A DNA stretch of 64,000 bases from positions 23,333 through 87,332 of the forward strand of contig JAUSEG010000005.1 in the NCBI GenBank assembly GCA_030650415.1. Direction: 5' to 3'. The notes beneath the pieces are model-generated. The model was not told the origin of the DNA, searched no databases, and worked only from the letters and a program-made list of their open reading frames with translations. The DNA comes from a bacterium. GTDB taxonomy: Bacteria; Patescibacteriota; Patescibacteriia; Patescibacteriales; GWC2-42-12. The translations under genes were made by a program, and so were the position numbers. This document shows positions 1-64,000 of the stretch, in pieces (positions within the stretch are counted from its first letter, which is position 1; every line of letters begins with the position of its first letter).

Positions 1-96
1 ATCTATTATCACCACCTGATGTTTTTGCTTGATTAATTCATCTGCTAAATTTGAACCGATGAAACCGGCGCCGCCGGTGACTAAACATTTTGACAT
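1..96 (-). CDS. NAD-dependent sugar epimerase/dehydratase, first 32 codons only (gene continues beyond left edge)
   Basis: Hand translation from ATG (complement of 94-96): [40 protein letters not shown] is the Rossmann motif of extended SDRs. Absent from the ORF track because it is truncated. Confidence 0.6.
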
Positions 97-107
97 AAAA
101 TTTATTG

Positions 108-962
108 TTAATGATTTTTTAAAATATCGTCTCCATAAACACTCTTAAACAAATCCAGGTCTTTGTTGCTTTGCGCCAATAAATCAATGTTTTTATCTCT
201 AAGTCCGGTTAAAACTTTCAGGCCAAGCTCATCGCCTACCAGCTCCTTATACATCTCGGAAAAAACCGCAAAATCCTTAATAAAGCAATGGCCGCCGGCG
301 CCACGGCCGGTTTTATGAATAGGGTCAAGATGAGTTGAACCGATTCTGGGATCGGCCGACATGGCCTCTTTAACCACCTGATAATCAATCTCCATCTTAC
401 CGGCCAGATCATAAAGCAAATTGATAAAAACAACTTTAAAATAAAACCAGCAATTGCCGCCGTATTTAATCAATTCCGCCTCTTTGGCGTGGCAAATTAG
501 TTGATAAGCAGCGAAAGGTAAAACTTCCATGACTTCTTTGGCTTTCTGCCTGTATTCGTCGTTGTCCAGCGGAATGCCGACAATGTTTCTTTGCGGATTG
601 GCCGCGTCATGAGCCGATGTAGCTTCGGTTAAAAACTCCGGTGAATGCACCACGTAAATATTGGGATTTTCTTTCTGAATTGACTCGGTCGTACCCGGCG
701 TAATGGTCGATTTAATTACGGCGATCTTCTTTCCGCCGACTAATTTCATAACCTGTCTTAAAATACTGCCATCAAAACCGTTAGGCGTAGTCGGCGTTGG
801 TACGGCGATAAAAACAATATCACATTCGCCTATCTTAACTTGATTGGCCGAATAGGGCTTTTCTTTGGCATATCTGACTACTTGATAGCCCCTAGCTTCA
901 AAATCATCGGCGTAATTTTTTCCGATCCACCCTTGGCCAATAAAACCGATAAGCTTACCCAT
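108..962 (-). CDS. UDP-glucose/GDP-mannose dehydrogenase family protein, short form
   Basis: FIGQGWIG dinucleotide fold, IVFIAVPTP, and GGHCFIKD (catalytic Cys motif of nucleotide-sugar dehydrogenases). At 284 aa the usual C-terminal domain seems to be missing. Confidence 0.65.
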
Positions 963-1070
963 AAAAGATATAAAATTAATAATTAAAAGACTAAGTTTTT
1001 TACTTAGTTGATTTATCTTGTTCTATAAGTTATTATTAAATAAACTGGCGTAAAAGTCAACCATAATTTT

Positions 1071-2321
1071 ATGAAAAAAATCCTCTTTTTTATCACTCAA
1101 TCCGAATTCGGCGGCGCCCAGCGCTATGTCTTTGATTTGGCTAATAATTTAAAAGGTGATTTTGAAGTGGCCGTGGCTTTAGGCGAGCAAGCAAATAATG
1201 GAAAATTAGCTAAAATTTTAAGTGAAAATAATATAAAATATTATATAATCCCCCACCTAAAGCGGAGTATTTCGCCCATCAATGACATTTTGGCTTTTTT
1301 TGAAATCATAAAACTAATCAAAAGTTACCGACCAGACATCGTCCATCTAAACAGTTCTAAAATTTCCATCCTGGGATCAATCGCGGCTTTCGTAATTAAG
1401 TTACGAGTTGCGAGCTACGAGTTACGCGTCATTTACACGGTTCACGGCTGGGTCTTTAACGAGCCGCTGCCGATATGCCAAAAATGGTTTTATAAATTCG
1501 CGGAAAAATTTACCGCCAGATTTAAAGATAAAATTATCTGCGTCTCCGAATTTGACAAACAAATTGCTCTAAAATTTAAAATCGCGCCGGAAAATAAATT
1601 GATTACTATTCATAATGGCCTCGCGCCAATTAACTTCTGTCCTGAAAAAGAAGCCAAAAAGATAATTTATTCCAAAATTCAACCTGTCATTCTGGAGCCG
1701 AAGGCGATAGAATCCCGTGTTTTATCGGCTACCCAGCAAGATTCTATCGGTCGCTCCGCTCCCTCCAGAATGACAAATGACATCATTATCGGTTCAATCG
1801 GCAATCTCTACAAAACCAAGGGCTATGAATATTTTATCCAAGCGGCCGACATCTTAATTAACCAGCATCATCTATCGGCGGCTTTTATTATCATCGGCGA
1901 GGGCGAAGAAAGAAAAACTCTGGAAAATTTAATCGCCAAATTAAATTTAAAAAATAATTTTATTTTAACCGGTCGGCTTGACGATGCCGCCAAACTTTTA
2001 CCGGCCCTTAATCTTTACGTTTGCTCTTCGGTAAAAGAAGGCCTCCCTTATTCGGTCTTAGAAGCTATGAGCGCCGGTTTGCCGATTGCCACGACTGATG
2101 TCGGCGGCATTCCGGAAATGATTGAGGACAAAAAAACCGGCCTATTAGTCGGACCGGCTGATCCGAATGATTTAGCGGAGAATATTAAAACTCTTCTAAA
2201 TAATAAAACCCTGGCCACAGAACTTGGTCGGCGCGCTCAAGAAATAGCCTCAGCAGAATTCGGCCTAGAAAAAATGATCGAGGCAACGAAAAACGTTTTT
2301 ACTTCTTTTCTAAATTCCTAA
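1071..2321 (+). CDS. Glycosyltransferase family 4 (GT-B) with repeat-derived insertion
   Basis: C-terminal EGLPYSVLEAMSAGLPIATTDVGGIPEMIED motif is typical of GT4. An N-terminal GGAQRY-type loop is present. The ORF reads through the palindromic element at 1685-1775. Confidence 0.8.
   Translation: MKKILFFITQSEFGGAQRYVFDLANNLKGDFEVAVALGEQANNGKLAKILSENNIKYYIIPHLKRSISPINDILAFFEIIKLIKSYRPDIVHLNSSKISILGSIAAFVIKLRVASYELRVIYTVHGWVFNEPLPICQKWFYKFAEKFTARFKDKIICVSEFDKQIALKFKIAPENKLITIHNGLAPINFCPEKEAKKIIYSKIQPVILEPKAIESRVLSATQQDSIGRSAPSRMTNDIIIGSIGNLYKTKGYEYFIQAADILINQHHLSAAFIIIGEGEERKTLENLIAKLNLKNNFILTGRLDDAAKLLPALNLYVCSSVKEGLPYSVLEAMSAGLPIATTDVGGIPEMIEDKKTGLLVGPADPNDLAENIKTLLNNKTLATELGRRAQEIASAEFGLEKMIEATKNVFTSFLNS
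1685..1775. repeat. Type-1 mosaic palindromic element (TGTCATTCTGGAG...CTCCAGAATGACA) inside the GT4 ORF
   Basis: Perfect 13-nt inverted termini. Same terminal family as the intergenic copies, e.g. 13709-13792 and 39757-39826. Confidence 0.8.
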
Positions 2322-4524
2322 TAAACTCCTCAACCGCTGACTTCAGGGACGGATCTAAGGCACCGGCCTTTTTGGCCATTTCTATGGCTTTGTCTTTATT
2401 GCCCGTTTGCTCGTAAAGCAACGACAGATTAACCCAGGGTTGAACATTATTCGGTTCCATAATCGACCATCTTTCGCATAGAATCAGCATGCGAGCTAGA
2501 TCTTTCTTCTCGTTGTAATAACCCAAAGCAATCTTTATTAAATCAACCGGGTTTAAATAAGTGCTACCGTTTAAATCAAGACACTTATCCATAGCCGCGT
2601 AACCGGTAGTTTCATCCTTTAAATAAATCGCCACTCTAGCTAAATAACAAGCGGCCTCGGCGTACTTTTCATTCAAGCCGGCGGCATATTTTAAAGTTTC
2701 AATCGCCTTATCCTTATCATTTCTCGCGATTAATATTTGCGCTTTGCTGAAATAAATCGTTACCCGGCCCGGACTGGCTTTAATGGATTCATTAATCGCT
2801 TGCAACGCGCGATCGGAATAAAAAGAAAACTTGCTCGGATCATCGGTGTTAACCGAAGCGGCCGTGTTTAAAGCCTGCGCCAATTGCATCTGCATCATGC
2901 TGTCTAAAGGATTTAATCTGACGTTGGCTTCGGCTAAACTTACGGTATAATCGGCGATTTGCTTGGCCTCTTGCTTATCAATTGACGATAAATTATATTG
3001 CCTGGCGTTAACGGCGTTGACTAAGCTGGCGCGGCTATCCCGATCTAGTCCGGTCTCATAACTTAAGGTCTTTTTATATTCTTCCACTCCAGCCGCGATA
3101 TCGCCTTGAGAGAATTTTATTTGACCTTTAATCGTGCCGTCCAGCATCATCAAGGGTTTAATATTATACTGATAAACGATAGTTAAAGAAATCAAACCGA
3201 CGATAGCTAAAACCGCCAAATCTTTATTGGTCAAACCGCCGCCAGAAGTAAGTTCTTCTGCTTCACTGCCGTTAACCAGCCAATAAATATAACCGAGGGT
3301 CAGCATTAACGAAATATAAGTTACCAATGAATCAAAAACCGCCAAATTCTGAATAAAATAAGCGACCAGCAAACAGATTAACAAAATAAATTCATTAACG
3401 GAAATTTTATTTTGCTTTTTGCCTTTAACTAAATAATAGCCCGCAGCCGATAAGATAAGAAAATAAGTTATCAGTCCTAAGAGGCCGGCGGTTGAAGCTA
3501 AATCCACCAAATTATTATGCGCCCGGTCAAAATAAGTTTCAGTCGGGGTGTAGCTATAAAATTTAGGATCAAAATATTTATCGAACGAAATTGCGAAATT
3601 GCCGTAGCCGCTGCCAAGAGTAGGGTGGCTAGGAAAGTCTTGAGCCGCGGCTTTCCAAGAGATTAACCTGGTTTGAAAAGTAACCGCTTTAGCTGAAATT
3701 TGCGTTACCGTGCCTAAAACTGAACTGTTTTTAACTAGATTGCTCTCTGGGAATAAAAGCACCAATCCCACTACCGCCACTACCGCCACCGAACTCAAAA
3801 AGCTATAAATTTTTATTTTTTTATTCTGGCTATACAAAACATGCAGAATAAAAAATAAAAGAAAACTTACGGCCAGCCCGACATAAGCGCCCCTGGTATG
3901 GGTAACCCTCATGACTAATAGCATTATAAAAGCGGCGGCTAAGTAAAGCGCGCTTATAAACCAGTCTGCGCCTTTGCCATTTTCTTCGCCGCGACTCCTA
4001 AAAAATAAAATTAAGGCAAAATAAATATTAAAAATAACATAGCCGGAAACATAAGCCGTATTACCGATAGTGCTATAAGGAATTTTAAATAAACTTATGA
4101 GGGAAACTATAAAAGCGGCGATAATCGAAACTATAAATAAATTACGCCAGTCCTGCCATCGTCTAAAGACCGTGATAATAATCAAATAATATAAAAAGAA
4201 GTGAAATACATGAAACCAACCCAGCATTCTTTCGATGTCGCCCCAAAAACTTAAATTAAAATCAACGCCAAAAATCGAGGAGGCTAAGAGAGCGGCGAAA
4301 AAAGCCAGGAGGCCATAAGTAATCCAAGATTTTTTCGGCCTGACTTCCGGATATTTTATAACTAAAGCCAGCCAGCCAATCATTAAAACTTCCACTAAAA
4401 TATTAAAAGCTATTTGCTTGGAAGTTATGTAGGGAAACAACAAATTTTTAAACACTAAAAAAACCGAGATAAAAGATAAATAGACTCCGGTTTTTAAAAT
4501 AATTAAATATGTTTTTAGAGGCAT
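2299..4524 (-). CDS. O-antigen ligase/polymerase-like membrane protein fused to C-terminal TPR repeats
   Basis: About 12 hydrophobic segments, a Wzy_C-like HTRGAYVGLAVSF loop, and a C-terminal third made of TPR-like A/Y/L-rich 34-mers. Confidence 0.65.
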   Translation of the reverse strand: MPLKTYLIILKTGVYLSFISVFLVFKNLLFPYITSKQIAFNILVEVLMIGWLALVIKYPEVRPKKSWITYGLLAFFAALLASSIFGVDFNLSFWGDIERMLGWFHVFHFFLYYLIIITVFRRWQDWRNLFIVSIIAAFIVSLISLFKIPYSTIGNTAYVSGYVIFNIYFALILFFRSRGEENGKGADWFISALYLAAAFIMLLVMRVTHTRGAYVGLAVSFLLFFILHVLYSQNKKIKIYSFLSSVAVVAVVGLVLLFPESNLVKNSSVLGTVTQISAKAVTFQTRLISWKAAAQDFPSHPTLGSGYGNFAISFDKYFDPKFYSYTPTETYFDRAHNNLVDLASTAGLLGLITYFLILSAAGYYLVKGKKQNKISVNEFILLICLLVAYFIQNLAVFDSLVTYISLMLTLGYIYWLVNGSEAEELTSGGGLTNKDLAVLAIVGLISLTIVYQYNIKPLMMLDGTIKGQIKFSQGDIAAGVEEYKKTLSYETGLDRDSRASLVNAVNARQYNLSSIDKQEAKQIADYTVSLAEANVRLNPLDSMMQMQLAQALNTAASVNTDDPSKFSFYSDRALQAINESIKASPGRVTIYFSKAQILIARNDKDKAIETLKYAAGLNEKYAEAACYLARVAIYLKDETTGYAAMDKCLDLNGSTYLNPVDLIKIALGYYNEKKDLARMLILCERWSIMEPNNVQPWVNLSLLYEQTGNKDKAIEMAKKAGALDPSLKSAVEEFIRNLEKK

Positions 4525-4550
4525 AGATAAATTAAATTAAAACTAACATT

Positions 4551-4685
4551 TGTCATTGCGAGGAGCCTGTAATCAGGCGACGAAGCAATCTCTGGTCAGT
4601 TTATTTAAACAACTTTATTACTGCTCAATTTTTTAGCACTTTCTAACCAGAGATTGCTTCGTCGCTACTGCTCCTCGCAATGACA
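4551..4685. repeat. Type-1 mosaic palindromic element
   Basis: TGTCATTGCGAGGAGC...GCTCCTCGCAATGACA outer arms. Inner arms are GCGACGAAGCAATCTCTGGT / ACCAGAGATTGCTTCGTCGC. Confidence 0.85.
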
Positions 4686-4713
4686 GGAAGTTTACTTATA
4701 ACAAACAAAATTA

Positions 4714-5697
4714 TTAATTAATCTTTTCCCACGATATCTTTACCTTGGCGTTTCTGGTGGACTCGTAATATTCAACCTTCACTTCATGGCTACCCGCGGT
4801 TATATTTCTTTCTCGGTTAAATATCATTTCTCTATCATTGTCAGCCCAGGATTGCAAAAAATTTTCATTATCAAGATAGACTCTAATAGCGTCATCAAAA
4901 ACCGTTCTAAACTCATAATTACCGTCTAGAAAATTACAACTGGCAGTATAGCGAATTGAAAATCTATCAAAAAAAGAAAGTTGTTCCGGTCCGCCGGTTC
5001 CCCAATCAAAGTTTATCGCCTTAACACTGCTAGTGGCGATAGGCGATCCAAAAAGATTCTTATTATCAAAATATTCGGCCAACCAGACGCAAGTTGTTGT
5101 AGCGATATTCTCGGTTGTATCGACTATAATTATCGGACTAGTCGTGGCCGTTTCTCCTGTTGCGCTGTCGGGCGTGCTGGTCGCCACCGGCGTGTCAGTT
5201 TCCGGCGTCACGACTTCAACGGGCGCTTGAACCTCTGAATTATCTACGGTAATCACCGGACTGGATTTCGCGTCCACGGTAATCAACGCTAAGTTGCTAT
5301 CGGTTATGCCGAGCCCCAGGTTTCTCATCACGCTAAAGGCGTCGACTGGACGACCCAAGTAATGCATAGTTAAATTAAGCGGATTAACATAATAAGCTTC
5401 ACCTAAATCCTCAACTTTAAGTAAAATCTTGCCCGCCAATCTAACCGGAGCCAAACCTTTAAATAAATTAAAATCTTTATTAGACACGCCTAAACCCTGC
5501 TCTCTCATAATCTTAAAAGCGTCGGCCGGCCGGCCAAGATAAAATCTCTTTTGACTGTCCGGATTAACATACCAGGCCTCGCCATTAGCTTCAACTTGCA
5601 ATAAAATTCTGCCTGCTAATTTTTGGGCTAAGCTTTCCGCCTGCGCTAAATTTAATGGCAAGAGTAAAAATAATAACAAAATTAATAATTTTTTCAT
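4714..5697 (-). CDS. Secreted protein: two tandem ~50-aa N-terminal repeats, Thr/Pro linker, C-terminal PA14-like domain
   Basis: Signal peptide MKKLLILLLFLLLPLNLAQA (start moved to the ATG at 5697). Internal duplication LAGRILLQVEANGEAWYVNP... / LAGKILLKVEDLGEAYYVNP.... The C-terminus (YFDN...FDWG...FSIRYT...YEF...DDAIRVYLD) resembles PA14. Confidence 0.6.
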   Translation of the reverse strand: MKKLLILLLFLLLPLNLAQAESLAQKLAGRILLQVEANGEAWYVNPDSQKRFYLGRPADAFKIMREQGLGVSNKDFNLFKGLAPVRLAGKILLKVEDLGEAYYVNPLNLTMHYLGRPVDAFSVMRNLGLGITDSNLALITVDAKSSPVITVDNSEVQAPVEVVTPETDTPVATSTPDSATGETATTSPIIIVDTTENIATTTCVWLAEYFDNKNLFGSPIATSSVKAINFDWGTGGPEQLSFFDRFSIRYTASCNFLDGNYEFRTVFDDAIRVYLDNENFLQSWADNDREMIFNRERNITAGSHEVKVEYYESTRNAKVKISWEKIN

Positions 5698-5788
5698 ATT
5701 TTTTAAATTGATTATAAAATAATTTATACCCATATCATACCATAACTACCCCCTTTATCAAGGGGACTTAAATTTTTCCTAAACAAAA

Positions 5789-5814
5789 GCCCCTCCGGAA
5801 AAACCGGCAGGGGC
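5789..5814 (-). terminator. Rho-independent terminator after the 5856-6372 gene pair
   Basis: Minus strand reads GCCCCTGCCGG-TTTTT-CCGGAGGGGC followed by TTTTGTTT. Confidence 0.6.
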
Positions 5815-5855
5815 GCTTTAAAAACTATTTTAAAAAAATTTAGACCAGGAGCTAA

Positions 5856-6170
5856 TTATCGAGAAAATTGGATATTCAATTTTTTTTCTAAAACCTCGAC
5901 TCTTTTCTGCAGCTCTACCACCTCAAAACGATAGGCGACATTATCCAGCCGCAATCTTATATCCTCATGGCCTTTTTCTAGAGTACCCAACTTCTCGTCC
6001 GTCTGGTCAAAGCGCTTATCAACCTGATCAAAACTAACCTTAACCATAACGGCCAATTCGTCAATTTTTTCATCCAACTTTTTATCTATCTTTTTTAGCA
6101 GAACTTCATTGTTGTCTTTAAATTTTTGATCCAACAGATTGGATACTTGTTGTAGATCCTCTTGTTGCAT
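5856..6170 (-). CDS. Hypothetical coiled-coil protein
   Basis: 104 aa, heptad-rich and K/E/D/L-rich. No recognisable catalytic motif. Its start lies 1 nt after the upstream gene's stop. Confidence 0.5.
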   Translation of the reverse strand: MQQEDLQQVSNLLDQKFKDNNEVLLKKIDKKLDEKIDELAVMVKVSFDQVDKRFDQTDEKLGTLEKGHEDIRLRLDNVAYRFEVVELQKRVEVLEKKLNIQFSR

Positions 6171-6171
6171 A

Positions 6172-6372
6172 TTATTTTTTTATTTTATTATTAGCCAGAT
6201 ATTTTTTAACATAAATCACCACGGGTTTAGCGCATTTTTCGCAAAATTCAAACCTGTTCACCCATTTATCAAAAAATCTCTTGCCCATATCATCAAAAGA
6301 AAAAATTATTTCTTCTCCCTTTATATTTTTACCGCATTTATCGCATTTATCGCATTTATGAAAAGTCGCCAT
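6172..6372 (-). CDS. Small zinc-ribbon protein
   Basis: 66 aa with CDKCDKC...CEKC, a Cys4-type ribbon pattern. Forms an apparent two-gene operon with 5856-6170. Confidence 0.5.
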   Translation of the reverse strand: MATFHKCDKCDKCGKNIKGEEIIFSFDDMGKRFFDKWVNRFEFCEKCAKPVVIYVKKYLANNKIKK

Positions 6373-6383
6373 ATTATTGATAT

Positions 6384-6434
6384 TTACCCCGTTAAATCCG
6401 GCGAAGCCGGAGCAAAGCTATTTAACGGGGTGAA
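6384..6434. repeat. Type-2 hairpin element (TTCACCCCGTTAAAT...ATTTAACGGGGTAAA) in the 5' leader
   Basis: On the minus strand the 3' arm ends 11 nt before the ATG at 6372. Same termini as 10244-10290, 12717-12916 and 55111-55159. Confidence 0.75.
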
Positions 6435-6483
6435 TTTTTATTTCTATATTATATCATAAATAAAAACCGTGTCAAAAACTCAA

Positions 6484-6512
6484 AGCCCCCCGCCACATTG
6501 TGGCGGGGGGCT
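6484..6512 (-). terminator. GC-rich hairpin terminator after the large surface-protein gene
   Basis: AGCCCCCCGCCA-CATTG-TGGCGGGGGGCT, a perfect stem with T/A runs on both sides. Confidence 0.7.
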
Positions 6513-6550
6513 TCTTAATCTATCCTAATTAAACCTTTCTAAAGTTTAAA

Positions 6551-9500
6551 TTAGTAAGATAACTTCGCGCCTATTACTTCAGAAACATTCAATAAGACAT
6601 TTGATACATCCGTACCGGTGCCATTATTGCCATTATAAACGAAACGGTAAGTCAGATCAGCAATCTTCGTCTGGACGAAGTCGCCGGACGCGTCTACGCC
6701 GCTAATATCGCCTTCAATGACGATAGTAACTTCGCCGTCCACATCCTCTGTGGTTCCAGATAATTGCGAGAAGGTAGAAGAGGCTGTTCCTGTACTACCA
6801 TCTTCTTGAACCGCGGTAGTCTTATTGCTGGAATCACCATCAATATAGACCTGGATATTATTCACGAAGACGCCGCTTGAGGTGGCAATGCTTAAGCCCA
6901 AGGTTACTAATCGCGCTTTTAGTTCAGTATTATCGCTGTTTCTGTTACTGCCGTTATTGAAGATGAATTTATACTTACCGATAATCTGATCATTGCCGTT
7001 AGATAGCGTTGTATTGGACATCGGATTAGTAATGGAGGTTAGGACTGAACCGTGAATAGTCGCGGTGGTAGAGGTGGCAACGCCCCACTCGGCGTATTCA
7101 CCGGCAGCCACACTGGCATCAGTATCTTCAACCAAAGTAATGTCATCGCCCAAATCTACGCCCACAGCGGTAACCGCGTCATCGGCCGATAGGCCGAGTT
7201 GAGTCAATTGAGTGCTGGAAGCTAAAGTATAGATTATGGTTTCCGCGTCATCGGCCGTAGCGGAAGGATCGCCTTCCACATTAATACCTCTAGCGGTTAC
7301 GCCAATGAAATATTCATGGACGTTATCCGCCGATAGCACTAAGTTCAAGTCGCTGAAATTGGCATCGCCGAGAGTGCTGACGCCTTTTGAAGCCACTAAG
7401 ACTTCATTCTTGTCATACAACTCAACGGATGCAATATCATCGGCTCTGGCTGTGCCCTGTTGGCCTAAGACTAAAGTCTTAACCTTAATCGGTTCATTAG
7501 CGGTGGTGAAAGTTAACTTGCCGAGATATTTATCTCCGGAAGTAATCTTACTGCCTGCTAAGAGGATCGTATTAGTATTAGACTTTAGATCCGTAACCGT
7601 CAGCTCAACTTTCAATGTACCGGCCGAAGCCAAAGTAAGGGTCCTGGAAAGAGTCGCGGCATTCTTTACGCTTTCCGCCACCGCGTTCGAGTCTTTATCC
7701 TGGGCGACTATGCTAGCCGCTACGCCATCCGCTGTAAGTCCGATAACTCCTGTAGGACTAAAGGTGGACGAGAAATCAGCTTTAACTTCTAAGGTCACGG
7801 TCTTACCGGCGGGAATTACTCTGTTAGTTGTGTCTAAAGAAGTAAAGTTGATATAACCAGCGGTTCCTGAAGCAGGTTCAACGATGCCACCGGCAACTGT
7901 CTTAACCAGCTTGTTGTCAACATAGAGCCGTAACTGGGAAATATTAGTATCGCTAAACGCGCTAGCGACAGTAGAAGTAGAGTGAATCTTAACCGAGGTT
8001 AAAGTAACCGCGGAAGACGCGCCCGCTTCTAAGCTGGCCGCGTAAACGACCACATCCTTAGCGCTCGGCACAATCGTCTTAGCTGTTAAGGCGGTTGTCT
8101 GCCAAGTTAAAGAGGCTGTTTTAACCGTAGCGATAGCGCTTGAAACTGATGTCGGGGTAATGCTGGATTGCAAGCTGGCGTCTGAATCATCGCCGCTAAT
8201 AGTAAAGCCGGTGCTCTTTAGAACAACCTGCAAAGTATCGCTATCAACGGCTGGATTGGTATCGTTCGTACCGGCTACATCTACTTTTATCTGATAAGTC
8301 TTGGTCACGCCCTTAACCAAACTGATTTCATCGGAATTGGTTAATTTGCAATAAGAGGCCGTTGTTGAACTGGCGATAGTTAAATCATAAGATGCGCCAG
8401 TGACCGTGTCTCTTAAGACCGCGTTATCAAGTTTAGTGCAAGATGGGTTTGTACCAGTGATATAAAAGCTATCTGCGCCAGCGCCTAACGCGGTAATGGT
8501 GGCATTTTCACCGGCTGAAAGAACTTTAACGGTAGCTAAAATCACGGCGTTATCGCCCGGCCTAACATCTTTAGACGGAGTAACGGTTTTATCCATATCA
8601 ATTGTAACATCACCGGCCGTTAAAGTAACGACAATGCCCTCGCTAACACCGTCTATATTCGCAAAATAGCTAGAACCAATTTCTATGCCATAACCATAAT
8701 CCTGGCCAGTGAAATATAAATCACCGGCTTCGTAAAAATACAAGTCAATGGTATTAGTGGTATTGCCAATGCCGATATCGCCATAAACTTCAACCGTGAT
8801 GGTGTCATTTTTAGCGATAACTTTATTGAAGCTGAAAGTAACGATCTTATCAACCAATTCGCCGCCCTTGACGACTTCATCGCCATCAATCACCACTCTC
8901 ATGTTGCCAACAATGCCGGCGGTATTGGTGCCGCCATTCTTCATGGCAAAGCCGGAGAAAATAACCGCTTCATTAGCCGCGGTTAAATCAAATTTGGCTA
9001 ATAAGACATTGTCTTCGCCGAAATCATTGGAGGTATCAGAAGTGCCAAGATTTGACATGGTAACCGTACCAATAGTTGAACTGGTAACTGCCTGAACATT
9101 ACCTCTAACCGGGAAAGAGCCGCTTACGGCCGCTCCATTAGTAGTAATGTCGCTAGCCGCGGCAATGCCTAAAGCAAAATTTCCCGATGTTTGGCCCGCA
9201 ACAATCGTGGCTTTGACCACTAAAGATTTAGTGGTTCCGGCCGCGACGACGATCGGTGTAGAAAAATTAAAGGTTGCTTCTTTATCGGAATTTATATTCT
9301 TGGCTGTTCCCACTTTGACGCCGTTATCATAGAAAGTAACGCTGTCAACATAAGTGGCCGTACCCAATTCAAAGGTTTTTAGCTTAATCGCACTAACGCT
9401 TACCGCGCCGTCGTTGGAAGCGGTTAAGTTAATCTTTAAGAACGAAGTCGGTGAACCGGCCGGGATAGTGGAGGCAGCCGCGGTGTCTGAAGCTAAGCTG

Positions 9501-10228
9501 ACGGTTAAGCCAGAGCCCGCGCCGATTGATCCGCCCGCGCCTGACGAAGTATCAGTTAGGGTGGCAACCGCGCCCGAGATGCTAGCGCCAACAACCGGTT
9601 TAGCGATCGTGGCGGTGATAACATCAGCCCATTTAAATCTGTTGGCTAAGAAAGCCGCTTCGGTAGCGATCTTTGAAGCTGTGGTATCAGCATTGATAAG
9701 ATAAACATCAGCTTCAGTGCCAAACTTCACTAAACTGCCCTGAGGATAAGAGGTCGCGCTGACTACGCTGGTAAGGGTAATGTAGTTGGTAAAGAAAGCG
9801 TCAGACACATCAATAATCCTCTTATTCCATTGTGATCCGAATAAAGTCGCGGCCGTCGCTTCATCAGGAACGCCCACTAAAGAGCCTCCGGCGACAACGG
9901 CGTAAACTTTCGGATTAGTAGTAATTTTAACTAATTTAGTACCCGGTCTAACGGTGACATTCTTACCCAGAGGATATGACTCTAACTCGCTTTGAGAAAT
10001 AGTCACAACGCTGGAGAAATCACTGTACCAGGAAAAATAAGTTGACTCATTAGGGAAAACATATCTCTTTCCGTCAGCGGCCAAGTAATAAACGGACGAA
10101 AGTCCGCTCATCTTGATTAAGTCACCGGCTGAAGCGTTGGCACTCACATTAGGAGCTACCACTACGCTCATTGATAAGACGGTAACGAAAATTACGCCTG
10201 CGGCAAAGATTTTCTTGAATCTTTCCAT
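6551..10228 (-). CDS. Very large secreted surface (S-layer-like/adhesin-like) protein
   Basis: Start moved to MERFKKIFAAGVIFVTVLSMSVVVAPNVSANA (signal peptide). About 1225 aa, rich in A/T/S/V/G and free of Cys. At least 5 divergent ~110-130-aa modules recur with the pattern ...V.LYD.....V......F.F.....I.AG.T....V.ADI. Confidence 0.7.
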   Translation of the reverse strand: MERFKKIFAAGVIFVTVLSMSVVVAPNVSANASAGDLIKMSGLSSVYYLAADGKRYVFPNESTYFSWYSDFSSVVTISQSELESYPLGKNVTVRPGTKLVKITTNPKVYAVVAGGSLVGVPDEATAATLFGSQWNKRIIDVSDAFFTNYITLTSVVSATSYPQGSLVKFGTEADVYLINADTTASKIATEAAFLANRFKWADVITATIAKPVVGASISGAVATLTDTSSGAGGSIGAGSGLTVSLASDTAAASTIPAGSPTSFLKINLTASNDGAVSVSAIKLKTFELGTATYVDSVTFYDNGVKVGTAKNINSDKEATFNFSTPIVVAAGTTKSLVVKATIVAGQTSGNFALGIAAASDITTNGAAVSGSFPVRGNVQAVTSSTIGTVTMSNLGTSDTSNDFGEDNVLLAKFDLTAANEAVIFSGFAMKNGGTNTAGIVGNMRVVIDGDEVVKGGELVDKIVTFSFNKVIAKNDTITVEVYGDIGIGNTTNTIDLYFYEAGDLYFTGQDYGYGIEIGSSYFANIDGVSEGIVVTLTAGDVTIDMDKTVTPSKDVRPGDNAVILATVKVLSAGENATITALGAGADSFYITGTNPSCTKLDNAVLRDTVTGASYDLTIASSTTASYCKLTNSDEISLVKGVTKTYQIKVDVAGTNDTNPAVDSDTLQVVLKSTGFTISGDDSDASLQSSITPTSVSSAIATVKTASLTWQTTALTAKTIVPSAKDVVVYAASLEAGASSAVTLTSVKIHSTSTVASAFSDTNISQLRLYVDNKLVKTVAGGIVEPASGTAGYINFTSLDTTNRVIPAGKTVTLEVKADFSSTFSPTGVIGLTADGVAASIVAQDKDSNAVAESVKNAATLSRTLTLASAGTLKVELTVTDLKSNTNTILLAGSKITSGDKYLGKLTFTTANEPIKVKTLVLGQQGTARADDIASVELYDKNEVLVASKGVSTLGDANFSDLNLVLSADNVHEYFIGVTARGINVEGDPSATADDAETIIYTLASSTQLTQLGLSADDAVTAVGVDLGDDITLVEDTDASVAAGEYAEWGVATSTTATIHGSVLTSITNPMSNTTLSNGNDQIIGKYKFIFNNGSNRNSDNTELKARLVTLGLSIATSSGVFVNNIQVYIDGDSSNKTTAVQEDGSTGTASSTFSQLSGTTEDVDGEVTIVIEGDISGVDASGDFVQTKIADLTYRFVYNGNNGTGTDVSNVLLNVSEVIGAKLSY

Positions 10229-10243
10229 AGATAAATTTTGTTT

Positions 10244-10290
10244 ACCCTGTGAAATCCCTACGGGATGCGTAGCATATTTCACAGGGTGAA
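10244..10290. repeat. Type-2 hairpin element in the leader of the surface-protein gene
   Basis: ACCCTGTGAAAT-CCCTACGGGATGCGTAGCAT-ATTTCACAGGGTGAA. It ends 15 nt upstream of the ATG at 10228. Confidence 0.75.
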
Positions 10291-10728
10291 TCCGGTTAAA
10301 TAATAAAATTATTTAACCTGGATGCTTGACTCGTTTTTTAAATTAAGATCTTGGCAAATCAACCGGAATCCCGCTCCCCCGCGAAAAAAATACGATTTTT
10401 CTGGCTTCGCCAGATCTGGCATAGCCAGACAATTTACGATTTTCGAATTTAGAATTTTAATTCGTAATTCGAAATTCATAATTCGTAATTCCTTCTGGGG
10501 GTTAGCTTGCTGATTTACCTCGTGGCTCGCGACGATCAATCGCGGAGCCGTATCCCGGGACTAGCCCGGGACTAGAAATTTAAAAAACAAGTTGATTAAT
10601 TAGATTGGCAAAGTCTCCATCGAAATGGATCGACCATTTATAACTTTACCGTAACCCGCTTAATGCGGATTAGAGAATTTCTCTCAATTAAGAGATAAAC
10701 TATCTAATCAACACTAATTGTTTAGTAT

Positions 10729-10874
10729 TGTCATTGCGGGCTTGACCCGCAATCCAGATTTAATTTTCAAAAACACATACTAAGAGACAAAACGTTTATA
10801 CTTTTAACTCCTGGATTCCGGCTTCGTCTGCCGGTAGGCAGACTCTCCGCCAGCTGGCGGAGGCCGGAATGACA
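10729..10874. repeat. Type-1 mosaic palindromic element
   Basis: TGTCATTGCGGG...GGCCGGAATGACA. Contains the modules ATCCAG/CTGGAT, CTGCCGGTAGGCAG and CCGCCAGCTGGCGG. Confidence 0.85.
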
Positions 10875-10876
10875 GT

Positions 10877-11860
10877 TTACTGTGTACTGCTCGCCGTCTC
10901 GCTCGCGCCTTCAACCTGACCGACTTCAGTCTGATTAATAACTTTGTTTATTTCTCCAAGCTTATCTATGGCACCGTTAAGATTTTTTTCATCCACTAGC
11001 TTTTCCGCTTCGTCAAGCATCTGACCGGCCTGCTGTGAGCCTGCCGAACCAGCCGAATTAGCGTTTTCCGCCGTAGAAGTGGCGGTGGCCTGCTGTGAGC
11101 CTGCCGAATCAGCCGCAATTTGGTTTTCTAAAATTGGCTTAGAGGTGCTAGCCACCGGCTCAACTATTGGCGTTGGTTTAATTTGCCCGTCTGCCTGTCC
11201 GGCCTGCCTGCCGGTAGGCAAGGTAGACCCGCCGACTGGCGTGGCCGATTCGGATATTTCCAGCCTTTGATTATTCTTACCTAAATTAGCGCCAAAAACT
11301 TCTGATTCGGCTTCTTTTGACTTGGCCTGATCGGCGGCAGCCTTAATGACGGACAATCGATTTTTTACTTGGCTGATTTCTTTTTTAAAATTCTGCGATA
11401 GTTTTTCCAGCTTGTCATTATTAACTGTAGCGGTTTGACCCTTATCTTCTAAAACCTGAATCATTTCCTTAGCGCGATTAGTGGCAAACTCAACGCCTAG
11501 TTTGGCCTTATCTTTTTCATCAAAGGTCATAGCGAACTGCGCCCGCTCGCTGATAATTTTCGCGATATATAATGAATCGCCGGGTTTAGTATTTTTTGAG
11601 GCGTAAACGCCGCCGATGCCAACCACTAAAATTAAAACACTGGCTATAGAGGCTAGCCAAACCGGTTTAGCGAAGCTCATTAAAATTTGGCGCGGCATAA
11701 TACTCTCCCAAACTATTCTAATATCCGACTTCGGTTCGAGCTCCGGCTGACCGGCGGAAATTTGGCTAAACAAAATATCCCGATATTCTTTCTGCCAATC
11801 ATTATCGGGTTTAATGCTTTTTAAATTATTTAATTTTTTGAGAAGTTCTTGATCAGTCAT
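10877..11860 (-). CDS. Putative anti-sigma/membrane-anchored partner of the ECF sigma factor (DUF5667-like)
   Basis: Lies directly downstream of the sigma gene. Has a single TM segment (VWLASIASVLILVVGIGGVYA) followed by a helical PGDSLYIAKIISERAQF... region. The C-terminal low-complexity part includes repeat-derived LPTGRQAGQ and a 31-bp internal duplication. Confidence 0.45.
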   Translation of the reverse strand: MTDQELLKKLNNLKSIKPDNDWQKEYRDILFSQISAGQPELEPKSDIRIVWESIMPRQILMSFAKPVWLASIASVLILVVGIGGVYASKNTKPGDSLYIAKIISERAQFAMTFDEKDKAKLGVEFATNRAKEMIQVLEDKGQTATVNNDKLEKLSQNFKKEISQVKNRLSVIKAAADQAKSKEAESEVFGANLGKNNQRLEISESATPVGGSTLPTGRQAGQADGQIKPTPIVEPVASTSKPILENQIAADSAGSQQATATSTAENANSAGSAGSQQAGQMLDEAEKLVDEKNLNGAIDKLGEINKVINQTEVGQVEGASETASSTQ

Positions 11861-11867
11861 ATAGTAT

Positions 11868-12091
11868 TGTCATTGCGAGCCGCCCCTGTAATCTGGGCGG
11901 CGCGGTCATCGCTACGCGAGATCTGGCGTAGCCATGACAATCTCTGGTTCAATAGCACAAAACTTAACTATTTTTTTAATGCTCAACACCAATCTAAATT
12001 TATTTTAAAGTAGCATTTCTTAATTTCTTGTTCTTGCCAACTTACCAGAGATTGCTTCGTCTCCGCCAGCTGGCGGATCCTCGCAATGACA
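11868..12091. repeat. Type-1 mosaic palindromic element (long form)
   Basis: TGTCATTGCGAGCCGCCCCTGTAATC...CTCGCAATGACA. Contains GCTACGCGAGATCTGGCGTAGC, AATCTCTGGT/ACCAGAGATT and CCGCCAGCTGGCGG. Confidence 0.85.
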
Positions 12092-12096
12092 GGAAT

Positions 12097-12678
12097 TCAA
12101 GTATTTAAATTTATTTTTTCATCTTGGCTTAAAAGTCCTTTTAGGGCGTTCAAAGACCGATAAATTAAAATTCTAACATTGCCTCTTGATTTGTCTAAAA
12201 CCTCGGCGATTTCTTTAATGGAAAGTTCGTTGATAAAACGCAAAATTATTATTTCGCGATATTCGTCTTTCAACTCCGGTAATTTAGATTCTAAAACCAA
12301 GAGATCGGCTTTAAATTCCATGTCATAATGCGGACTCTGCTTTTCGTCGGCGACTTTAATTCCGTTTTCATCATCCAGACTAACGGTTTCTCGGCCCTTG
12401 GTTTTTCGGTAATGATCAATAATCAAATTTCTGGAAATTTTATAGAGCAGGGCCTTCAGCGTTTTATAATCCTTCAAATTATCTTTCAAAATATAATGCC
12501 AGGTCTTTAGAAACACGGCTGAACATAAATCCTCCGCCTCCTCGCGATTGCCTACCTTGAAATAAATAAATCGATACAGTTGATCAACATATAAATCATA
12601 AGCTCTAACAAAGGCATTTTTATCATTTTGCTTTATCTTATGCAGCAATAGTTTTTCTTCAATCTTGCCTATCTTCAT
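12097..12678 (-). CDS. RNA polymerase sigma factor, ECF/sigma-70 family
   Basis: Region 2 (YDLYVDQLYRFIYFKV..EAEDL..VFLK.W) and a region 4 HTH (EYREIIILRFINELSIKEIAEVLDKSRGNVRILIYRSLNALK). Confidence 0.85.
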   Translation of the reverse strand: MKIGKIEEKLLLHKIKQNDKNAFVRAYDLYVDQLYRFIYFKVGNREEAEDLCSAVFLKTWHYILKDNLKDYKTLKALLYKISRNLIIDHYRKTKGRETVSLDDENGIKVADEKQSPHYDMEFKADLLVLESKLPELKDEYREIIILRFINELSIKEIAEVLDKSRGNVRILIYRSLNALKGLLSQDEKINLNT

Positions 12679-12716
12679 TTAATTATACGTAAAAATTAGA
12701 GTATTGTTACAGTTTA

Positions 12717-12916
12717 CCCCGTGAAATAGCTTCGCACCCCGTTAAAACGGGGATTTCATGGGGTGAACCCCGTGAAATTGCTTCGCACCCCGTTAAAACG
12801 GGGATTTCATGGGGTGAACCCCGTGAAATTACTTCGCACCCCGTTAAAACGGGGATTTCATGGGGTGAACCCCGTGAAATTACTTCGCACCCCGTTAAAA
12901 CGGGGATTTCACGGGG
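12717..12916. repeat. Tandem array of four 51-bp type-2 hairpin units
   Basis: Units start at 12717, 12768, 12819 and 12870. Each unit is CCCCGTGAAATnnCTTCGCACCCCGTTAAAACGGGGATTTCA(T/C)GGGG(TGAA). There are no spacers. The array lies about 38 nt upstream of the sigma-factor ATG. Confidence 0.9.
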
Positions 12917-13062
12917 CAAATAAAAAAATAATCGTAGTAAACGAAAATAATTTGCTAAAATAAGCTATTTTTTTCTCATGCGGGATTCCGTCCAGCTGGA
13001 GAATAAATATATTGATTATAATAACATATAGATAAGCGAAAAGCAATAAAAACTCTCACAAT

Positions 13063-13186
13063 TGTCATTCTGGCCTACGAGCCGGAATCCAGAGTTCAAT
13101 AGCAAAGACGTTAATCATTCAACGTTCTTTAATAATTCACATTCCTACGGCTCACTCCTGGATTGCGGGTCAAGCCCGCAATGACA
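13063..13186. repeat. Type-1 mosaic palindromic element
   Basis: TGTCATTCTGGCC...CCCGCAATGACA with GGAATCCAG / CTGGATTGC inner arms. Confidence 0.8.
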
Positions 13187-13237
13187 TGTGGGTGTCTTGC
13201 ATTATTAAAAATAATGTGCAAAAATGTAGGTAACTTA

Positions 13238-13389
13238 CTTTAGTCTAGGTTGGCGTGGACTTAAATCATTATTTAAATAATAATACTTTAGTCTACAGTA
13301 GCGTGGACTTAAAGTTAACTACTCATAAACCCTAGCACCTTTTAAAAGGTGTCTGGGTAAACTTAAGTCTACAGTAGCGTAGACTTAAC
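13238..13389 (+). promoter_or_regulatory. Three ~27-bp direct repeats, each an internal palindrome (candidate operators or iterons)
   Basis: 13238-13265 CTTTAGTCTAGGTTGGCGTGGACTTAAA; 13287-13313 (TAGTCTACAGTAGCGTGGACTTA); 13362-13389 CTTAAGTCTACAGTAGCGTAGACTTAAC (perfect 8-bp arms AAGTCTAC/GTAGACTT). The last repeat ends 8 nt before the ATG at 13397. Confidence 0.55.
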
Positions 13390-13396
13390 TCCTAAA

Positions 13397-13705
13397 ATGA
13401 CACAAGATCAACTTAACCTAATAAACGACAATAAAATAAAAGCAGATGATACTGCTGATCAGGTTTTAAATAATGAAATTATTAAACCAATTTGGATTTC
13501 CGTTTCCGAGGGCGCCAAACTTGGCGGAGTGCAAACTAAAACTATTCGCCGCGCTATTCAATATAATTATGTTAAATACAAAATAGTTAGCAATCGTTAT
13601 TTAATTGACTTCCCTACTTTGATCACCTATTTGCACACTAAAACCAAGCTCAAAAATAAATTAAACCAATTCGGCCTAGGCCAATATGTGGATAAGTGGA
13701 AATAA
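13397..13705 (+). CDS. Small helix-turn-helix DNA-binding protein (excisionase/MerR-like HTH)
   Basis: 102 aa. WISVSEGAKLGGVQTKTIRRAIQ has the pattern of excisionase-type HTH domains. Confidence 0.5.
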   Translation: MTQDQLNLINDNKIKADDTADQVLNNEIIKPIWISVSEGAKLGGVQTKTIRRAIQYNYVKYKIVSNRYLIDFPTLITYLHTKTKLKNKLNQFGLGQYVDKWK

Positions 13706-13708
13706 TTA

Positions 13709-13792
13709 TGTCATTCTGGAGGGAGCGTCAGCGACCGATAGAATCTCATGGGATCCTATTGCTTCTCCGCCAGCTGGCGGATCGCAATGACA
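13709..13792. repeat. Type-1 mosaic palindromic element
   Basis: TGTCATTCTGGAGGG...CCGCCAGCTGGCGGATCGCAATGACA, 3 nt after the HTH gene's stop. Confidence 0.8.
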
Positions 13793-14227
13793 TAAATATT
13801 TATCACCCCTTAACCGGGGTTTTTTATTTGACAGCTACTAATAAATATTGCCCTGTGGATAAAAATTTGCTATAATAAAAACATAAACAAAACTTATCCC
13901 CACCTTTCGGAGGATAAACCCCAGGCTTATGTTTTGTTACTGCAGTCATTTTTTTCAACTAAATTTGAATGGGATTTTTATATAAAAATCGGCTGACTTT
14001 TGTTGTCGATTTTTTGTTTTCAAAAATAACTATTTATCAACCAATGCTGTAAAAAGTCGAACGCCCTTAAACCGGCGTACAGCATAAAACATTTGATAAA
14101 TTAAATTAATAATAAAATCTCCATGCCTAGGCATAGGCGCGTAGATAAATAAAAAAAGTAAAAATTAATATTCTGTTAGGCCTAAATATTAATTTTTATT
14201 AATTAAATTTAAGAAATTAAAAAGACT

Positions 14228-15016
14228 ATGAAAAAATTAATTAAATCAAAACTGTTTCTGCAGGTAATTGTCGCCTCCATGGTTGCCACGTTGGCCACGG
14301 CTGGAATTGTCGGCGCCGTTTCTACAATCGGAGCCAACATTAGTACTGCCGGAACTTTAAATGTAGATTCAGGCACTCTCTATGTCGGCACAACTGATCG
14401 GGTCGGCATCGGCACAACCACGCCATTCGCGAGCTTATCCATTAATAACATCAGCGGCGACAATGCCTTGGTTATCGGTTCGTCCACCGCCACCTGGCTA
14501 AAGGTTGACGCTTCCGGCTTATTGACGGTTGCCAAAGGCGCGACTTTCTCAGATACTCTGGCCGTCACCGGAGCCGCGACTCTTTCCAGCACTTTAGCAT
14601 CCGGCGCGCTTACAGTTACCGGAGCTGCTACTATTTCGACCACTTTAGGCGTAACCGGTGATCTTTCTTTTGTCAACGCTTCATCTACCGGCACAACCAA
14701 ACTTTCAGTAATTACCTCCGACACCGGATCAATTAGCTTTAGCAATGAAAACCTAACCACTACCGGCAATCTGGCTTTCGCCACGGCTTCTTCCACCGGC
14801 CAGGTAAAAGTAGATACTCTGGGCGTAGCTTCCACTACTCCTGCTAATGGATATCAATTAAGCGTTGGCAATGGGGCGTCAGCCAGCTCAACTGTCAGTA
14901 TGGGTAAATTCTGTATGTTTGCCGGACAGGAAGATGGAACAATGGTCTATATCAGATTAAGTTCTACGGCAGCTAATAATTCGCCGTTCGCCACCTCAAC
15001 CATTCCGTGTAATTAG
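14228..15016 (+). CDS. Secreted fibre-like protein (tail-fibre-like G/T/A/S repeats)
   Basis: Signal/TM segment at the N-terminus. VGIGTTTPFASLSI resembles the GIGT..P...L motif of bacterial tail-fibre-like proteins. Periodic LxVTGAATxSSTL repeats. C-terminal Cys pair. Confidence 0.55.
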   Translation: MKKLIKSKLFLQVIVASMVATLATAGIVGAVSTIGANISTAGTLNVDSGTLYVGTTDRVGIGTTTPFASLSINNISGDNALVIGSSTATWLKVDASGLLTVAKGATFSDTLAVTGAATLSSTLASGALTVTGAATISTTLGVTGDLSFVNASSTGTTKLSVITSDTGSISFSNENLTTTGNLAFATASSTGQVKVDTLGVASTTPANGYQLSVGNGASASSTVSMGKFCMFAGQEDGTMVYIRLSSTAANNSPFATSTIPCN

Positions 15017-15050
15017 TAATTTATAAAGCCAAATTAATTAATTAAACTCT

Positions 15051-16523
15051 ATGAAAAAAATTCTAGTGATAACTGTCTTGGCTTTATTCTTGGCTACTCT
15101 GTCGGTTCTGGCGGTGACAGACTCGGATTTCACGGCTGACGATAATGTTGCCGTCACCTTGAATCTTAACGGCGTTGCCGGTGCCACCGAAGCTACTTTA
15201 ATGATTAAAAGCGGCTCTGAAGCGCGCAGTTTGGTAATTAACAGCATCGGCACTCTTGATATAGTTAACGCCAGTAGTACCTCTTTTAAGCTCTATTCAA
15301 CCGATACTAACGCCGGAGCCATTAAAGTCGCGAGTTCCACTACGCTGGTTAGCTGTACCGACTTCGCGGATGCTACTTTAAGCAGTCCGGTTACCATCGC
15401 CTCAAGCACCATGTACATTTCCACTTCCACTATTACTCTGATTGACCTGGATAATGCCCTGACCTATAATGATTCTTGCGGCGCGGCTTCATGCGATGTT
15501 GGTTATAGTCCATCAGGATCAAACGCAGACGCGACTTGCGTTCGCAATACTGGCGGTTCTAACCCGCCCAGCGGAGGAAGTCCTAGTCCAGTTACTTGCA
15601 CATCCGTAGTTTATGATATCTGGCAGACCGCCTGCACCAGCGGCTGGCAATACCGCAACGTTACATCGCAAAGCCCATCCGGCTGTACTTTAACCACCGC
15701 CCAAGAGAATGACAAAAAGAAGTCATGTACTGCTGCTGCTTGCACCTCCGTAGTTTATACTGACTGGCAAACCGCCTGCACCAGCGGCTGGAGATACCGC
15801 ACCGTTACATCGCAAAGTCCGTCCGGCTGTGCCTTAACTACCGCCCAAGAGAATGACAAGAAAAAAGCCTGCGTCTCCCCCGCCACTCCGGCGACTCCGG
15901 CAACGCCTGCTACGCCAGCTCAAGCCGCCGACCAGATAAAGAATATCGTCGCTGAAGCCGCGACGATCGCCGGACGCAGTGTTGAATCGGTCTTAGCTGC
16001 TGTCGGCGCGATGCAAGACGCCAAAGCCGAAGCCGCGGCCGAAAAAAAATATACTAATAGTTTAGTCAGCGGTTTAAAAAACATCACAGCCGAAATTAAA
16101 TCAGCCATCACCAACTTCATAAATTACGGCACCCCGACCACCCTAAAATTAGGCGCGGGCGAAAGAGCCGGCGTAATTAGTTCTTATAGAGCCGCTTTCG
16201 GCAAAGTGCCGGCTACCGAAACTGAATGGTCTGATGCGATTAAAATCGCTAATGGCCGCTGGCCAACCGCCAGAAGCGCCGCCGCCGAAGCTCAAGCTAA
16301 AGTTGAATTTAAGAAAGTTTACAAGCGAACACCGAATATGAATCAAACTAATGACAACGCCGCGGTTACCGTAATTTCTTATGGCTTAAGGCCGGGCAAC
16401 AGAAATCTGAATAGCGAAAAAGCCGCCATTAAAAGCTTTAAAGCGATTTATGGCCACGCGCCAGTGTCAGCAATAGCCTGGGATATCGTACGCGCTATCG
16501 CCTACTCAGGAGCAACCAGATAA
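15051..16523 (+). CDS. Secreted protein with two tandem Cys-rich 44-aa repeats, a PATP linker and a conserved C-terminal domain of unknown function
   Basis: Signal peptide MKKILVITVLALFLATLSVLA. Repeats CTSVVY..WQTACTSGW.YR.VTSQSPSGC.LTTAQENDKKK.C occur twice (about 15598-15870). (PAT)4 linker. Confidence 0.6.
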   Translation: MKKILVITVLALFLATLSVLAVTDSDFTADDNVAVTLNLNGVAGATEATLMIKSGSEARSLVINSIGTLDIVNASSTSFKLYSTDTNAGAIKVASSTTLVSCTDFADATLSSPVTIASSTMYISTSTITLIDLDNALTYNDSCGAASCDVGYSPSGSNADATCVRNTGGSNPPSGGSPSPVTCTSVVYDIWQTACTSGWQYRNVTSQSPSGCTLTTAQENDKKKSCTAAACTSVVYTDWQTACTSGWRYRTVTSQSPSGCALTTAQENDKKKACVSPATPATPATPATPAQAADQIKNIVAEAATIAGRSVESVLAAVGAMQDAKAEAAAEKKYTNSLVSGLKNITAEIKSAITNFINYGTPTTLKLGAGERAGVISSYRAAFGKVPATETEWSDAIKIANGRWPTARSAAAEAQAKVEFKKVYKRTPNMNQTNDNAAVTVISYGLRPGNRNLNSEKAAIKSFKAIYGHAPVSAIAWDIVRAIAYSGATR

Positions 16524-16538
16524 TAGGCCAATACAGAT

Positions 16539-16571
16539 AAACCCCCCACCAAATTTTGGTGGGGGGGTTTT
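16539..16571 (+). terminator. Rho-independent terminator
   Basis: AAACCCCCCACC-AAATTTT-GGTGGGGGGGTTTT, 16 nt after the stop at 16523. Confidence 0.8.
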
Positions 16572-16624
16572 AGTTTACAAGGATCCTTGAAGCGCCTAGC
16601 CAAACTTATCAAATTCCAAAAACT

Positions 16625-16657
16625 AAAAATACCTCGGCTAATGCCGAGGTATTTTTT
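16625..16657 (-). terminator. Rho-independent terminator after the HU gene
   Basis: AAAAATACCTCGGC-nnnn-GCCGAGGTATTTTT palindrome, with U-runs on either strand. Confidence 0.75.
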
Positions 16658-16674
16658 ATGGTTAAAACAGAAAT

Positions 16675-16956
16675 TTATAAAACCGCTTCTTTGGCCGCTT
16701 TAGCCACTCTGAATTTAACTACTGTCTTGGCCTTAATCTGAATGGATTCACCGGTCGCCGGGTTTCTGCCCATTCTGGCCGCGCGGTTGATTTTAACCAA
16801 TTTACCCAATCCCGGGATAACGAATTCGCCATTCTTTTTAACCTCTTTCAAGGCTAAAATGGCTAACTTCTCCATAAAACTTCCGACATCCTTCTTAGTC
16901 ATGCCGGTCTCGCCCGCCATAGCGTCTAACAATTGAGACTTTGTCAATTTTGACAT
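16675..16956 (-). CDS. hup: HU/IHF-family nucleoid DNA-binding protein
   Basis: 93 aa. MSKLTKSQLLDAMA...GFGKL-like GLGKLVKINRAARMGRNPATGESIQI arm motif. Confidence 0.9.
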   Translation of the reverse strand: MSKLTKSQLLDAMAGETGMTKKDVGSFMEKLAILALKEVKKNGEFVIPGLGKLVKINRAARMGRNPATGESIQIKAKTVVKFRVAKAAKEAVL

Positions 16957-17269
16957 AATTTTTATGGGGTTGTTGCCAAATGCTCTTTCGGATATAAATT
17001 TTCACAATTTCGAGGAAATTTTTTATAAAATTTTTGAGGCGATATATTATATCGGCGAGGAAATTTTAGATAAAAATTTACCGAAATTTGGAAATTTAGG
17101 CCGAATACGGCATTCGGCGACGACCCCCGGTTACCCCTGCTTAAGCAGAGGAGTTATTATAAATTGTTAATAAAGACTTATATCTATTAGACATTATACA
17201 CCATCTAATAAAAAAAGCCAATAAATCCGCACATCTATGTATAGGTGTGGGGATAAATACAATGCTTTG

Positions 17270-17340
17270 CACGGGATGTAGGAATCGAACCTACGCTAGA
17301 GGATTTGGAGGCCTCTGTACTACCATTATACTAATCCCGC
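17270..17340 (-). tRNA. tRNA-Trp (CCA)
   Basis: Hand-folded 71-nt cloverleaf: GCGGGAT/ATCCCGT acceptor, anticodon loop CTCCAAA, T arm GTAGG-TTCGATT-CCTAC, discriminator G. There is one C-U mismatch at 31:39. CCA is not encoded. Confidence 0.85.
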
Positions 17341-17350
17341 ATGCGCAACT

Positions 17351-17456
17351 GGCCGTCGGAGGAATGTTGGTTTTGAGCGCATACGAAATTGTAGTATTTT
17401 TTAAAGAAAATGCCCAAATTTCGTCTAAGCGAAAAACCAACATTCCTCCGACGGCC
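17351..17456. repeat. Long hairpin element with conserved core (family also at 24681-24828)
   Basis: Perfect 24-bp arms GGCCGTCGGAGGAATGTTGGTTTT / AAAACCAACATTCCTCCGACGGCC. The inner core, GAGCGCATACGAAATTGT...AATGCCCAAATTTCGTCTAAGCG, is shared with the second copy. Confidence 0.8.
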
Positions 17457-17495
17457 AAACTACCCTAATCAATATTTTTAAGCGCGTAAACACTT

Positions 17496-17651
17496 TTATT
17501 TAGTTTCTTTGTGGCTGGTATGCTCTTTGCAATGTAAGCAAAACTTTTTAAGTTCCAATCTATTTTTCAAAGTTTTCTTGTTCTTTTTCGAAAAATAATT
17601 GACACGCTTGCAAACGGTGCATTCCAACTTGATCAAATTATCCTGTGACAT
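17496..17651 (-). CDS. rpmG: 50S ribosomal protein L33 (zinc-ribbon form)
   Basis: Below the ORF-track cutoff. Hand translation: [51 protein letters not shown] (51 aa, CxxC...CxxC). Confidence 0.85.
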
Positions 17652-17683
17652 AAGGTTATTTTATGATTATAATTAATTTATTA

Positions 17684-18064
17684 TTAGATTTTCCATAATC
17701 CATGCAAATTGCAATAGGCGCGAACCTCTATTACTTCGCCCTCAACCGTAAAATCCGCTCTGGCCTGGCGATCCAATTCCGGCTTTAAATATTTTTTATA
17801 AACACGGCTAGTCGTTAAAATTTCAATCCATTCAATATAGTGAGCGGCTTCCATCGGATGCTCGGCCGAACCGACCTTAACCGTTACTTTATCGCCAACC
17901 GCTTCCATAACCGGCACATGTTTTTCCAGCGAAGCGTCAACGGTATTTTCAACTTGCAAAACCATGGGCTGGCCGCAGCAAACTAAAGTACCCTTGCCTT
18001 CATGAACTACCTCAATTATATTGCCGCAATCAGCGCATTTATAAACTTGGTTTAAAATAGTCAT
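17684..18064 (-). CDS. dfx: Desulfoferrodoxin (2Fe superoxide reductase)
   Basis: Start moved to MTILNQVYKC. N-terminal desulforedoxin CxxC...CC, then C-terminal EKHVP, EHPM..HYIEWIE and CNLHGLW motifs. Confidence 0.85.
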   Translation of the reverse strand: MTILNQVYKCADCGNIIEVVHEGKGTLVCCGQPMVLQVENTVDASLEKHVPVMEAVGDKVTVKVGSAEHPMEAAHYIEWIEILTTSRVYKKYLKPELDRQARADFTVEGEVIEVRAYCNLHGLWKI

Positions 18065-18142
18065 ATTTTTTAAATTTAATTTTAAACGTGAAAACCGCCA
18101 TGGCGACTGAAACAAAATTTTACCAGGTCGTAAACAAACCAG

Positions 18143-18225
18143 TGGATGGGGAAGGATTTGAACCTTCGAAGGCGTGAGCCAACAGATTTACAGTCTGTCC
18201 CATTTGACCGCTTTGGTACCCATCC
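18143..18225 (-). tRNA. tRNA-Tyr (GTA) with long variable arm
   Basis: GGATGGG/CCCATCC acceptor, anticodon loop CTGTAAA, 15-nt variable arm, T arm GAAGG-TTCAAAT-CCTTC, discriminator A. Confidence 0.85.
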
Positions 18226-18277
18226 AATATATAGGTACTGTCGCCGAATAATTTTTCGGATATAGTACCGTCTAATG

Positions 18278-18549
18278 AGCCGTTGCGCGGAATTGAACCG
18301 CGGACCTACTCCTTCATTTACACCTCTTTTTGTTAAACACATATAAGAGGATTAGACTGTATCTTAGGCATGTTCTATTACTAGAATTTAGCCTCCCTTG
18401 TCAGTCGTTCGAGCGCTTTTACGCGCTACGGTCTTAGCCTTGTGTCGGCCTTTAACCGTGATTCGAGATTCAATAGAAAATTTATTCTCTAAGGGGCAGG
18501 AGTCAAATGACCCACCATGGAGTTGCTCTACCAGCTGAGCTACAACGGC
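18278..18549 (-). tRNA. tRNA-Thr (GGT) interrupted between nt 36 and 37 by a 199-nt intron
   Basis: Exon 1 (18549-18514): GCCGTTGTAGCTCAGCTGGTAGAGCAACTCCATGGT. Exon 2 (18314-18278): AAGGAGTAGGTCCGCGGTTCAATTCCGCGCAACGGCT. Joined, they give a perfect 73-nt cloverleaf with 7/7 acceptor, 4/4 D, 5/5 anticodon and 5/5 T stems, G1-C72 and C2-G71. Confidence 0.8.
18315..18513 (-). ncRNA. Putative group I self-splicing intron in the tRNA-Thr anticodon loop
   Basis: The 5' exon ends in U and the intron ends in G (..GUAAAUG). The intron's 5' ACUCCU-GCC can pair with the 3' exon AGGAGU (P10) and the 5' exon GGU (P1 with a G-U wobble). A P9-like hairpin CCUCUU..AAGAGG and CCUAAG / CUAAAUUCUAG strings resemble tRNA group I introns. 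Confidence 0.65.
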
Positions 18550-19136
18550 AATAAACTTATTAATTTATTTTTTAATTTGATATTCCCATAATAAACTGTT
18601 AATACCCCATACTTACTTTTTTTCTTATAGGTTCCTAAACTTCCACTTTTCGTAACAAACGGTTTGTAAAACTGCTTCTTTTCGACTTTCAATTTTTTAG
18701 TCCAATACATTAAAGCTTCATCTATATTAATATCGGAAAAGGTATGTAAATGGAATTTTAAATCTTTTTTATTTATATTAAAAAATTTTATTAAAAATTC
18801 TATAAACTTATTCAATAACGCGGCATCGGAGTTGCCAAGTCTTACCGTATTTTTATTAGCCCTATTGCCTTCACCCCAGTATAATCCAATACCCAAACCA
18901 AACAATTTTGCCTCTTCTAAATTTTTTGGCGAAATAAATTCAAAAGGATCGCCATCCGGATTATGTTTTATATAAACCGCCTCACTTATTGTTCTTTTTG
19001 ATATCTTATATTTTTTCAACCAGTAATTTATTCTATTTGGCGAACAACTAATCAACTTGGAGATTTCTGAGGCAGACTTATGCTGGTCAATATATAAATT
19101 ATTAAGATATTCAAAAGTAATCTCATTGTTCTCCAT
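18540..19136 (-). CDS. Free-standing LAGLIDADG-like homing endonuclease with N-terminal HTH
   Basis: 198 aa. LFGLGIGLYWGEGN fits the LAGLIDADG-type motif (helix followed by GEG). The N-terminal SASEISKLISCSPNRINYWLKK is HTH-like. Its stop codon TAG is formed by tRNA-Thr nt 8-10. Confidence 0.5.
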   Translation of the reverse strand: MENNEITFEYLNNLYIDQHKSASEISKLISCSPNRINYWLKKYKISKRTISEAVYIKHNPDGDPFEFISPKNLEEAKLFGLGIGLYWGEGNRANKNTVRLGNSDAALLNKFIEFLIKFFNINKKDLKFHLHTFSDINIDEALMYWTKKLKVEKKQFYKPFVTKSGSLGTYKKKSKYGVLTVYYGNIKLKNKLISLLPL

Positions 19137-19223
19137 AATAAAATTAATTTTTATATTAACCTTACACAGCTAATTATAAAACTAATTTTGACATTGGTCA
19201 ACCAGCTTCTTAAGAAAGAACCA

Positions 19224-19266
19224 CTCTACCGGCTATATGTCTGCTGGCAGACGGCGGTACAACGGC
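19224..19266 (-). pseudogene. Decayed duplicate of the tRNA-Thr 5' end (nt 1-24)
   Basis: The minus strand reads GCCGTTGTA (identical to tRNA nt 1-9), then a 24-nt insert containing CTGCCAGCAG, then GCCGGTAGAG (9/10 match to tRNA nt 15-24). No 3' half or anticodon arm is present. Confidence 0.45.
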
Positions 19267-19371
19267 ATTATGAATATAAAACCTTATAATACATTAAATC
19301 CCGAATGCTCGGGATTGAAAATTATCTCGCTACACTAGACCTGTCTAGCCGAAAAAAATCAAAAATTTTCT

Positions 19372-20244
19372 CTATAATTCGTCAATCTGCCTCTTAAATT
19401 CAGCGATTTTATTATTCTCCGGATTGGTTTTAAGCAGTTTTTTGTAGGCATCTAAGGCCAGCGCTTTATCTTTTATTATTATACTGATTTCCAGCATCGT
19501 GTCAAGATATTTAGGATTAGCCGGCTCGATTTTTAGAGCCTTTTTTAAGCTGCTTATCGCTTCCGGCCATTTTCCCATAGCCTGATAAACGCTCGCCAAA
19601 TTGAAATGTGTTTGGGCATTTTGTTTATTAACATTAATTAATTTTAAATATTCATCTCGCGCTCCGTCTAAATCCCCTTTTTCTCTGGCAATTTGCGCTA
19701 AATTTTCATAAATATCCTCGTCATCTTCTTTTAATTTTAAAACATGCTCAAAAGTCTGTTTAGCTTCCTCGTATTGTTTCTTTTCGAAATACAGCCGGCC
19801 CAAGGCTTTAAATGCTTCAATATTTTTACTGTCCAAACCGATTATTTCAATGCATTTATTCTCCGCCAAACCTAAATCGCCGCGCTTCTTGCATTCTTCT
19901 ATCTGCCTGAATAACTGCTCGGTTTTTTTATCAAAGTTTAAATTTTCGCCTGCTTCTTTGGTTTGATAATCATTTTTTAATTGATAGAGCTTATGCAGGC
20001 TGAATTTAAAAAATTGGCCAACTCCTCGGGCGGCCGGCGCGGATAATCTGCCTAATTTAGCCGACCATTTTATAATATTTCTCTTTAAACGGTTAGAAAT
20101 AATTCTTTCTTTAAATCTCGCTTCTTTTTCCGCCGGTATGCTGGCGACGTCCAAATTGGCTAAAACAGAAAATTTTCTTACCACAATCACAATAATTATG
20201 CTAAAACTAATTAAAATTAATAACAACGGAACTATATTATACAT
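19372..20244 (-). CDS. Membrane-anchored TPR-repeat protein
   Basis: N-terminal TM segment (IVPLLLILISFSIIIVIVV) followed by at least 4 TPR-like 34-mers (A..AF..LG..Y....Y.EA...F...L.). Confidence 0.65.
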   Translation of the reverse strand: MYNIVPLLLILISFSIIIVIVVRKFSVLANLDVASIPAEKEARFKERIISNRLKRNIIKWSAKLGRLSAPAARGVGQFFKFSLHKLYQLKNDYQTKEAGENLNFDKKTEQLFRQIEECKKRGDLGLAENKCIEIIGLDSKNIEAFKALGRLYFEKKQYEEAKQTFEHVLKLKEDDEDIYENLAQIAREKGDLDGARDEYLKLINVNKQNAQTHFNLASVYQAMGKWPEAISSLKKALKIEPANPKYLDTMLEISIIIKDKALALDAYKKLLKTNPENNKIAEFKRQIDEL

Positions 20245-20291
20245 AGGTAAAAATCAAAATTATTTTATAAAAATTGGCTTTAATTTACAGT

Positions 20292-21167
20292 TTAAGTCTT
20301 GGTCTCGCCGACCATAAAACGTCCGGCGCTGCCAAATAATTTCATTTTACCAAAAACTACTTTTTCTATCGCTTTAATAGTCGGTTTCAATAAATTTCTG
20401 GGATCGGTTTCATTTTTATTTTCCGAGCAGACCTTTATCAAGGTCTCGCAAAAAGCCACTTTTAAATCAGTGCCAATATTAATTATATTGACCCCCTCTT
20501 TAATCGCTTTTTTTATTTTGACATTACCGACTCCGGAACCGCCATGCAAAACGAAAGGAATGCGCACGGCTTTTTTTATGTCTTTTAACAAACTGAAAAT
20601 AATATCCTCATTACTGTAAATACCGTGAGCCGTGCCAATCGCCGCGGATATCGTATCGACTTTAGTTTCACGGACAAATTTTATTATGTCTTCCAGACTG
20701 GCTAAAGGGATATTCTTTAATTTGCCTCTTATATTCCCGTGTCCGCCGACCATAGCGCCGACTTCGCCTTGAACCCAGACATGCTTGGCGTGCGCCATTT
20801 TCACTATTTGCTTGGTTAATTTTATATTTTCATCTAAAGGCAGGCTGGAGGCGTCGATATGAACCGAGGTAAAGCCGGAGCTAATACATTCAAAAACTGA
20901 ATTGAAGCTCGTGCCATGGTCAAGATGCAAAGCAATCGGCACGTTGGCGGCCACATTTTTAGCTACCGTCGAAACTATATGGGTTATCGGTTTAAGACCC
21001 ATGTACCTTATAGTGCTTTCCGAAACCTGAATAATCGCCGGGGAATTAGCTTTAACCGCGGCTTGAGCTACGCCTAAAACCGATTCTAAAGTTATAACAT
21101 TAAAAGCGCCGATAGCGTATTGGCCAGCTTTGGCTTTTTTTACAAGATCTTTAATGTGAACCAGCAT
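20292..21167 (-). CDS. fba: Class II fructose-bisphosphate aldolase
   Basis: YAIGAFNV, IALHLDHG and VLHGGSG motifs. Confidence 0.85.
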   Translation of the reverse strand: MLVHIKDLVKKAKAGQYAIGAFNVITLESVLGVAQAAVKANSPAIIQVSESTIRYMGLKPITHIVSTVAKNVAANVPIALHLDHGTSFNSVFECISSGFTSVHIDASSLPLDENIKLTKQIVKMAHAKHVWVQGEVGAMVGGHGNIRGKLKNIPLASLEDIIKFVRETKVDTISAAIGTAHGIYSNEDIIFSLLKDIKKAVRIPFVLHGGSGVGNVKIKKAIKEGVNIINIGTDLKVAFCETLIKVCSENKNETDPRNLLKPTIKAIEKVVFGKMKLFGSAGRFMVGETKT

Positions 21168-21185
21168 AAGAGTATAATGAATTAT

Positions 21186-21953
21186 CTATTTAGTTATTTC
21201 TTTAACAACTTTAAAAAAATCATCCGCTTTAAGGCCGACTCCGCCGACCAATAAGCCGTTCATATCTTCTAAATCAGCAAATTTCTTAACGTTTTTGGAA
21301 TTAATGCTGCCACCGTAAATAATTCTAAAATTTTTGCTGACAACCTGCATGCCAAACATGTCGTTTAAAGCCAGCTTGATTATTTTATGGGCATACTCGG
21401 CCTCGCTGGGCTCGATAGCCGTTCCCGTGCCGATGGCCCAAACCGGCTCGTAAGCGATGATTATTTGCTGATTGCCAAAAACGTCAATGCCTGACAAAGC
21501 TTGCTGTAATTGCTCCACTAAAACAAAATCCCGCTTATCCGATTCCTTTTCTTCGATGGTTTCGCCGATGCAAACTATCGGCGCAAGTTTTTCCGTCTCT
21601 AAGACGGCTCTGACCTTTTTATGAATCATCTCATAATTTTCAAATAAATATCTTCGCCTTTCGCTGTGCCCGATAATTACATATTCACAGCCGGCCTCAA
21701 CCAGCATATCAGCCGAAATTTCTCCCGTGTAGGCGCCTTTGTCTTCCCAGAAGACATTTTGCGCCCCAAGCTTAAGCTTGCCGGTTTTTATAATCTTAGC
21801 TACGTGGTCTAAAGTTAAGGTTGATGGGCAAATCACTACTTCGCCTTCTTTAAAACCGGCAAACTTTTCTTTAAATTTTTTCGCCAAAGCTAAAGTCTCG
21901 GACAAATTTAAATTCATTTTCCAATTGGCAATAATAATTTTTTTTGCAAGCAT
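21186..21953 (-). CDS. tpiA: Triosephosphate isomerase
   Basis: IIANWKMN, IIGHSERR and AYEPVWAIGTG motifs. Confidence 0.92.
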   Translation of the reverse strand: MLAKKIIIANWKMNLNLSETLALAKKFKEKFAGFKEGEVVICPSTLTLDHVAKIIKTGKLKLGAQNVFWEDKGAYTGEISADMLVEAGCEYVIIGHSERRRYLFENYEMIHKKVRAVLETEKLAPIVCIGETIEEKESDKRDFVLVEQLQQALSGIDVFGNQQIIIAYEPVWAIGTGTAIEPSEAEYAHKIIKLALNDMFGMQVVSKNFRIIYGGSINSKNVKKFADLEDMNGLLVGGVGLKADDFFKVVKEITK

Positions 21954-22036
21954 ATTTCTGTAATTAATAATTATTCCGATTAAGCTATTTTAATCTACAA
22001 ATATTATACCACAGTCAAACGCATTAACCAATTAAT

Positions 22037-23098
22037 TTACGGCCGGCCGTTATAATATAAACCGACTAGTTTTTTAGTTAAATCAAAGCGATCGCTGTCT
22101 TTATCCGCGCCTAAAACCACGGTAATAATCGGCCGGCCTTCATAGTTTTTAAATTGACTGACCAGGCAATAGCCGGAGGAATTAATATGTCCGGTCTTAC
22201 CGCCTAAAATACTAATGCCTTCGTTCGGAAAATTATTTAATAGTTCGTTGGTATTGACGATAGATTTCTCTCGGCCTTGCTCGGTATTGAATTTATAAGC
22301 CTTGGTTAGAGAGGCGCGGCTGATCTCCTGATTGGCCAAGGCGATTTTAGAAAAAATAGCGATTTCTCGGGCGGTCGAAATATTTCCATCATTAAGTCCT
22401 GCCGGATCAACCAGCCTGGTATTCTTTAACCCCAATTCTTTTATTTTATCATTCATTTTTTTAACGAATTCCGTTTCGCTTAAACCGGTAGCCATAACTA
22501 AGGCCTGGGTAGCGGTATTATCCGAACCAACCAGGCTAAAATAAAATAAATCTTTCACTTTAACTTTGTCGCCGGTAAATAAATAAATTTTTCCGCCCTC
22601 GCGCTTATCTTCCGCTTTGATTGTATAAACCGTCTCCCAGCCGGGGTTATAGTCTAAAAACACATAGGCCGTAAATAATTTAGTAATACTGGCTATCGGC
22701 CAGGCCCGATCAGGGCGTTTGGCAAAAAATAAACTATCATCATAATCTAAAATCGCGCCGTTTTGAGCCGAAAAATCATAATCAGTAATAACGGGTTTTG
22801 GTTTTTCTTCCTGTTCTTTCGTAATTTGACGCATTGGCTGATCTAATTGGGGCAGTTGAAAAATTTTCGGCACTGGAAATGACTTTGCGTCTTCGATCGC
22901 TTTAGCAATAGCTTTTTTTAAATTTTCCCTTTGCTCGGCTGAAATTCTTTCCTCACTACTATTTTCGCTAACTCCTAAAACTTTACCGACCTTAGCCGGC
23001 TCGCCATGGTTCGGCATTAAAAAATCCCCCTTAACCAAGAGGCTAAAGTTTAAAAAAACAGCAGAAATTAATAAGCCAATGGCGGCAGGTACCAGCAT
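22037..23098 (-). CDS. D-alanyl-D-alanine carboxypeptidase (serine peptidase S11)
   Basis: SITK (SxxK), GSDN (SxN) and KTGH (KTG) motifs in the canonical order, with an N-terminal TM anchor. Confidence 0.75.
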   Translation of the reverse strand: MLVPAAIGLLISAVFLNFSLLVKGDFLMPNHGEPAKVGKVLGVSENSSEERISAEQRENLKKAIAKAIEDAKSFPVPKIFQLPQLDQPMRQITKEQEEKPKPVITDYDFSAQNGAILDYDDSLFFAKRPDRAWPIASITKLFTAYVFLDYNPGWETVYTIKAEDKREGGKIYLFTGDKVKVKDLFYFSLVGSDNTATQALVMATGLSETEFVKKMNDKIKELGLKNTRLVDPAGLNDGNISTAREIAIFSKIALANQEISRASLTKAYKFNTEQGREKSIVNTNELLNNFPNEGISILGGKTGHINSSGYCLVSQFKNYEGRPIITVVLGADKDSDRFDLTKKLVGLYYNGRP

Positions 23099-23121
23099 AA
23101 ACTTAAAATCTTAAACAAACT

Positions 23122-23673
23122 TTAATTATTTACTTCTGCTTCCTTAAGCATTCTGTCTAAAGTCTCGTCCTGATGAAGCCGGGCGTAATCAGGCAAATCG
23201 TCAATTTTATTCAGGCCTAAGAAACGGATAAAATCAAAACTCGCCGTATAGTATGTTTCATTTCTTTTCTTATCAAGCCTGCCTTCAACCAAGCCTCTTA
23301 GAAGCAAATTTCTTAAAATCAAAGCGCAATTTACTCCCCTAATCCTATCCAAATCTATTTTTGAAACCGGTCCGCGATAAGCGATAATCGTTAAAGCCTC
23401 AAGGCTCGGTTTTGATAACTCGCCGGTAGTTTCGTCCTTGATGAATTCTTGAATAATTTTAGCATTATCCGGCGAACTGACCATCTGGTATTTCGCGCCA
23501 TCATTAATAATTTGAATACCGGACTGGCTATTTTTATAGTCCTCCAAGAGCTCGCCGGCCGATTTTATAATTTCTTTTTTATCAGCCTTTAGCAACTCAG
23601 CCAGTTGGTTTACGGTCATCGGCTTAGCCGAAATAAATAATAAAGACTCGATTTTCGATTTTATGAAACTCAT
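23122..23673 (-). CDS. scpB: Segregation and condensation protein B
   Basis: Start moved to MSFIKSKIESLLFISAKPMTV (ATG at 23673). The longer track ORF begins at an ATG contributed by the repeat terminus. Confidence 0.8.
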   Translation of the reverse strand: MSFIKSKIESLLFISAKPMTVNQLAELLKADKKEIIKSAGELLEDYKNSQSGIQIINDGAKYQMVSSPDNAKIIQEFIKDETTGELSKPSLEALTIIAYRGPVSKIDLDRIRGVNCALILRNLLLRGLVEGRLDKKRNETYYTASFDFIRFLGLNKIDDLPDYARLHQDETLDRMLKEAEVNN

Positions 23674-23693
23674 AATTTTAAATTTAGAAAGTC

Positions 23694-23914
23694 TGTCATT
23701 GCGAGGAGCGAACACAGATCCCTCTCCGCCAACTGGCGGATCGGGACAAGCTTCGCAACCTCTTTGCGTTGTCATTGCGAGGAGCTTCGGCGACGAAGCA
23801 ATCTCACGAATGTCTATGCTCCATTAAATCTCGCCATTATTATATTATTATTTTTCTTCGCCGTTCGTGAGATTGCCGCGCTCTCCGCCAGCTGGCGGAT
23901 CGCTCGCAATGACA
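23694..23914. repeat. Two abutting type-1 mosaic palindromic elements
   Basis: Copies start at 23694 and 23770 (TGTCATTGCGAGGAGC twice). They contain CCGCCA(A/G)CTGGCGG twice and AGCAATCTCACG / CGTGAGATTGC, and end in CGCTCGCAATGACA. Confidence 0.85.
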
Positions 23915-23946
23915 ATAAAAAATTTCTAACTTTATTTCATATTTAA

Positions 23947-24651
23947 TTATATCCTGTTTATCTCTATTTCTCCGAATAAATCGCCTTGCACGACTACGAC
24001 ATTTCTCTGCTTAATCAATTCCAGCAAGGCCAAAAAACTCACAATAATATTAATTTTATTTTTCTCGCCGGCCAGAAGATGATTAAAAGTAAATTTTATC
24101 CGATCGAGCAAAATCTGCTGAATCGCTAAAATTTTATCTTCAATATTAACTGTTTTTTGCAGATTCTTTTCTTCCAATAACTCAACCGGCCGAACATTTT
24201 TAATGATTTCATTAATCAAGTTTAACAAATCTTTCGCCTTAAGGTCTTTCGGCGGTGAAAAAAACTTAGCATTGGCTAAAAACGCGCGGCGATTGAACTC
24301 CCGAGCAAAGCTGAATCTTTTCTTGCCGATAATGGCTTCTAACTTCTTCGCGGCGTCTAAAAATTCCTTATACATCCTTAACTGATCTTCGAACTCTTTA
24401 ATTTCCTCTTCGGCTTCGCTTTTTAAAAACGGCAGAAGCGCTCGAGATTTAATTAAAAGCAGTTTAGCGGCCACGACTAAAAAATCCGCCAGGTTTTCCG
24501 GCTCCAGCTCCTTTAAGCTGCGAATATAATCGATGTATTGATTGGCAATCTTGGCTAAGCTGATTTCCGTAATATCCATTTCCTCCTTTTCAATCAATTG
24601 CAGAAGCAATCCGAGAGGACCCTCAAATTTGTCTATTTTAAAATTTAGCAT
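23947..24651 (-). CDS. scpA: Segregation and condensation protein A
   Basis: FEGPLGLLLQLIEKEEMDITEISLAKIANQY is the typical ScpA N-terminus. Adjacent to scpB. Confidence 0.85.
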   Translation of the reverse strand: MLNFKIDKFEGPLGLLLQLIEKEEMDITEISLAKIANQYIDYIRSLKELEPENLADFLVVAAKLLLIKSRALLPFLKSEAEEEIKEFEDQLRMYKEFLDAAKKLEAIIGKKRFSFAREFNRRAFLANAKFFSPPKDLKAKDLLNLINEIIKNVRPVELLEEKNLQKTVNIEDKILAIQQILLDRIKFTFNHLLAGEKNKINIIVSFLALLELIKQRNVVVVQGDLFGEIEINRI

Positions 24652-24680
24652 AATGCGCCTTAAAAAACTTTATAAATATC

Positions 24681-24828
24681 AGCCTGATGAGGCCTTTTGC
24701 TTTTGAGCGCATACAAAATTGTTGCTATTTTTTAGAAAAATATTACAATTATGTAATAAATAAAAATATTTTTCTAAAAAATGCCCAAATTTTGTCTTAA
24801 GTGAAAAAGTAAAAGGCCTCATCAGGCT
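24681..24828. repeat. Long hairpin element with conserved core (second copy)
   Basis: Arms AGCCTGATGAGGCCTTTTGCTTTT / AAAAGTAAAAGGCCTCATCAGGCT. The core GAGCGCATACAAAATTGT...AATGCCCAAATTTTGTCTTAAGTG is near-identical to that of 17351-17456. Confidence 0.8.
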
Positions 24829-25327
24829 ATTTCTTTTTAACCCCAAAACTGCCTAAAACGGCTTTTTCCAGTTTAACGAAATCCTTAACCGCCATTTCCA
24901 CTGAATGATTAAAACTGCCGGAAGAAAAAATCGCTTTTTTAGTTTCGGATAGTTTTTTCTCCATAATCACGGGCAATTTATGAAAACTGCCAAAAGCGCT
25001 CATGGCGCCGGCCTTAATTTTCAATAATTTTTCCATTACCTCCTCGCCGGGAATTTTTACAACCTTAATCTTTTTTCCAGCGACTTTTCCCATCAGCTGA
25101 GATAATTTTTTAAAATCCAAATTGTGATCGGCCGGCAGTATGGCCAAATAATAATCCTTATCGGCTGCCACCAAAAGTGTTTTGGCAATTTCGTTTAACT
25201 TTTTACCCATGGTGGCCGCCACGTCATAGGCCGTATAAACGGTTTTATGAATTAAGATCTTGTGTTTAGTTTTTGAGTTCTCTAAATATTTGGCTAATTT
25301 TAAGGGAAATTTTTTGATTTTTGACAT
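24827..25327 (-). CDS. YbaK/aminoacyl-tRNA editing (deacylase) domain protein
   Basis: 166 aa. The pattern HKTVYTAYDVA...AKTLLV...YYLAILPADHNLDFKKL matches the YbaK/EbsC family. Confidence 0.55.
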   Translation of the reverse strand: MSKIKKFPLKLAKYLENSKTKHKILIHKTVYTAYDVAATMGKKLNEIAKTLLVAADKDYYLAILPADHNLDFKKLSQLMGKVAGKKIKVVKIPGEEVMEKLLKIKAGAMSAFGSFHKLPVIMEKKLSETKKAIFSSGSFNHSVEMAVKDFVKLEKAVLGSFGVKKK

Positions 25328-25358
25328 ATAATTTTAAGTTAGTAATTAGCCCTAAAAC

Positions 25359-26297
25359 TTATCTGACCGGCACGGACACGGGGAAGGGCTTGCCCGATTC
25401 TAATTGCGCGATCCGCTGAGCTAAGCATTGGTAGCCTGAATCATGCAGCCAGCGCGCGTCAATATAAACAGATTTATCGTCAGACTGCTTTTTATTTTCC
25501 GTTCTGAAAGTCGCGCATAGTTCGTAGGAATCATTGCTCTTAATATTATAATCAAAAATCTTATTAGTTGCCGGGTCGGTTAATTCGCTTTCCATAATAG
25601 TATAAATTGAACCGCCGCTAATTAAAGTATTTAAATTCTCCGGCAATCTTTTATTTTCGCCGTAGTAAGCATCAATGGCATAAGCAATCTGGCTGAATTT
25701 ATTTACTATGGTCTGATCGAATTTCTGCTCCCTGACTACGAACGGCGAATCAATAAAGAAAAAACTAGCGATTAGCGCGATCGCCGCTAACCCCATAGAG
25801 CCGTAAAAGTAAACTCTGATGATATTGTTTATCTTATCAACCTCCGCTCTTCTGATGTCGTATAAATAATAGCTGAAAATTATGGCGGAAATTATGATAG
25901 CGGTTAATGATTTTAGAATAAATTTAACCGTCAATTCTCCGCCTAAGAAACTATTGATCGTGCCGATCAGCCAGCCGATCATCACCACGGCGCTAACCAA
26001 TAAGATAAAATAGGTTAACCATTTTCTAATGCCCGAGTCCTTACTGATTTTTCCGGTTGTCAAATTTTTGTTTATAAGCCACATCATAAAAAAATAAATC
26101 GGCGCGGCAATGATGATGGCGGAAATGGCGAACTTTAAGGCGTCTTGGCTAAAACCGCCCGGCGCGATGGCCAATAAATCCAAAATATTTTTATTAATAA
26201 TCTGAAAAACTATCATGCCGGTTGAAAGAGAAATAAAAACCAGAGTTACGAGAGACAGCATATAAAAAAAAGCAAACTTGGCATTTTGTTTTTCCAT
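25359..26297 (-). CDS. DUF5671-like integral membrane protein
   Basis: Start moved to MEKQNAKFAFFYMLSL. About 6 TM helices and a C-terminal soluble domain with a Cys pair. This architecture is common in CPR genomes. Confidence 0.5.
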   Translation of the reverse strand: MEKQNAKFAFFYMLSLVTLVFISLSTGMIVFQIINKNILDLLAIAPGGFSQDALKFAISAIIIAAPIYFFMMWLINKNLTTGKISKDSGIRKWLTYFILLVSAVVMIGWLIGTINSFLGGELTVKFILKSLTAIIISAIIFSYYLYDIRRAEVDKINNIIRVYFYGSMGLAAIALIASFFFIDSPFVVREQKFDQTIVNKFSQIAYAIDAYYGENKRLPENLNTLISGGSIYTIMESELTDPATNKIFDYNIKSNDSYELCATFRTENKKQSDDKSVYIDARWLHDSGYQCLAQRIAQLESGKPFPVSVPVR

Positions 26298-26411
26298 AAA
26301 CTTGTCCCGAGCGCAAGCGAGGGATCTCTCGTCCGCGCTCAATTAGTGAATTATTTTATTGGCAACTTTCGCTGCCGGTTATTAAATATTTTAATAACTA
26401 ATTTTTTTCTC

Positions 26412-26711
26412 CTACACTTCATACTCCTTACATAAATTTTCCATAATTGTTACGACCGAGTCTTCTCCCTGAAAATCAAAATCCGGGCAAATTTTTCTTT
26501 CAATGCCGCTGCTAGCTGTCATGGTATGAAGTAAATAAACTCTATTTGAATTTTTATGTTTCGCTTCTAACTTTCTGGCTTTTTCAACAATTCTGCTATG
26601 AGCTTCAAACCTTTTTTTATTTCCCACGCCGGTCAAACGCTTTCTCATATCTAAAACCCTTCTCTCTAAAGATTCCTCGGTTGGCCGAATTTCCAGCGTT
26701 CTTTCGCTCAT
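26412..26711 (-). CDS. Hypothetical protein
   Basis: 99-aa ORF with coding-like composition, co-oriented downstream of aspS. No motif recognised. Confidence 0.4.
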   Translation of the reverse strand: MSERTLEIRPTEESLERRVLDMRKRLTGVGNKKRFEAHSRIVEKARKLEAKHKNSNRVYLLHTMTASSGIERKICPDFDFQGEDSVVTIMENLCKEYEV

Positions 26712-26734
26712 ATAATAAATAAAAAGTCTATATA

Positions 26735-28525
26735 TTAATCTTTCTTGATTTTTATATTTAGCTCTTTCAATTGTTTTTCATAAACTTCGGACGGACTATC
26801 AGTCATTAAATCCTTGCCCTTGCCATCCTTCGGAAAAGCGTAAATATCGCGGATTGAATCCATGTCTCTTAAGACCATTAAAATTCGGTCTACGCCCGGG
26901 GCATTGCCGCCATGGGGAGGAGCGCCGAATTCAAAAGCCCTGATCATAGCGCCAAATCTTTTATCAACTTCTTCGTGAGAATAACCGGCGATTTTAAAAG
27001 CTTCATACATAATTTCCGGCTCATGATTTCTGATAGCGCCGGAAGAGGCCTCAAAACCGTTTATAACTAAATCATATTGATAGGCTAAAATTTCCAAAGG
27101 CTTCATGGTTTTTAAAGCTTTTAAGCCGCCCTGAGGCATGGAAAAGGGATTATGGCCAAAGTCTATTCGGCCTTCCTCAATTTCCGAATAATCATACATG
27201 GGAAAATCCACTACCCAGCACCAAGCCGCTTTGGCATTATCCTTTAAACCTAATCTTAGAGCGCATTCGTTTCTAACCGCTCCCAGGCTCAAGCAAACCG
27301 TTTTCCAGGCGTCAGCGCCGAAAAATACTATATCCCCGGCCTTAGCGTCCAGTTGTTTAACAATCTCCTGCGCCAATTTATCGCCCAAAAATTTAACAAT
27401 CGGAGACTGCAATTCGCCTTTTTCTTTAACAATTATATAGGCTAATCCCTTAGCACCCTTAGCTTTAGCGATTTCGGTTATTTCATCGATCTCTTTGCGT
27501 GAAAATTTCGCCCCGCCTTCAACTTTTAAAGCCTGAACCACGCCGGATTTTTCTATAGACTGGGCAAAGACGGAAAATCCGCAGCCTTTCACTAAATCGG
27601 TAACCGGTTCTATAGCCATTTCAAAACGCAAATCCGGCTTATCCGAGCCGTATTTAGCCATGGCTTCGCGCCAAGGAATCTGCTTAAATCGGCCGTCTTT
27701 CTTTAGTCCGACTAATTTTTTAGCGCTAAAATTTTCCGTTAATTCAATCATCAACGGTTCCATAATTTTAAAAATGTCTTCCTGCTCCACAAAGCTCATT
27801 TCCATATCTACTTGATAGAATTCGCCGTAATGCCGATCCATCCTCGGATCTTCGTCGCGGAAGCAGGGAGCAATTTGAAAATATTTATCCAAGCCGCCGA
27901 CCATTAAAAGCTGCTTAAATTGCTGGGGCGCCTGGGGCAGGGCGTAAAATTTACCGGGATAGAGCCGTGACGGCACTAAGAAGTCGCGCGCGCCTTCGGG
28001 CGAAGAGTTGGCTAAAATCGGCGTTTGAACTTCTATAAAATCATGTTCATGAAAATATTTTCTAATATGCTGAAAAAACTTATCCTTAACTTTAAGCATT
28101 TCCTGGAGTTTCGGCCTTCTTAAATCCACAAAGCGATATTTTAATCTTAAGGCTTCGTTAGCTTCTCCAGCCTTAATTTCGCTTAATTCAAACGGCGGGG
28201 TTTTTGATTTTGATAAAATTTCAATTGAATCGCACTCGATTTCAATCTCGCCGGTGGACAATTTTTTATTAATCATTTCATCCGGTCGAGCCGCGACCTG
28301 GCCTTTGATTTTAATCACCCACTCATGGCGCAACTCATCGGCCGCGGACAGAGCTTCTTGGCTGATTTTCGGATCAAAAGTCAGCTGGGTTAAGCCATAG
28401 CGGTCGCGTAAATCAATAAAAATCAAACCGCCATGATCGCGCCGGCTCTGCACCCAGCCGCAAAGCTCAACGGTTTTTTTTATATCTTTTTTATTCAGTT
28501 CTCCGCAGGTATGTGTTCTAAGCAT
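26735..28525 (-). CDS. aspS: Aspartyl-tRNA synthetase
   Basis: N-terminal OB fold (GWVQSRRDHGGLIFIDLRD) and class II motifs (FRDED, GGNAPGVDR). Confidence 0.92.
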   Translation of the reverse strand: MLRTHTCGELNKKDIKKTVELCGWVQSRRDHGGLIFIDLRDRYGLTQLTFDPKISQEALSAADELRHEWVIKIKGQVAARPDEMINKKLSTGEIEIECDSIEILSKSKTPPFELSEIKAGEANEALRLKYRFVDLRRPKLQEMLKVKDKFFQHIRKYFHEHDFIEVQTPILANSSPEGARDFLVPSRLYPGKFYALPQAPQQFKQLLMVGGLDKYFQIAPCFRDEDPRMDRHYGEFYQVDMEMSFVEQEDIFKIMEPLMIELTENFSAKKLVGLKKDGRFKQIPWREAMAKYGSDKPDLRFEMAIEPVTDLVKGCGFSVFAQSIEKSGVVQALKVEGGAKFSRKEIDEITEIAKAKGAKGLAYIIVKEKGELQSPIVKFLGDKLAQEIVKQLDAKAGDIVFFGADAWKTVCLSLGAVRNECALRLGLKDNAKAAWCWVVDFPMYDYSEIEEGRIDFGHNPFSMPQGGLKALKTMKPLEILAYQYDLVINGFEASSGAIRNHEPEIMYEAFKIAGYSHEEVDKRFGAMIRAFEFGAPPHGGNAPGVDRILMVLRDMDSIRDIYAFPKDGKGKDLMTDSPSEVYEKQLKELNIKIKKD

Positions 28526-28671
28526 AAATGTTGGCTAATATAAGCTAATATCCCTCATATAGCAGATAAATTAAAAATCTAAATATTGGCTAAATCAGCT
28601 TACAATTAGCTCAATATTCGTGTTTATATTTTAACCTATTTTACCGACTTAAGCAATGTTTTTTGCAAGCG

Positions 28672-28971
28672 TTATTTATCACATTCAAATTTACAGGCGA
28701 AACACCCCGCAACACTCATCCCATCCGCACATTCAGTTTTATCCGCCGAACTCTTTGATAACAACAGGTTGCAATTATTCATATTATTATCGGTTTGTAC
28801 TATTTTACAGACAGATTCAGGATCTCTGTTATCAGCTACATAATCTCCCTTAGCCTGTGATTTCCAAATTATTTTAAGTTTAGGCTGATTATCGTTTGTC
28901 GTGGGCTGTTGGCATCCAGCCAGGAAGACTAACCCGAATAACAGTGAGCTTAATGCTAATGCTTTTTTCAT
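28672..28971 (-). CDS. Small Cys-rich lipoprotein
   Basis: Lipobox LFGLVFLAGC, with 7 further Cys in the 80-aa mature part. Confidence 0.55.
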   Translation of the reverse strand: MKKALALSSLLFGLVFLAGCQQPTTNDNQPKLKIIWKSQAKGDYVADNRDPESVCKIVQTDNNMNNCNLLLSKSSADKTECADGMSVAGCFACKFECDK

Positions 28972-29024
28972 AATATTATTTTTTTAAATTTAGTGATTTT
29001 ACAACCACAAGAATTTAACCCATC

Positions 29025-29795
29025 TTAATTAAAACTATACTTAAAAAACTTATCAATAATTTCCCCCGCCTCCTGGCCTAATTTTTTACTTATTTTAATT
29101 TTTTGTAACTGTTGAAAATTACATTTAACGGCTAGTCTCAGTAATTTGATGCTATCATCGGTTATAACTAATTGATTAGCATCTTTAGGATTAAAGCACT
29201 TCGAGCAGACCAGGCCGCCTCTCGCCAAATCAAACCGATTTCTTCCCGGCAAAATTTTATTAACGCAACTAACGCAAACTGACAACTCCGGCTGATGACC
29301 TAATAGGGCTAAAAGCTTAAAGATAAATAATTGAGTCAGCATCGTCAAGCGGTAATCGCTATATAATTCTTTCTGGATTCCCCCCGCATTTTGCGGGGCG
29401 GGAATGACAGACTCCGGCCGCTCCAGCGTTTCTAAATAATTTTTCAATAATTCAAATATTTTTTCATCGGCCAGTCCGGGTTTAATAAGCTGATCTATGA
29501 TTTTTACCGCTCGTCCGGCTGGCGCTAATTTAGTCAAATCATTTTTTATATTGCTAAAACAATTTTCGTTTAAAGCCGCGCCCACATAATCATGCCGCCG
29601 GCCGCGCACCGCCATAATATTAGTTAAGCTCAAAGGCTCTAAATGGCCGGCCAGCTTTGATTTTATCTTCTTCGCTCCCCTGGCGGTTAATTCGAGTTTA
29701 CCAAACTCGCGCGAATAAACTACGACCCGGCTATCACATTCGGAAAAACTTTTACGGTTTAAAATTATGGTTTTAATATTATAAGTATCTTCCAT
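29025..29795 (-). CDS. recO: DNA repair protein RecO (with repeat-derived insertion)
   Basis: N-terminal OB-fold pattern and zinc motif CVSC...CSKC. A half palindromic element at 29373-29409 is translated as SVIPAPQNAGGIQ. Confidence 0.75.
   Translation of the reverse strand: MEDTYNIKTIILNRKSFSECDSRVVVYSREFGKLELTARGAKKIKSKLAGHLEPLSLTNIMAVRGRRHDYVGAALNENCFSNIKNDLTKLAPAGRAVKIIDQLIKPGLADEKIFELLKNYLETLERPESVIPAPQNAGGIQKELYSDYRLTMLTQLFIFKLLALLGHQPELSVCVSCVNKILPGRNRFDLARGGLVCSKCFNPKDANQLVITDDSIKLLRLAVKCNFQQLQKIKISKKLGQEAGEIIDKFFKYSFN
29373..29409. repeat. Half type-1 element inside recO
   Basis: CTGGATTCCCCCCGCATTTTGCGGGGCGGGAATGACA, which is the right-hand terminus module of the family. Confidence 0.7.
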
Positions 29796-29805
29796 AAAAT
29801 CCTTT

Positions 29806-29893
29806 TGTCATTCCCGAAGCCGTAGGCTGTCGGGAATCCAGGGGCGCGCGGCATAAACATATTTTCTGGATTCCCGCCTGCGCGGGAATGACA
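29806..29893. repeat. Type-1 mosaic palindromic element
   Basis: TGTCATTCCCGAAGCC...GGGAATCCAGG...CTGGATTCCCGCCTGCGCGGGAATGACA. Confidence 0.85.
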
Positions 29894-29951
29894 AGAAAAA
29901 ATATTGCATCGCTCCCGAAAACTCTCAAAATTACCCGTAATGACAATGCAG

Positions 29952-30329
29952 TTAAATTTTATCTAAATAACTCTGCAAAATTATCATCGCCGCTATTTCA
30001 TCGCGGCTAGCTTTAGTTTTCTTTGTTCCTGCCAAAGCATCGGCCGCCTTGCTGGATAAACGCTCATCAATCAGTTCAAGGGGAATTTTTATTTTACTTT
30101 TCAGCTCATCAATAAATTTATTATATTTTTCATTTAAAGTCAGCGGCTCATAATTCATCATAGAAACCGGCTTTCCTAAAACTACCGTATCTATTGCTTC
30201 GCTTTCCACAATTTGCGCCACCTCCAGAACATCCTTCACAGTTTTAAACGGCGTGGCCATTTTAGTTTCGCCGTCAGCCAACGCCAAACCGATGCGAACC
30301 TCGCCCCAGTCTATGCCTAAATAATTCAT
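29952..30329 (-). CDS. ruvX: Holliday-junction resolvase-like nuclease RuvX/YqgF
   Basis: Start moved to MNYLGIDWGEVRIGLALAD (YqgF signature). 125 aa. Confidence 0.8.
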   Translation of the reverse strand: MNYLGIDWGEVRIGLALADGETKMATPFKTVKDVLEVAQIVESEAIDTVVLGKPVSMMNYEPLTLNEKYNKFIDELKSKIKIPLELIDERLSSKAADALAGTKKTKASRDEIAAMIILQSYLDKI

Positions 30330-30335
30330 AAAATT

Positions 30336-30447
30336 AATGTCAAATTTCCAATGACTAATGACAAACAAATTTCCAATGACAAATTTCAAATAAAATTATT
30401 TGGACATTTAGATTTTGGCATTGATTTGTCATTAGACATTTGTCATT
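30336..30447. repeat. AT-rich imperfect long hairpin built from AATGACA/TGTCATT words
   Basis: Left arm ..CTAATGACAAA..AATGACAAAT, right arm ATTTGTCATTAG..ATTTGTCATT. It fills the ruvX-map spacer. Confidence 0.6.
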
Positions 30448-30483
30448 TATTATTAACTTTGAGATTCGCATTTTACATTAAAT

Positions 30484-31278
30484 TTACTCATACTTCGTTA
30501 ATATCTCATACCCTTCCTCCGTCACCACCACCGTATGTTCAAATTGAGCGCTTAATGAGCCGTCGGCGGTTAATATCGTTAAGCCATCGGCGCCGGTTTT
30601 TATATTATAATCGCCGACATTAACCATGGGTTCAATCGCTAGTACCATGCCTGGCTTTAAAATTATTTTTTTATTATACGGCAATTCATAATTAGGAATC
30701 TGCGGATCTTCATGCAATTCGTAACCGACGCCATGGCCGACTAAATCCCGCACTACGGAAAAACCGCTAGCCTTTTTAACATATTGTTCCACCGCCTTGC
30801 CTAGGCTATTTAGGCTATTACCCGGCCGAACCTGCTCTATGCCATGAGCTAGAGCTAGTTTAGTCACTTTAATCAATTTTTGCGCCTCGCGGCTAACTTT
30901 ACCGACAGCTATGGTAGCCGCCATATCGGTGTAATAGCCTTTTCGGCCGGAAGAAAACGGATACTCCATGCCCACGTCAATAGTGATTATATCGCCTGAT
31001 TTTAATTCGCGAGACGGCAAAGCCGGAGCGTGTACGACTTCATTATTTATGGAGGCGCACAAGGCCGTAGGAAAAGGCCGATCGCCGGCGCTCTGTTTAA
31101 AACCTTTAAAAGACGGCCGGCCGCCGGCTTCGATAATTAAAAAATCAGCCAGCTTTTCCAAATGTCCGGTAGTAACGCCGGGCTTAACCTCGCTAATCAA
31201 TTTTTTCATTATCTGCCCTAAAATTTTTCCGCCCTGGCGAATTAATTCTATTTCATCGACTTTTTTTATGGTTATCAT
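30484..31278 (-). CDS. map: Methionine aminopeptidase type I
   Basis: HGVGYELHEDP, metal ligands D..D..H..E..E and FEHTVVVT. Confidence 0.9.
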   Translation of the reverse strand: MITIKKVDEIELIRQGGKILGQIMKKLISEVKPGVTTGHLEKLADFLIIEAGGRPSFKGFKQSAGDRPFPTALCASINNEVVHAPALPSRELKSGDIITIDVGMEYPFSSGRKGYYTDMAATIAVGKVSREAQKLIKVTKLALAHGIEQVRPGNSLNSLGKAVEQYVKKASGFSVVRDLVGHGVGYELHEDPQIPNYELPYNKKIILKPGMVLAIEPMVNVGDYNIKTGADGLTILTADGSLSAQFEHTVVVTEEGYEILTKYE

Positions 31279-31282
31279 AAAT

Positions 31283-31371
31283 ATAATGAATCATGAATCA
31301 GGAATAATGAATTATGGACTATAAATTTAAATTAGGCATTTTTCCATTATTCATAATTCATGATTCATTAT
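31283..31371. repeat. AT-rich long hairpin built from AATGAAT/ATTCAT words
   Basis: ATAATGAATCATGAATCAGGAATAATGAATTATGGA vs TCCATTATTCATAATTCATGATTCATTAT. It lies in the adk-map spacer. Confidence 0.6.
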
Positions 31372-31402
31372 TCAATTTCTAAATTTTGTGATGAAAGTAA
31401 AA

Positions 31403-32065
31403 CTAAATTACTTTTAATTCTCTCAATTTTTCCATTATATCGTTATGAATTTTAGCAATTGGCTGTTCGCCGTTTATTTTTATTAGCTTGCCCAGCACTC
31501 GCCAATAATCAAGCACGGCCTGGCCGTCATGATGATAGACTTTCAGGCGATGAGAAATAACCTTTGGCTTATCGTCGTTTCTCGTAAACAGCTTGCCGCC
31601 GCAAATATCGCAAATTCCTTCATTAATCGGTGAATTATAAAGCAAGTGATAAACTTTTCCGCAAGCGCACATTCGCCTCTGCCCTAAGCGCTGCTTTACT
31701 TCTTTATCGCTAACCGCTATTTCAATCGCATAAATCGGAGCGCTTTTTTTAATTCTTTTTTTAAACATCAAAAGCAAATCCTTCAGTTGTTTTAAATTTC
31801 TCGGATAGCCGTCAAAAATAAAACCCGAGGATTTTTTCTTTAAGCTATTATCCACCATTTCAACAATAAATCTATCCGGCACTAATTTCCCGGTCTTTAA
31901 ATATTTATCCGCCAATTTACCCAGCTTAGTTTTAGCCGCGACTTCCGAACGCAATAAATCGCCGGTAGAAATTTTCTGCCAGTCGGTTTTTTTAGCCAGC
32001 AGCTCGGCTTGCGTCCCCTTGCCTGATCCCGGGGGGCCGAAAAAAATAATAATGGTTTTTTGCAT
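31403..32065 (-). CDS. adk: Adenylate kinase (zinc-lid form)
   Basis: Start moved to MQKTIIIFFGPPGSGKGTQ (P-loop). The lid carries CACG...CDICGG. Confidence 0.9.
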   Translation of the reverse strand: MQKTIIIFFGPPGSGKGTQAELLAKKTDWQKISTGDLLRSEVAAKTKLGKLADKYLKTGKLVPDRFIVEMVDNSLKKKSSGFIFDGYPRNLKQLKDLLLMFKKRIKKSAPIYAIEIAVSDKEVKQRLGQRRMCACGKVYHLLYNSPINEGICDICGGKLFTRNDDKPKVISHRLKVYHHDGQAVLDYWRVLGKLIKINGEQPIAKIHNDIMEKLRELKVI

Positions 32066-32108
32066 AATTATATTAATTTTTATTTGATACAAAAAGTTTT
32101 TAAGCGCT

Positions 32109-32807
32109 TTATAGGCCAATCGGCCTGACACCGCCCAGCGGCGCTCTAGGCGCTGGGTTATTTGGCAATTTGCTGTTTTTATTATAATCTCCGGCAAAGC
32201 CTGTCTTATTTTTATTTATTATACCTATATCTTCCTTGGTGCCGTGGCGAAGACCATAAGATTTTACTTTAACGCCGCCCGCGTACGTTTCAGTATAAAC
32301 ACTGTTACCATCAGTAGCCTCGTGCTCACCAAGCCTATCCCATCTGGTGCGATTTAAATTTCTCTTAATCTGTCCTTCAGTTAAAAAACTTTTTCCATCG
32401 CTCGACTTAATGAGCTTTACGTCCTTTTCAACTACCTGATTTTTCCCATCACTTGTTTTTACTTCCTTAAACCCTTCGGGTACTTTTTCTTCTTTACTCG
32501 CCGCGCCTCGGCCAAGATGATTGAGTATTTGTTTTATTTCTCTTTTATCATTCTTTGTCACTTCCGTGTCACCGGCTTTAATTTTTAACCAAGCATCCCT
32601 TTTCTGCAACCTATTAAGACCACCCTTAATTTTAATAACTCTTTCATATTGTTTTGCGACATCAACAATCTCTTCTCGATTATCCCTTAAATTTCTTAAA
32701 TCGCCACGTTTAGTCAAACGATTAAATACTCTCTGAAAATTTCTTACCCCTGTTTTGGCCCTAAATTTAATGCCATCGCCAGGCCCTGGCAAATCATTAA
32801 TACCCAT
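32109..32807 (-). CDS. Hypothetical basic protein
   Basis: 232-aa K/R-rich ORF with no recognised motif, inserted between secY and adk. Confidence 0.4.
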   Translation of the reverse strand: MGINDLPGPGDGIKFRAKTGVRNFQRVFNRLTKRGDLRNLRDNREEIVDVAKQYERVIKIKGGLNRLQKRDAWLKIKAGDTEVTKNDKREIKQILNHLGRGAASKEEKVPEGFKEVKTSDGKNQVVEKDVKLIKSSDGKSFLTEGQIKRNLNRTRWDRLGEHEATDGNSVYTETYAGGVKVKSYGLRHGTKEDIGIINKNKTGFAGDYNKNSKLPNNPAPRAPLGGVRPIGL

Positions 32808-32811
32808 ATGA

Positions 32812-33729
32812 TTATATTTTATTTGCGTTAACCATTTTAGACTTATAGAAAAAATAGCCGACTACGCCGAAAGTTGCAATCGGCGACAGCCAGCTGGGAA
32901 TATGCACGCCGAAACTGTCTAATAACATAATAGAACCGAGGAAAAATATCGAATACATAGCGCCATTCTTTAAATACATATATTTCTTAATATTATCAAT
33001 ATTGCCGATAGTAAGCTGGCGTACTACATAAGCGCCTACGCCGTTACCGATTAAAATTAAAGGTACGGATAAAGTAAAGGCGAAAGCCCCTAAAACTCCA
33101 TCTACGGAAAAAGTCGCGTCAAGTATTTCAAGATAAAATATTTTACTCATGTCGGATAAGCCTTTCTTAGTTAAATCCTTTTCCCTCTGCTCGGCGTTCT
33201 GCTTAAAGCCATGGGTGATGAAAAAGGCTGTGGAGCCGACGACCGCGCCGAAAGCTAAGAGCGAATTTTCGCCTAAGGCCAGCCAAACAATTACAGTTAA
33301 AAGCACGGATGCTATAGAAAAAAACCAAACGCCATTTTTATAGCAAAATTTTTCCCCGATCAGGCAAAAATTCTTTGATTCCAAAAACAGCCAATGCAAA
33401 AATAAAAAAATTAAAAATACGCCGCCGCCGATTAAGAGCATGGGCGCGGATTTTTCCACGGCGTCAAGCACTTTAGGGTCGCTAGAAAAAGTGGCGGTTA
33501 GAGCCTGTATTGGGCCTAATCCTGGGGTAGCAATCCAAACGATGAGCCAGGGCAATAGGCCTCTGACTAAAAAAACCGCGATTAAGAGCCCCCACAGCAA
33601 AAACCAGCGCCTGGCTTTAGCTTGCATGGTGGAGAGAACTTCGGCGTTAATAATCGCGTTATCGATGCCCGAAACAATTTCAAACAAGCATAAGCCGGCG
33701 ATAATAATGATAATAGAAAATAAGTCCAT
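32812..33729 (-). CDS. TerC/DUF475-family integral membrane protein
   Basis: N-terminal FEIVSGIDNAIINA motif (DNA-I signature of TerC-like proteins) and about 8 TM helices. Confidence 0.6.
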   Translation of the reverse strand: MDLFSIIIIIAGLCLFEIVSGIDNAIINAEVLSTMQAKARRWFLLWGLLIAVFLVRGLLPWLIVWIATPGLGPIQALTATFSSDPKVLDAVEKSAPMLLIGGGVFLIFLFLHWLFLESKNFCLIGEKFCYKNGVWFFSIASVLLTVIVWLALGENSLLAFGAVVGSTAFFITHGFKQNAEQREKDLTKKGLSDMSKIFYLEILDATFSVDGVLGAFAFTLSVPLILIGNGVGAYVVRQLTIGNIDNIKKYMYLKNGAMYSIFFLGSIMLLDSFGVHIPSWLSPIATFGVVGYFFYKSKMVNANKI

Positions 33730-33803
33730 AATAAATTGATTATAGCCCTATTATATCATAAATCAAGCAAATAAAAAACCCCATTCAACATGGGTTTGCT
33801 TTT

Positions 33804-33988
33804 GTTTGGGCTAAACTTTATGAAATTTTCGTGCGAGGACTGTTTGAGCCCTACACCACTTTTTGCACCATGTCACACTTTTATAAATTATCCTCTTTCG
33901 GTTTTATCGTGAAAAGCTCTAAAGACTAGAATAAAAGTGGTGAGGGGCGAGTTCCGCAGTAGAAAATTTTATAAAGTTTAGCCCAAAC
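33804..33988. repeat. 185-bp imperfect long hairpin downstream of secY
   Basis: Outer 27-bp arms GTTTGGGCTAAACTTTATGAAATTTTC / GAAAATTTTATAAAGTTTAGCCCAAAC. Inner arms CCCTACACCACTTTT / AAAAGTGGTGAGGGG. Confidence 0.7.
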
Positions 33989-34016
33989 CACAAGCCACTT
34001 CAATAACAATATTTTC

Positions 34017-35288
34017 CTACATGCCCTCATACTCCCGCATGGTCAGCTGGGATTCAACTTGCTTAACGGTTTCTATCACCACTGAAACTACGATGAGCAA
34101 TGAGGTGCCGCCGATTGTCAGTGATTGGATGTCGGTAAAATACCTTAAAATTAAAGGCAGAATGGCGATTGTGCCTAAAAATAAAGCGCCGACAAAGATT
34201 ATTTTATGAGTGGTGTTGGCTAAATACTCGCTAGTGTGCCGGCCCGGCCTGATGCCGGGAATAAAGCCACCCTGTTTCTGTAAATTTTCCGCGATTTGCG
34301 TAGGATGAAAAATAACCTCGGTATAAAAATAAGTAAAGGCAAAAACCAGCAAAAAATATAAAATCGCGTAAACCAATTGATTTTGAAAAAAACTGATCGT
34401 CCAAGCCGCGGCGCGAGCTAAAAATTCAGTGCGCGCGTTAATAAAAAATTGAGCGATCATGGGCGGAAAAATCACCACCGAAATAGCAAAAATAATCGGA
34501 ATAACTCCGGCCATATTTACGCGCAAAGGCAAATGAGTCGAAGTGCCGCCGAACATTCGATTGCCTCTGATTTGCCTGGCATACTGAACCGGCACATTGC
34601 GCTGTCCTTCGTTAATAATTACTACGCCGACGATGGTTATTATGGCAATCGCCAAAAACCCGAGAATCACATAGAGTTTTGACGGGTCAAAAGTTACGAT
34701 AACCTGCTGCGCGGTCTGGAGCAGGCCGGAAACGATACCGGCAAAAATCAATAAAGATATGCCGTTGCCGACCTTTTTTTCCGTCATCAGCTCGCCGAGC
34801 CACATTAAAAATACCGTACCGGCCGTTATGGTGGTAATCATGGTAATTAAACTCATGGCATCAATATCTCCTAAAATTAAATGAGACGACCGGCGCAGTA
34901 AAGTAATCATGCCGTAAGATTCCAGAGCGGCTAAAGGAACGGTTAACCAGCGAGTCCACATACTGACTTTATGGCGGCCGGCTTCTTCTTTATTCATTTC
35001 TTCCAGTTTAGGAATAATCATAGCTAGGAGCTGGAAGATAATTGAAGAAGTGATATAGGGTCCGACGCCCATCATGACTATGGAAAAATTCTGCATGCCG
35101 CCGCCGGCGAAAATGTTCATTAAGCCTAAAATTTGGTTTGAAGAAAAAAAATCTTTTAGCGCCTGCGCGTCTACTCCGGGAACCGGAATATGGGCGGCTA
35201 CGCGAAAAATCGCGAGCATAGCTAAAACAAAGAGGATGCTATTTCTTAAATCGCGCGCTTTCCAAATTTGGATTAATTTATCAAACAT
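34017..35288 (-). CDS. secY: Preprotein translocase subunit SecY
   Basis: 10-TM pattern, with IPVPGVD, GIRPG and GGTSLLI motifs. Canonical position after rplO. Confidence 0.93.
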   Translation of the reverse strand: MFDKLIQIWKARDLRNSILFVLAMLAIFRVAAHIPVPGVDAQALKDFFSSNQILGLMNIFAGGGMQNFSIVMMGVGPYITSSIIFQLLAMIIPKLEEMNKEEAGRHKVSMWTRWLTVPLAALESYGMITLLRRSSHLILGDIDAMSLITMITTITAGTVFLMWLGELMTEKKVGNGISLLIFAGIVSGLLQTAQQVIVTFDPSKLYVILGFLAIAIITIVGVVIINEGQRNVPVQYARQIRGNRMFGGTSTHLPLRVNMAGVIPIIFAISVVIFPPMIAQFFINARTEFLARAAAWTISFFQNQLVYAILYFLLVFAFTYFYTEVIFHPTQIAENLQKQGGFIPGIRPGRHTSEYLANTTHKIIFVGALFLGTIAILPLILRYFTDIQSLTIGGTSLLIVVSVVIETVKQVESQLTMREYEGM

Positions 35289-35304
35289 ATATATGCTTTA
35301 TGTC

Positions 35305-35447
35305 TGTCATTGCGAGGAATGGAGCGAAGCGTAATGACGAAGCAATCTCACGCATATCTATTTATTACCAGCTGTGCAAATTACATTAATTTTCTTGCTT
35401 AGATGTTCGTGAGATTGCTTCGCTCCTTTCAGTCGCTCGCAATGACA
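35305..35447. repeat. Type-1 mosaic palindromic element
   Basis: TGTCATTGCGAGG...GACGAAGCAATCTCACG...CGTGAGATTGCTTCG...CGCTCGCAATGACA, between rplO and secY. Confidence 0.85.
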
Positions 35448-35465
35448 TTGTTTATGACAAATTAC

Positions 35466-35921
35466 TTATTCTTTATTCCAGCTAGTTTTTCCGCCCAGCT
35501 TCTCAACTTGCGCCTTGGCGCTATCGCTTAACTTGATATTTTCAAATTCTAAATTTTTAAACTTTAGTTCTCCTTGACCCAAAACTTTTATCGCTCCTTC
35601 AATTGAGCTAATCAAACCGGCCTTAAAGAGGCTCTGGGCGTTAATCTTAGCGCCATCGGAAAAAGCTTCATTTAGATCTTTTATGTTAACCACCTGATTC
35701 TTCGGTTTATCCGACTTAAAGCCTCTCATTTTCGGCGTTTGCGCCAAAATCTTTTTAAAACCCAATCTCTTTAATTTATTTCTACCGCCGGTTCTTGATC
35801 TTTGACCCTTAATGCCGCGCGTACTATAAGAACCATGGCCGGAAGCGTTGCCCCTGCCGACTCGCTTCTTACTTCTAGAAGCGCCATGGGCTGGCTTAAT
35901 TGTATGCAATGATAAAGACAT
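35466..35921 (-). CDS. rplO: 50S ribosomal protein L15
   Basis: KRVGRGNASGHGSYSTRGIKGQ motif and synteny. Confidence 0.92.
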   Translation of the reverse strand: MSLSLHTIKPAHGASRSKKRVGRGNASGHGSYSTRGIKGQRSRTGGRNKLKRLGFKKILAQTPKMRGFKSDKPKNQVVNIKDLNEAFSDGAKINAQSLFKAGLISSIEGAIKVLGQGELKFKNLEFENIKLSDSAKAQVEKLGGKTSWNKE

Positions 35922-35948
35922 AATCTTAATAAAATTATTACTCTTATA

Positions 35949-36716
35949 TTATAATATATTATTTACTTCTTGTCTTGGGGCGGTAAGATCGCTTATAGTT
36001 GAGAGCACCGGTTTTTCTTTTTCCGCTTTAACGCGCTTCGGCTCCGGTCTTTTTAAATTCTTTAAAGCTTCAATTACGCATTTAGCGTTATTAACTTTAT
36101 TGCCGGTGCCTAAAATTTTACTGGTGACATTTTTCACGCCAGCCAGTTCTAAAATAATTCTGACCACGCCGCCGGCGATAATACCGCGGCCCTTTTTAGC
36201 CGGTTTAAATAAAATTTTAGCCGCGCCGAATTTCTGGTAAATTTCATGAGGAATCGTTTCGTTAACTATCGGTATATCAATAAATTCTTTTTTAGCTTTA
36301 TTTACGGCTTTAGTTACCGCGCCGGTTACATCAGCACCCTTAGCTAAACCAATCGCCACTCTGCCCTTTTTATTGCCAATCGCGACGCAAGCTCTAAAAC
36401 GCATTCTTTTGCCTCCGGCCATAACTCTGGTAACTCTGGCAATATCGATCATTTTCTGCTCAAATTCTTCAGGCATACCATCGCTTTTGCCTCTAGAAGC
36501 GCCTCTTCTGCCTTTAAAATTCTTATTTCTGTCTCCACCGGCGCCGCCTCTAAAATTATTTCTATTTTCAGTCGCAGGAGCATTTACGGCCCGCCCACCA
36601 TCGCTTCGCCTCTCAGCCGTTGCGGGCGTGGCGCCATTAACCTTAGACTCCGTTACCGGCGCTATTTCAGCTTGCTTATTTTCTTGTGGTTTCTTTTCTT
36701 CTGCCATATTGTTCAC
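35949..36716 (-). CDS. rpsE: 30S ribosomal protein S5 with ~85-aa N-terminal extension
   Basis: VTRVMAGGKRMRFRACVAIGNKKGRVAIGLAKG core. The 27-nt gap to rplO leaves no room for rpmD (L30). Confidence 0.9.
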   Translation of the reverse strand: MNNMAEEKKPQENKQAEIAPVTESKVNGATPATAERRSDGGRAVNAPATENRNNFRGGAGGDRNKNFKGRRGASRGKSDGMPEEFEQKMIDIARVTRVMAGGKRMRFRACVAIGNKKGRVAIGLAKGADVTGAVTKAVNKAKKEFIDIPIVNETIPHEIYQKFGAAKILFKPAKKGRGIIAGGVVRIILELAGVKNVTSKILGTGNKVNNAKCVIEALKNLKRPEPKRVKAEKEKPVLSTISDLTAPRQEVNNIL

Positions 36717-36756
36717 TCCGCCAACTGGCGGACATTCGCTTAAATTAATTTAAAAT

Positions 36757-37188
36757 TTAAAACTTCAAACCGCCAAGCCTGGCGCCTTCAGCCAAAGCCT
36801 TAACTCGGCCATGATATTTATAACCGTTGCGGTCAAACACCACTCGGCTAATACCCTTAGCTACGGCTTTCTCGGCAATCAATTTACCTAATTCCAAGCT
36901 AATAGCGGTTTTCTTACCTATCTGTCCGGTAGGCAGGCCTTTAGCTTTTACCCCGTTAAATTCCCGATTACTATCGGGACCGGCGGAGCCGGATTTAACG
37001 GGGTGAGCTTCGCCGGCGCCCACGCTAACTAAGGTCCTGCCAATTTCATCATTTATAATTTGGGCATAAATGCCGCGATTGGATCTGAAAACGGTTAGTC
37101 TTGGGCAAACGGCTGTGCCGCTGACCTTGGCTCTGACTCTGCCCTTGCGCCTAAATCTTTTAGCTTGTTTAATTTTATTTATATCCAT
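36757..37188 (-). CDS. rplR: 50S ribosomal protein L18 with repeat-derived internal insertion
   Basis: [17 protein letters not shown] and [26 protein letters not shown]. About 22 extra residues (..[28 protein letters not shown]..) are encoded by the repeat modules. Confidence 0.9.
36922..37006. repeat. CTGTCCGGTAGGCAGG module plus a type-2 hairpin element inside rplR
   Basis: TACCCCGTTAAAT-TCCCGATTACTATCGGGACCGGCGGAGCCGG-ATTTAACGGGGTGA, with the same termini as the leader elements at 6384 and 12717. Confidence 0.8.
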
Positions 37189-37216
37189 ATACCAATAATT
37201 TAAAATCTCAAATTAT

Positions 37217-37765
37217 TTATTTCTCAGTTTTACCGGCAGTTTTACCGGCTTTTCTTCTTAACGTTTCATCAGCATATTTAATGCCCTTGCCTTTATAAGG
37301 TTCGGGTTTTCTAATCCTTCTAATTTGCGCCGCGGCTTCGCCAACCATATATTTATCAATGCCGCTGATAGTAACGATATTGGCTTGAACTTCAACTTTT
37401 AAACCGGCGGGTAATTCATAAACTACCGGATGAGAATAACCAACGTTCAGGGTCAGCTTATTGCCGCTCGTGGCCGCCTTATAACCGACGCCGTTAATCT
37501 CTAATTTTTTAACATAAAGCTCATTAACTCCAACCACCATGTTTTTTATTAAGCTTCTGAATAATCCCCAAAGAGATTTGTCTTTGACGTTAGTCGGATC
37601 GGCCACGGTGACCGTTATTTCTTTATCGGTTATTGCTACTTTAACTGATTCATGAATCTTGGTTTTAAGTTCGCCCTTAGGGCCTTTAACGATTATAAAA
37701 CCATCCTCCAGTTTAGCCTGGGTACCGGCGGGTATTTCAATTGGTAGTTTTCCTAATCTAGACAT
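37217..37765 (-). CDS. rplF: 50S ribosomal protein L6
   Basis: MSRLGKLPIEIPAGT N-terminus and synteny. Confidence 0.92.
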   Translation of the reverse strand: MSRLGKLPIEIPAGTQAKLEDGFIIVKGPKGELKTKIHESVKVAITDKEITVTVADPTNVKDKSLWGLFRSLIKNMVVGVNELYVKKLEINGVGYKAATSGNKLTLNVGYSHPVVYELPAGLKVEVQANIVTISGIDKYMVGEAAAQIRRIRKPEPYKGKGIKYADETLRRKAGKTAGKTEK

Positions 37766-37802
37766 AATATTGTATTATCAAGTAAAAATTTAATAAAAGT
37801 CT

Positions 37803-38213
37803 TTAATATATTTCACAAATTAGTTCTCCGCCCACGCCCTTTTTCTTAGCTTCTTTATTAGTCATTAAACCGCTGGAGGTGGAAATTATCGCGATACCCA
37901 AATTATTTAAAACTCTTGGCAATTCATTTCTATTTACATAAACCCTTCTGCCCGGGGTGCTGATTTTCTTTAAAGAAGTAATCGCCGGTTCGCCATTTCG
38001 GTATTTTAAATCAATTTTTATTTCATTAAAAACCGAATCAGAGTTCTTTTTGGCTGCAACTTTTATTATCTCCGCTTTTTCAATCCAACCACCCTGCACT
38101 AAAATTTTAGCGATGCTGTATTTTATCTTGCTCATAGGCAAGACAACCGTTTTTTTATTTACGGCTTGAGCGTTTCTTATTCTTGTAAGCATGTCTGCGA
38201 TTGGGTCTGTCAT
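37803..38213 (-). CDS. rpsH: 30S ribosomal protein S8
   Basis: MTDPIADMLTRIRNA N-terminus and synteny. Confidence 0.92.
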   Translation of the reverse strand: MTDPIADMLTRIRNAQAVNKKTVVLPMSKIKYSIAKILVQGGWIEKAEIIKVAAKKNSDSVFNEIKIDLKYRNGEPAITSLKKISTPGRRVYVNRNELPRVLNNLGIAIISTSSGLMTNKEAKKKGVGGELICEIY

Positions 38214-38526
38214 ATATAATTTAAAGTTTAAAAATCAAAATGTAAAATTAAGGATTCTTGCGCACTTTTTTGGGAAGGCAACTCTGGCTTCCCGGCTTTA
38301 ACGGACTTGCGAGAATGACCCCCGCATCTTAGTTCCAGCACCTATCGTGCTTATTGATGGGGGGGGTACTCTTGCCAGAGTTGCCAAAAAATTGAAAGAG
38401 CCTTTCCAAAAAAAATGTGTAAGAATTATTTACTGACTTACCTATATGTACTCTCTATAATATAAATTTAATTTTAAATTTTACACTGCCATTTTCCATT
38501 TTGAGATTTACATTTTACATTTTCTA
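38214..38526 (-). other. 313-nt structured spacer between rpsN and rpsH (candidate leader or ncRNA)
   Basis: Nested complementarity: GGCAACTCTGGC/GCCAGAGTTGCC (12/12), TTTTTTGGGAAGG/CCTTTCCAAAAAA, ACCCCC.../GGGGGGGT and AGCAC-CTATC-GTGCT. No ORF. Confidence 0.5.
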
Positions 38527-38712
38527 TTACCAACTCGATTTCGTTACTCCCGGTATATCGGTATTAGACGCTAATTCCCTAAAACAAATACGGCAGATGC
38601 CAAAATCTCTCATAAAGCCGTGATTGCGGCCGCAACGCCAGCAACGCCTGACAATCCTCGTGGAAAATTTCGGTTTTCTTTTTGATTTTGCGATTAAAGC
38701 TGTTCTTGCCAT
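38527..38712 (-). CDS. rpsN: 30S ribosomal protein S14 type Z (zinc form)
   Basis: 61 aa, with CWRCGR...CRIC. Confidence 0.92.
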   Translation of the reverse strand: MARTALIAKSKRKPKFSTRIVRRCWRCGRNHGFMRDFGICRICFRELASNTDIPGVTKSSW

Positions 38713-38721
38713 AGATGCAAA

Positions 38722-39360
38722 TTAATTAATTTTTTTCTTATTCTTTTTAATTTTTTTAAATTCGCTTTCATCCGCGTTAAACGGGAAACCGATCAATCTG
38801 AATAGCTCCAAACCTTCTTCATGGGTTTTAGCGGTTGTGCTAAGGCAAATCCCCAAACCGTGAACATTCTCGGTTTCATCAGCTTTAATCTCCGGGAAAG
38901 CCACGTGTTCTTTAAAACCGACTGATAGATTACCGGTATTATCAACCTGCTTAGAGCTAATGCCTCTAAAATCCCTAATTCTCGGAAAGGTTATATTTAC
39001 CAGCTTTTCCACAAAATCAAACATTCTTTTATTGCGCATGGTTACGGCTACGCCGATCACCATGCCTTTTCTGGTCTTAAAAGCCGAAACTGATTGCTTG
39101 GCTTTAGTTAAAATTGTTTTCTGTCCACTGATTCTTTCTAAACTCGAAACTACGCCATCAATAAAAGCTTTGTCTTTAGCGTTTTTCCCCACGCCTGAAT
39201 TAAGCACCACTTTGGTTAAGCGCGGCACAGCCAGCTGGTTTTTATAACCAAATTTTTCTGCCATTTTCGGGATTATTTCTTTTTTATATCTTTCTTTTAA
39301 ATTTACCCCGTTAAATAAATTATTATCTTTATTTGATTTTTTTTCTATTTGATCTGGCAT
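38722..39360 (-). CDS. rplE: 50S ribosomal protein L5 (with terminal extensions)
   Basis: VPRLTKVVLNSGVG, FDFVEKLVNITFPRIRDFRG and synteny. Confidence 0.9.
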   Translation of the reverse strand: MPDQIEKKSNKDNNLFNGVNLKERYKKEIIPKMAEKFGYKNQLAVPRLTKVVLNSGVGKNAKDKAFIDGVVSSLERISGQKTILTKAKQSVSAFKTRKGMVIGVAVTMRNKRMFDFVEKLVNITFPRIRDFRGISSKQVDNTGNLSVGFKEHVAFPEIKADETENVHGLGICLSTTAKTHEEGLELFRLIGFPFNADESEFKKIKKNKKKIN

Positions 39361-39415
39361 ATTTACTCATAAAACCCGGCTAAATATTAAAAATCTAACG
39401 GGGTGAATATAATAA

Positions 39416-39748
39416 TTAATCAATTACCTGCTGGCATTTTTTACAAACTCTAACCTTTTTCTTAGATTTAACTTCGTTTTTTACAACTTCTATATATTTA
39501 TAACCTACTCTGGTCGGTTTATCGCAGCCTCCACAAACTAAAATAACATTTGATAAATTCATTGGCGCCGGGAATTCAATTCTCTGGCCTTTCTCGCCTT
39601 TCTTTCTGGGGCGCATATGCTTAATTAAAAGATTCAAACCTTCAATACTGGCTCGATTGCTCGACTCGAAAATCTGTAAAACTTTACCGATTTTACCTTT
39701 ATCTTTTCCCGCTAAAATTTTAACTTTATCGCCTTTTTTTATCTTCAT
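39416..39748 (-). CDS. rplX: 50S ribosomal protein L24, variant with CxxC...CxxC
   Basis: KOW motif MKIKKGDKVKILAGKDKGKIGKV. The C-terminal part carries VCGGC...VCKKC. Confidence 0.9.
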   Translation of the reverse strand: MKIKKGDKVKILAGKDKGKIGKVLQIFESSNRASIEGLNLLIKHMRPRKKGEKGQRIEFPAPMNLSNVILVCGGCDKPTRVGYKYIEVVKNEVKSKKKVRVCKKCQQVID

Positions 39749-39756
39749 ATTTTTTC

Positions 39757-39826
39757 TGTCATCCTGGAGCGAAGCGATAGGATCTAGATTCTATCGATCG
39801 GCCTCTGGCCTCCCTCCAGAATGACA
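39757..39826. repeat. Type-1 mosaic palindromic element (short form)
   Basis: TGTCATCCTGGAGCG...CCCTCCAGAATGACA, between rplN and rplX. Confidence 0.8.
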
Positions 39827-39831
39827 ATTTA

Positions 39832-40203
39832 TTAAAGCACTTCCGGCGCGAGCGACGCAATCTTCGTAAAGCCCAGCTGTTTTAATTCTCTGGCAACCGG
39901 ACCAAAAATTCTTGTGCCCTTAGGCTCTTTCTTTTCTTTATCAATAATTACGCAAGCATTTTCATCAAAACGCGCGTAAACGCCGTCCGATCTTCTGATT
40001 TCTTTTCTGGTTCTAACGATTACGGCATGCGCGATATCGCCATTTTTAATGGCGGCATGAGGTTCGGCATCTTTAACCACCACGGTAATAATCTCGCCAA
40101 CGGTGGCATAACGTTTTTTATAGCCGCCAAGCACCCTGATGCACATGACGATTTTTGCGCCTGTATTATCCGCAACCTTTAACATTGTTTGGACTTGTAT
40201 CAT
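39832..40203 (-). CDS. rplN: 50S ribosomal protein L14
   Basis: [17 protein letters not shown]. Confidence 0.93.
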
Positions 40204-40220
40204 AAGCGTAATTTAATATA

Positions 40221-40493
40221 TTAATATACCATGCGCCATCTCTTATCCTTGCTTAACGGACGGCATTCAACGAATTGCACCTTATCGCCGACTTTATACT
40301 GATTTTTTTCATCATGCACTTTATACTTTCTGTTGGTCTTATAGCGCTTCTCGTATTTCGGATATATCTTAACCGACTCAACGGTAACTACTCTGGTTTT
40401 ATTCATTTTATCGCCGACCACCACGCCGCTAAACTTACGTTTAATAACTTCTCGCTTAACCGCTTGATTTTTTGGCTGTTTTTGATTTTCCAT
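40221..40493 (-). CDS. rpsQ: 30S ribosomal protein S17
   Basis: GVVVGDKMNKTRVVTVE...KYKVHDE pattern and synteny. Confidence 0.9.
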   Translation of the reverse strand: MENQKQPKNQAVKREVIKRKFSGVVVGDKMNKTRVVTVESVKIYPKYEKRYKTNRKYKVHDEKNQYKVGDKVQFVECRPLSKDKRWRMVY

Positions 40494-40495
40494 AT

Positions 40496-40687
40496 TTATT
40501 TAGCTTTTTTGCTGCTTAATAAAGTTAATACTTTTGCAATGGTCTTTTTTATCTCTCTGATTTCTCTAATATCCTTTAGCTGTTTGTTGGCATCCTTAAA
40601 ACGCAAATCTCTTAATTTATCGCGAAATTCGTTTAAAAATTGCTTCAATTCTTTTTCGGTTTTAAGTTTTAATTCCTTAAATTCCAT
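40496..40687 (-). CDS. rpmC: 50S ribosomal protein L29
   Basis: 63 aa, with LKTEKELKQFLNEFRDKLRDLRF. Confidence 0.88.
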   Translation of the reverse strand: MEFKELKLKTEKELKQFLNEFRDKLRDLRFKDANKQLKDIREIREIKKTIAKVLTLLSSKKAK

Positions 40688-40706
40688 ATTTATAATATTT
40701 AAACTT

Positions 40707-41111
40707 TTATTTCTTAATATACTTGCATTTAACCGGTAATTTATATTCAGCCATCTTCATAGCTTCCTTGGCTTCGGTTTCGGTTATACCGGCGATTTCA
40801 AACATAATCATTCCCGGTTTAACTATGGCTACATAATGATCAACCGTACCTTTACCCTTGCCCATGGGAATTTCTCCGCCTTTTACCGTAACCGATTTAT
40901 CCGGGAAAATTCTAATCCAAACTTTTCCGCCCTTGCTGATATATCTGGTTAAAACTTTTCTGACCGATTCAATCTGTCTTGAAGAAACCCAGCAGGCTTC
41001 CAAACTCTTTAAACCGTAATCGCCAAAACTCAATTCAAGCATTTGGGAAGCTTTTCCGCCCCTTTTGCGTTTATGCATTTTTCTCCATTTGGTTTTTTTT
41101 GGCATCAACAT
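40707..41111 (-). CDS. rplP: 50S ribosomal protein L16
   Basis: MLMPKKTKWRKMHKRKRGG. Confidence 0.93.
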   Translation of the reverse strand: MLMPKKTKWRKMHKRKRGGKASQMLELSFGDYGLKSLEACWVSSRQIESVRKVLTRYISKGGKVWIRIFPDKSVTVKGGEIPMGKGKGTVDHYVAIVKPGMIMFEIAGITETEAKEAMKMAEYKLPVKCKYIKK

Positions 41112-41143
41112 AGCTGCTTGCTTTAAAGTTTAAACTTATTAAA

Positions 41144-41833
41144 CTACTTTCTTTCTCCAATAACTTCCCCTTGGGCGGCCTCATTTTTTTTCTTAAAGAC
41201 ATCGCCTTTATATATCCAAAATTTTATGCCAATCGCGCCATAAGCGGTTCTAGCCGTAGCTTTAGCAAAATCTATATCAGCTCTTAAGGTGTGCAAAGGA
41301 ACTTTGCCGGAAGTTAGCATCTCCGTTCTGGCGATTTCTGATCCGTTAAGACGGCCGCTAACCACCACTTTTACTCCCAAAGCGCCGGCTCTTTCAACTC
41401 GGCTGATTGCCTGCTTCATTACTCTTCTAAAAGGCATTCTCTTCTCAATATCAATCGCCATTGATCCGGCGACAATCATACTGCTTAAATTCGGCCGATC
41501 GAATTCAGTAATATTCAAATTTATATCATTTAACTTAAAATTCTTTAAAAATTTATCATGCAGCTTCTTTTTTAAATCGCCGGCTCCGCTGCCGCCGCGG
41601 CCGATTATAATACCCGGTTTGGCCGTAAAAATACCGATCGTAAACTTATGGCCGCTTCTCTCTATTTCGAAACGATCTACTCCGGCCTCGCGCAATTCAG
41701 CGAATAAATATTTTTTTATTCTAACATCCTGTTCTAAATTCTTAATTAAAACTTTTCCAGTAGCAAACCACCTGGACGGCCAGGTCCTGGTAATATTCAA
41801 TCTAAAAACTTTTGGATTTACCTTATGTCCCAT
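41144..41833 (-). CDS. rpsC: 30S ribosomal protein S3
   Basis: MGHKVNPKVFRL and the KH domain IIGRGGSG. Confidence 0.93.
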   Translation of the reverse strand: MGHKVNPKVFRLNITRTWPSRWFATGKVLIKNLEQDVRIKKYLFAELREAGVDRFEIERSGHKFTIGIFTAKPGIIIGRGGSGAGDLKKKLHDKFLKNFKLNDINLNITEFDRPNLSSMIVAGSMAIDIEKRMPFRRVMKQAISRVERAGALGVKVVVSGRLNGSEIARTEMLTSGKVPLHTLRADIDFAKATARTAYGAIGIKFWIYKGDVFKKKNEAAQGEVIGERK

Positions 41834-41874
41834 ATGATATTTCTTGTCCTCCGCGGGGAGGAAAAATTAATTGC

Positions 41875-42456
41875 TTAGCCGCTCTTTCTTCTAAACATTT
41901 TTCCGACAAAGCCCTTGCTGCCGCCTTCGATTTTAGCATGTCCGCCCCGGCCTTCCATTCTCGGGTCAACTATAACCTTGCCTTCTTCCTGCATGGCCAG
42001 ATTTTTTTCTTTTTCCGGCTTTTCAGAATCCTTTATCTTAACGGCCGCGTCTTTTTTCGGCTGGGTTTCAAGTTTAATCGGCGCTTCCAGATTCTGTTTC
42101 TTCGAGGTTTTAACTCCCGAAGCCTTGATTTCTCCCAAGACTAAATTTATATGGCTGGTTCGTTTCTTAATCGGCGTGGCCCGGCCATGGGCTCTCGGCA
42201 TCCAGCGTTTTAAAGTTGGGCCTTCGCCGACGGTTATCTCTTTTATGAATAAATTGTCTTTGGCTAATTCAAAATTATGCTCGGCATTAGCTATAGCGGA
42301 CAAAACCAGCTTAGCTACCGGCCTGGCGGCTAATTTATTTATAAAATGCAATTGATCCAAAGCCTTGTCTACCGGCAACTTCTTAATAAGATTAGTTACT
42401 AAGCGCATTTTAATCGGTGACATTCTGATAAATTTTGCTTTAGCTTTAACTTCCAT
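41875..42456 (-). CDS. rplV: 50S ribosomal protein L22 with ~80-aa C-terminal extension
   Basis: AKFIRMSPIKMRLVTNLI and RWMPRAHGRATPIKKRTSHI. Confidence 0.9.
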   Translation of the reverse strand: MEVKAKAKFIRMSPIKMRLVTNLIKKLPVDKALDQLHFINKLAARPVAKLVLSAIANAEHNFELAKDNLFIKEITVGEGPTLKRWMPRAHGRATPIKKRTSHINLVLGEIKASGVKTSKKQNLEAPIKLETQPKKDAAVKIKDSEKPEKEKNLAMQEEGKVIVDPRMEGRGGHAKIEGGSKGFVGKMFRRKSG

Positions 42457-42603
42457 ACTTACTTTATTCTATCAAGTTAAAATTTAATGGCCGTAGAGTT
42501 CTACTCGCTATTAAATTTTAACTTGATACATTATATTTTTTGTTTATCCCCTTGAGGGGGAAAATATTAAAAACTTTTTCTAAAAAAGTTTTTAAAGTTT
42601 TAT
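42457..42603. repeat. Structured spacer element, copy 1 (rpsS-rplV); copy 2 at 54478-54638
   Basis: The two copies share an identical 41-nt core AAAATTTAATGGCCGTAGAGTTCTACTCGCTATTAAATTTT, plus ATCCCC..GGGGGAA and the palindrome AAAACTTTTTCTAAAAAAGTTTT. Confidence 0.85.
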
Positions 42604-42930
42604 TTATTTTCCAACTTTAGAAACCGAAGCTGGAGCGGCCGGAGCCACAGCTCCTTTAGCTTGGTCTTTAGCCATTTTGCCGCCGTGGCTGACAAACTTT
42701 CTGGTCGGTGAGAACTCGCCTAATTTATGGCCAACCATATTTTCAACAATAAATACCGGTGTATGTTGCTTGCCATTATGCACGCCGATGGTAAAACCTA
42801 CCATTTCCGGAGCAATTGTACAAGCTCTATCCCAAACTTTAATGATAGTCTTATCGCCGGGGCGCAAAGCTCTAAGCTTTTTCATCAATCTTTCGTTAAG
42901 GTATGGGCCTTTTTTTAAACTTCTTGTCAT
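42604..42930 (-). CDS. rpsS: 30S ribosomal protein S19
   Basis: [18 protein letters not shown] and [11 protein letters not shown]. Confidence 0.93.
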
Positions 42931-42952
42931 ATATTAATAATTATTACGTGGA

Positions 42953-43786
42953 TTATTTTTTCCTTCTGGAAACAATCAATCTGTTTGATCGCTTCTTATG
43001 TTTTCTGGTCTTAACGCCTAAGGCCGGCTTGCCCCATTTCGTCTTCGGATGCTTCAAGCCGATTGGCTGCTTGCCTTCGCCGCCGCCATGCGGATGATCA
43101 ACCGGATTCATGGCCGTACCTCTGACCGTCGGCCTGACGCCTAAGAGTCTTTGCCGACCGGCTCTACCGATTACGATATGGCTTCTGTCTAAATTGCTAA
43201 CCTGGCCAACTGTGCAAAGACATTCTTTATTGACTAATCTGATTTCGCTTGAAGGCATTTTAATTTGCGCGTTATCGCCTAAAATACCCATAACAAAAAC
43301 TAGATTTCCCGCTGATCTGGCAATTTTAGCGCCTCGACCCGGTTCCAACTCTATATTATAAACCTCAACTCCCGGCGGAATAAATTTAATCGGCATGGCA
43401 TTACCGGCCTTTATTTCAATCTGCTTTTTAGAACTCATTATCTCGTCACCGACTTTTAAGCCGACGGGCATGATAATATATCTCTTAGCTCCATCTCTAT
43501 AGTATACCAAGCTGATTCTCGCTCCGCGATTCGGATCATATTCAATCGACATGATTTTTCCCGGTATATCGAATTTATCTCTAAAAAAATCAATCTGGCG
43601 GATATATCTTTTAACGCCGCCGCCCTGATGTCTAACGGTAATTTTACCGGTATTATTTCTGCCGGCTTGGCCCTTTTTTATATAAATCAAACTCTTCTCC
43701 GGTTCAGTTTTAGTGATATCGGAAAAATCGTCGAATGTCGCCGACCTTCTGCCCGGTGATGTAGGTTTTACTATTTTAATCCCCAT
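42953..43786 (-). CDS. rplB: 50S ribosomal protein L2
   Basis: Start moved to MGIKIVKPTSPGRR. MNPVDHPHGGGEGK motif. Confidence 0.93.
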   Translation of the reverse strand: MGIKIVKPTSPGRRSATFDDFSDITKTEPEKSLIYIKKGQAGRNNTGKITVRHQGGGVKRYIRQIDFFRDKFDIPGKIMSIEYDPNRGARISLVYYRDGAKRYIIMPVGLKVGDEIMSSKKQIEIKAGNAMPIKFIPPGVEVYNIELEPGRGAKIARSAGNLVFVMGILGDNAQIKMPSSEIRLVNKECLCTVGQVSNLDRSHIVIGRAGRQRLLGVRPTVRGTAMNPVDHPHGGGEGKQPIGLKHPKTKWGKPALGVKTRKHKKRSNRLIVSRRKK

Positions 43787-43800
43787 AGATTCAATTAGCA

Positions 43801-43858
43801 ATTACGAATTACGAATTAATTATTTCAGATTTTTAATTCGTAATTTTTAATTTTTAAT
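43801..43858. repeat. AT-rich hairpin built from AATTACG/CGTAATT words
   Basis: ATTACGAATTACGAATTAA vs TTAATTCGTAAT, in the rplW-rplB spacer. Related words occur at 10440-10490. Confidence 0.55.
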
Positions 43859-43862
43859 TGGT

Positions 43863-44396
43863 TTACACGCCTTCGTAAATTTTAATAGCTTGATCTTTTG
43901 GTAAAGTTACTATGGCCTTTTTCCAGTCTTTTCTTTTGCCGCTGATTTTTCCGTAACGAGCGTTCTTGCCCATCATTTTAATAACATTCACACTAGTTGG
44001 CTTAATGCCATAAACCTCTTTAATGGCTTTAGCGATTTCTATTTTATTGGCATCGCCGGCCACGGCAAAAACATATTTATTTAAAGCGCCTAGATTGCTG
44101 ACTTTTTCCGTAACTAACGGTTTAACCAAGACTTTATAGGCATTGCCATAAGTCGTTCGCGCCTGACCCTTCTTAACCTCCTTGCCCTTACCTGCTCCGA
44201 GCCTGGTCGAGGAGGCGGTCGAAGCAGTACCATATAAATCCTTCATGCTCTTAGTTTCCGGCTCTGCCTTAACAGGAGTTTTTCCAGCGCTAACCGGCGT
44301 CGGCTTGGCCACGGCTTTTTTCTGATCACCTGCCCCGAGCTTAATCGAGGGGTCAGTTTTTTTTCCAAATATTGACATACAATAATTAATTTTCAA
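43863..44396 (-). CDS. rplW: 50S ribosomal protein L23 with ~80-aa N-terminal extension
   Basis: C-terminal YKVLVKPLVTEKVSNL...KIEIAKAIKEVYGIKP. Start uncertain (the ATG at 44378 is also possible). Confidence 0.85.
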   Translation of the reverse strand: MKINYCMSIFGKKTDPSIKLGAGDQKKAVAKPTPVSAGKTPVKAEPETKSMKDLYGTASTASSTRLGAGKGKEVKKGQARTTYGNAYKVLVKPLVTEKVSNLGALNKYVFAVAGDANKIEIAKAIKEVYGIKPTSVNVIKMMGKNARYGKISGKRKDWKKAIVTLPKDQAIKIYEGV

Positions 44397-44525
44397 TTTT
44401 CAATTTACAAATTTTCAATCAATTACCAATGAATTAATGAATTAATTTTCAAATAAAAATATAATTAATTGAAAATTCAATCATTGAAAATTCATTGAAA
44501 ATTGATAATTGTAAATTAAAAATTA
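44384..44525. repeat. AT-rich long hairpin built from TTTCAAT/ATTGAAA words
   Basis: AATTTTCAATTTTCAATTTACAA... vs ...TTGAAAATTGATAATTGTAAATTAAAAATT, in the rplD-rplW spacer. Confidence 0.55.
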
Positions 44526-45275
44526 TTATTTATACCTTTCTTCTAGCTTCTCAACAACGGTTCTTGCAATAATTAAATTCTTATATTTCAACAGGTCTAC
44601 TATATTTATATTATTCATGTTAATCAGCAAAACGCCAGGTAAGTTTTTTGCCGAATTGGTTAATTTCTCATCAGTCTTTTCGACGATAATCAAGATACTG
44701 CGTTTTTTCGCTGATTTACCGGTTTTAGTTTTCTTTGGCTTGGCTTCAACTTGTCCGGTTAAATTCATGGCCTGCTTAACTTCAGCTGAACCGGAATTCA
44801 ATGGAGTAAAAATTTTATTTTCTAAATTAGCTAAAATCTGATTAAAAAATTTGGTTTTAAATTCCGTTATGGAAAATTTATCTAAAACGACTAAATGATC
44901 GCTGGCCAGTTTATCGGATAAAACCATAAGCATGGCGCCCTGCTTCATCTTTTTATTTATCCGCATTTTAAAATTCCGGTCGTTTCTCGGACCGAAGGTT
45001 ACGCCGCCACCCTTCCAAATCGGTGATCGGCTTGAACCGTGGCGCGCTCGGCCCGTGCCTTTTTGCGCCCAAGGTTTTTTACCGCCGCCCCTGACTTCGC
45101 TTCTGGTCTTAGTATGAGCGATAACTTTTCTCTCGTTGGCCATTTGCGTAACAACCGCCTGGTGCACTAGAGCTTCATTAACTTTCACGCCAAAAACCTT
45201 TGAAGAAAGTTCCATCTCTCCGGCAGCTTCCGCGTCTTGGTTGTAGATTTTTATTTTAAGGCTCATATTTTGCAT
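44526..45275 (-). CDS. rplD: 50S ribosomal protein L4
   Basis: GGGKKPWAQKGTGRARHGSSRSPIWKGGGVTFGP. The first track ATG (45281) lies in the repeat terminus, so the start is set to the next ATG. The exact start is uncertain. Confidence 0.88.
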   Translation of the reverse strand: MQNMSLKIKIYNQDAEAAGEMELSSKVFGVKVNEALVHQAVVTQMANERKVIAHTKTRSEVRGGGKKPWAQKGTGRARHGSSRSPIWKGGGVTFGPRNDRNFKMRINKKMKQGAMLMVLSDKLASDHLVVLDKFSITEFKTKFFNQILANLENKIFTPLNSGSAEVKQAMNLTGQVEAKPKKTKTGKSAKKRSILIIVEKTDEKLTNSAKNLPGVLLINMNNINIVDLLKYKNLIIARTVVEKLEERYK

Positions 45276-45392
45276 TGTCATTCCCGCGAAAGCGGGAATC
45301 CAGGAGGAAGCAGTATAAACATTGTTAATAATTTACCGTGTTTGTGCCTCTGCCTCCTGGATTCCCGACAGCCTGCGGCTTCGGGAATGACA
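45276..45392. repeat. Type-1 mosaic palindromic element (downstream flank of the inserted ORF)
   Basis: TGTCATTCCCGCGAAAGCGGGAATCCAGGAGGAAGCAGTATAAAC...TTTGTGCCTCTGCCTCCTGGATTCCCG...CGGGAATGACA. Confidence 0.85.
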
Positions 45393-45435
45393 AGATAAAA
45401 AATTGTTCGTTTTAATATTACTAATCACTAATCTT

Positions 45436-45471
45436 TAAAAAATGGGGGTATTAGTAAATTGCGCTACCCCC
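45436..45471 (-). terminator. Candidate intrinsic terminator after the inserted 104-aa ORF
   Basis: Minus strand reads GGGGGTA-14 nt-TACCCCC followed by ATTTTTT, 9 nt after the stop. Confidence 0.5.
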
Positions 45472-45479
45472 GATCGGCC

Positions 45480-45794
45480 TTAGCCGATGGTCACGCAAGG
45501 AACGCCGCTACTTTCTGACTTAACCTTACCCTCCTTCTTCGACAATCTCTTGATGAAATTGGCAACCGCCTTGGCTATGCGTATTTGTTCCGCCTTGGCG
45601 CGGTATTCATCAGACTTACGCGCCCTTATTCTCGGATCACCGTAGGTCACCATCTCTGAATCTTCTTCATAGGCCACGGCCGCGGCTTCCAATTCTCTCA
45701 ACTCTTGCTTCAGCCTCCTGCAACGACCGGATAACCTAATGGCCGTTTGCTGCAACCACGCCTTGTCAATAACTACCATCGTTTGTGTTTTCAT
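45480..45794 (-). CDS. Hypothetical 104-aa protein inserted between rplC and rplD
   Basis: An ATG at 45794 is preceded by ACGGAGATCAAAC (GGAG Shine-Dalgarno). Visibly more G+C-rich than its neighbours. Predicted helical and charged (RELEAAAVAYEED..RAKAEQIRIAKAVANFIKRL). No motif recognised. Confidence 0.55.
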   Translation of the reverse strand: MKTQTMVVIDKAWLQQTAIRLSGRCRRLKQELRELEAAAVAYEEDSEMVTYGDPRIRARKSDEYRAKAEQIRIAKAVANFIKRLSKKEGKVKSESSGVPCVTIG

Positions 45795-45838
45795 GTTTGA
45801 TCTCCGTGTTTTTGTTTCTGTTGTTTTATTGTTTGATT

Positions 45839-46026
45839 TGTCATTCCCGCGAAAGCACTCTGTTTTCTTTCTCTGCGCCGAGGTCGGCACCGAGGAGCAA
45901 TCCAGGAGGAAGCAGTACAAACGATCCTTATCGTTTACTATATTTGTGCCTCTGCCTCCTGGATTCTCATGGCTACGCCAGATCTCGCGTAGCGATGACC
46001 GACAGGCTTCGCCTTCGGGAATGACA
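45839..46026. repeat. Type-1 mosaic palindromic element (upstream flank of the inserted ORF)
   Basis: Same orientation and same inner core (ATCCAGGAGGAAGCAGTACAAAC...TTTGTGCCTCTGCCTCCTGGATT) as 45276-45392, plus a GCTACGCCAGATCTCGCGTAGC module. Confidence 0.85.
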
Positions 46027-46034
46027 AAATAATA

Positions 46035-46850
46035 TTATTTCACTTTTTCTTCTTTCTTTTCCACTTTAACCGCTTCAACTTTTTTCTCCTCTTTAACTGA
46101 CTCGGTAACTTTAACTGCTTCAATCGGTTTTTCGGTCTTTACTTCTGCCACCGTCTCCGCTTTCGGCTGGGCTTGTCCTGAGCTTGCCGAAGGGGCAATT
46201 TTTAAATTTCCGTCTCCGTAAACTAAAACCACGCTATTTCTCGCGCCCGGAACCGCGCCGCTAATATATAAAATATTATTTTCTTTATCAACTTGCGCGA
46301 TTTTTAAATTGGCTGTCGTCACGCGCTCATCACCCATTCGGCCGGGCATCCTTTTATTCTTAAAAACGTGCTGAGGGCCGCCGGCGCCAATCGCTCCCGA
46401 AGTTCTAACCTGATCTTTTGTGCCGTGAGTGGTATTATGGCCATGAAAGCCATGTCTTTTCACGCTGCCTTGAAAACCCTTGCCTTTTGAAGTGCCGGTA
46501 ACTTTTATAACATCGCCGACTTCAAAGGTGCCGGCATCAACTATATCGCCTATTTTTAAATCTTTAACTTCTTCTCTAAACTCGCGATAATATCTTAAAT
46601 TTTTTCCAAAGCCCGGTTTTCCGCCCCTAGCCGAAATCTTAGCTTTCTTTAAATGGCCGAGCTGGGGTTTATTGATATTTTTTTCTTTTCTTTCCGAAAA
46701 CCCAAGCTGAACCGCCGCGTAGCCGTCCGAATTGATGCTTTTTAACTGGACAACCGGACATGGTCCGGCCTGAACTTTCGTTACGGCTACCAGTTTTTCG
46801 CCTTGCCAAATCTGGGTCATTTCAATTTTTTTTCCTATAATAAATTTCAT
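46035..46850 (-). CDS. rplC: 50S ribosomal protein L3 with C-terminal extension
   Basis: GKGFQGSVKRHGFHGHNTTHGT, GRMGDERVT and synteny. Confidence 0.92.
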   Translation of the reverse strand: MKFIIGKKIEMTQIWQGEKLVAVTKVQAGPCPVVQLKSINSDGYAAVQLGFSERKEKNINKPQLGHLKKAKISARGGKPGFGKNLRYYREFREEVKDLKIGDIVDAGTFEVGDVIKVTGTSKGKGFQGSVKRHGFHGHNTTHGTKDQVRTSGAIGAGGPQHVFKNKRMPGRMGDERVTTANLKIAQVDKENNILYISGAVPGARNSVVLVYGDGNLKIAPSASSGQAQPKAETVAEVKTEKPIEAVKVTESVKEEKKVEAVKVEKKEEKVK

Positions 46851-46875
46851 ATCTAATAAATTATTCTCTTTTTAC

Positions 46876-46955
46876 TGTCATTCCCGCGCAGGCGGGAATC
46901 CAAAAACGGATTTTTTACTTCTCACTCCTGGATTCCCGCCTTCGCGGGAATGACA
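46876..46955. repeat. Type-1 mosaic palindromic element
   Basis: TGTCATTCCCGCGCAGGCGGGAATCCA...CTGGATTCCCGCCTTCGCGGGAATGACA, in the 356-nt rpsJ-rplC spacer. Confidence 0.85.
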
Positions 46956-47206
46956 AGAGAAAAATATTTAATGGTTATTCAAAGCTCTAAATATAAAAAA
47001 ACCGGTCTTCAACAAACCAGTCCAAAACCGCTTTAACACGGTGGCTATTACAAATTATTTTCCAAAAAAGGAATTTAATTTTGACTCTTGGTTTGATTGA
47101 ATTTTACCTCGCTCTAAATATTAACTTTTATTCAAACACTTTCCCTAAAGGAGTTGTCTAAACAATCATTAATATAATATATAAAAATACTAACTAATAT
47201 ATTCTA

Positions 47207-47578
47207 TTACATTTTTATCTCGATGTCAACCCCGGCCGGTAGGCCAAGATTAGTCAAAGATTCTATAGTCTTAGCTGTCGGTTCAATGATATCCACCAAT
47301 CTTTTATGAATTCTGATCTCGTATTGATCCCTTGAATCCTTATGCACAAAGGTTGAACTGTTTACCGTATACTTTTTCTTTTCAATCGGCAACGGTATCG
47401 GTCCGTAAATCTGGGCGCCGGTCCTTTCGGCCGTGTCGATAATCGTCTTAGTGGATTGATCAATAATTTTATGATCAAAAGCTTTAATTTTAATGCGGAT
47501 TCTCTGTTTAGAATCTTCATTGACTCTTACTTCTGATTTGTCGTCTTTAACGGATTTTTTGTCTTTAACTTCAGTCAT
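47207..47578 (-). CDS. rpsJ: 30S ribosomal protein S10 with ~22-aa N-terminal extension
   Basis: [18 protein letters not shown]...HKRLVDII. Confidence 0.92.
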
Positions 47579-47670
47579 GTTGCTTAAATTTTAAAATTAA
47601 AATTGTAAATATCTAAATATATTCTACCCTTTTATTAAATAAAAACTGTATTAAAAACTGTTACCCTTGG

Positions 47671-47946
47671 TTAAGCGTGGTCCAGCTCCGAAAAAGCTTC
47701 CGCTCCGTTATGTAGTGGAAGAGAATAAAGCTCCGCTACTTTTTTTGCAAGCGAAATTGTCTCACCCGTCTGATTGGAGTAATCTTCTCTTTCGTTGCTA
47801 AATTGAGACTTTTTACTTAGCTGGTTACGGTCAAGCGCATAAGTTTTCAAAGCCCGGATAATAATATCCGCTTCCTCCATAGTGAGTTTTAATTCTCCTT
47901 TTTCTCTCTCAATCGGTGCTTTTTCTCCAAATTTTTGTTCTGGCAT
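47671..47946 (-). CDS. Hypothetical protein between tuf and rpsJ
   Basis: The track ORF starts at a TTG. The first ATG (47946) gives MPEQKFGEK.... No motif recognised. Confidence 0.35.
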   Translation of the reverse strand: MPEQKFGEKAPIEREKGELKLTMEEADIIIRALKTYALDRNQLSKKSQFSNEREDYSNQTGETISLAKKVAELYSLPLHNGAEAFSELDHA

Positions 47947-48038
47947 AAATTTATTTAACCGCAAATCTGCAAATTCACTACGAATAAAACAAACAGTATT
48001 CGTAATATTCGTAGCTGATTTGTAGATTTGTGGAATGT

Positions 48039-49226
48039 TTACTTAATAATTTTTGTTACCACGCCCGCGCCGACGGTCTTACCGCCTTCGCGAATGGCGA
48101 ATCTCTGTTTTTCTTCCAGAGCAACCGGAGAAATCAATTTAATTTTCAAGTTGACAGTATCACCGGGCATAACCATTTCCGAACCTTCCGGCAATTCTAC
48201 TTCACCGGTAACGTCAGTTGTGCGGATATAGAATTGAGGCTTATAGCCCTTGAAAAACGGTTTATGACGGCCGCCTTCTTCTTTCGTTAAAATAAAGACT
48301 TCGGCGTCAAATTCCGAATGAGGAGTAACTGTTCCCGGCTTGGCTAAAACCTGGCCTCTCTCCACTTCGTCTTTCTTAGTACCGCGGAGCAAGAGTCCGG
48401 CGTTATCTCCAGCCATACCACTGTCTAGAGATTTATTAAACATTTCAATGCCGGTAATAACGGTTTTTTGCGTATCGCGCAAACCGATAATTTCCACTTC
48501 TTCGTTTACCTTAATCTGGCCTCTTTCAATTCTGCCGGTCACGACAGTACCGCGGCCTTCAATTGAGAAAATATCTTCAACCGGCATTAAGAATGGCTTG
48601 TCGATTTCGCGTTTCGGTTCAGGAATATATTCGTCCAAAGCTTTAGTTAAATCTAAAATCGCTTGGCCGTATTCACCGGTTGGATTTTCCAGAGCTTTAA
48701 GAGCTGAGCCTCTGATAATCGGCGTGGTATCGCCGGGGAATTCATATTTCTTTAATAAATCGCGAATTTCTTCTTCAACTAAATCAATTAGTTCTTTATC
48801 TTCAACCATGTCGCATTTATTTAAGAAAACTACTATGTAAGGTACGCCGACTTGTCTGGCGAGTAAGATATGCTCTCTGGTTTGAGGCATCGGTCCATCG
48901 GTCGCTGCTACTACGAGTATGGCTCCGTCCATTTGCGCGGCGCCGGTAATCATGTTCTTTACATAATCGGCGTGTCCCGGACAATCGACGTGAGCATAGT
49001 GTCTTTTTTCGGTCTCATATTCAACGTGGCAAGTGGCAATAGTAATGCCGCGAGCCTTTTCTTCTGGAGCCGAGTCAATTTGATCAACGCCTTTATCAGA
49101 GGCCTTAAATCCCTTGCTAAGCGCTACTTTAAGCAACGCCGCGGTTAGAGTAGTCTTGCCATGATCAACGTGTCCGATAGTTCCGACATTAAGATGAGGT
49201 TTTGAGCGATTAAATTTTTCTGCCAT
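48039..49226 (-). CDS. tuf: Elongation factor Tu
   Basis: [15 protein letters not shown] and NKCD motifs. 395 aa. Confidence 0.97.
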
Positions 49227-49244
49227 ATTTATTTTTCTACGGCT

Positions 49245-49268
49245 CCCCCACCAACTTGTAGGTGGGGG
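49245..49268. other. GC-rich hairpin immediately upstream of the tuf start
   Basis: CCCCCACC-AACTTGTA-GGTGGGGG. Same stem family as the terminators at 6484 and 16539, but on the minus strand no U-run follows it. Confidence 0.5.
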
Positions 49269-49367
49269 ATTTTTGCCTGATATTTATTAAAATAGGCTAC
49301 CAGCCGTCTTTATTATTTATTTAAATTAATTATTTTTTTGACAAATTTAGTTTGTGGATTACACTTG

Positions 49368-49949
49368 TTATACCCCCGCAGTAAGACGTTCCTTCATAAT
49401 TATCAAACTAGTCACTAATAGCTCTTCACTATTTACTAAATCAGTATTAAATATAATTTCCACATAATGTGGGGAGAGTTCCTTCCTTGTACAAAACAAT
49501 TCTCCTTCTCTGTAGGTCTGACTTGTTAATAATAAATTGTTGACTTGGGTAGTGTACCTAGAACTATTTATTTGAAAAATTCTACTATTTTTATCAATAT
49601 TAATTTCATAAACTTTCTCACTCAAAATTAACTTATCTTTTAAAAAAACTTCACCATTATTTTTAACAAAACTTCTTTGATACTCACCATTTTCTGCTCC
49701 ATCCAATTGCTTGAAACCAATGTCCTTAATCTTGCCCCAAGCTTCAAAAATACGACTGTCGCTTAATTTAATTTTTGTGCGACCCGCTGAGATTTGACTT
49801 CCATAAAAATACAAAATTTTTGCCCAATGGCGACTTTCTGGCTGATGCTTATTAAATAGAGACTTATCCTTGACGCGCCCAGAAATCTGTACGGTTAAAG
49901 AAATGCCAGCAATAATAACAATAATAATAAATGCAATTAATCCTGCCAT
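49368..49949 (-). CDS. Hypothetical membrane-anchored protein (very AT-rich)
   Basis: N-terminal TM segment MAGLIAFIIIVIIAGISLTV. The rest is N/K/I-rich with no recognised motif. Confidence 0.45.
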   Translation of the reverse strand: MAGLIAFIIIVIIAGISLTVQISGRVKDKSLFNKHQPESRHWAKILYFYGSQISAGRTKIKLSDSRIFEAWGKIKDIGFKQLDGAENGEYQRSFVKNNGEVFLKDKLILSEKVYEINIDKNSRIFQINSSRYTTQVNNLLLTSQTYREGELFCTRKELSPHYVEIIFNTDLVNSEELLVTSLIIMKERLTAGV

Positions 49950-49986
49950 AAAATATACGAATAGAAAACACTCACAATTTGTGTCT

Positions 49987-50403
49987 TTAAAACGCCAAGT
50001 CTTCCAGGTATTGCCGGTCTTCTTCTATTATTTCCTCGGCGTTGATTTTTCTCTTTGAAGGAATCGACCAGCTCTTATTGAATTTCCTGATCATTTTCTC
50101 CCGCGCCTCTTCATGCTCTTCGCGGCCTTCCTTCTTCGGCAGTTCGGCCAAATGATCCAGGTCCGTGTCCAGGTCGTTATCTAAATTCTGCTCGCTTTTC
50201 CAAATTGCAATATCACGATTTATTTTATCAAGTAATTCATCTTCTGTCAATCCGCGGACTTCGCTCTTGCCTAAAACCAGATTTTCATAATCTTTTAGCG
50301 CCAAAACCACAAAAGTATTGTCTGGTTTAGAGCTATCAAAAATAATCAGCCGATCGCCGGTTTTCTTGACTAAATTAATGGCTTTTTGCAATTGATCATG
50401 CAT
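49987..50403 (-). CDS. Hypothetical acidic protein; N-terminus weakly Phd/YefM-antitoxin-like
   Basis: VKKTGDRLIIFDSSKPDNTFVVLALKDYENLV resembles the beta-beta-alpha core of YefM-type antitoxins. The C-terminus is acidic and charged. The resemblance is by eye only. Confidence 0.4.
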   Translation of the reverse strand: MHDQLQKAINLVKKTGDRLIIFDSSKPDNTFVVLALKDYENLVLGKSEVRGLTEDELLDKINRDIAIWKSEQNLDNDLDTDLDHLAELPKKEGREEHEEAREKMIRKFNKSWSIPSKRKINAEEIIEEDRQYLEDLAF

Positions 50404-50477
50404 AGGACTTTATCTTAAATTTAATTAAGAACACCTATATTATATATTTTATCTTAACAAATTGTCAAACAAAGCAT

Positions 50478-50664
50478 TGTCATTGCGAGGAATCCTATTT
50501 CATTTTGTCATCCCCGCGCAGGCGGGGATCCAGGTTAAAAACGAAAAAATTTCGGTTTACTGAAATAATGGCAAAACAAAATGTCCGTGTCGCTGAACTC
50601 TGGATTCCGGCTCGCCTTCGGCTTAAAGGCCGGAATGACAAAAAGACGGTCGCTCGCAATGACA
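50478..50664. repeat. Nested type-1 elements (one copy inside another)
   Basis: Outer TGTCATTGCGAGG...GTCGCTCGCAATGACA. Inner TGTCATCCCCGCGCAGGCGGGGATCCAGG...CTGGATTCCGGC...GGCCGGAATGACA. Confidence 0.85.
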
Positions 50665-50699
50665 GAAGCTTTGTATTTTCAATTGAAAATTAAAAATTT

Positions 50700-52787
50700 T
50701 TACTTCTTCCCCTCGTTTTTTTCCCCAATAATCTCTTCGGCGACATTTCTCGGTACTTCGGAATAATAAGCGAATTCCATGCTATAGCTGGCTCGGCCCT
50801 GGGTCATTGATCTTAGCTGAGTGGCGTAACCGAACATTTCTGATAGCGGAACTTTAGCTTTTATAAATTTAACCATGGCCCGGTCGCCCATTTCTTCAAT
50901 CTGCGCCCGCTTAGAATTCAAATCTCCGATAACCTCGCCCATAAAATCCTCCGGGGTTACGGCTTCAACTTTCATAATCGGCTCGAGAATTATCGGCGCG
51001 GCATGACGGCAAGCTTCCTGGAAAGCTATGGAACCGGCAATTTTAAAGGCCGCTTCGGACGAATCGACATCATGATAAGATCCGTCTAAAACCGCCACTT
51101 TAATATCGACAATCGGATAACCGGCTAAAACGCCTCTGTCCAGAGCTTCTTTAACGCCCTTTTCCACAGCCGGAATAAATTCGCGGGGGATTGATCCGCC
51201 CTTAACTTCATCAAGGAATTCAAAACCCTTGCCCTGCTCATTCGGTTCAACTCTAAGCCAGCAATGGCCGTATTGTCCATGGCCGCCCGATTGCTTAATA
51301 TATTTTCCTTCGGCTTCGGCGGATTTTTTAATGGTTTCGCGATAAGCGACTTGCGGTTTACCGACGTTAGCTTCAACTTTAAATTCCCGTTTCATGCGGT
51401 CAACGATAATGTCCAAATGAAGCTCGCCCATGCCCTTAATAATCGTCTGCATGGTTTCTTCATCACTGACCACTCTAAAAGTTGGATCTTCTTCTGATAA
51501 TTTTGATAAGGCCATGCCCATTCTTTCTTGATCGCCCTTGGTTTTCGGTTCAATGGCGATAGAAATAACCGGCTCAGGGAAAGTAATTGATTCTAGAACT
51601 AACGGCCGGCTTTCATCGCATAAAGTATTACCCGTAGTAGTGGCTTTTAAGCCGATTACGGCCGCAATTTCACCGGCATAAACTTCCTGAACTTCTTCTC
51701 TGTGATTCGCATGTAATCTAACAATGCGGCCGATTCTTTCCCGGTTGCCGGTAGAAGTATTTAAAAGATAAGAGCCGGATTTTAAAACTCCGCTATAGAC
51801 TCTGATAAAACAAAGCTTGCCGACGTAGGGATCGGTCGCAATCTTAAAAGCCAGAGCCGCGAACGGCTCGGTATCGGACGGCTTAACCACAATGAGCCTT
51901 TCTTTATCGTCCGGATCAAAACCGGTAATGGCCGGCACTTCGAGGGGCGAAGGCAAGTATTCAATAACCGCGTCTAAGAGCAGCTGCACGCCTTTATTTT
52001 TTAAAGCGCTGCCGCAAAGCACCGGCACAATTTTATTATTTACCACCGCTTGACGCAGGACTCTTTTTAAATCGGCGACGGCGATTTCTTCGCCGGCCAA
52101 ATATTTATTCATTAAAACTTCGTCATTTTCGGCAATCGCCTCAACTAGCTTAGAGCGATACTCTTCAACTTTAGCTTTCATGTCCGCCGGCACTTCCCTA
52201 TCCTCCCACTTAGTACCCAGCTCGTCTAAAAAAAAGCGCGCTTTTCTTTCAAATAAATCTATCATGCCTTGGAACTTATCTTCGGCGCCGATCGGCAGCT
52301 GAACCGGGTGGGCATGCTTAGTCAATCTTTTATGGATTGAGGCTAAATCTTTATAAAAATCCGCGCCGGTGCGATCCATTTTATTAATGAAAGCAATGCG
52401 CGGCACTTTATATTTATCAGCCTGATGCCAAACGGTTTCCGATTGCGGCTCGACTCCGGCCACGCCGTCGAATAACACTACGCCGCCGTCTAAAACACGC
52501 AAAGATCTTTCCACTTCAGCGGTAAAATCCACGTGCCCGGGGGTATCGATTAAATTGATGCGGCAATCTTTCCAAAAACAAGTGGTAGCCGCGCTCGTTA
52601 TAGTTATACCGCGTTCCTGCTCCTGCTCCATCCAATCCATTTCCGCCGTGCCTTCATGCACTTCGCCGATCTTATGCTTTTTTCCGGTATAAAAAAGAAT
52701 CCGCTCGCTGACCGTGGTTTTACCCGCGTCAATATGAGCGATAATGCCGATGTTGCGTGTTTTTTCTAAACTATATTCTCTAGGCAT
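50700..52787 (-). CDS. fusA: Elongation factor G
   Basis: [17 protein letters not shown] and NKMDR motifs. 695 aa. Confidence 0.97.
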
Positions 52788-52798
52788 AATTTAATATT

Positions 52799-52862
52799 TG
52801 TCATTCCCGCGCAGGCGGGAATCCATTTCCTCTGTCATTGCGGCCTCCGAGCCGCAATCCAG
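52799..52862. repeat. Two left-hand type-1 termini in tandem
   Basis: TGTCATTCCCGCGCAGGCGGGAATCCA followed by TGTCATTGCGGCCTCCGAGCCGCAATCCAG. Confidence 0.75.
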
Positions 52863-52908
52863 AATTTTTAATTTTGTAATTTTAAATTTTTAAACAATTC
52901 TCAATGAT

Positions 52909-53958
52909 TCAATTTGTAAATTTGAATGTTGCTAAGATTTGCTTTTGTAAATCATTATCTTCATCAATATAATATAAATCAGCTGGGCATGAACCAAAAC
53001 TAATTACAAGGGTTTTATCGCTAACTGCAGTCTTAACTATTGTCGCCAAGCAACCAGCATCGCCCATCTTATACTTATAGCCAGCATTATTACCGACTTT
53101 TATTGTTTCAAATTTTTCAATTTTTCCATACATATCTTCAATATTATTTGGATCTAATTTTTTATCTGTTAAAGTTAAAGATAATGTGCCACGTTTACTA
53201 TTAAAATAAACATAATTTTCTTCTTTTCCAGCAATACTAAAAACTGTACCGGGGTATTTAAATGAAACCCCGCTCAATTTACTATACTGCAACCATTGGC
53301 TATCTACGACTTTTGGTTTTACCCAATCTTCGTTGATTTTAAAAGTTTTCAGTATCTCCTGTGATATTTTATCATCCTTGAGAAAATTAATTAAAAATAC
53401 TGTTCCTAGTTTATTGGCAGTAAAAATAAAAGTTCTTTCTTTTTCTATTTGCCATCCCCCAGTCTGCCATTGGAAACTTCCTATTATATTAAAAGTAAAA
53501 GCATCTCTACCATCAACTTTTGTAGTAAGGAGGTTTGAAATAAATTTATTTTTAATATTTGGATTATTGTCATCTTTGTTAATCTGCCAAATTTCCTGTG
53601 CATATTCATCTATAGGTTGCTTTACTGCTTCCACGGTTAATACTTCAAAAGAGGAACGATTAACAGGAGTTTTATATTGATAGCCATATTTTTCATTATA
53701 ATAAATTTGCCAATCGTTTGTATCAACGACTTCGGGCTCTTCGGTCAGGTTTTTAGTAATAGCTTGATTATTTTTCTCAAAATTATCGTTAATTTTCTGC
53801 AAATTTTTTACTGCCTGATTTTCAATCTGCTTGCTTTGCTGAATTTGCCCTTGCCATTTTATTGTGCCAAAAGCAATCACGCCAATTACTAAAACAGCTA
53901 CTAGAATAGCTATTAATGCAAAACCTCTTTGTTTAAAAATTTCTTTGTTCGTTTTCAT
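52909..53958 (-). CDS. Hypothetical exported protein with pilin-like N-terminus
   Basis: KQRGFALIAILVAVLVIGVIAF resembles a prepilin leader (G/F cleavage site plus hydrophobic helix) but lacks Glu at +5. The remainder is N/K-rich with 2 Cys near the C-terminus. Confidence 0.45.
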   Translation of the reverse strand: MKTNKEIFKQRGFALIAILVAVLVIGVIAFGTIKWQGQIQQSKQIENQAVKNLQKINDNFEKNNQAITKNLTEEPEVVDTNDWQIYYNEKYGYQYKTPVNRSSFEVLTVEAVKQPIDEYAQEIWQINKDDNNPNIKNKFISNLLTTKVDGRDAFTFNIIGSFQWQTGGWQIEKERTFIFTANKLGTVFLINFLKDDKISQEILKTFKINEDWVKPKVVDSQWLQYSKLSGVSFKYPGTVFSIAGKEENYVYFNSKRGTLSLTLTDKKLDPNNIEDMYGKIEKFETIKVGNNAGYKYKMGDAGCLATIVKTAVSDKTLVISFGSCPADLYYIDEDNDLQKQILATFKFTN

Positions 53959-53972
53959 ACCTACTTCTCCCC

Positions 53973-54000
53973 CTGGATTCCCGCCTGCGCGGGAATGACA
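53973..54000. repeat. Right-hand half of a type-1 element
   Basis: CTGGATTCCCGCCTGCGCGGGAATGACA. Confidence 0.75.
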
Positions 54001-54009
54001 AAAGGTGTA

Positions 54010-54477
54010 TTATCTCGCGAAATGCGCGAAGGCTTTATTGGCTTCGGCCATGCGGTGAACTTCGGCGCGTTTTTTAACGGCCGCGCCCTCGCCTTTCGAA
54101 GCATCAATTATTTCATCAGCCAATTTCTCCGCCATGGGTTTTCCCCGCTTTGCTCTGACCGCGGTAATCAGCCAGCGACAGCCTAAAGTAAAACGGCGTT
54201 CACCTCTGACCTGAAAAGGAATCTGATAGTTAGCGCCGCCGACGCGTCGGCCGCGAATTTCCAATAAGGGACTCACCTGCTTTAAAGCTTTGTTAAAAAC
54301 ATGCCTCGGATCCTGCTTAGTTCTTTCTTTAATAATTTCAAAGCAAGTGTAGACGATTTTCTGCGCTACGGTTTTTTTGCCTCGCTCCATGATGTAATTA
54401 ATAAACTTAGCGATATCCGGATCGTTAAATTTTACATCAAACTGAATTTTTCTCTTGGTGACTGGTTTGCCTCTCAT
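54010..54477 (-). CDS. rpsG: 30S ribosomal protein S7
   Basis: RRVGGANYQIPFQVRGERR, AHFAR C-terminus and synteny. Confidence 0.93.
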   Translation of the reverse strand: MRGKPVTKRKIQFDVKFNDPDIAKFINYIMERGKKTVAQKIVYTCFEIIKERTKQDPRHVFNKALKQVSPLLEIRGRRVGGANYQIPFQVRGERRFTLGCRWLITAVRAKRGKPMAEKLADEIIDASKGEGAAVKKRAEVHRMAEANKAFAHFAR

Positions 54478-54638
54478 ACTTTATTATTATATTAAGTAAA
54501 AATTTAATGGCCGTAGAGTTCTACTCGCTATTAAATTTTTACTTGATTCATTATATTTTTTGAATATCCCGCTTGGCGGGAAAAATATTATTTATCCCCG
54601 GAGGGGGAAAACTTTTTCTAAAAAAGTTTTTAAGGTTG
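54478..54638. repeat. Structured spacer element, copy 2 (rpsL-rpsG)
   Basis: Carries the same 41-nt core and the AAAACTTTTTCTAAAAAAGTTTT palindrome as 42457-42603, plus an extra ATCCCGCTTGGCGGGAAAA hairpin. Confidence 0.85.
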
Positions 54639-55058
54639 TTATTTCTTAGGTCTTTTAGCGCCATAGCGGCTGCGGCTCTGCTTTCTGCCTTCTACGCCCT
54701 GGGTATCGTAAACGCCTCTGATGATTTTATATCTGACGCCCGGCAAATCCTTAGTCCTGCCGCCCTTTAATAAAACGATGGAGTGCTCTTGCAGGTTATG
54801 GCCTTCACCCGGAATATAGGCGGTAACTTCCATGCCGTTTGATAATCTGACGCGGGCGATTTTTCGTAAAGCCGAGTTCGGTTTTTTCGGCGTAGTAGTA
54901 GTAACTTTAACGCAAACTCCGCGTTTAAAAGGCGAACCCTTAGGCAATTCGGTTCTCTTCCGATGCAGAGTGTCCAGCGTTGATTGCAGCGCCGGTGATT
55001 TGGTTTTTGTCTTATTGGAATGTCTGCCCTTGCGGACCAGTTGATTAATAGTAGGCAT
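54639..55058 (-). CDS. rpsL: 30S ribosomal protein S12
   Basis: Start moved to [22 protein letters not shown] motif. Confidence 0.95.
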
Positions 55059-55110
55059 AGTAAATAAAAAGTAAAAAAACAAACCCGTATAGGCGGGATA
55101 TTGTAGAATT

Positions 55111-55159
55111 TACCCTGTGAAATCCGGCTCTGCCGGTGCATAGCAATTTCACGGGGTGA
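55111..55159. repeat. Type-2 hairpin element in the rpsL leader
   Basis: ACCCTGTGAAAT-CCGGCTCTGCCGGTGCATAGCA-ATTTCACGGGGTGAA. It ends 52 nt upstream of the rpsL ATG. Confidence 0.75.
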
Positions 55160-55251
55160 ATAACTTATTTTAATTTAACACAAGAAATAAAAACGGTCAA
55201 GGGGTATTTTCTTCCCCCTTGATAAAGGGGGTTAGGGGGATTATATTCTTA

Positions 55252-55848
55252 TTACATCCCAACAATTAATCTGAATAAAAAATTAATTATCGGGATGATT
55301 ATCGGAAAGCCGAAAAAAACAAAGAGCAAGACTAAAACAAAACCATAATGCTCGAGTTGCAATAATTTCATCTGCAAATTATAGGGTAAAAACGGCATGA
55401 GCACTTTTGAACCGTCCAGCGGCGGTATGGGCAGAAGGTTAAAAATCATCAGCACAATATTCGTCTGGACGATGACGGCCAAAAAAGAAACTAGCACAAT
55501 ATTCAATCCAGGCACAAATCTTAAAAATAAACCGAAGAACAAAGCGGTAATTAAATTAGCTAACGGTCCGGCGATCGCCACTTTAGCCGAACCATATTTC
55601 TGATCGCGCAAGTTATAAGGATTAAACGGCACCGGCTTAGCATAACCAAAAGCCAGACCCGTACCGAGGAAAATCAAAGCCGGCATGATAATCGAGCCCC
55701 AAATATCAATATGAGCGACCGGATTAAGGGTTAGCCGGCCGGCATCTCGCGCCGTCGAGTCGCCCAGCCTATCCGCCATCCAGCCATGCATGTATTCATG
55801 GATAACCACGGAAAACAAAATGATAATTAAAGAAAAAATTATGTCCAT
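55252..55848 (-). CDS. Site-2 protease family (M50-like) zinc metalloprotease
   Basis: HEYMHG (HExxH) in TM1 and NLLPIPPLDG (NxxPxxxLDG) motifs. Confidence 0.8.
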   Translation of the reverse strand: MDIIFSLIIILFSVVIHEYMHGWMADRLGDSTARDAGRLTLNPVAHIDIWGSIIMPALIFLGTGLAFGYAKPVPFNPYNLRDQKYGSAKVAIAGPLANLITALFFGLFLRFVPGLNIVLVSFLAVIVQTNIVLMIFNLLPIPPLDGSKVLMPFLPYNLQMKLLQLEHYGFVLVLLFVFFGFPIIIPIINFLFRLIVGM

Positions 55849-55856
55849 ATTTTATT

Positions 55857-55997
55857 TGTCATTGCGAGCGACTGTCTTTTTTTGTCATTCCGGCATCCGC
55901 CAGCTGGCGGAGAGCCTGCCTGCTGGCAGGCGAAGCCGGAATCCATGATTGTGTACTCTGGCCAAATTTCTGGATCCCCGCCTTCGCGGGGATGACA
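55857..55997. repeat. Nested type-1 elements
   Basis: TGTCATTGCGAGCG, then TGTCATTCCGGCATCCGCCAGCTGGCGG...CTGCCTGCTGGCAGG...GCCGGAATCCA...CTGGATCCCCGCCTTCGCGGGGATGACA. Confidence 0.85.
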
Positions 55998-56077
55998 ATC
56001 AAATAAATTCTACCACGCCTTGCCTTTTATTTCAAAAGCTGATAATATAAATCGCATAATAATAAAATAAAATATAT

Positions 56078-56254
56078 ATGGCCAAGAAATGCGAAGTTTG
56101 CGGACGGGGTTCAACTAAGGACGCCTCCAGGTCCCATTCCAATATAAAAACCTTGAAAAGGCAATATTTAAATCTTCAGGTAAAAAAAGTTAACGGTCAG
56201 CGGCAATCGGTTTGCGCCAAGTGTATTAAGACTATGGCCAAGAAAAAAAAATAA
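56078..56254 (+). CDS. rpmB: 50S ribosomal protein L28 (zinc-ribbon form)
   Basis: Below the track cutoff. Hand translation: MAKKCEVCGRGSTKDASRSHSNIKTLKRQYLNLQVKKVNGQRQSVCAKCIKTMAKKKK. Confidence 0.85.
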   Translation: MAKKCEVCGRGSTKDASRSHSNIKTLKRQYLNLQVKKVNGQRQSVCAKCIKTMAKKKK

Positions 56255-56264
56255 CCATTTTTTG

Positions 56265-56307
56265 AAACATCCCGCGTCTAAAGCGAGATGTTTTTTTATG
56301 GCAATTT
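56265..56307 (+). terminator. Rho-independent terminator after rpmB
   Basis: AAACATCCCGC-GTCTAAA-GCGAGATGTTT followed by TTTTTT. Confidence 0.7.
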
Positions 56308-56400
56308 TTACCTATGGCGCAAGCTGCCGATTTTCCTGCCCTGTTTTTTACGGCGTTTTTTAAACGCGACTTTTTTCTTTTTGTTCATAAAATTTTTATA

Positions 56401-57234
56401 TTAAATCGCTAATAATATTATGCCGCCAACCAATAAAATTAAACAAAGTATTTTAATTGAAAAATGCTTTTCATGAAAATAAAATTTTCCGGAAACTACC
56501 GACCAAAAAACGGCCGAAGACCGATAAGCCGACAGAATTACTGAAGCCGGCGCGAAAATATAGGCATAACTGTTTAAAAAAGACGGGATAACATTAACCA
56601 GGGACTGGAAACAAAAAATTTTCTGCTTAAAAAAACTAAAGGGATTCTCTTTGGCTTTAAAAACCGCCATGGGCAAGAGAAAGGCCAACAAAGCCAAATG
56701 TATTATGGTTTGCTCGGCCGCGACCGAATTATAATAAGTAATATCATATTTATATAAGGTGATTGTCGCCACGGCCAGTACGGCCGTGGCTAAAGACAGC
56801 CAGGCGCCCTGTTTTTTTATGCCCTGATAAGAAAAAAGCAGAAACAAAGAAAAAATAATTATGCCCATGCCGGCTAGCTGGTAGCCGTTTATTTGATAAC
56901 CGAACATAAAATCAACCAATAACAAAAGGGGTATGGTCAAAATTCTAATAAACCCATGCGTGCTGCGATCGGCTTTGGCGATAGCGGTCAAAGCGATGTA
57001 AGTCAAAACGATTTCTAAAATAATCCTAATACTTATAATCGGTAACGACGCCGGGGAAAAATTAAATTCACCCTGAAAAATGTTGACGGCGATAAAAATC
57101 AAAGTTACCACAAAACTGTTGACGACCGCCAAACTGTAGAGGCCGATTTGTTTTTTCTTCAACTCAAACTTAGCGATCGAGTCGGAAACTTCGACGAAGA
57201 ACGAGCTTAAAAAAACTATTATAACTCCGAACAT
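56401..57234 (-). CDS. Multi-pass membrane protein, DMT/EamA-like transporter
   Basis: About 10 TM helices in two 5-TM halves. No diagnostic motif, so the family call is tentative. Confidence 0.4.
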   Translation of the reverse strand: MFGVIIVFLSSFFVEVSDSIAKFELKKKQIGLYSLAVVNSFVVTLIFIAVNIFQGEFNFSPASLPIISIRIILEIVLTYIALTAIAKADRSTHGFIRILTIPLLLLVDFMFGYQINGYQLAGMGIIIFSLFLLFSYQGIKKQGAWLSLATAVLAVATITLYKYDITYYNSVAAEQTIIHLALLAFLLPMAVFKAKENPFSFFKQKIFCFQSLVNVIPSFLNSYAYIFAPASVILSAYRSSAVFWSVVSGKFYFHEKHFSIKILCLILLVGGIILLAI

Positions 57235-57250
57235 AAATTAAAGTTTCATC

Positions 57251-57477
57251 TGTCATTGCGAGCCGCCCCTGTAATCAGGGCGAACGCGGGTCTCTCGCTA
57301 TCGCTCGGGATAAACTTCGCAATCTCTGGTTAGCAAGAAAAACGGGGGGAAAAAAATGCTTAATTAACAAAATAAATTTTGTTTTAAAAAAATTTACACT
57401 AGGCTGGTAAAGCGCTTTTAACCAGAGATTGCCACGCTCCCCAGCCCCAAGCTGGGGCTGGGTCGCTCGCAATGACA
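57251..57477. repeat. Type-1 mosaic palindromic element (long form)
   Basis: TGTCATTGCGAGCCGCCCCTGTAATC (same left end as 11868)...AATCTCTGGTT...AACCAGAGATT...CCCCAGCCCCAAGCTGGGGCTGGG...CGCTCGCAATGACA. Confidence 0.85.
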
Positions 57478-57487
57478 TTTAAATTTA

Positions 57488-59014
57488 TTAATTCAATACC
57501 CTGGCAGTCAAATATTCAACCGGCGAATAGTTATCGGTTAGCTTTGTATATAAATTAAAATCAATCTTGCTTAAATCAACTAATTTGCTCTCTGCCCCGC
57601 TAATGATTTTATCCTCATTTTCCGTAACAAATTTATCGCTAAAATCTATATTACGGTCATTATTCAAGCCGACAAAAATAATATTTTGTGTCCGTTTCGG
57701 GTCGGGAGAATTAACCGCGAAAAAATAACTCCTGGGAAAAACCGCCCTTAAGGTTTTCATTTCGGAGAAAATCAATGACGGCGGCCGGCTGTCTAAATTA
57801 CCGATTAAATTAGCCATAAATACGCCGTTGCCGCTCAATCGGCTTTTAGCCAATTTAAAAAATTCTTCGGTGGTAAAATGAACCGGCAAAGAATAAAGAG
57901 AATAATAAACATCGCTAAAAATCAAATCATACTCTTTCTCGGTTTGCTTAAGCCAGCGCCGGCCATCAATAATCTGATTTTTAAGCCGGCCGTCTAGAGG
58001 TACGCGAAAATATTTTTTCCCCAGTTCATAAAGCGACGGTTCAATTTCGGCTACGTCCACAATCTCTAGCGACGGTTCACTAAGCAGCGCCTTAGGAATT
58101 GAATAAGCGCCGCCGCCGATCACCAGAGCCTGCTTCATCTCGGGATTGAATATTTTATAAAGACTATAATATTTTGTATAATCAAAAACCAAGTCTTCGG
58201 AGTCTAAATACATGGCGCCGGAATTGCTTCTATCTTGCTGAAAAAATCTAGTCGGCCGGCCTTTATACTGCCGATCAAAAACAAATAATTTTTCATAAAC
58301 GCCGTCGCGAGAATAAATAAAATTATTTGAATCAATCCGCCGGCTGGCGGACAAAACGAAAAACTCGCCCACGACAAAAATTGCTATTAAAAAAACCGAA
58401 AAAAAATACTTAATTTTAATGCCATTTTTCAAAAACGATAATAAACCGGCTAATGTAAGCAGAACACCGGTGCCAATAATAATCTTATCCACACCAAAGC
58501 TTGGAATAAAAATAAAGCCGGTTAAGAGACTGCCGGCGATACTGCCAAAAGTCGACCAAAAAAATATGGTTCCGCTTATCGCGCCAATACCCTCTTCGGG
58601 GAAGGCTTGACTTTGCAACTTAATGGCATAAGGCGAGAGCATGCCGAGCAGAAGCGCTGGCAAAAAAAATAAAATTGAAGTTGCAATTAGCGGTCCGTAA
58701 ATTAACGACAGCAAATCGCCTAAAATCGGCAATAAAAAAATGATAATCGCTTCCAAGCCGATTACGGTTAAGCCGCTAATTAAAATAATGGCGTAAAACC
58801 AAGCCTCTTTCGGACGCTTATCCGCCAGCCGGCCGCCAAAATAATAACCCAGGCTTAGAGCCGCCAATATTACTCCAAGTATACTGGAAACGGTATAAAT
58901 AGTGTTGCCAAAATAAGGGGATAAAACCCGGGTGGCTATAACTTCCAGAACCAAGACGCAGCCGCCGGTAATAAATACCACGCCTGGCAAAATTATTTTT
59001 TTTAATTTTATCAT
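57488..59014 (-). CDS. Membrane-fused spermidine/spermine synthase-like aminopropyltransferase
   Basis: N-terminal ~7 TM helices, then ALVIGGGAYSIPKAL, VDVAEIEP, DGRRWL and YDLIFSDVY (class I MTase-like spermidine synthase fold). Confidence 0.65.
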   Translation of the reverse strand: MIKLKKIILPGVVFITGGCVLVLEVIATRVLSPYFGNTIYTVSSILGVILAALSLGYYFGGRLADKRPKEAWFYAIILISGLTVIGLEAIIIFLLPILGDLLSLIYGPLIATSILFFLPALLLGMLSPYAIKLQSQAFPEEGIGAISGTIFFWSTFGSIAGSLLTGFIFIPSFGVDKIIIGTGVLLTLAGLLSFLKNGIKIKYFFSVFLIAIFVVGEFFVLSASRRIDSNNFIYSRDGVYEKLFVFDRQYKGRPTRFFQQDRSNSGAMYLDSEDLVFDYTKYYSLYKIFNPEMKQALVIGGGAYSIPKALLSEPSLEIVDVAEIEPSLYELGKKYFRVPLDGRLKNQIIDGRRWLKQTEKEYDLIFSDVYYSLYSLPVHFTTEEFFKLAKSRLSGNGVFMANLIGNLDSRPPSLIFSEMKTLRAVFPRSYFFAVNSPDPKRTQNIIFVGLNNDRNIDFSDKFVTENEDKIISGAESKLVDLSKIDFNLYTKLTDNYSPVEYLTARVLN

Positions 59015-59044
59015 AAAAATTAAAGCAATTAGCCTTAAAACTAA

Positions 59045-60103
59045 TTAGCTCGCGTTTTCTTTTTTCGTAAAATAATAATAAATATCCAGTAGAGCGAAAA
59101 GCAGGCTTAAAATAATCGGACCGAGCAACACGCCGATCACGCCGAAAAAGGAAATACCGCCTAAGAGCGAAAGCAGCACGAGCAAAGGATGCAGTTCGGT
59201 GCTCCGGCCGATAAGTTTTGGCGCCAGCAGATTATCAATCAAGCCGACGGCCAGAACATCCCAAATTAATAAACCGGCGGCGGAAAAAGGTTGACCGCCG
59301 ATAAAGAGCAAAATAATCGCCGGCACGAAGATTAGCGACGTGCCAAGGGTGGGAATTAAGGAAGTTATCGCCGCGGCCGTGCCCCAGAGAATATAATTTG
59401 GTACGCCAAAAATCGCAAAGCCGATCGAGGTTAACGTTCCTTGAATTAAAGCGATCACAAAATAACCTTTAACCACCGAACTCATCGCTAGGCCAAGCTT
59501 ATTAATTATCATCTCGTCGTCAGCGTCGTTAAGCGGACTTAAGCAAATAATTTTTTTTCTTAAACTGCCTCCGTCAATCAATAAATAAAAAAGAGAAATT
59601 AAAAACAAAAATGCCGTTAAAACCATGCTGGCGAAGTTGGAAAAAATCGCGCCGAGATGATTAAGCATCCAGCTTAAGCCCTGTTTTAAATACAATTCAA
59701 AATCCAAAGAAAATTCCGGCGAGTTGGGAAAACGCTGATGAATATCGCCGGCCAGCTGGTTTAAGGATCTTAGGATGGTATCTTTAGCGCCGTCGGCCGC
59801 CAAGCTGATATACAAATTTTTGGCTTCTTTTAGTATCTGAACTCCCAAAAACATTAAAGGCGTAAAAATTAAAATAACGATTATAATTATGGTAATAAAA
59901 GAAGCTACCGCTTCAAACTTAAAAGTATATTTTAATATTTTACGGTAGAGGGGCTGAAATAAAACGGCGAAAACCATAGCTAAAGTGAAAGCAAAAAGAA
60001 ACGGCCGAAGAATAAAAAAAGATAAGACAAAAGTTATGGCCAGCAGAATCAACAAAAAATAAAACTGCGGTTTTTGATTGCCGGCGCCATTGGAAATTTT
60101 CAT
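59045..60103 (-). CDS. AI-2E family transporter (PerM/UPF0118)
   Basis: 8-TM pattern, with C-terminal GLIDNLLAPKLIG...HPLLVLLSLLGG..FFGVIGVLLGPI. Confidence 0.7.
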   Translation of the reverse strand: MKISNGAGNQKPQFYFLLILLAITFVLSFFILRPFLFAFTLAMVFAVLFQPLYRKILKYTFKFEAVASFITIIIIVILIFTPLMFLGVQILKEAKNLYISLAADGAKDTILRSLNQLAGDIHQRFPNSPEFSLDFELYLKQGLSWMLNHLGAIFSNFASMVLTAFLFLISLFYLLIDGGSLRKKIICLSPLNDADDEMIINKLGLAMSSVVKGYFVIALIQGTLTSIGFAIFGVPNYILWGTAAAITSLIPTLGTSLIFVPAIILLFIGGQPFSAAGLLIWDVLAVGLIDNLLAPKLIGRSTELHPLLVLLSLLGGISFFGVIGVLLGPIILSLLFALLDIYYYFTKKENAS

Positions 60104-60117
60104 AATTTTATAATTAA

Positions 60118-62796
60118 TTATTTATTATTTAATTTTCTTCTAAATAAAAATTTTCTGATTTCTTCCACAAAAATAATGCTGGAGGCCACTGAAATGATAA
60201 CCAGCCAATCAGTTAAGTTAAGCGGCACGGTATGAAGAAACCTTTGCATAAACGGATTGTAGACGGCTAAGAATTGCAAAGCGATAACGATAAAAGTGGC
60301 GCCGACTAAAAATTTATTAGAAAAAGGGTTCATTTGCAAGAGTGATTTTTTTTCCGAACGGCAGTTCCAGGCGTTAAGCCATTGAAAAACCGCTAAAGTC
60401 GTAAGCGAAATCGTCCAAGCCTTATTTATGTCATCGCCGAGATATTTTTCAAAAAGATACATTGTGCCGATAGCCATGGGCAAGGCCATTAAAATCATTC
60501 TCTTGCCCATCAGCTTATCAACTACAAACTTTTTCGGCGGTTCAAAATTACCGGCTAATAATTTTTTTTCTTTTGGCTCCATGGCTAAAGCCACATCGAG
60601 AAAGCCATCGGTCACAAAATTAAGCCAAATAATCTGCGCCGGCAGAATCGGCAGAGGCAGACCGATAACCAAGGCGCCGGTAATCGTTAAGGCCTCGCCC
60701 ACGCTGGTTGAAAAAAGATAGAGAATCACTCTTTTTATGGTTCTATAAATATGTCTGCCCTCTTCCACGGCGGCCGGCAGTTGGCCAAAATTATCATCAA
60801 GCAAGACTATATCGGCCGCCTCTTTGGCAACTTCGGTGCCGATCTTTCCCATGGCGATGCCAAGATCGGCGGCCACTAAGGATGGCGCGTCATTAACCCC
60901 GTCGCCGGTCATAGCCACAATCTCTCCGCGCGCTTTATAGGCTTTAATAATTCTTAATTTATGTTCCGGCGTAACTCGAGCGAAAACCGACGTCCAATCA
61001 ACTTTATCAGCCAGCATCTCGTCAGACATCAAATCAATTTCCGGGCCGGTAAGCGTCTGATCGCCAGGGCTGTAAATTCCCGCTTGCTCCGCTATAGCCT
61101 CGGCCGTATTCTTATGGTCGCCGGTTATCATTACTACCCTGATATTCGCTTGCCTAATTTTAGCAATCGCCTTAGCGACTTCCGGACGAAGCGAATCTCT
61201 CATGCCGATAAAACCGACAAAAGTTAAATCGCTGACATCTTCGGCTTTTGCAATTTTTTCCGCTTGGCGATTTTCCGCCAGCGCCACGACTCGCAAACCG
61301 TTTCTCGACATTTCCAAAAAAATCAATTCCAATTTTTTCTTTTCTTCAGCCGTTAACGGCTGGCTGCGCCCATTGCGCCAAATTTTCCGGCACAGCCCCA
61401 AAATTACTTCGGGCGCGCCGGCGACCGCCAGAAATTCTCGACCGGCGACTCGATGAATAGTAGCATGATATTTAAGCTTATAATCAAAAGGAATGTCAAT
61501 TAACAGCGGTTCAATCTTCTCTAAGCGATCTTTTTCCAGACCAAATTTTTGCGCCATAACCTGCATGGCCGCTTCAGTCGGATCGCCGGCTACCCGCCAG
61601 CGCTGAGTTTCTTCTAAAAACACTATCCGCGCGTTAGCGCTAAAGGCCGCGATTTTTCCAACCAATAAAAGCTCGGGGTGATTATTTAAATTAACCGGCT
61701 GATCGTTAAGTCGAACCGCGCCCCGGTAATCATAGCCATTGCCCTCAACTTCAAAAAATTTCTCTTCAGCATAAATTTTTTGAATTACCATTTCATTCTT
61801 GGTAATAGTGCCGGTTTTATCCACGGCGATTACGCGCGCCTGTCCCAGAGCTTCTACGGCCTGCAGTTTTTTTACCAAAACATTCTGCCGGCTCATCCGC
61901 CAGACTCCGCCGGCCAAGACCAAGGTTATAACGATCGGCAAACCTTCGGGAATTATGGAAACGGCCAGCGATACTACGGTGGCAAACATCACCGAAACCG
62001 GGTTGCCCAAGGCTATGCCGAGCAAAAATAATAAACCGCTTACGCAACCGACAGCTATAATAATTAAACGAGAAAGATAACGAATATTAGCCTTAAAAGG
62101 CATTTCCGTATCAATCGCTTCAATTTCTTTAGCAATCTGGCCGATCGCCGTTTTAAGGCCGGTCGCTACCGCTACGGCCCGGCCATTACCGGATAGAACA
62201 TAGGCGCCCTTAAATACCAGATTTTTTCTCCCGGACATGGGCAGATTTTCTTCCTTTAAAACTTCGGCAATCTTATGCGCCGGCTCTGATTCGCCGGTCA
62301 GCATAGCTTCGTCAATCTTTAAGCTGTATGATAAAATGATGCGCGCGTCGGCAGGAATTTTTTCCCCTTCTTGCAAAATTATTATATCTCCAGGTACGAT
62401 TTCCGCGTCGGGAATAATCAGCTCCTGCCCCTCGCGCAAAACCGTGGCGCTGGTTTCAACAAATTTCTTAAGAGATAGCAGAGTATTCTGCGCCCGGCCT
62501 TCTTGAATAGTTCCGACTGCGGCGTTAAATAATAGAACCGCCAAAATAATTAAGCTGTCAACGGTTTCTCCGGTAAAAAAAACTATTAAACTGGCAGCGA
62601 TAAGAATATAGATTAAAGGGCTTTGAAATTGGCGTAAAAAAATAATCGCCAGATTGTCTGCTTTGGATTCAAGCAACCGGTTAGGACCGTATTTTTTAAG
62701 CCGCTCGGACGCCTCCTTAGCGCTCAAACCGGCTTCGCCGGCGCGCAAGAGCTTAAGCGTTTCCTCGGCTGATTTTAAATGCCAGTTATTTTCCAT
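60118..62796 (-). CDS. P-type cation-transporting ATPase (type II, Ca2+/Mg2+-like)
   Basis: TGES, DKTGTIT, MITGDHKNTA and GDGVNDAPSL motifs. 892 aa, 10 TM. Confidence 0.9.
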   Translation of the reverse strand: MENNWHLKSAEETLKLLRAGEAGLSAKEASERLKKYGPNRLLESKADNLAIIFLRQFQSPLIYILIAASLIVFFTGETVDSLIILAVLLFNAAVGTIQEGRAQNTLLSLKKFVETSATVLREGQELIIPDAEIVPGDIIILQEGEKIPADARIILSYSLKIDEAMLTGESEPAHKIAEVLKEENLPMSGRKNLVFKGAYVLSGNGRAVAVATGLKTAIGQIAKEIEAIDTEMPFKANIRYLSRLIIIAVGCVSGLLFLLGIALGNPVSVMFATVVSLAVSIIPEGLPIVITLVLAGGVWRMSRQNVLVKKLQAVEALGQARVIAVDKTGTITKNEMVIQKIYAEEKFFEVEGNGYDYRGAVRLNDQPVNLNNHPELLLVGKIAAFSANARIVFLEETQRWRVAGDPTEAAMQVMAQKFGLEKDRLEKIEPLLIDIPFDYKLKYHATIHRVAGREFLAVAGAPEVILGLCRKIWRNGRSQPLTAEEKKKLELIFLEMSRNGLRVVALAENRQAEKIAKAEDVSDLTFVGFIGMRDSLRPEVAKAIAKIRQANIRVVMITGDHKNTAEAIAEQAGIYSPGDQTLTGPEIDLMSDEMLADKVDWTSVFARVTPEHKLRIIKAYKARGEIVAMTGDGVNDAPSLVAADLGIAMGKIGTEVAKEAADIVLLDDNFGQLPAAVEEGRHIYRTIKRVILYLFSTSVGEALTITGALVIGLPLPILPAQIIWLNFVTDGFLDVALAMEPKEKKLLAGNFEPPKKFVVDKLMGKRMILMALPMAIGTMYLFEKYLGDDINKAWTISLTTLAVFQWLNAWNCRSEKKSLLQMNPFSNKFLVGATFIVIALQFLAVYNPFMQRFLHTVPLNLTDWLVIISVASSIIFVEEIRKFLFRRKLNNK

Positions 62797-62914
62797 CGGT
62801 TGATAGTTCTTTTAACATGTAATATAATAAAATAATATAATAACCTCTCCGCGAGCTTGTTTATAAGCTTCGGCCTAGCTGATTATATTTTACCAGAAAG
62901 CCATTAACTCGTAA

Positions 62915-64000
62915 ATGCCAAAAATCTCTAACTCTATGAAAAATCTGATTAATCGGGAACGAACCGCTCTGCTAAAATACGACATCCGCGCCTTAGTCGT
63001 CATCGCGGAAAAATTAAAAGCGCTGGGCATTAATATTTGGGCCTGGGAAAATATCGGCGACCCGATAAAACAGGGGCATATCGCGCCCGCCTGGATGAAG
63101 GAGATAATTAAAAAAACCGCGGAAAAAAATTCCAACTATGGCTACTCGCCGACCGAGGGTCTCTTAGAAGCGCGCGAGTTTATCGCTAGGGAAGAAAATA
63201 TAAAAAGCCTGCCCCTAAAAAAAGAGGACGTGGTTTTCGCGAGCGGCCTGGGCCATGCCATTAACATGCTCTACCAGAGCCTCCTGGGCGGCGGCCGGCG
63301 CGTTATCCATCCCGCGCCAACTTACCCGGCCCATTCCTCGAGCGAAGCTTTCTTCGCCGGCGCGGCGCCGCTTTTTTACTCGTGCCGAGCGGAAAATAAT
63401 TGGCAGCCGGATTTAAACGACTTGGAAGAAAAAATCATTAAGCATCCGGAAATAAGTTTTATTCTAACCATTTTTCCCAATAACCCAACCGGCGTCTGCT
63501 ATAGCGATGAAATTTTACGGGGCATCGCTCGCCTCGCCCGCCGCTACGATCTGGGCATAATTTCCGATGAAACCTACCTGCGCCTGCTCTATAAAAATCA
63601 AACTCAAACCGGCATGGCTAAAATCATGCTGGAAGAAAAACCCTTTCCTTTGATTGTCATGAGGAGCATGTCTAAAGATATTCCCTGGCCGGGCGGACGC
63701 TCCGGCTGGCTGGAATTTTACAATCTCGGCCAAGATAAAAATTTTTCGGAGCTTGAAGAAACAGTAAAGCAGGGCCTGCGAGTGCAAGTTTGTTCAACTA
63801 CTATGATTCAAGACGCTCTGCCTTTAATTTACGGCGACCCGCGCTACCGGGAACACTTACAGAATTTTATTGAAAAACTTGAAGAACAAAGCCAATATAT
63901 TTCCACTTTATTGAACACTATTAAAGGAATATCATGCGTGCCCGGCCAAGGCGCTTTTTATCTGGCCGCGGTTTTTAAAGACGGAGTTTTAAAACCGCGT
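62915..64000 (+). CDS. Class I/II pyridoxal-phosphate aminotransferase (3' end beyond window)
   Basis: Open frame from the ATG at 62915 (alternative 62936) to the window edge. Absent from the track because no stop is reached. Motifs NYGYSPTEG, NNPTG, SDETY and SMSKDIPWPGGRSGW (PLP lysine motif). Confidence 0.75.
   Translation, partial: MPKISNSMKNLINRERTALLKYDIRALVVIAEKLKALGINIWAWENIGDPIKQGHIAPAWMKEIIKKTAEKNSNYGYSPTEGLLEAREFIAREENIKSLPLKKEDVVFASGLGHAINMLYQSLLGGGRRVIHPAPTYPAHSSSEAFFAGAAPLFYSCRAENNWQPDLNDLEEKIIKHPEISFILTIFPNNPTGVCYSDEILRGIARLARRYDLGIISDETYLRLLYKNQTQTGMAKIMLEEKPFPLIVMRSMSKDIPWPGGRSGWLEFYNLGQDKNFSELEETVKQGLRVQVCSTTMIQDALPLIYGDPRYREHLQNFIEKLEEQSQYISTLLNTIKGISCVPGQGAFYLAAVFKDGVLKPR

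Follow-up and report, generated by a model that had tools for sequence, protein, structure and literature searches.

Gram-positive surface and S-layer proteins carry varied adhesin-like passengers (Ig-like, fn3, beta-helix) on one shared terminal module, such as three SLH repeats, CWB2 or LysM. In polymorphic toxin systems, very long proteins carry a module at their C-terminal end. Proteins of the HTH_17/MerR-N/excisionase (Xis) family (PF12728, TIGR01764) are small and built around a helix-turn-helix (HTH) core, and some phage tail fibres have Thr/Ser/Gly-rich shafts with the motif (N/D)RVGIGTT.P. We analyzed a locus with a likeness to each of these in a 64,000-nucleotide stretch of a Patescibacteriota genome (the window). 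It is probably a chromosomal, positionally fixed, fast-evolving cell-surface locus, typical of Falkowbacteria-like Patescibacteria (CPR), and as such a modestly novel, lineage-specific surface-protein locus.

The original prediction described three plus-strand genes, and these were confirmed at 13397-13705 (102 aa), 14228-15016 (262 aa) and 15051-16523 (490 aa). They form the only three-gene plus-strand block in the window, as it had claimed; the one other convincing plus-strand gene encodes a GT4 glycosyltransferase (1071-2321). The 51-bp tandem array, palindromic element (13063-13186), 144-nt internal repeat and terminator were all found in place, the GIGTTTP and PATPATP motifs and the conserved C-terminus were borne out, and its reading of both larger genes as encoding surface-type secreted products is supported. 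The neighborhood is envelope related (UDP-sugar dehydrogenase, GT4, Wzy_C, PA14). The G+C content of the block is raised and equals that of the neighboring gene for a giant surface protein, which we infer to be an effect of amino acid composition. A tRNA-Trp gene lies 0.7 kb to the right of the block.

The surroundings of the block are constant. In at least 15 Patescibacteria genomes, a leftward series of genes for an ECF sigma factor, a DUF5667 anti-sigma factor and the giant surface protein faces away from the HTH_17 gene, which is followed on its own strand by a slot with the surface genes and then by an oppositely oriented HU gene (same order and orientation in L001/L002, L004, L006, L008, L011, L018, L028, L033, L041, L070, L079, L082 and others). 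The sigma and HTH genes are divergent neighbors in 19 loci. What the slot holds is variable: across 15 genomes, the interval between HTH and HU spans 0.7 to 12.2 kb and is widest, at about 12 kb, in L018; L028 retains a domain remnant only, and in L038 the slot is empty, with a gap of 50 bp, while the HTH gene and its operators are retained. Variable presence, which the original prediction had entertained, is thereby upheld for the content (0 to 12 kb from HTH to HU) and not for flanks and gene order, which are the same in at least 15 genomes. In the window the slot is a two-gene unit encoding a fibre-like protein and the 490-aa protein; large versions encode proteins of 1,200 to 2,900 aa with Big_5, CarboxypepD_reg, fn3 or beta-helix domains, and in occupied slots the product of the last gene ends in a conserved helical C-terminal domain. 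Identities to the closest relative, L011, are uneven: 99% for HU, 91% for the giant protein, 87% for sigma and 78% for HTH, compared with 62% for the N-terminal and 80% for the C-terminal part of the 490-aa protein, while only residues 1 to 81 of the fibre-like protein can be aligned at all (58%).

The 102-aa protein was called excisionase-like, which is right only at the level of the fold family (HTH_17); nothing points to excision. Its assignment to this family rests on its orthologues, 25 of 26 of which match PF12728 (best E-value, 2.4e-9); the protein itself stays below significance in Pfam and NCBIfam. The conserved core reads WLSVSEAAKxGGVQTKTIRRAIQ. Upstream, a site read from the sequence on the plus strand at 13197-13225 (TTGCAT-N17-AAAAAT), missed by the promoter scan and conserved in L011, L001 and L028, would act as the promoter. 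It is followed by three plus-strand operator-like palindromes, AGTCTAC-N6-GTAGACT, at 13242-13261, 13290-13309 and 13366-13385. Of 21 related loci, 20 have one to four such sites ahead of the HTH gene (17 have at least three); among these loci they occur almost nowhere outside HTH leaders, their half-sites are nearly absent from the rest of the window, and none lies near the fibre promoter. Because the three conserved palindromes are confined to the leader of the HTH gene itself, they suggest autoregulation. We hypothesize that an HTH_17 dimer binds them and represses its own gene, since they sit between its promoter and start codon, and that the transcript stops at the gene's own terminator, presumably the hairpin at 13805-13820 with its T-run (13805-13828, plus strand); L011, L028 and L001 have a similar hairpin after their HTH genes.

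Is the HTH gene then part of the surface unit at all? It could instead be the partner of the divergent ECF sigma/anti-sigma/giant-protein operon or encode a purely autoregulated nucleoid-type protein, so that the plus-strand genes would be two unrelated adjacent units. We regard this as possible but rather unlikely. It would fit the operators found upstream of the HTH gene only, the separate terminator of that gene and separate promoter of the fibre operon, the divergence from sigma in 19 loci, and the survival of the HTH gene without a cassette in L038, where the protein may act on the divergent sigma operon or on nothing but its own gene. However, the operators lie about 0.6 to 0.7 kb from the sigma start codon, which the sigma promoter-like site abuts, and in occupied slots the cassette always comes after the HTH gene. 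Such an arrangement would, moreover, alter only the self-repression step of the surface-locus explanation and would not replace it as a whole.

The original prediction saw a 435-bp noncoding gap between the regulator and the surface genes. This gap is not empty, as it contains a MITE copy, the HTH terminator, a promoter-like site and a structured leader. The promoter-like site at 13848-13876 (plus strand; TTGCCC-N17-TATAAT, TG-extended, 10 of 12 matches) is conserved in L011, L006 and L054, and L001 and L008 have a counterpart. The plus-strand leader of about 350 nt that follows (13877-14227) has no match in Rfam, and a 354-nt version folds much better than shuffled sequences (z = -4.83). Two plus-strand hairpins stand out, with the reservation that pairs and changes were counted in the very sequences that had served to derive the structures: the first, at 14032-14102, has 20 pairs with compensatory changes in 8 and a conserved unpaired AAAGGTCGA, and the second, at 14161-14196 (AATTAATA..TTA-GGCC-TAA..TATTAATT plus a T-run), is 95.5% paired, shows two-sided changes at 5 pairs and was equaled by none of 500 shuffles. 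The second hairpin accompanies the fibre gene in 15 loci. We propose that a single transcript from this promoter covers the leader, the fibre gene and the 490-aa gene and ends at a strong bidirectional terminator hairpin at 16542-16566 (plus strand; 11 pairs, 8 of them G-C, then a T-run), and that the leader hairpins probably determine how stable this mRNA is, how it terminates or how it is translated.

The 262-aa product (14228-15016, plus strand) is a predicted secreted fibre-like protein with a signal peptide, a shaft and a C-terminal domain; signal peptides of the surface proteins were judged by eye. Its mature N-terminus is conserved, (A/V)(S/T)TIGxNIxTxGT, the T/S/G/A-rich shaft is hypervariable and includes DRVGIGTTTP, and a small two-Cys beta domain forms the C-terminus. 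The structure model is mediocre (pLDDT, 72), and a fold search gave nothing significant, the top (insignificant) BFVD matches being tail-fibre proteins. The fibre-like nature first read from the shaft motif gained support from its recurrence in a 917-aa tail-fibre-like ORF on one IMG/VR viral contig: TLYVGTTDRVGIGTTTP of the window's protein matches TLHVDATNDRVGIGTTSP of that ORF. Only part of the fibre family has the (N/D)RVGIGTT.P motif.

In the 490-aa protein, the variable part (15051-15914, plus strand) consists of a signal peptide (residues 1 to 21), a beta domain (about 22 to 165), Cys repeats (about 181 to 276) and a PATP linker (277 to 288). The Cys repeat was originally given as 44 aa with six Cys; the DNA repeat at 15595-15867 (1.9 copies, 87% identical) corrects this to a unit of 144 nt, or 48 aa, with four Cys. 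Thrombospondin type-1 (TSP1) is the closest likeness, also being a small beta repeat rich in Cys and spaced as W...C..G.Q.R, and NCBI names a homologue, P0057, a thrombospondin type-1 domain-containing protein, although P0057 has no Pfam match. However, Pfam TSP_1 scores 11.7 bits (E-value, 0.32) against a cutoff of 21.6, and TSP1 differs in having six Cys.

Residues 289 to 490 (15915-16523, plus strand) form a conserved, previously undescribed all-helical domain of three helical-hairpin repeats, modeled with confidence (pLDDT mostly above 90). Repeats 1 and 3 (E-value, 4e-6) and 2 and 3 (7.5e-6) align in hhalign, and the motifs are near-invariant. In 81 of 86 occurrences, the stop codon directly follows the domain, and most of the domain-bearing proteins that are not truncated at a contig edge begin with a signal-peptide-like sequence. 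We found 405 copies in GTDB species representatives, several per genome, and 1,779 clusters at 50% identity in secreted host proteins of 221 to 3,605 aa. All matches with an organism name come from Patescibacteria (Falkowbacteria, Parcubacteria, Kuenenbacteria, Komeilibacteria) or from a "bacterium" without classification; the few that carry other titles look like binning or labeling errors. No match was found in Pfam, NCBIfam, PDB or BFVD, and the best Foldseek matches were insignificant. From the architecture only, we infer that the domain is a cell envelope anchor.

Alternatively, the domain could be a catalytic or effector module, such as an enzyme that modifies the wall or a toxin for delivery into a host cell, with the variable N-terminal parts serving targeting or delivery. 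Its many invariant charged residues (E371, R372, D395, R403, E413, R426, D435, R451, E456, R481), its all-helical fold, its position at the C-terminal end of very long proteins, as in polymorphic toxin systems, and the lack of a match to any known anchor family would agree with such a role. We consider it improbable: the C-termini of polymorphic toxins vary, whereas in these proteins conservation is highest at the C-terminus and it is the N-termini that vary; no immunity-like small gene follows the last slot gene, the next gene always being HU; three tandem helical-hairpin repeats are more typical of binding modules; and several paralogues per genome sit on unrelated adhesin-like scaffolds.

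In the surface-locus explanation, both proteins would be exported via their Sec signal peptides. The helical domain would hold the 490-aa protein on the envelope, the Pro/Thr linker would present the variable beta domain and the Cys repeats, and the fibre protein would be a second exposed component. We hypothesize that the exposed parts diversify fast, for attachment to hosts or particles or evasion of phages or predators, while the anchor, HTH protein and flanks are conserved.

The original prediction offered a mobile or phage-derived remnant bounded by repeats as one reading. The left-hand boundary elements belong instead to a dispersed MITE family and to a tandem array that the closest relatives lack. 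The 51-bp array (12716-12916, 3.9 copies, 98% matches, units internally palindromic), just upstream of the sigma gene promoter, is missing at the equivalent position in L011, L028 and L001 and is window specific, outside the conserved locus. The next intergenic block (12921-13006; AAAAAATAATCGT..AAACGAA...GCGGGATTCCGTCCAGCTGGAGAATA) looks almost the same by eye in the window and these three relatives. The MITE-like element at 13063-13186 (terminal inverted repeat TGTCATT...AATGACA; TGTCATTCTGG...GCAATGACA) occupies an insertion hot spot, where L011 and L028 have a different palindromic element and L001 has the same family. A second copy directly after the HTH stop codon (about 13708-13791) is present in L006 and L011 and absent from L001 and L008; the window holds four full copies, one of them in-frame within a gene, and further solo end-motif matches. 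An excisionase-like gene and tail-fibre-like genes inserted between repeats are thus very improbable and largely refuted: the HTH_17/excisionase fold, weak PHROG matches (fibre, function unassigned, E-value 3.9e-5; 490-aa protein, a weaker tail-protein match, 0.0096), the shaft motif shared with one tail-fibre-like protein, the insignificant top BFVD hits to tail-fibre proteins, the variable slot (empty in L038), the MITE copies flanking the HTH gene and the tRNA-Trp gene 0.7 kb rightward are outweighed by constant position and flanks in at least 15 genomes, no integrase or transposase in the window flanks or orthologous gene tables, no direct repeats of att type at either border, no phage homologues by tblastn against 50,697 phage records, no C-terminal domain among 2.9 million IMG/VR viral contigs, an empty slot that keeps the HTH gene with operators, and MITEs that are dispersed and differ between relatives.

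The palindromic elements are like MITEs or REP-like elements (e.g., Rickettsia palindromic elements) in their size (68 to 122 bp), terminal inverted repeats and location in intergenic hot spots, but no cognate transposase was identified for this family, and they do not mark the ends of the block. The HTH protein shares core and small size with the Xis family and is weakly similar to mycobacteriophage Pukovnik Gp37 (PDB 4j2n; E-value, 0.64). It differs in having no integrase or attachment site near its gene, an additional conserved C-terminal tail (KLKNKLNQxGLGQYVDKWK) and three perfect palindromes in its leader; it behaves like a chromosomal autoregulator and not a recombination directionality factor. 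The fibre-like protein has the Thr/Ser/Gly-rich shaft of phage tail fibres, but it also has a Sec signal peptide, its mature N-terminus is lineage specific, and its gene has neither phage neighbors nor a tblastn match in phage genomes. The C-terminal domain matches neither SLH nor any Pfam or NCBIfam family in sequence, nor any PDB entry in sequence or fold, and each of its repeats forms a helical hairpin, about 42 aa long, with the domain's own motif (G/S)E(R/K)A..I.S(F/Y)(R/K)A.(F/Y)G..P.....W. In architecture, SLH-type anchors are its closest parallel, with varied adhesin-like passengers on one shared terminal module, three tandem repeats, a Pro/Thr linker before the module and several paralogues per genome.

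The block consists of the three predicted plus-strand open reading frames, an HTH gene (13397-13705; 102 aa), a fibre gene (14228-15016; 262 aa) and the gene of a 490-aa protein (15051-16523), in a 64-kb window in which nearly all other convincing genes lie on the minus strand. The sole further plus-strand gene encodes a GT4 glycosyltransferase (1071-2321). Four accompanying features are also real: a tandem array (12716-12916; 51-bp unit, 3.9 copies), a palindromic element (13063-13186), an internal repeat in the third gene (15595-15867; 144 nt, or 48 aa, 1.9 copies) and a strong terminator hairpin (16542-16566). The fibre protein matches an NCBI MAG protein (locus tag Q7K35_00580) at 100% identity, and the named homologues of all three proteins come exclusively from Patescibacteria (Falkowbacteria, Parcubacteria, Kuenenbacteria and Komeilibacteria). 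Attachment to other cells is the presumed lifestyle of Patescibacteria, and we are aware of almost nothing on their surface outside Saccharibacteria; a literature search on DUF5667 and Falkowbacteria surface proteins found nothing relevant.

The neighborhood of the block is envelope-related. On its left are a UDP-sugar dehydrogenase, the GT4 enzyme, a Wzy_C-TPR protein, a PA14 protein, a 1,243-aa secreted protein, a DUF5667 protein, of the type that usually serves as anti-sigma partner, and an ECF-type sigma factor. On its right are HU, tRNA-Trp, L33, desulfoferrodoxin, tRNA-Tyr, a TPR protein, aldolase, TIM and a D,D-carboxypeptidase; L33, and the ScpA and ScpB genes beyond the carboxypeptidase, were located through synteny with the gene tables of relatives. 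Pfam matches among the flanking ORFs were to sigma, DUF5667, HU, desulfoferrodoxin, GT4, Wzy_C, PA14, aldolase and TIM. The G+C content of the block is raised (0.44 to 0.50) and agrees with that of the neighboring giant surface-protein gene (0.455 to 0.48), which probably reflects an Ala/Thr/Gly-rich composition.

In the gene tables of contigs that carry homologues, order and orientation are the same as in the window: the giant surface protein, DUF5667 and sigma genes point to the left, the HTH, fibre and C-terminal-domain protein genes to the right, and HU to the left again, followed by TPR, aldolase, TIM, S11 peptidase, ScpB and ScpA. The homologues in these contigs are 41 to 65% identical. 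When each GTDB species was represented by a single genome, a scan recovered 405 relatives of the 490-aa protein, and tblastn with the seven window proteins against the related loci fetched for comparison found the sigma/HTH...HU frame in about 20 of them. A frame common to so many loci indicates that the block did not enter this genome as an insertion, and the recurring gene order speaks against the original prediction of a mobile remnant by the very synteny test proposed for it. The sigma, DUF5667 and giant-protein trio is kept wherever the HTH gene occurs.

What varies is the content of the slot between the HTH gene and HU. It differs among related genomes: in 15 of them, between 0.7 and 12.2 kb separate the HTH stop codon from HU, and locus L038 has an empty slot (18826-18877), with HU lying 50 bp beyond the HTH gene, directly behind its terminator. 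Thus there is a presence/absence polymorphism with conserved flanks, but the HTH gene is one of these flanks and not part of the variable content. On the 289-kb contig of L028, the slot (9916-10543) holds only a fragment equivalent to residues 310 to 490 of the 490-aa protein, without a signal peptide. Six other loci (L018, L041, L026, L027, L032 and L070) have single genes or gene pairs for proteins of 850 to 2,900 aa. The large slot proteins carry Big_5, CarboxypepD_reg, fn3 or beta-helix domains, and some of their genes are preceded by one for a Cache-HAMP histidine kinase. In L041 (1913-3658) and L026 (409-2172), this Cache-HAMP-HisKA-HATPase sensor kinase lies between the HTH and the giant surface-protein genes, and no response regulator was seen in these loci.

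Divergence from the closest relative, L011 (GW2011_GWC2_42_12), is uneven. HU is 99% identical, the giant protein 91%, the sigma factor 87% and the HTH protein 78%, and the 490-aa protein is 80% identical in its C-terminal and 62% in its N-terminal part; of the fibre protein only residues 1 to 81 can be aligned (58%). The L011 fibre gene (7421-8238) is broken into three ORFs of 75, 128 and 97 aa and contains a duplicated segment (MWLQLRLWEFCQ...); it may represent a frameshifted pseudogene, repeats that collapsed in the assembly or a case of programmed variation. The uneven divergence and the broken gene suggest that the exposed parts turn over fast within a fixed frame.

Of the overall interpretation that the block is a surface module of mobile or phage descent, the surface module with variable content stands and the mobile or phage origin does not. 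Neither Pfam searches of the flanking ORFs nor the orthologous gene tables revealed an integrase, recombinase or transposase in or beside the block, and no att-like direct repeats join its left border (12680-13400) to its right border (16520-16680), where the repeat search returned merely 13- to 19-nt low-complexity matches. A phage origin was rejected, a single motif-level match on a viral contig aside: tblastn against 50,697 phage records found no homologues of the block, and of two IMG/VR scans the one for the C-terminal domain came back empty from 2.9 million viral contigs. Nor is the block delimited by repeat elements on its left. The tandem array, whose unit holds nested palindromes (CCCCGTTAAAACGGGG), is missing from L011, L028 and L001, the three closest relatives examined, and L011 and L028 have a different palindromic element at the position of 13063-13186. 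The copies of a MITE family are spread over the window (four complete copies of 68 to 122 bp; 10 occurrences of the terminal motif versus 1.7 expected); this is a short non-coding element with terminal inverted repeats and several dispersed copies.

One complete MITE-family copy (1686-1774) lies in-frame within the GT4 gene, reminiscent of the in-frame palindromic elements of Rickettsia. It brings in about 30 residues and no stop codon, and its place is the linker between the Glyco_transf_4 (residues 13 to 184) and Glycos_transf_1 (residues 235 to 391) matches. A real accessory insertion near the block may be the stretch 17684-19136: the desulfoferrodoxin gene (17684-18115) and a 198-aa ORF with just a weak DUF3606 match (18540-19136) flank tRNA-Tyr on opposite sides, and neither is listed in the gene tables for L001, L004 and L008, which are syntenic.

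The 490-aa protein has an AlphaFold model with a mean pLDDT of 84.7, comprising a signal peptide, a beta domain (about residues 26 to 165), two small Cys-repeat beta units (about 180 to 275), a disordered PATP linker and an all-helical domain (289 to 485) with pLDDT mostly above 90. The Cys repeat of the original prediction is present, with a unit of 48 aa and four cysteines instead of six. Assignment to TSP1 (PF00090) was rejected on its score (11.7 bits, E 0.32, versus the required 21.6 bits) and on the same cysteine count. The conserved core of the family is the C-terminal domain (residues 289 to 490), whose invariant residues include Y359-G360-T361, G368..E371-R372, W393, D395, G402-R403-W404-P405, Y444-G445-L446, R451, E456, W477, R481 and Y485-S486-G487. 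In the model, three lead-in helices are followed by three helical hairpins, and these repeats are homologous by hhalign (R1/R3, E 4e-6; R2/R3, E 7.5e-6; R1/R2 not significant). The stop codon directly ends the domain in 81 of 86 occurrences, in proteins of about 320 to 3,256 aa that, those cut by contig ends aside, mostly have signal-peptide-like N-termini. An HMM scan of 1.84 billion cluster representatives identified 1,779 members (960 at E ≤ 1e-30) in proteins of 221 to 3,605 aa, the match nearly always reaching the last residue; Big_5, CarboxypepD_reg, fn3 and beta-helix are among the passenger domains.

The domain has no match in Pfam, NCBIfam, the PDB (sequence or fold) or BFVD. For the three proteins as a whole, Pfam, PHROGs and NCBIfam gave nothing significant, PDB sequence searches with the single proteins and the profiles A1 and A2 returned only noise, and Foldseek with the whole 490-aa model found no match at E ≤ 0.001 in the PDB and BFVD. 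From the variable passengers, the Pro/Thr linker, the conserved terminal triple repeat and the several paralogues per genome, we infer by analogy that the C-terminal domain holds these surface proteins on the envelope. The main rival, that it is an effector or enzyme domain, is disfavored because the C-terminus is the constant part of these proteins, no immunity-like gene follows it and the domain is built from repeats.

The fibre protein belongs to a small family (71 matches, all from Patescibacteria or unnamed metagenome records). Its hydrophobic N-terminus is variable and signal-peptide-like, its most conserved part, (A/V)(S/T)TIGxN(I/V)xTxGT, comes just after an AxA-like site, a hypervariable T/S/G/A-rich middle contains DRVGIGTTTP in some members, and a small beta domain closed by two cysteines forms the C-terminus. 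A viral contig has a 917-aa tail-fibre-like ORF with the same motif. With a mediocre model (pLDDT 72), Foldseek against BFVD gave no significant match (none at E ≤ 0.001); tail-fibre proteins top the list (best E 0.015, probability 0.23), and PHROG 5906, of unknown function, was matched at E 3.9e-5. These searches and tblastn against the phage records detected no homology to phage fibre proteins, and the gene has no prophage location. Antibody matches in the PDB sequence search (best E 0.006) look like an effect of Ser/Thr-rich composition. The conserved N-terminal part and C-terminal Cys pair also made a type IV pilin a candidate, which was rejected: the protein lacks a G/FTLIE-type prepilin motif, its hydrophobic segment shows the variability of an ordinary signal peptide, and conservation begins after the AxA-like site.

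The interval upstream of the fibre gene (13793-14227), described as a non-coding gap, is densely occupied. A MITE-family copy (13710-13791) and a terminator (13805-13820) follow the HTH gene, and a conserved TG-extended promoter-like site (TTGCCC-N17-TATAAT; 13848-13876) precedes a 354-nt leader that folds far better than shuffled sequences (z = -4.83). Two hairpins are conserved in this leader. The first (14032-14102) contains a conserved unpaired AAAGGTCGA; of its 20 pairs, 8 show compensatory changes. The second (14161-14196) reads AATTAATA-loop-TTA-GGCC-TAA-A-TATTAATT, followed by a T-run, and is 95.5% paired with two-sided changes at 5 pairs (equaled by 0 of 500 shuffles; slid controls, 30 to 49% paired); for both hairpins the pair counts come from the very sequences from which the structures were derived. 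The second hairpin precedes the fibre start codon by 40 to 50 nt in 13 of 15 loci and by about 105 nt in the other 2, and it travels with the fibre gene where this is placed elsewhere in the slot (L018, L024 and L048). An invariant 45-nt block before the fibre gene was considered as a sigma-70 or ECF promoter and rejected, since it lacks convincing hexamers and the two-sided changes favor a hairpin. The 13706-14227 leader has no match in Rfam 15, in which only two tRNAs of the window reach the gathering score; matches at E ≤ 1 in 12600-14300 were at chance level. A covariance model detected no further copies of the leader hairpin in 1.19 Mb of window and loci, matching its training sequences alone.

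None of the family libraries searched (Pfam, PHROGs and NCBIfam) scores the window copy of the HTH protein above threshold; it has no Pfam match at E ≤ 0.1 and reaches 13.3 bits for TIGR01764 (cut-off, 28.8). Among its orthologues, 25 of 26 match PF12728 (HTH_17) at E ≤ 0.1 (best, 2.4e-9) and 19 match MerR. A core, WLSVSEAAKxGGVQTKTIRRAIQ...NRY, is conserved across 26 genomes, as is a tail, KLKNKLNQxGLGQYVDKWK. Judged by these profiles, the fold is probably of the excisionase/MerR-N type. The label "excisionase-like" is therefore apt for the fold and not for the function: neither the neighborhood nor the orthologous gene tables contain a partner integrase, no att site lies nearby, and nothing points to recombination. 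The sites near the gene are symmetric palindromes in its own leader, AGTCTAC-N6-GTAGACT at 13242, 13290 and 13366 (0.63 expected by chance; none of 100 shuffles reaches 4). Of 21 related loci, 20 have one to four operator-like sites in the 400 bp upstream of the HTH gene, and 17 have at least three, with almost none elsewhere; the half-site becomes AGTCCA...TGGACT in a clade whose HTH recognition region differs. A regulon search of the window found no operator elsewhere, and half-sites were nearly absent. The palindromes lie downstream of a conserved promoter-like site (TTGCAT-N17-AAAAAT), the arrangement expected for autorepression. The HTH protein may or may not control the surface cassette: its sole detectable sites are in its own leader, and the gene persists where the slot is empty.

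On the other side of this intergenic region, a minus-strand promoter-like site (GTAACA-N17-TATAAT; 12682-12710), with the tandem array directly upstream, ends 3 nt before the sigma-factor start codon (12678), pointing to a leaderless or near-leaderless mRNA, and is conserved in L011, L028 and L001. The region between the sigma and HTH genes also has a block of roughly 85 bp (12921-13006; ..AATAATCGT..AAACGAA..GCGGGATTCCGTCCAGCTGGAGAATA) that is near-identical in four genomes whose proteins differ by 13 to 30%; one gene caller placed an 87-aa ORF in the equivalent DNA of L002. The 1,243-aa secreted protein (6551-10282), encoded downstream of sigma and DUF5667, has no Pfam domain and is 91% identical in L011 and only 38 to 60% identical in other relatives.

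Taken together, the observations allow a broader reading that we offer tentatively and regard as possible but rather doubtful: the three-hairpin C-terminal domain would be a new class of envelope-anchoring module, confined to one CPR branch, and would define the exposed surface proteome of these ultra-small bacteria, its genes placed in a dedicated hypervariable slot governed by two undescribed devices, a triple-palindrome HTH_17 autoregulator and a structured RNA leader (AAAGGUCGA hairpin plus GGCC-tetraloop hairpin) that travels with the fibre gene. The C-terminal domain, marking about 1,800 protein clusters (220 to 3,600 aa), is a simple sequence handle for candidate surface or attachment proteins in this branch, and host-range determinants may well be sought in a fixed slot whose contents are replaced so rapidly. 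To our knowledge, almost no regulation has been described in these organisms, and the triple operator and covarying leader hairpins offer regulatory elements that can be tested directly.

The locus represents a lineage-specific form of the known "variable passenger, conserved anchor" design and overturns no existing concept; three of its components are undescribed, the family of anchor-like domains, the HTH_17 protein with its triple operator and the structured leader. The C-terminal domain resembles SLH-type anchors in its terminal position on secreted proteins with diverse passenger domains and in its tandem internal repeats. However, the tests found no sequence or fold homology to SLH, CWB2, LysM or PG-binding domains, so that the likeness to SLH-type anchors is one of analogy and not of membership.

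Follow-up and report, generated by a model that had tools for sequence, protein, structure and literature searches.

In-frame palindromic repeat modules in the gene for ribosomal protein uL18 of a Parcubacteria-like bacterium

Introduction

Selfish palindromes that persist in frame within genes are known from textbooks as a peculiarity of Rickettsia. The repeats considered here lie in frame in rplR, the gene for ribosomal protein uL18, in a stretch of 64,000 nucleotides (hereafter the window) from a bacterium that was read in the analysis as Parcubacteria-like (CPR). One of them, module A, is a hairpin repeat of 21 nt; the other, module B, is a member of a family of nested hairpins of 48-60 nt, which is called family B in the following.

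Rickettsia palindromic elements (RPEs) are palindromic repeats that are found in intergenic DNA and, in frame, in protein genes (PMC10969869, PMC1779305), and their length is 100-150 bp (PMC1779305). The repeats of the present locus resemble them in that palindromic copies are met in intergenic DNA as well as in frame within genes, in that the host protein gains a peptide segment and in that the bearer belongs to a reduced-genome, host-dependent bacterial lineage. They differ from RPEs in length (21 nt for A, 48-60 nt for B) and in phylum (CPR/Patescibacteria); no sequence relationship was found, and Rfam was searched without a match, both over the window with gathering thresholds and over 36880-37060 at E<=1. 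A further difference is that several families pile up here in one ribosomal-protein loop, where 0-3 copies occur as alleles and head-to-tail arrays are formed. The comparison with Rickettsia, which had been drawn in the preliminary description of this DNA, is hence upheld as an analogy in the behaviour of the elements and not as membership of the family, since size and lineage differ. CPR/Patescibacteria, a very large radiation that is unrelated to Rickettsia and poorly understood, shows the same outcome, with elements three to seven times smaller than RPEs and inside a universally conserved ribosomal protein.

Among the IS200/IS605 elements, IS608 integrates 3' of TTAC and is precisely excised (PMC5027513). 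Family B appears to share with the IS200/IS605 type a pre-existing target pentanucleotide, the lack of a duplication and hairpin-forming ends. In Haloquadratum, transposase-free derivatives (PATEs) down to 52 bp and small mobile repeats (SMRs) without target duplication have been described (PMC3119063). Like these, the present repeats are palindromic and too short for a transposase; a target duplication is lacking, the length may be about 52 bp and the presence is strain-specific. PATEs have no terminal inverted repeats but two palindromes in subterminal position, whereas family B is essentially one hairpin with its arms as termini; SMRs come closer to family B than PATEs in the hairpin layout. 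Neither PATEs nor SMRs are known for in-frame residence in essential genes.

REPs and REPINs are likewise GC-rich hairpins, of 20-40 nt, present in many copies and often clustered, and the mobilisation of REPs is ascribed to a domesticated Y1 transposase (RAYT). In the definition given in one source, REPs are extragenic and carry a 5' GTAG or CGTC tag (PMC3733652). By contrast, copies of the present repeats lie inside rplR, adk and rplF, the termini are TTTAC-CCCGT...GTGAAT, module A has GTAG in its loop only and no RAYT was found in the window. MITEs such as ERIC, the Coxiella QMITE and those of Anabaena are non-autonomous elements with terminal inverted repeats that sometimes give in-frame ORF fusions (PMC10969869). 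Family B has terminal inverted repeats as well; MITEs, however, normally come with a target duplication, which is absent here, and with a known IS relative, of which none was seen in the window, and the present elements are much smaller. A literature search, which was not exhaustive, found no description of such elements in CPR/Patescibacteria. To the earlier reading of this DNA, the analysis adds two families, a hot spot with an allelic series, copies in other essential genes and a candidate target rule.

The rplR gene and its two modules

The assignment of the rplR product to uL18 (Ribosomal_L18p, PF00861) is based on both a profile match and a match to solved chains. The product is identical to NCBI MDO8667606.1 (P0001), which has a precomputed PF00861 match, and uL18 chains of the PDB align with it (E=1e-29) at residues 8-58 and 91-143, skipping the insert. 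The gene order at the locus, L6-L18-S5-L15-SecY, places the gene between rplF and rpsE, which is the spc operon position of L18 (Table 1). The protein has 143 aa versus a clade baseline of 117 aa, and the 26 extra residues were found to consist of two separate in-frame insertions, 19 and 7 residues long and five original codons apart, in the loop between strand 3 and the long helix. The preliminary description had reported repeat modules in frame inside the L18 gene, and this was borne out: the peptide that it quoted is what the rplR frame gives, and the 16-mer CTGTCCGGTAGGCAGG that it placed in the gene is found at 36922-36937. Its figure of roughly 22 extra residues has to be corrected to 26 (19 + 7) over the 117-aa baseline.

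Table 1. Positions of the features in the window
Feature	Position	Strand	Basis or remark
rplR, uL18, 143 aa	36757..37188	minus	ORF, PF00861, PDB matches, synteny
rplF (L6)	37217-37765		Upstream neighbour of L18 in the spc operon
rpsE (S5)	35949-36716		After L18 and ahead of L15 and SecY
Module A, decayed 21-nt hairpin repeat, codons 85-91 (LPTGQIG)	36916..36936	minus	Relatives have the perfect form or nothing
Module B, 57-nt nested-hairpin repeat, codons 61-79	36952..37008	minus	Absent in 117-aa relatives; boundaries from codon alignment
Outer arm ACCCCGTTAAAT of module B	36950..36961	given on +	100% complementary to 36993-37004
Outer arm ATTTAACGGGGT of module B	36993..37004	given on +	Pairs with 36950-36961
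Inner hairpin TCCCGAT-TACT-ATCGGGA of module B	36962..36979	given on +	Sequence and fold
Inner hairpin CCGGC-GGA-GCCGG of module B	36980..36992	given on +	Sequence and fold
TTTAC directly 5' of the module B unit	36947..36951	+	Sense GTAAA = Val80 and start of Lys81; proposed pre-existing target
Intergenic family-B copy	6383..6434	+	Covariance model (65 bits), fold
Family-B copy at the 5' edge of a 1243-aa ORF, arms of the GTGAAAT type	10241..10290	+	Covariance model, fold
Four family-B units head-to-tail, period 51	12713..12920	+	Covariance model
Family-B arms on either side of the rplX-rplE junction and of the start codon of rplE	39302..39407	+	Arm motif
Intergenic family-B copy upstream of rpsL	55109..55160	+	Covariance model, fold

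Module B is inserted after GAA (Glu60) and reads in the sense direction ATT CAC CCC GTT AAA TCC GGC TCC GCC GGT CCC GAT AGT AAT CGG GAA TTT AAC GGG. Its arms form a perfect 12-nt inverted repeat around a 31-nt interior, which is occupied by two inner hairpins. The first of these in Table 1 differs between genomes in the loop only, and the second is also present in the intergenic copies at 6386 and 55112. On the + strand of rplR the layout is CTGTCCGGTAGGCAGG (36922-37) ... TTTAC-CCCGTTAAAT-TCCCGATTACTATCGGGA-CCGGCGGAGCCGG-ATTTAACGGGGTGAGC. As RNA, module B is predicted to fold into a three-way junction made of the outer stem and the two inner hairpins, with an equally good fold on either strand; for the sense strand the energy is -37.6 kcal/mol (z=-6.2). 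The covariance model of family B matches the rplR copy at 36947-37007 with 71 bits (E=4e-21). The unit in the window is pristine, and the inverted repeat, the fold and the model match agree with the complete hairpin element that the preliminary description had recognised within rplR.

Module A lies five codons downstream of module B. In its perfect form the sense sequence, CTG CCT ACC GGA CAG GCA GGC, is GC-rich and has a 7-bp stem and a 7-nt loop, the hairpin being CCTGCCTACCGGACAGGCAGG; relatives carry at this site either the perfect form, CTGCCTACCGGACAGGCAGGC, or no module. In the window the right arm has been lost (CAGGCAGG -> CAGATAGG), and the module folds no better than shuffled sequence. 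No perfect module-A hairpin (CCTGCC N5-11 GGCAGG) is present in the 64-kb window, and only near copies of the 12-nt core of the 16-mer are found there, at 10831 and 11203-11225. The exact 21-mer was found in intergenic DNA of the relatives L086, L088 and L167, not of the window, and it lies in frame in rplF of L092, where it reads SLPTGQAG, although the rplR of L092 is empty. The preliminary description had regarded both repeats of rplR as the same in kind as the intergenic copies. This stands for module B, which has five other loci in the window; it does not stand for the 16-mer, which is unique there, and exact intergenic copies of module A were found only in relatives.

Filled and empty alleles among relatives

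A protein search was made with the uL18 of the window, and the 120 best uL18 clusters were aligned. Their identity is 62-100% and their lengths are 117, 123, 124, 130, 133, 134, 136, 143, 148, 153, 154 and 157 aa. It was observed that all the length variation between the YAQ and FDR motifs falls in one loop and that otherwise only the annotated N-terminus differs. Among these 120 best clusters, the baseline spacing is found in 82, B-type inserts in 20, A-type inserts in about 15 and both in three. The DNA of 38 CPR loci, some of them found by tblastn, was compared codon by codon, and relatives were found with neither module, with A alone (124 aa), with B alone (136 aa) and with both (143 aa), the last in the window, L161 and P0002. 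In the 117-aa relatives the flanking codons are directly joined, and the empty site of L163 reads GAA / GTA AAG ACC AAG GGC / AAT AAA.

Two counter-cases had been raised in the preliminary description, an unrelated extra segment at the same site in relatives that lack the repeats and a chimeric assembly. In the alignment of orthologues, the relatives without elements have 117 aa and no extra segment of any kind at the site. Insert-bearing alleles, for their part, recur in independent assemblies of different samples (NCBI MAGs, ENA, JGI and Logan), so that the second counter-case did not arise either. Repeats can misassemble in metagenomes; even so, the probability of an assembly or binning artefact at the rplR site is negligible, as at least 10 independent assemblies, which come from different projects and have diverged flanks, show the same insert at this codon.

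The filled alleles are diverse. Other B variants at the rplR site have different interiors (SPLKRGAKQ, SDNVGAKQ, SGKAGAKQ and SRLAGIPPKAEL). Tandem B doublets are found in uL18 of 153 and 154 aa, two B units with a remnant in that of 157 aa, a nested copy in that of 148 aa and a short remnant, HPAKG, in that of 123 aa, and the copy number in the loop ranges among relatives from 0 to 3 elements. In a set of five rplR alleles with a DNA identity of 95-99%, the number of elements is 0, 1 or 2: there are none in L170 and L171, one in L172 and two in tandem in L164 and L173, and the second units of the last two differ in interior. Further close pairs differ only by the insert (L162 vs L163, P0003 vs P0028 and P0005 vs P0021/22/24). 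When a neighbour-joining tree was made from 113 core columns, the 20 B carriers required 17 changes under parsimony, a count taken from a short conserved protein with a poorly resolved tree, and the argument for turnover is made on the close filled and empty pairs, not on this count. Comparison of these alleles indicates that the rplR site turns over fast, by gain, loss, replacement, tandem doubling, nesting and decay, and it supports the view that mobile hairpin DNA repeatedly remodels the core ribosomal protein uL18. With an allelic series of 0-3 copies in near-identical genes, the process appears to be caught in action. For markers of CPR phylogeny, it follows that length variation of ribosomal proteins can be repeat-derived and homoplastic.

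Evolution of the insert and of the host gene

Five genomes that carry the 57-nt variant of module B were compared. Their host rplR genes are 71-83% identical at all positions and 47-64% identical at third codon positions; the corresponding identity of module B is 93-98%, and 18-19 of its 19 third positions are identical. The chance of such a third-position match is 0.55^19, or about 1e-5 per pair. Differences within the module were found only in the inner-hairpin loops and in the junction codons 61-62 (ATT/GTT/GCT and CAC/AAC), and the stems are perfectly conserved among the five carriers. Judged from these alignments, module B is evolving unlike ordinary coding sequence.

Horizontal transfer of a patch including the flanks was considered as the source of this homogeneity and was rejected, as the adjoining host codons differ between carriers. 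The readings that remain are independent recent insertions at one point, conversion via the shared arms, or a constraint on the hairpin at the nucleotide level. The near-isogenic rplR series points to a turnover that would be fast enough for independent insertion or conversion.

Translation and protein structure

All the in-gene inserts are multiples of three nucleotides and free of stops (18, 21, 48, 51, 57, 60, 93, 108, 111 and 120 nt), and this includes the loci found by tblastn, which are independent of gene calling. Stops interrupt the corresponding frame in the intergenic copies at 10243 and 55111. It was noted that GTTAAAT arms leave one open frame per orientation; in the frame of the adk copy described below, GTTAAAT would give TAA, and the copy there is of the GTGAAAT subtype. 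Because the inserts are of 3n length and stop-free, and because the arm subtype fits the frame in adk, the inserts are probably translated with uL18.

Mitochondrial byp elements are short, mobile, GC-rich hairpins. The rplR insert, a stable hairpin inside a coding region, bears some resemblance to them, and it might accordingly be left untranslated through ribosome bypass, as in T4 gene 60 and mitochondrial byp, or be removed from the mRNA. This reading is highly improbable in the light of the uniform 3n length without stops of every in-gene insert over the range of 18-120 nt, of the stops in the two intergenic copies and of the arm subtype in adk that avoids TAA. A bypass element would be recognised by a length not bound to 3n or by stops, together with matching take-off and landing codons, whereas the in-gene inserts are all 3n and stop-free.

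In an AlphaFold2 model of uL18, made with a 40-sequence alignment, the strands 30-36, 39-46 and 51-57 and the helices 90-110 and 127-138 are kept, and residues 63-88 have a pLDDT below 50. The uL18 of E. faecalis, chain R of 7nhk, has 7 residues (59-65) where that of the window has 32. According to the model, the 26 extra residues would form a flexible loop on an otherwise normal uL18 fold, and this loop may lie at the surface of the ribosome.

The loop could also be seen as an adaptation, in which uL18 was enlarged in particular lineages for a function on the ribosome and the palindromic nature of the DNA is incidental. The protein belongs to the central protuberance, the frame is kept in all carriers and several lineages retain an insert at the rplR site, all of which would suit such a role. 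It is nevertheless very unlikely, since the same DNA is found between genes and in adk and rplF, is absent from near-identical alleles, has completely different interiors in its variants and is conserved in nucleotides above the synonymous sites of the host, and since the segment is predicted to be disordered. More generally, mobile DNA and not adaptation may often lie behind the lineage-specific insertions of CPR proteins.

Family B in the window and in other genes

The bounding arms of family B read ACCCCGT(T/G)AAAT, and the arm motif occurs 17 times in the window versus 2.6 times expected. Besides rplR, five family-B loci were identified (Table 1), none of them inside a conserved gene body. 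A covariance model was built from 17 copies and recovers exactly the known family-B copies of the window and no others. The outer stem, with arms of 12-15 bp, is 94% paired over the 17 copies, and five of its 15 pairs have changed on both sides, as in T:A -> G:C at pair 11 and C:G -> T:A at pair 8. The covariation score was reached by 0 of 500 shuffles, and slid controls collapse. This covariation supports the family-B hairpin, and it is to be read as supportive rather than as proof, the copies being related. The order of the inner hairpins in the rplR copy is opposite in orientation to that in the other copies of the window, with the same terminal asymmetry.

A copy in a second essential gene was found in L164, where adk contains in frame a 57-nt element with the three-way junction and GTGAAAT arms. 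It reads SPREIPDSNRDRRSRISRG, and the adenylate kinase has 239 aa versus 220. The assignment of the rplR inserts to dispersed repeat families is supported by copies in intergenic DNA and by those that are read in frame within adk and rplF. IMG/VR was scanned three times for family-B patterns with 0 matches, and there is therefore no sign of a phage vector in that collection.

In E. coli, autoregulation of the spc operon acts at the start of rplE. As one of the family-B copies spans the rplE start, the element could be retained for a role in the RNA of the spc operon, where it would serve processing or stability or would cause translation to pause, with the peptide as a by-product. The very stable structure inside the mRNA and the perfectly conserved stems, with changes in the loops only, would agree with this. 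We consider such a role quite unlikely: the element is absent from most close relatives, the fold is equally good on both strands, copies lie in unrelated contexts and in both orientations, and the Rfam searches over the window and the module gave no match.

Target site and mobility

On their canonical strand, all the solitary family-B copies of the window read TTTAC-CCCGT(T/G)AAAT ... ATTT(A/C)ACGGGGTGAAT, and the arrays read TTTAC + n x [unit ending GTGAAC] with a constant junction; all six loci of the window are preceded by TTTAC. At rplR, the empty allele of L163 reads CTTTAC^TTC in antisense, and the filled allele of L162 has exactly 57 nt at ^, with an unambiguous boundary and no target duplication. 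At adk, the empty alleles of L166 and L167 read AAGTTTAC^C, and the filled allele of L164 has the 57-nt unit within a 3-nt ambiguity. The only repeated bases there are the last 3 nt of this unit (GGT), which match the 3 nt upstream and can be either the element end or the upstream flank; this ambiguity is separate from TTTAC/GTAAA, which is on the other side of the insert. With a TTTAC frequency of 0.0017 per position, the probability that both empty junctions (rplR and adk) match by chance is about 1e-5. The second unit of L164 and both units of L166 also follow TTTAC, and the nearest alleles without these units read TTCAC there. In most empty rplR alleles, codon 61 is ATA, GCx or ACA, hence without TTAC, which would account for the restriction of the insertions to some lineages. 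TTTAC can moreover pair with the GTGAA end and could belong to the inverted repeat of the element; the target and the inverted-repeat readings are separated by the two independent empty sites only.

The TTTAC junctions without duplication suggest an IS200/IS605-like single-strand transposition of family B. When all the evidence is taken together, we consider it probable that two unrelated palindrome families reside in frame in the uL18 loop, are translated and turn over fast, and that family B owes its spread to a mobility of the HUH/Y1 type. On this proposal, family B and module A would be very small non-coding palindromic repeats that were inserted in frame into the uL18 loop and are transcribed and translated with rplR. 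In-frame copies would be those seen here because only copies of 3n length, free of stops and in a tolerant loop survive. The family-B unit, 5'-CCCGT.AAAT...ATTT.ACGGGGTGAA[C/T]-3', would integrate directly 3' of a pre-existing TTTAC without duplication. It would move by single-strand HUH/Y1 transposition, as IS200/IS605, the PATE derivatives and REP/RAYT do, the enzyme being supplied in trans, and its precise excision would restore the original reading frame.

Several observations stand against this proposal. Scans with Pfam and NCBIfam, which covered ORFs of the window from 120 aa upwards except for some minor or overlapping ones, found no transposase, RAYT or HUH domain, and no parent IS element, IS605-type TnpA or other candidate enzyme was seen in the 64-kb window. 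The inner hairpins vary in their order independently of the terminal asymmetry, which a simple model of a transposon with two ends does not predict. The empty allele of the near-isogenic series reads ACA, whereas precise excision would leave GTA. The viral contigs of IMG/VR, finally, hold no family-B copies.

A serious rival to transposition is a spread without a dedicated transposase. Here the hairpins would promote slippage or template switching at the TTTAC/GTAAA microhomology, gene conversion via the arms would follow, and recombination of a resident copy with others would make the site hot. No enzyme in the window would then be required, and the 5 nt that the junction shares with the element end would be accounted for, as would the different interiors between identical arms at one site, the tandem expansion and contraction and the homogenisation of the insert DNA relative to the host gene. 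It is a possibility, if a doubtful one: for a first arrival by conversion at the empty sites of the unrelated genes rplR and adk, a homology of 5 nt is too short, units at independent sites have precise boundaries that agree with one another, and the junction of the head-to-tail arrays is constant.

Starting from HUH/Y1-type mobility, the preferred reading, one may go further and regard the uL18 loop as a natural cassette site, with HUH-type entry at TTAC in codon Val61, scarless exit and 0-3 interchangeable peptide modules on the central protuberance. The same would hold for adk, rplF, rplE and recO, the modules would be a main source of lineage-specific inserts in CPR proteins, and they would possibly be selected. 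This extension as a whole is unlikely. The clean filled and empty pairs, with TTTAC and no duplication, offer in any case a testable handle on the movement of hairpin repeats of less than 60 nt.

Repeat load around rplR

The DNA that flanks rplR was compared between filled and empty loci. The flanks of filled loci contain 8 family-B copies in 122 kb versus 1 in 154 kb for empty loci (p=0.008; p=0.07 when the window itself is left out). As a side observation on the gene content of the window, the ORF at 52909-53958 looks pilin-like.

In-frame copies in other genes, and lengthened ribosomal proteins

Insertion into coding sequence was found beyond rplR, the uL18 gene, both in the window and in its relatives (Table). 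The adenylate kinase encoded by the relative L164 carries 19 additional residues (SPREIPDSNRDRRSRISRG) derived from a 57-nt three-way-junction element, the same as that found in rplR. In another relative, L092, module A, the 21-nt GC-rich hairpin repeat, lies in rplF while the rplR of that genome is empty. The rplF of L164 (2173-2726) was called at only 107 aa and is preceded by a 230-nt gap; on L165, a contig near-identical to L164, rplF has the normal 182 aa. The short call may reflect a further disruption or an assembly difference.

In the window, a hairpin of a third family is read in frame as VIPAPQNAGGIQ within RecO, which is 256 aa long, against 239-240 aa in relatives; six near-exact intergenic copies of this hairpin are located at 29869, 45278, 46878, 46931, 52801 and 53976. 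A module-A-like sequence is read as LPTGRQAG in the DUF5667 protein.

At rplE, the start codon (ATG, 39360) falls between two family-B arms. L5 has 212 aa, with the N-terminal extension MPDQIEKKSNKDNNLFNGVN preceding the usual start (MNLKE...), where GTA replaces the usual ATG. A similar extension is present in L002 and L161, while L5 has 179 aa in most relatives.

L23, L4, S5 and S10 of the window also exceed either the usual length or that of relatives; across the compared loci, S5 lengths span 205-259 aa.

Arrangement and orientation of family B

All six family-B loci of the window (6386, 10244, 12716, 36950, 39305 and 55112) show the same asymmetry on the plus strand, with TTTAC on the left and GTGAA on the right, whereas nearly all genes of the window lie on the minus strand. 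Judged by the order of the inner hairpins, the copy in rplR points the opposite way from the other five. Every unit of the head-to-tail array consists of a hairpin nested within family-B arms; the array has no unique spacers and is therefore not a CRISPR array.

Four ORFs without Pfam matches lie between conserved str/S10-operon genes (rplC/rplD, fusA/tuf and rpsG/fusA), several of them flanked by GTCATTCCCGCG hairpins. One, of 349 aa, has a weakly prepilin-like N-terminus.

Table. Repeat copies, long ribosomal proteins and ORFs without Pfam matches (window coordinates unless a relative is named)
Feature	Position	Strand	Detail
Head-to-tail array, four 51-nt units	12713-12920		just upstream of ECF-type sigma factor gene (12097-12678)
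Composite repeat, hairpin CTGCCGGTAGGCAG	10810-10880		intergenic
Module-A-like CCTTGCCTACCGGCAGGCAGG	11203-11225		inside DUF5667 ORF (10877-11860)
Third-family hairpin, GTCATTCCCGC...GCGGGAATCCAG	29373-29408	minus (recO)	in frame in recO (29025-29795)
Family-B arms	39305-39316, 39393-39404		around rplE start codon; rplE and rplX-rplE junction, 38722-39407
57-nt three-way-junction element	L164 7452-7506		GTGAAAT arms; in frame in adk (6874-7593)
Module A, exact 21-nt hairpin	L092 213-237		in frame in rplF (ribosomal protein L6); AAV-SLPTGQAG-GSK
S5	35949-36716		255 aa
L23	43863-44396		177 aa
L4	44526-45281		251 aa
S10	47207-47578		123 aa
ORFs without Pfam matches	45480-45920, 49368-49949, 49987-50403, 52909-53958	minus

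Follow-up and report, generated by a model that had tools for sequence, protein, structure and literature searches.

The closest known kind of element to the one described here is that of gene-proximal repeats such as Neisseria REP2. Neisseria REP2 and Borrelia IR-A/IR-B are dispersed repeats of ~120–180 bp, present in tens of copies per genome (Delihas 2011, PMC3184786). Like the module that we describe, they lie directly 5' of genes in a fixed orientation, contain two internal inverted repeats predicted to form stem-loops and lack terminal inverted repeats; in both cases a duplicated cassette, made of an upstream region or 5' UTR, precedes genes that form a coherent expression class. The two share no sequence similarity. 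REP2 and the IR repeats comprise a promoter, a ribosome-binding site and the ATG, whereas the module ends before the ATG, has no Shine–Dalgarno sequence and is of doubtful promoter function; REP2 targets contact-regulated virulence genes, whereas the module targets core housekeeping genes within the str, S10 and spc operons. A further difference is that base-pair covariation is demonstrated for the module. The Correia/NEMIS and ERIC MITEs also resemble the module as small intergenic repeats that give long hairpins when transcribed; they may be located 5' of genes, contain promoters and affect the stability of mRNA (PMC3184786). MITEs are recognised by terminal inverted repeats, target-site duplications, insertion in either direction and sharply bounded presence/absence polymorphism; the module is palindromic in its inner hairpin, which has inverted arms, and the conserved unit as a whole has no matching termini.

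Among single-gene features, the E. coli ompA 5' UTR, the cleaved B. subtilis thrS leader and cggR-gapA follow the logic that we propose for the module: a cut or a start just 5' of a stable stem-loop leaves a helix-buried 5' end and a long-lived mRNA, and 5'-terminal stem-loops stabilise ompA and other mRNAs. Condon, Putzer and Grunberg-Manago are said to have found in 1996 that the B. subtilis thrS leader is cut just 5' of a hairpin, which then stabilises the 5' end of the mRNA; one module locus likewise follows a thrS T-box. The module differs in being a repeated family, and its cleavage is a proposal. The r-protein leaders (S7/str, L4/S10, S8/spc and the L10 leader, RF00557) are also structured RNAs in or before r-protein operons, but each serves one operon and mimics one protein's rRNA site, whereas the module is common to many unrelated genes and has no single cognate operon. 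Patescibacteria (CPR) are uncultured and have tiny genomes with few regulators; to our knowledge, almost nothing has been established about how they control gene expression, and we found no description of the module for this group in the literature.

In the window (the whole stretch of 64,000 nt that was analysed), the rpsS–rplV and rpsL–rpsG spacers are each formed by a composite module of ~110–160 bases on the minus (coding) strand. Its parts, in 5'-to-3' order, are an A/U hairpin, optional small G/C hairpins, a CAAAAAATATAAN-G stretch and the main hairpin, after which come a leader and the ATG. The A/U hairpin is weak, starts 0–6 nt past the upstream stop codon and is often reinforced by nested G/C hairpins; the A-rich linker, CAAAAAAUAUAAN-G, is conserved and predicted to be single-stranded; the main hairpin is very stable, with a ~19-bp stem and a tip that is both conserved and asymmetric (an A.C mismatch, two G-C pairs, a 3' UACG bulge, a covarying 4-bp stem and an A-R-A triloop). 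The features in the window are as follows.

42457..42603, minus strand: copy 1, the whole rpsS–rplV spacer (flanking genes by Pfam)
42567..42595, minus strand: copy 1 A/U hairpin, 13-bp stem with a 3-nt loop, UUAAAAACUUUUU-UAG-AAAAAGUUUUUAA (by folding)
42543..42561, minus strand: copy 1 nested G/C mini-hairpin UCCCCCUCAAGGGGA with a UAAA tail, an optional insertion (by folding and family alignment)
42530..42542, minus strand: copy 1 linker/box CAAAAAATATAAT, −10-like, predicted single-stranded in RNA (by family conservation)
42467..42529, minus strand: copy 1 main hairpin (covariance model R1, 92.5 bits)
42457..42469, minus strand: copy 1 A/U-rich unstructured leader without a Shine–Dalgarno sequence, adjoining the rplV ATG (42454–42456)
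54478..54638, minus strand: copy 2, the whole rpsL–rpsG spacer (flanking genes by Pfam)
54609..54629, minus strand: copy 2 A/U hairpin, 9-bp stem (by folding)
54590..54608, minus strand: copy 2 first nested G/C mini-hairpin UCCCCCUCCGGGGA with UAAA, directly 3' of the A/U hairpin
54567..54581, minus strand: copy 2 second nested G/C mini-hairpin UCCCGCCAAGCGGGA, ahead of the A-rich box
54550..54562, minus strand: copy 2 linker/box CAAAAAATATAAT
54487..54549, minus strand: copy 2 main hairpin, apical core the same as in copy 1 (covariance model R1, 85.3 bits)
54478..54486, minus strand: copy 2 A/U-rich leader before the rpsG ATG (54475–54477)
37766..37802, minus strand: deleted remnant of a third copy in the rpsH–rplF spacer

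A sequence-only reading of the window had drawn attention to the two spacers, and much of what it described is borne out. Pfam confirmed the flanking genes as rpsS/rplV and rpsL/rpsG, all on the minus strand. The 41-nt core that it singled out, AAAATTTAATGGCCGTAGAGTTCTACTCGCTATTAAATTTT, occurs exactly twice (42479–42519 and 54499–54539; 0 expected in shuffles), as does its palindrome AAAACTTTTTCTAAAAAAGTTTT (42570–42592 and 54608–54630), and both copies stop shortly before the next gene, 9–13 nt ahead of the ATG. At the other end, the module proper begins at 42597 in copy 1, 6 nt past the rpsS stop codon (42604–42606), and at 54635 in copy 2, 3 nt past that of rpsL (54639–54641). The spacers align with 88% identity and fold much better than shuffled sequences (z = −8.3 and −5.7). 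Folded alone, the A/U hairpin of copy 1 reaches −8.1 kcal/mol and its main hairpin −26.1 kcal/mol (z = −9.4), with the start region left unpaired. The stem of this main hairpin spans ~42470–42528 and comprises an A/U-rich lower stem of 19 bp below the apical core AGCGAGUAGAACUCUACGGCC (42489–42509), so the A/T stem that had been described is present but measures 18–19 bp rather than 10 bp; relative to copy 1, the outer stem of copy 2 differs by one compensatory change (U-A to A-U) and by a C-A mismatch. The C/G hairpin, given as a shared feature, does exist (one in copy 1, two in copy 2), but as optional nested insertions rather than a conserved part: many family members lack the copy 1 mini-hairpin (e.g. 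L002 and L007, in which AATATTTTC adjoins AAAAAATATAA directly), and the G/C hairpins of the upstream part are missing in 43 of 101 unique members. In the rpsH–rplF remnant, the module start AGACTTTT runs straight into ATTAAATTTTTACTTGATA, the 3' arm, with the leader after it, while full copies stand before rplF elsewhere (L002, L012, L016, L020, L042, L048, L065, L093, L095 and L100). A search of the whole window against Rfam 15 at gathering thresholds returned two tRNAs only and no match to the module; a permissive search of 42400–42660 gave only sub-threshold chance matches, the best being CRISPR-DR37 on the G/C mini-hairpin (26.7 bits against a threshold of 40). An insert in a split tRNA had no Rfam match either.

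Far from being limited to two sites, as it had first appeared, the element belongs to a family of at least 113 copies (101 unique) that scans of public data recovered from related Patescibacteria MAGs and metagenome contigs, in addition to the remnant in the window. An ATG follows within 30 nt on the same strand in 92 of 98 copies, most often at 11 nt, and the distance from the module end to the ATG ranges from 9 to 28 nt across the family; 64 of 90 copies begin no more than 15 nt past the stop codon of a co-directional gene. One copy, L073, is reversed, and another, L035, faces a convergent gene. The start codon lacks a Shine–Dalgarno sequence, and such sequences are absent genome-wide. Despite the palindromic arms, the asymmetric tip has a single orientation in 111 of 113 copies. 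About half of the 95 downstream proteins are r-proteins (L6, S5, L25, S7, L10, L2, L24, L18, L22, L5 and others; genes rplF, rpsE, rplY, rpsG, rplJ, rplB, rplX, rplR, rplV, rplE, rplP, rpsS, rplC and rpmJ), a roughly ten-fold enrichment of module occupancy; the non-ribosomal targets include rpoB, tuf, secE, ndk, ATP synthase genes, ssb, thrS, glycosyltransferases and pilins. The module is neither specific to any one r-protein nor a randomly scattered MITE. We hold with moderate confidence that it is a portable, orientation-specific intergenic cassette placed ahead of highly expressed genes in a clade of Patescibacteria.

Which sites are occupied differs between genomes (rplV in the window, rpsS and rplB in L012, rplB and rplP in L007), and this variation is among the observations expected of a selfish palindromic repeat, MITE- or REP-like and without host function, whose bias would only reflect where insertions are tolerated. 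Such an origin would also suit the other hairpin repeat families that abound in this genome and its relatives and invade the same operons, the 17–19-bp inverted arms of the main hairpin with their TA flanks, the smaller G/C hairpins nested in the module, the assembly contig that breaks inside the hairpin, and an antisense tip in which GTAG precedes a palindrome of 3–4 bp, much as REP/REPIN elements have GTAG 5' of a short G/C-rich palindrome; in the module, however, this palindrome is very small and the G belongs to the stem that covaries. We nevertheless consider this origin quite unlikely. In about 97% of copies the module points the same way with respect to the next gene, at a narrow distance from the ATG, where a MITE would be found in either orientation; the TA on each side of the hairpin is part of the stem rather than a target-site duplication; and the preference for r-protein genes is strong. 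Orthologous sites remain occupied across genomes 15–30% apart in coding DNA, and the module is better conserved than its surroundings (86–100% identity between genomes whose flanking r-protein genes are 70–88% identical, a figure affected by ascertainment bias). Compensatory substitutions exist, and no copies were found in the viral contigs scanned. When empty sites bearing a target-site duplication were sought, ragged deletion derivatives were all that turned up: the hairpin-less sites (rpsS–rplV in L012, L006, L003 and 37766–37802 in the window) are deletions whose end points differ and which retain some of the 3' arm, not precise excisions. Many more copies exist than the sequence-only reading had foreseen, but they are placed and oriented non-randomly and covary, unlike the random scatter without covariation that it associated with a MITE. 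The loss of the module by deletion at several orthologous sites, including the rplF site of the window, shows that it is dispensable.

Covariation in the family alignment supports the long stem and its tip. In the main hairpin, 99% of cells are paired and nine pairs have changed on both sides (146 cells), which 0 of 500 shuffles reached and which collapsed in slid controls. The tip stem G-NNN/NNN-C, with the A-R-A triloop and the 3' UACG bulge, is 98% paired and also covaries, copies found by covariance model R1 (a 63-nt RNA) add more compensated changes, located in the inner stem AAATTTTAT/ATAAAATTT, and the A/U hairpin shows double changes at four pairs. The GTAG/CTAC mini-hairpin originally proposed as the cap had to be given up: pair counts over 86 family members show two of the four pairs broken, one in 39 and one in 52 sequences, and the tip G-NNN-(ARA)-NNN-C is supported instead. 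Among the stem intermediates, G.U and A.C are equally frequent (13 each), so the wobble test does not pick out the sense RNA strand, and maintenance of the palindrome at the DNA level by template-switch correction could mimic covariation. Three further identities for the hairpin were considered and dropped: a K-turn (the tip has no tandem G.A pairs), a lambda boxB-like element (it has a triloop, not a GNRA-like pentaloop) and an integron attC/VCR-like site (the neighbours are core r-protein operons rather than cassettes, and the GTTRRRY-like and RYYYAAC-like motifs lie in the wrong arms).

A continuous duplex of ~21 bp with an asymmetric bulge near its tip, located between cistrons of operons, also resembles a substrate of RNase III, which cleaves phage T7 hairpins and transcribed Correia hairpins. 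An RNase processing site was among the roles first suggested; the main-hairpin duplex might then itself be cut to separate cistrons, as at T7 intercistronic sites or in Correia/NEMIS. This RNase III version is a slim prospect, as it leaves unexplained both the invariant adjacency to the A-rich box and the strict orientation of the tip, given that the enzyme mainly reads duplex; moreover, a cut in the stem would strip the hairpin from the downstream mRNA and deprive the tight ATG spacing of a role. The review of small repeats cited above does not mention RNase III (PMC3184786).

The module had also been suggested to be a binding operator for an r-protein. The E. coli rpsL–rpsG spacer is the S7 operator, and a palindromic element with highly conserved inner arms could suit either an autoregulatory operator for one r-protein (e.g. 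S7 at rpsL–rpsG) or a DNA operator for a dimeric repressor. We regard both forms as very improbable. The same sequence stands upstream of at least 25 unrelated gene families, non-ribosomal ones included; changes in one half-site are compensated in a way that keeps the pairing, which protein half-sites would not predict; and a true r-protein leader, the L10 leader, coexists 5' of the module.

The latter arrangement is seen at rplJ in four genomes, where the order is a TTGACA/TATTAT-type promoter, the L10 leader with its own terminator, the module and the ATG; the leader scores 50.2 and 50.1 bits against RF00557 in L078 and L041 (gathering score 44) and 35.7 bits in L018. At thrS, a promoter is followed by a T-box with a terminator, the module and the ATG, and at secE a conserved TTGACA-17-TAATAT promoter lies 73–74 nt 5' of the module. 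From the position of the module 3' of promoters and of the L10 leader or T-box at rplJ and thrS, we infer that transcription includes it within the 5' UTR. An earlier argument, that the module must carry a promoter as it follows terminators, was abandoned, since canonical promoters and the L10 leader or T-box lie upstream of those terminators.

The main rival to a role in RNA is nonetheless an internal promoter cassette, which had been among the first proposals and is weakened by these loci. The CAAAAAATATAAN motif would act as a −10 element without a −35 (Mycoplasma-type), with transcription starting in the foot of the main hairpin, so that each downstream gene would receive a transcript with a 5'-terminal hairpin while the A/U hairpin would serve to terminate the upstream unit or to insulate it; the module would then be an analogue of REP2. 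Several details of the box are consistent with this. It is preceded by an A-tract, its distance to the hairpin foot is invariant (G(T/A)AT and then the stem come next in every case), and in either register, TATAAN or TAANGT, a start ~7 nt downstream would fall within the 5' arm. It also outlives the hairpin in derivatives: its retention in hairpin-less L012, L006 and L003 suggests that the box has a separate role, beyond that expected of a linker for cleavage. In L004 and L014 the module lies 5' of a conserved tuf leader; in the window the corresponding position has no module but is A/T-rich, with a weak promoter-like sequence (TCCACA-18-AATAAT, 9/12). About 16 copies directly follow a G/C hairpin with a T-run. 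REP2 and Correia repeats, finally, are known to carry promoters (PMC3184786).

Other properties make such a promoter somewhat unlikely, and a strong one within the module unlikely. There is no −35 element, and one at a fixed distance is impossible because many copies have G/C hairpins of 17–20 nt inserted immediately 5' of the A-tract. The box varies in its final base across the family (TATAAT 33, TATAAC 32, TATAAG 27 and TATAAA 9), whereas the T at −7 of sigma-70 promoters is highly conserved. A sigma-70 promoter scan found no site of at least 10/12 in either window spacer (best internal match TTCAAA-18-TAAAAT, 9/12), although canonical TTGACA-N17-TATAAT promoters do occur in the genome (e.g. 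50468–50439). A strong promoter at rplJ or thrS would bypass the conserved L10-leader and T-box attenuators just upstream, and the covariation of the A/U hairpin suggests that this hairpin is transcribed. Nor does the module resemble an intrinsic terminator, with its G/C-rich stem and directly following U-run: neither spacer has a minus-strand terminator-like site, the A/U hairpin is worth just −8 to −10 kcal/mol, and AUAAA comes after the G/C mini-hairpins.

Compared with an r-protein operator or a random mobile repeat, the module is most likely a cassette that affects expression at the level of RNA. A structured element acting in RNA had been put forward in general terms when only the two spacers were considered; this idea is supported by covariation, fixed orientation, fixed position before start codons and location 3' of promoters and attenuators, even though the specific roles suggested with it fared unevenly. 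The best reading, which we favour with middling confidence, is that of an intercistronic or 5'-UTR cassette for mRNA processing, stability or translation. The module would be part of the mRNA, as an intercistronic spacer within operons or, where an operon begins, as the final stretch of its 5' UTR, and would act in cis as RNA. The transcript may be cut in the linker or at its end, possibly after the invariant G at the hairpin foot; the upstream RNA would then end in 3' hairpins, and the downstream mRNA would start with a flush 5'-terminal hairpin. This hairpin could shield the mRNA from 5'-end-dependent decay while the A/U-rich initiation region stays unpaired, and the presumed outcome is that gene units are uncoupled and boosted inside long operons or 3' of attenuator leaders. 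One feature fits the upstream half of this scheme less readily: the A/U hairpin is also kept where the module follows a terminator, at which a 3'-protecting hairpin seems redundant.

A variant that we think unlikely places the function in translation: the module would be a Shine–Dalgarno-independent ribosome-recruitment or translation-enhancer cassette, copied before the most highly expressed genes of a CPR lineage without Shine–Dalgarno sequences, and its conserved tip might be bound by a ribosomal or ribosome-associated protein, giving a shared, co-regulated initiation signal. The spacing of ~9–17 nt between hairpin foot and AUG fits this, as it puts the helix where the duplex of Shine–Dalgarno and anti-Shine–Dalgarno normally docks, and so do the strict tip orientation and the 3' arm kept in deletion derivatives. 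The module can be likened in this respect to the E. coli rpsA leader, which also lacks a Shine–Dalgarno sequence and has two hairpins with A/U-rich single strands between them.

If the mRNA-level cassette that we favour is real, a single element common to about half of the r-protein units and to rpoB, tuf, secE and ATP synthase would offer a simple means of co-ordinating and boosting the core expression machinery. The module divides the otherwise universally compact S10, spc and str operons into units, and it may serve as a marker of highly expressed genes in these genomes. The repeat also breaks short-read assemblies inside r-protein operons, whose genes are markers for CPR phylogeny and completeness estimates; one Logan assembly contig of 917 nt ends inside the main hairpin.

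Since the minus strand carries all genes around the two spacers, the element was read as the reverse complement of the sequence in which the sequence-only reading had first recognised it. The features concerned, with genes assigned by Pfam, are:

54639-55082, minus strand, rpsL
54478-54638, minus strand, rpsL-rpsG spacer, one module copy
54010-54477, minus strand, rpsG
42604-42930, minus strand, rpsS
42457-42603, minus strand, rpsS-rplV spacer, one module copy
41875-42456, minus strand, rplV
37766-37802, rpsH-rplF spacer, deleted third copy keeping the first 8 nt of the module and its 3' arm

The 41-nt core and 23-nt palindrome noticed in that reading each occur exactly twice in the 64 kb, where chance would give none. 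The spacers are 88% identical in a whole-length alignment, and their folding energies (−43.1 and −41.9 kcal/mol) correspond to z = −8.3 and −5.7 versus shuffled controls. On the coding strand, the stop codon and 3–6 nt are followed by an A/U hairpin (CTT(T)AAAAACTTTTTTAGAAAAAGTTTT), one or two G/C mini-hairpins (pattern TCCCCnnnnGGGGATAAA), the stretch CAAAAAATATAAT and then G, a 59-nt main hairpin (TATCAAGTTAAAATTTAAT-AGCGAGTAGAACTCTACGGCC-ATTAAATTTTAACTTGATA), and an A/U-rich leader of 9–13 nt before the ATG. We call this composite the module, its conserved A-rich linker with TATAAN the box, and the asymmetric apical part of its main hairpin the tip. A covariance model built from the family found no further copies in the window.

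Scanning species-representative genomes with a pattern of the hairpin tip only gave 19 further copies in ~8 MAGs (at most 8 per genome), and scanning metagenome contigs, with the box and inner arms required and the tip and outer stem left free, gave 87 more loci; both scans together bring the family to 113 copies, 101 of them unique. No copies were found in the viral contigs scanned. The MAGs are labelled Patescibacteria (CPR), with some mislabelled as Gammaproteobacteria, and the r-protein genes flanking family loci share 70–88% DNA identity with those of the window, which points to a fairly narrow host clade. Pattern-based scans inflate both the invariance of pattern positions and the comparison of module with CDS identity; orientation, context, tip sequence (metagenome set) and flanks (genome set) are free of this bias. 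The only public contig encoding an identical L22 protein (L001, Logan contig SRR13727527_418645) begins, at position 1, in the middle of the main hairpin, 36 nt upstream of the L22 gene, so the repeat breaks short-read assemblies inside r-protein operons.

Covariation was assessed in an alignment of 86 distinct hairpin sequences (A2), for a structure comprising an 18-bp lower stem, an unpaired A, two G-C pairs, a 4-bp apical stem, a 3-nt loop and a 4-nt 3' bulge. In this structure 99.0% of cells are paired, versus only 24–52% in slid controls, and both-sided changes at nine pairs (146 cells) were matched by 0 of 500 shuffles. The apical stem covaries strongly: at one pair 51 sequences have A-U and 30 have G-C, at another 43 have U-A and 39 C-G. 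It is capped by an A-R-A triloop, and the 3' bulge reads U-A-C-(G/U/A). The GTAG/CTAC tip proposed from the window alone does not hold across the family, as two of its four pairs fail, in 39 and 52 of the 86 sequences; in the window sequence either pairing can form, and only for that reason does ViennaRNA select it. Compensated changes also occur in the inner stem, in copies recovered with the covariance model, and the A/U hairpin has double changes at four pairs, albeit from few events and with the insert removed by hand in two rows. G·U and A·C intermediates are equally common (13 versus 13), so these data do not prove that the target of selection is the sense RNA and not a DNA palindrome.

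Of the 98 copies for which a downstream ORF could be recognised, 92 have its ATG within 30 nt past the 3' arm (mode 11 nt), and 64 of 90 analysable copies start within 15 nt (usually 0–6 nt) of the stop codon of a co-directional gene and fill the entire intergenic space; copies not close to a stop codon are mostly preceded by a G/C hairpin and a T-run. Although the main-hairpin arms are palindromic, the tip has the same orientation relative to box and gene in 111 of 113 copies. In L009 (3825-3887) and L101 (1356-1418), two family loci, only the tip (21 nt) is flipped and the remaining module is normally oriented, which looks like inversion by recombination or template switching between perfect inverted arms. 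At L073 the entire module is reversed versus its neighbours, and at L035 it faces a convergent rpsO. About half of 95 downstream proteins are ribosomal (L6 ×10; S5 ×6; L25 ×5; S7 and L10 ×4 each; L2 and L24 ×3 each; L18, L22 and L5 ×2 each; plus singletons); the others include RpoB, EF-Tu, SecE, NDK, ATP-synthase subunits, SSB, ThrRS and several membrane or unknown proteins. The earlier suggestion of an r-protein-specific regulator is thus not supported, since the module also precedes the genes of RpoB, EF-Tu, SecE and others; a specific r-protein or DNA operator is very improbable.

The box at a fixed distance from the hairpin, the A-tract upstream of it and the position of several copies immediately after terminators are what an internal promoter might look like, and we favoured this reading at first. 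An internal promoter is now less probable, though still the main rival of the RNA-level reading given below. Against a strong autonomous one speak the lack of a −35 element, which could not lie at a fixed distance given the insertions, a box that tolerates any base at the end of TATAAN (T 33, C 32, G 27, A 9), the existence of canonical TTGACA-N16–18-TATAAT promoters in these genomes, and the promoters and attenuators upstream at rplJ and thrS. At rplJ, all four genomes have a TTGACA-16 promoter 145–192 nt upstream (second hexamer TATTAT in three, TAAACT in L025), then an L10 leader equipped with a terminator stem and U-run, and after it the module and the ATG; the leader scores 50.2 bits (L078), 50.1 (L041) and 35.7 (L018) against RF00557 (gathering score 44). 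The order at thrS is promoter, T-box (48 bits, E = 1e−7; AAATCGGGTGGAACCACGG motif visible), terminator, module, ATG, and secE copies have a conserved TTGACA-17-TAATAT promoter 73–74 nt upstream. Attenuators would be pointless with a strong promoter downstream; as both are conserved, we infer that, most simply, the module is transcribed, and a strong autonomous promoter in it is unlikely.

We give about even odds to the module being an RNA-level punctuation and expression cassette. Its 3' hairpin(s) would serve the upstream transcript segment; the linker would be a conserved A/U-rich single strand with an invariant G at its end; and, if the linker were cut or transcription started there, the downstream mRNA would begin with the very stable main hairpin, followed by an unpaired, SD-less initiation region. 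Precedents at single genes are thrS of Bacillus subtilis, whose leader is processed 5' of a hairpin, the processing of cggR-gapA, and the 5' stem-loop of ompA. That the hairpin is tightly spaced from the AUG, and that its tip is strictly oriented and conserved in sequence, suggests that it is also read by a protein or by the ribosome. A processing site had been among the earlier proposals; an RNase III site as such is improbable. SD motifs are absent from the 25–45 nt upstream of all 27 genes examined between 37803 and 57234, whose leaders are A/U-rich, and on this evidence the organism seems to start translation independently of SD pairing.

A loose pattern count puts one to three G/C mini-hairpins within 110 nt upstream of the box in 58 of the 101 unique copies. 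These 17–20-nt units, always in one orientation and at most three per copy, occupy three hot spots (the A/U-hairpin loop, directly after the A/U hairpin, and directly before the A-tract), and a few copies carry them within the tip (L060, L014) or the leader. As nested insertions they recur at many loci, e.g. L005, L025 and L034, and hardly any in the window lies outside the module. One is similar to CRISPR-DR37 below threshold (26.7 bits versus 40). The window positions are:

42543-42561, G/C mini-hairpin
54590-54608, G/C mini-hairpin
54567-54581, G/C mini-hairpin
13799-13820, G/C mini-hairpin

Derivatives without the main hairpin keep the A/U hairpin and box (L012 rpsS-rplV, L006 before rpsE, L003 before tuf) or the A/U hairpin alone (L003 rplC), with deletion end points that vary case by case. 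Occupied sites lie before rplV and rpsG in the window, before rplB, rpsS, rpsH and rplF in L012, and, in L007, whose operon is otherwise compact, only before rplB and rplP; sites are thus gained or lost on a time-scale of 15–30% coding divergence. A search for a precise empty site with target duplication found none. The earlier caveat of a MITE, with more copies scattered at random and without structural covariation, is not borne out: many more copies exist, but they are not randomly placed and covariation is present; several defining tests for a MITE came out negative, and a selfish repeat has little probability. In L007, the rpsH-rplF spacer (6081-6219) holds a different ~140-nt structured element with a long-range closing stem (GATTTGGGT...ACCCAAATC), where other genomes carry the module.

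No Rfam family matches the module, which stands outside the r-protein leader families, and literature searches found no description of such an element in CPR. The closest known kind is that of gene-proximal repeats such as Neisseria REP2 and Borrelia IR-A/B, which are 120–180 bp long, lie immediately upstream of ORFs in tens of copies, and contain two internal stem-loops but lack terminal inverted repeats (Delihas 2011, PMC3184786). The architecture is common to both; the module differs in having no RBS or ATG, probably no promoter, core translation operons as its targets, and clear covariation. As a cis element it is well supported and so far undescribed, and it seems to organise core-machinery expression in a CPR lineage without SD sequences.

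The tuf gene has a conserved 5' leader in the window (49227-49320, minus strand), L004 (4606-4698), L014 and L003. A long-range stem, GACGGCUGG ... (G/C hairpins) ... CCGUC, closes this leader, and its internal hairpins vary. The module lies upstream of it in L004 and L014; in the window the leader is preceded not by a module but by an A/T-rich stretch containing a weak promoter-like TCCACA-18-AATAAT (9/12).

The normally contiguous rpsG-fusA-tuf-rpsJ-rplC-rplD block contains five ORFs without Pfam match, and nearly all spacers of that operon are widened to 30–360 nt, versus a compact operon in the relative L007:

52909-53958, minus strand, ORF of 349 aa
49987-50403, minus strand, ORF of 138 aa
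49368-49949, minus strand, ORF of 193 aa
47671-47964, minus strand, ORF of 97 aa
45480-45920, minus strand, ORF of 146 aa

The str/S10 operon spacers are littered, in both orientations, with another repeat family (TGTCATTCCCGCG-nnn-CGCGGGAATCCAGGAGG and the complement), which flanks hypothetical ORFs; we take it to resemble neisserial dRS3-type ATTCCC-N8-GGGAAT repeats. Its positions are:

45269-45400, second repeat family
45832-46032, second repeat family
46869-46963, second repeat family
50499-50641, second repeat family
52792-52825, second repeat family
53973-54008, second repeat family
55970-56005, second repeat family
29861-29901, second repeat family

At ~18285-18548 (minus strand) lies a tRNA-like gene, not called by ARAGORN, in which the acceptor, D and T arms are normal and the anticodon is probably GGU (Thr), with a ~225-nt insert interrupting the anticodon loop; the insert has no match in Rfam, group I introns included. 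A tandem array at 12665-12916 consists of a 51-nt unit (ACCCCGTGAAAT..CACCCCGTTAAAACGGGGATTTCATGGGGTGA) with two nested inverted repeats, in three copies 96–100% identical to the reference and a degenerate fourth (64%). A large-hairpin repeat, GGCCGTCGGAGGAATGTTGGTTTT...AAAACCAACATTCCTCCGACGGCC, occurs at 17359-17411 and 24689-24741, one copy lying just upstream of tRNA-Trp; its loop contains a AAAAAATAnnACAAT-N-GTATGCGC motif loosely like the AAAAAATATAAN-GTAT box of the module.
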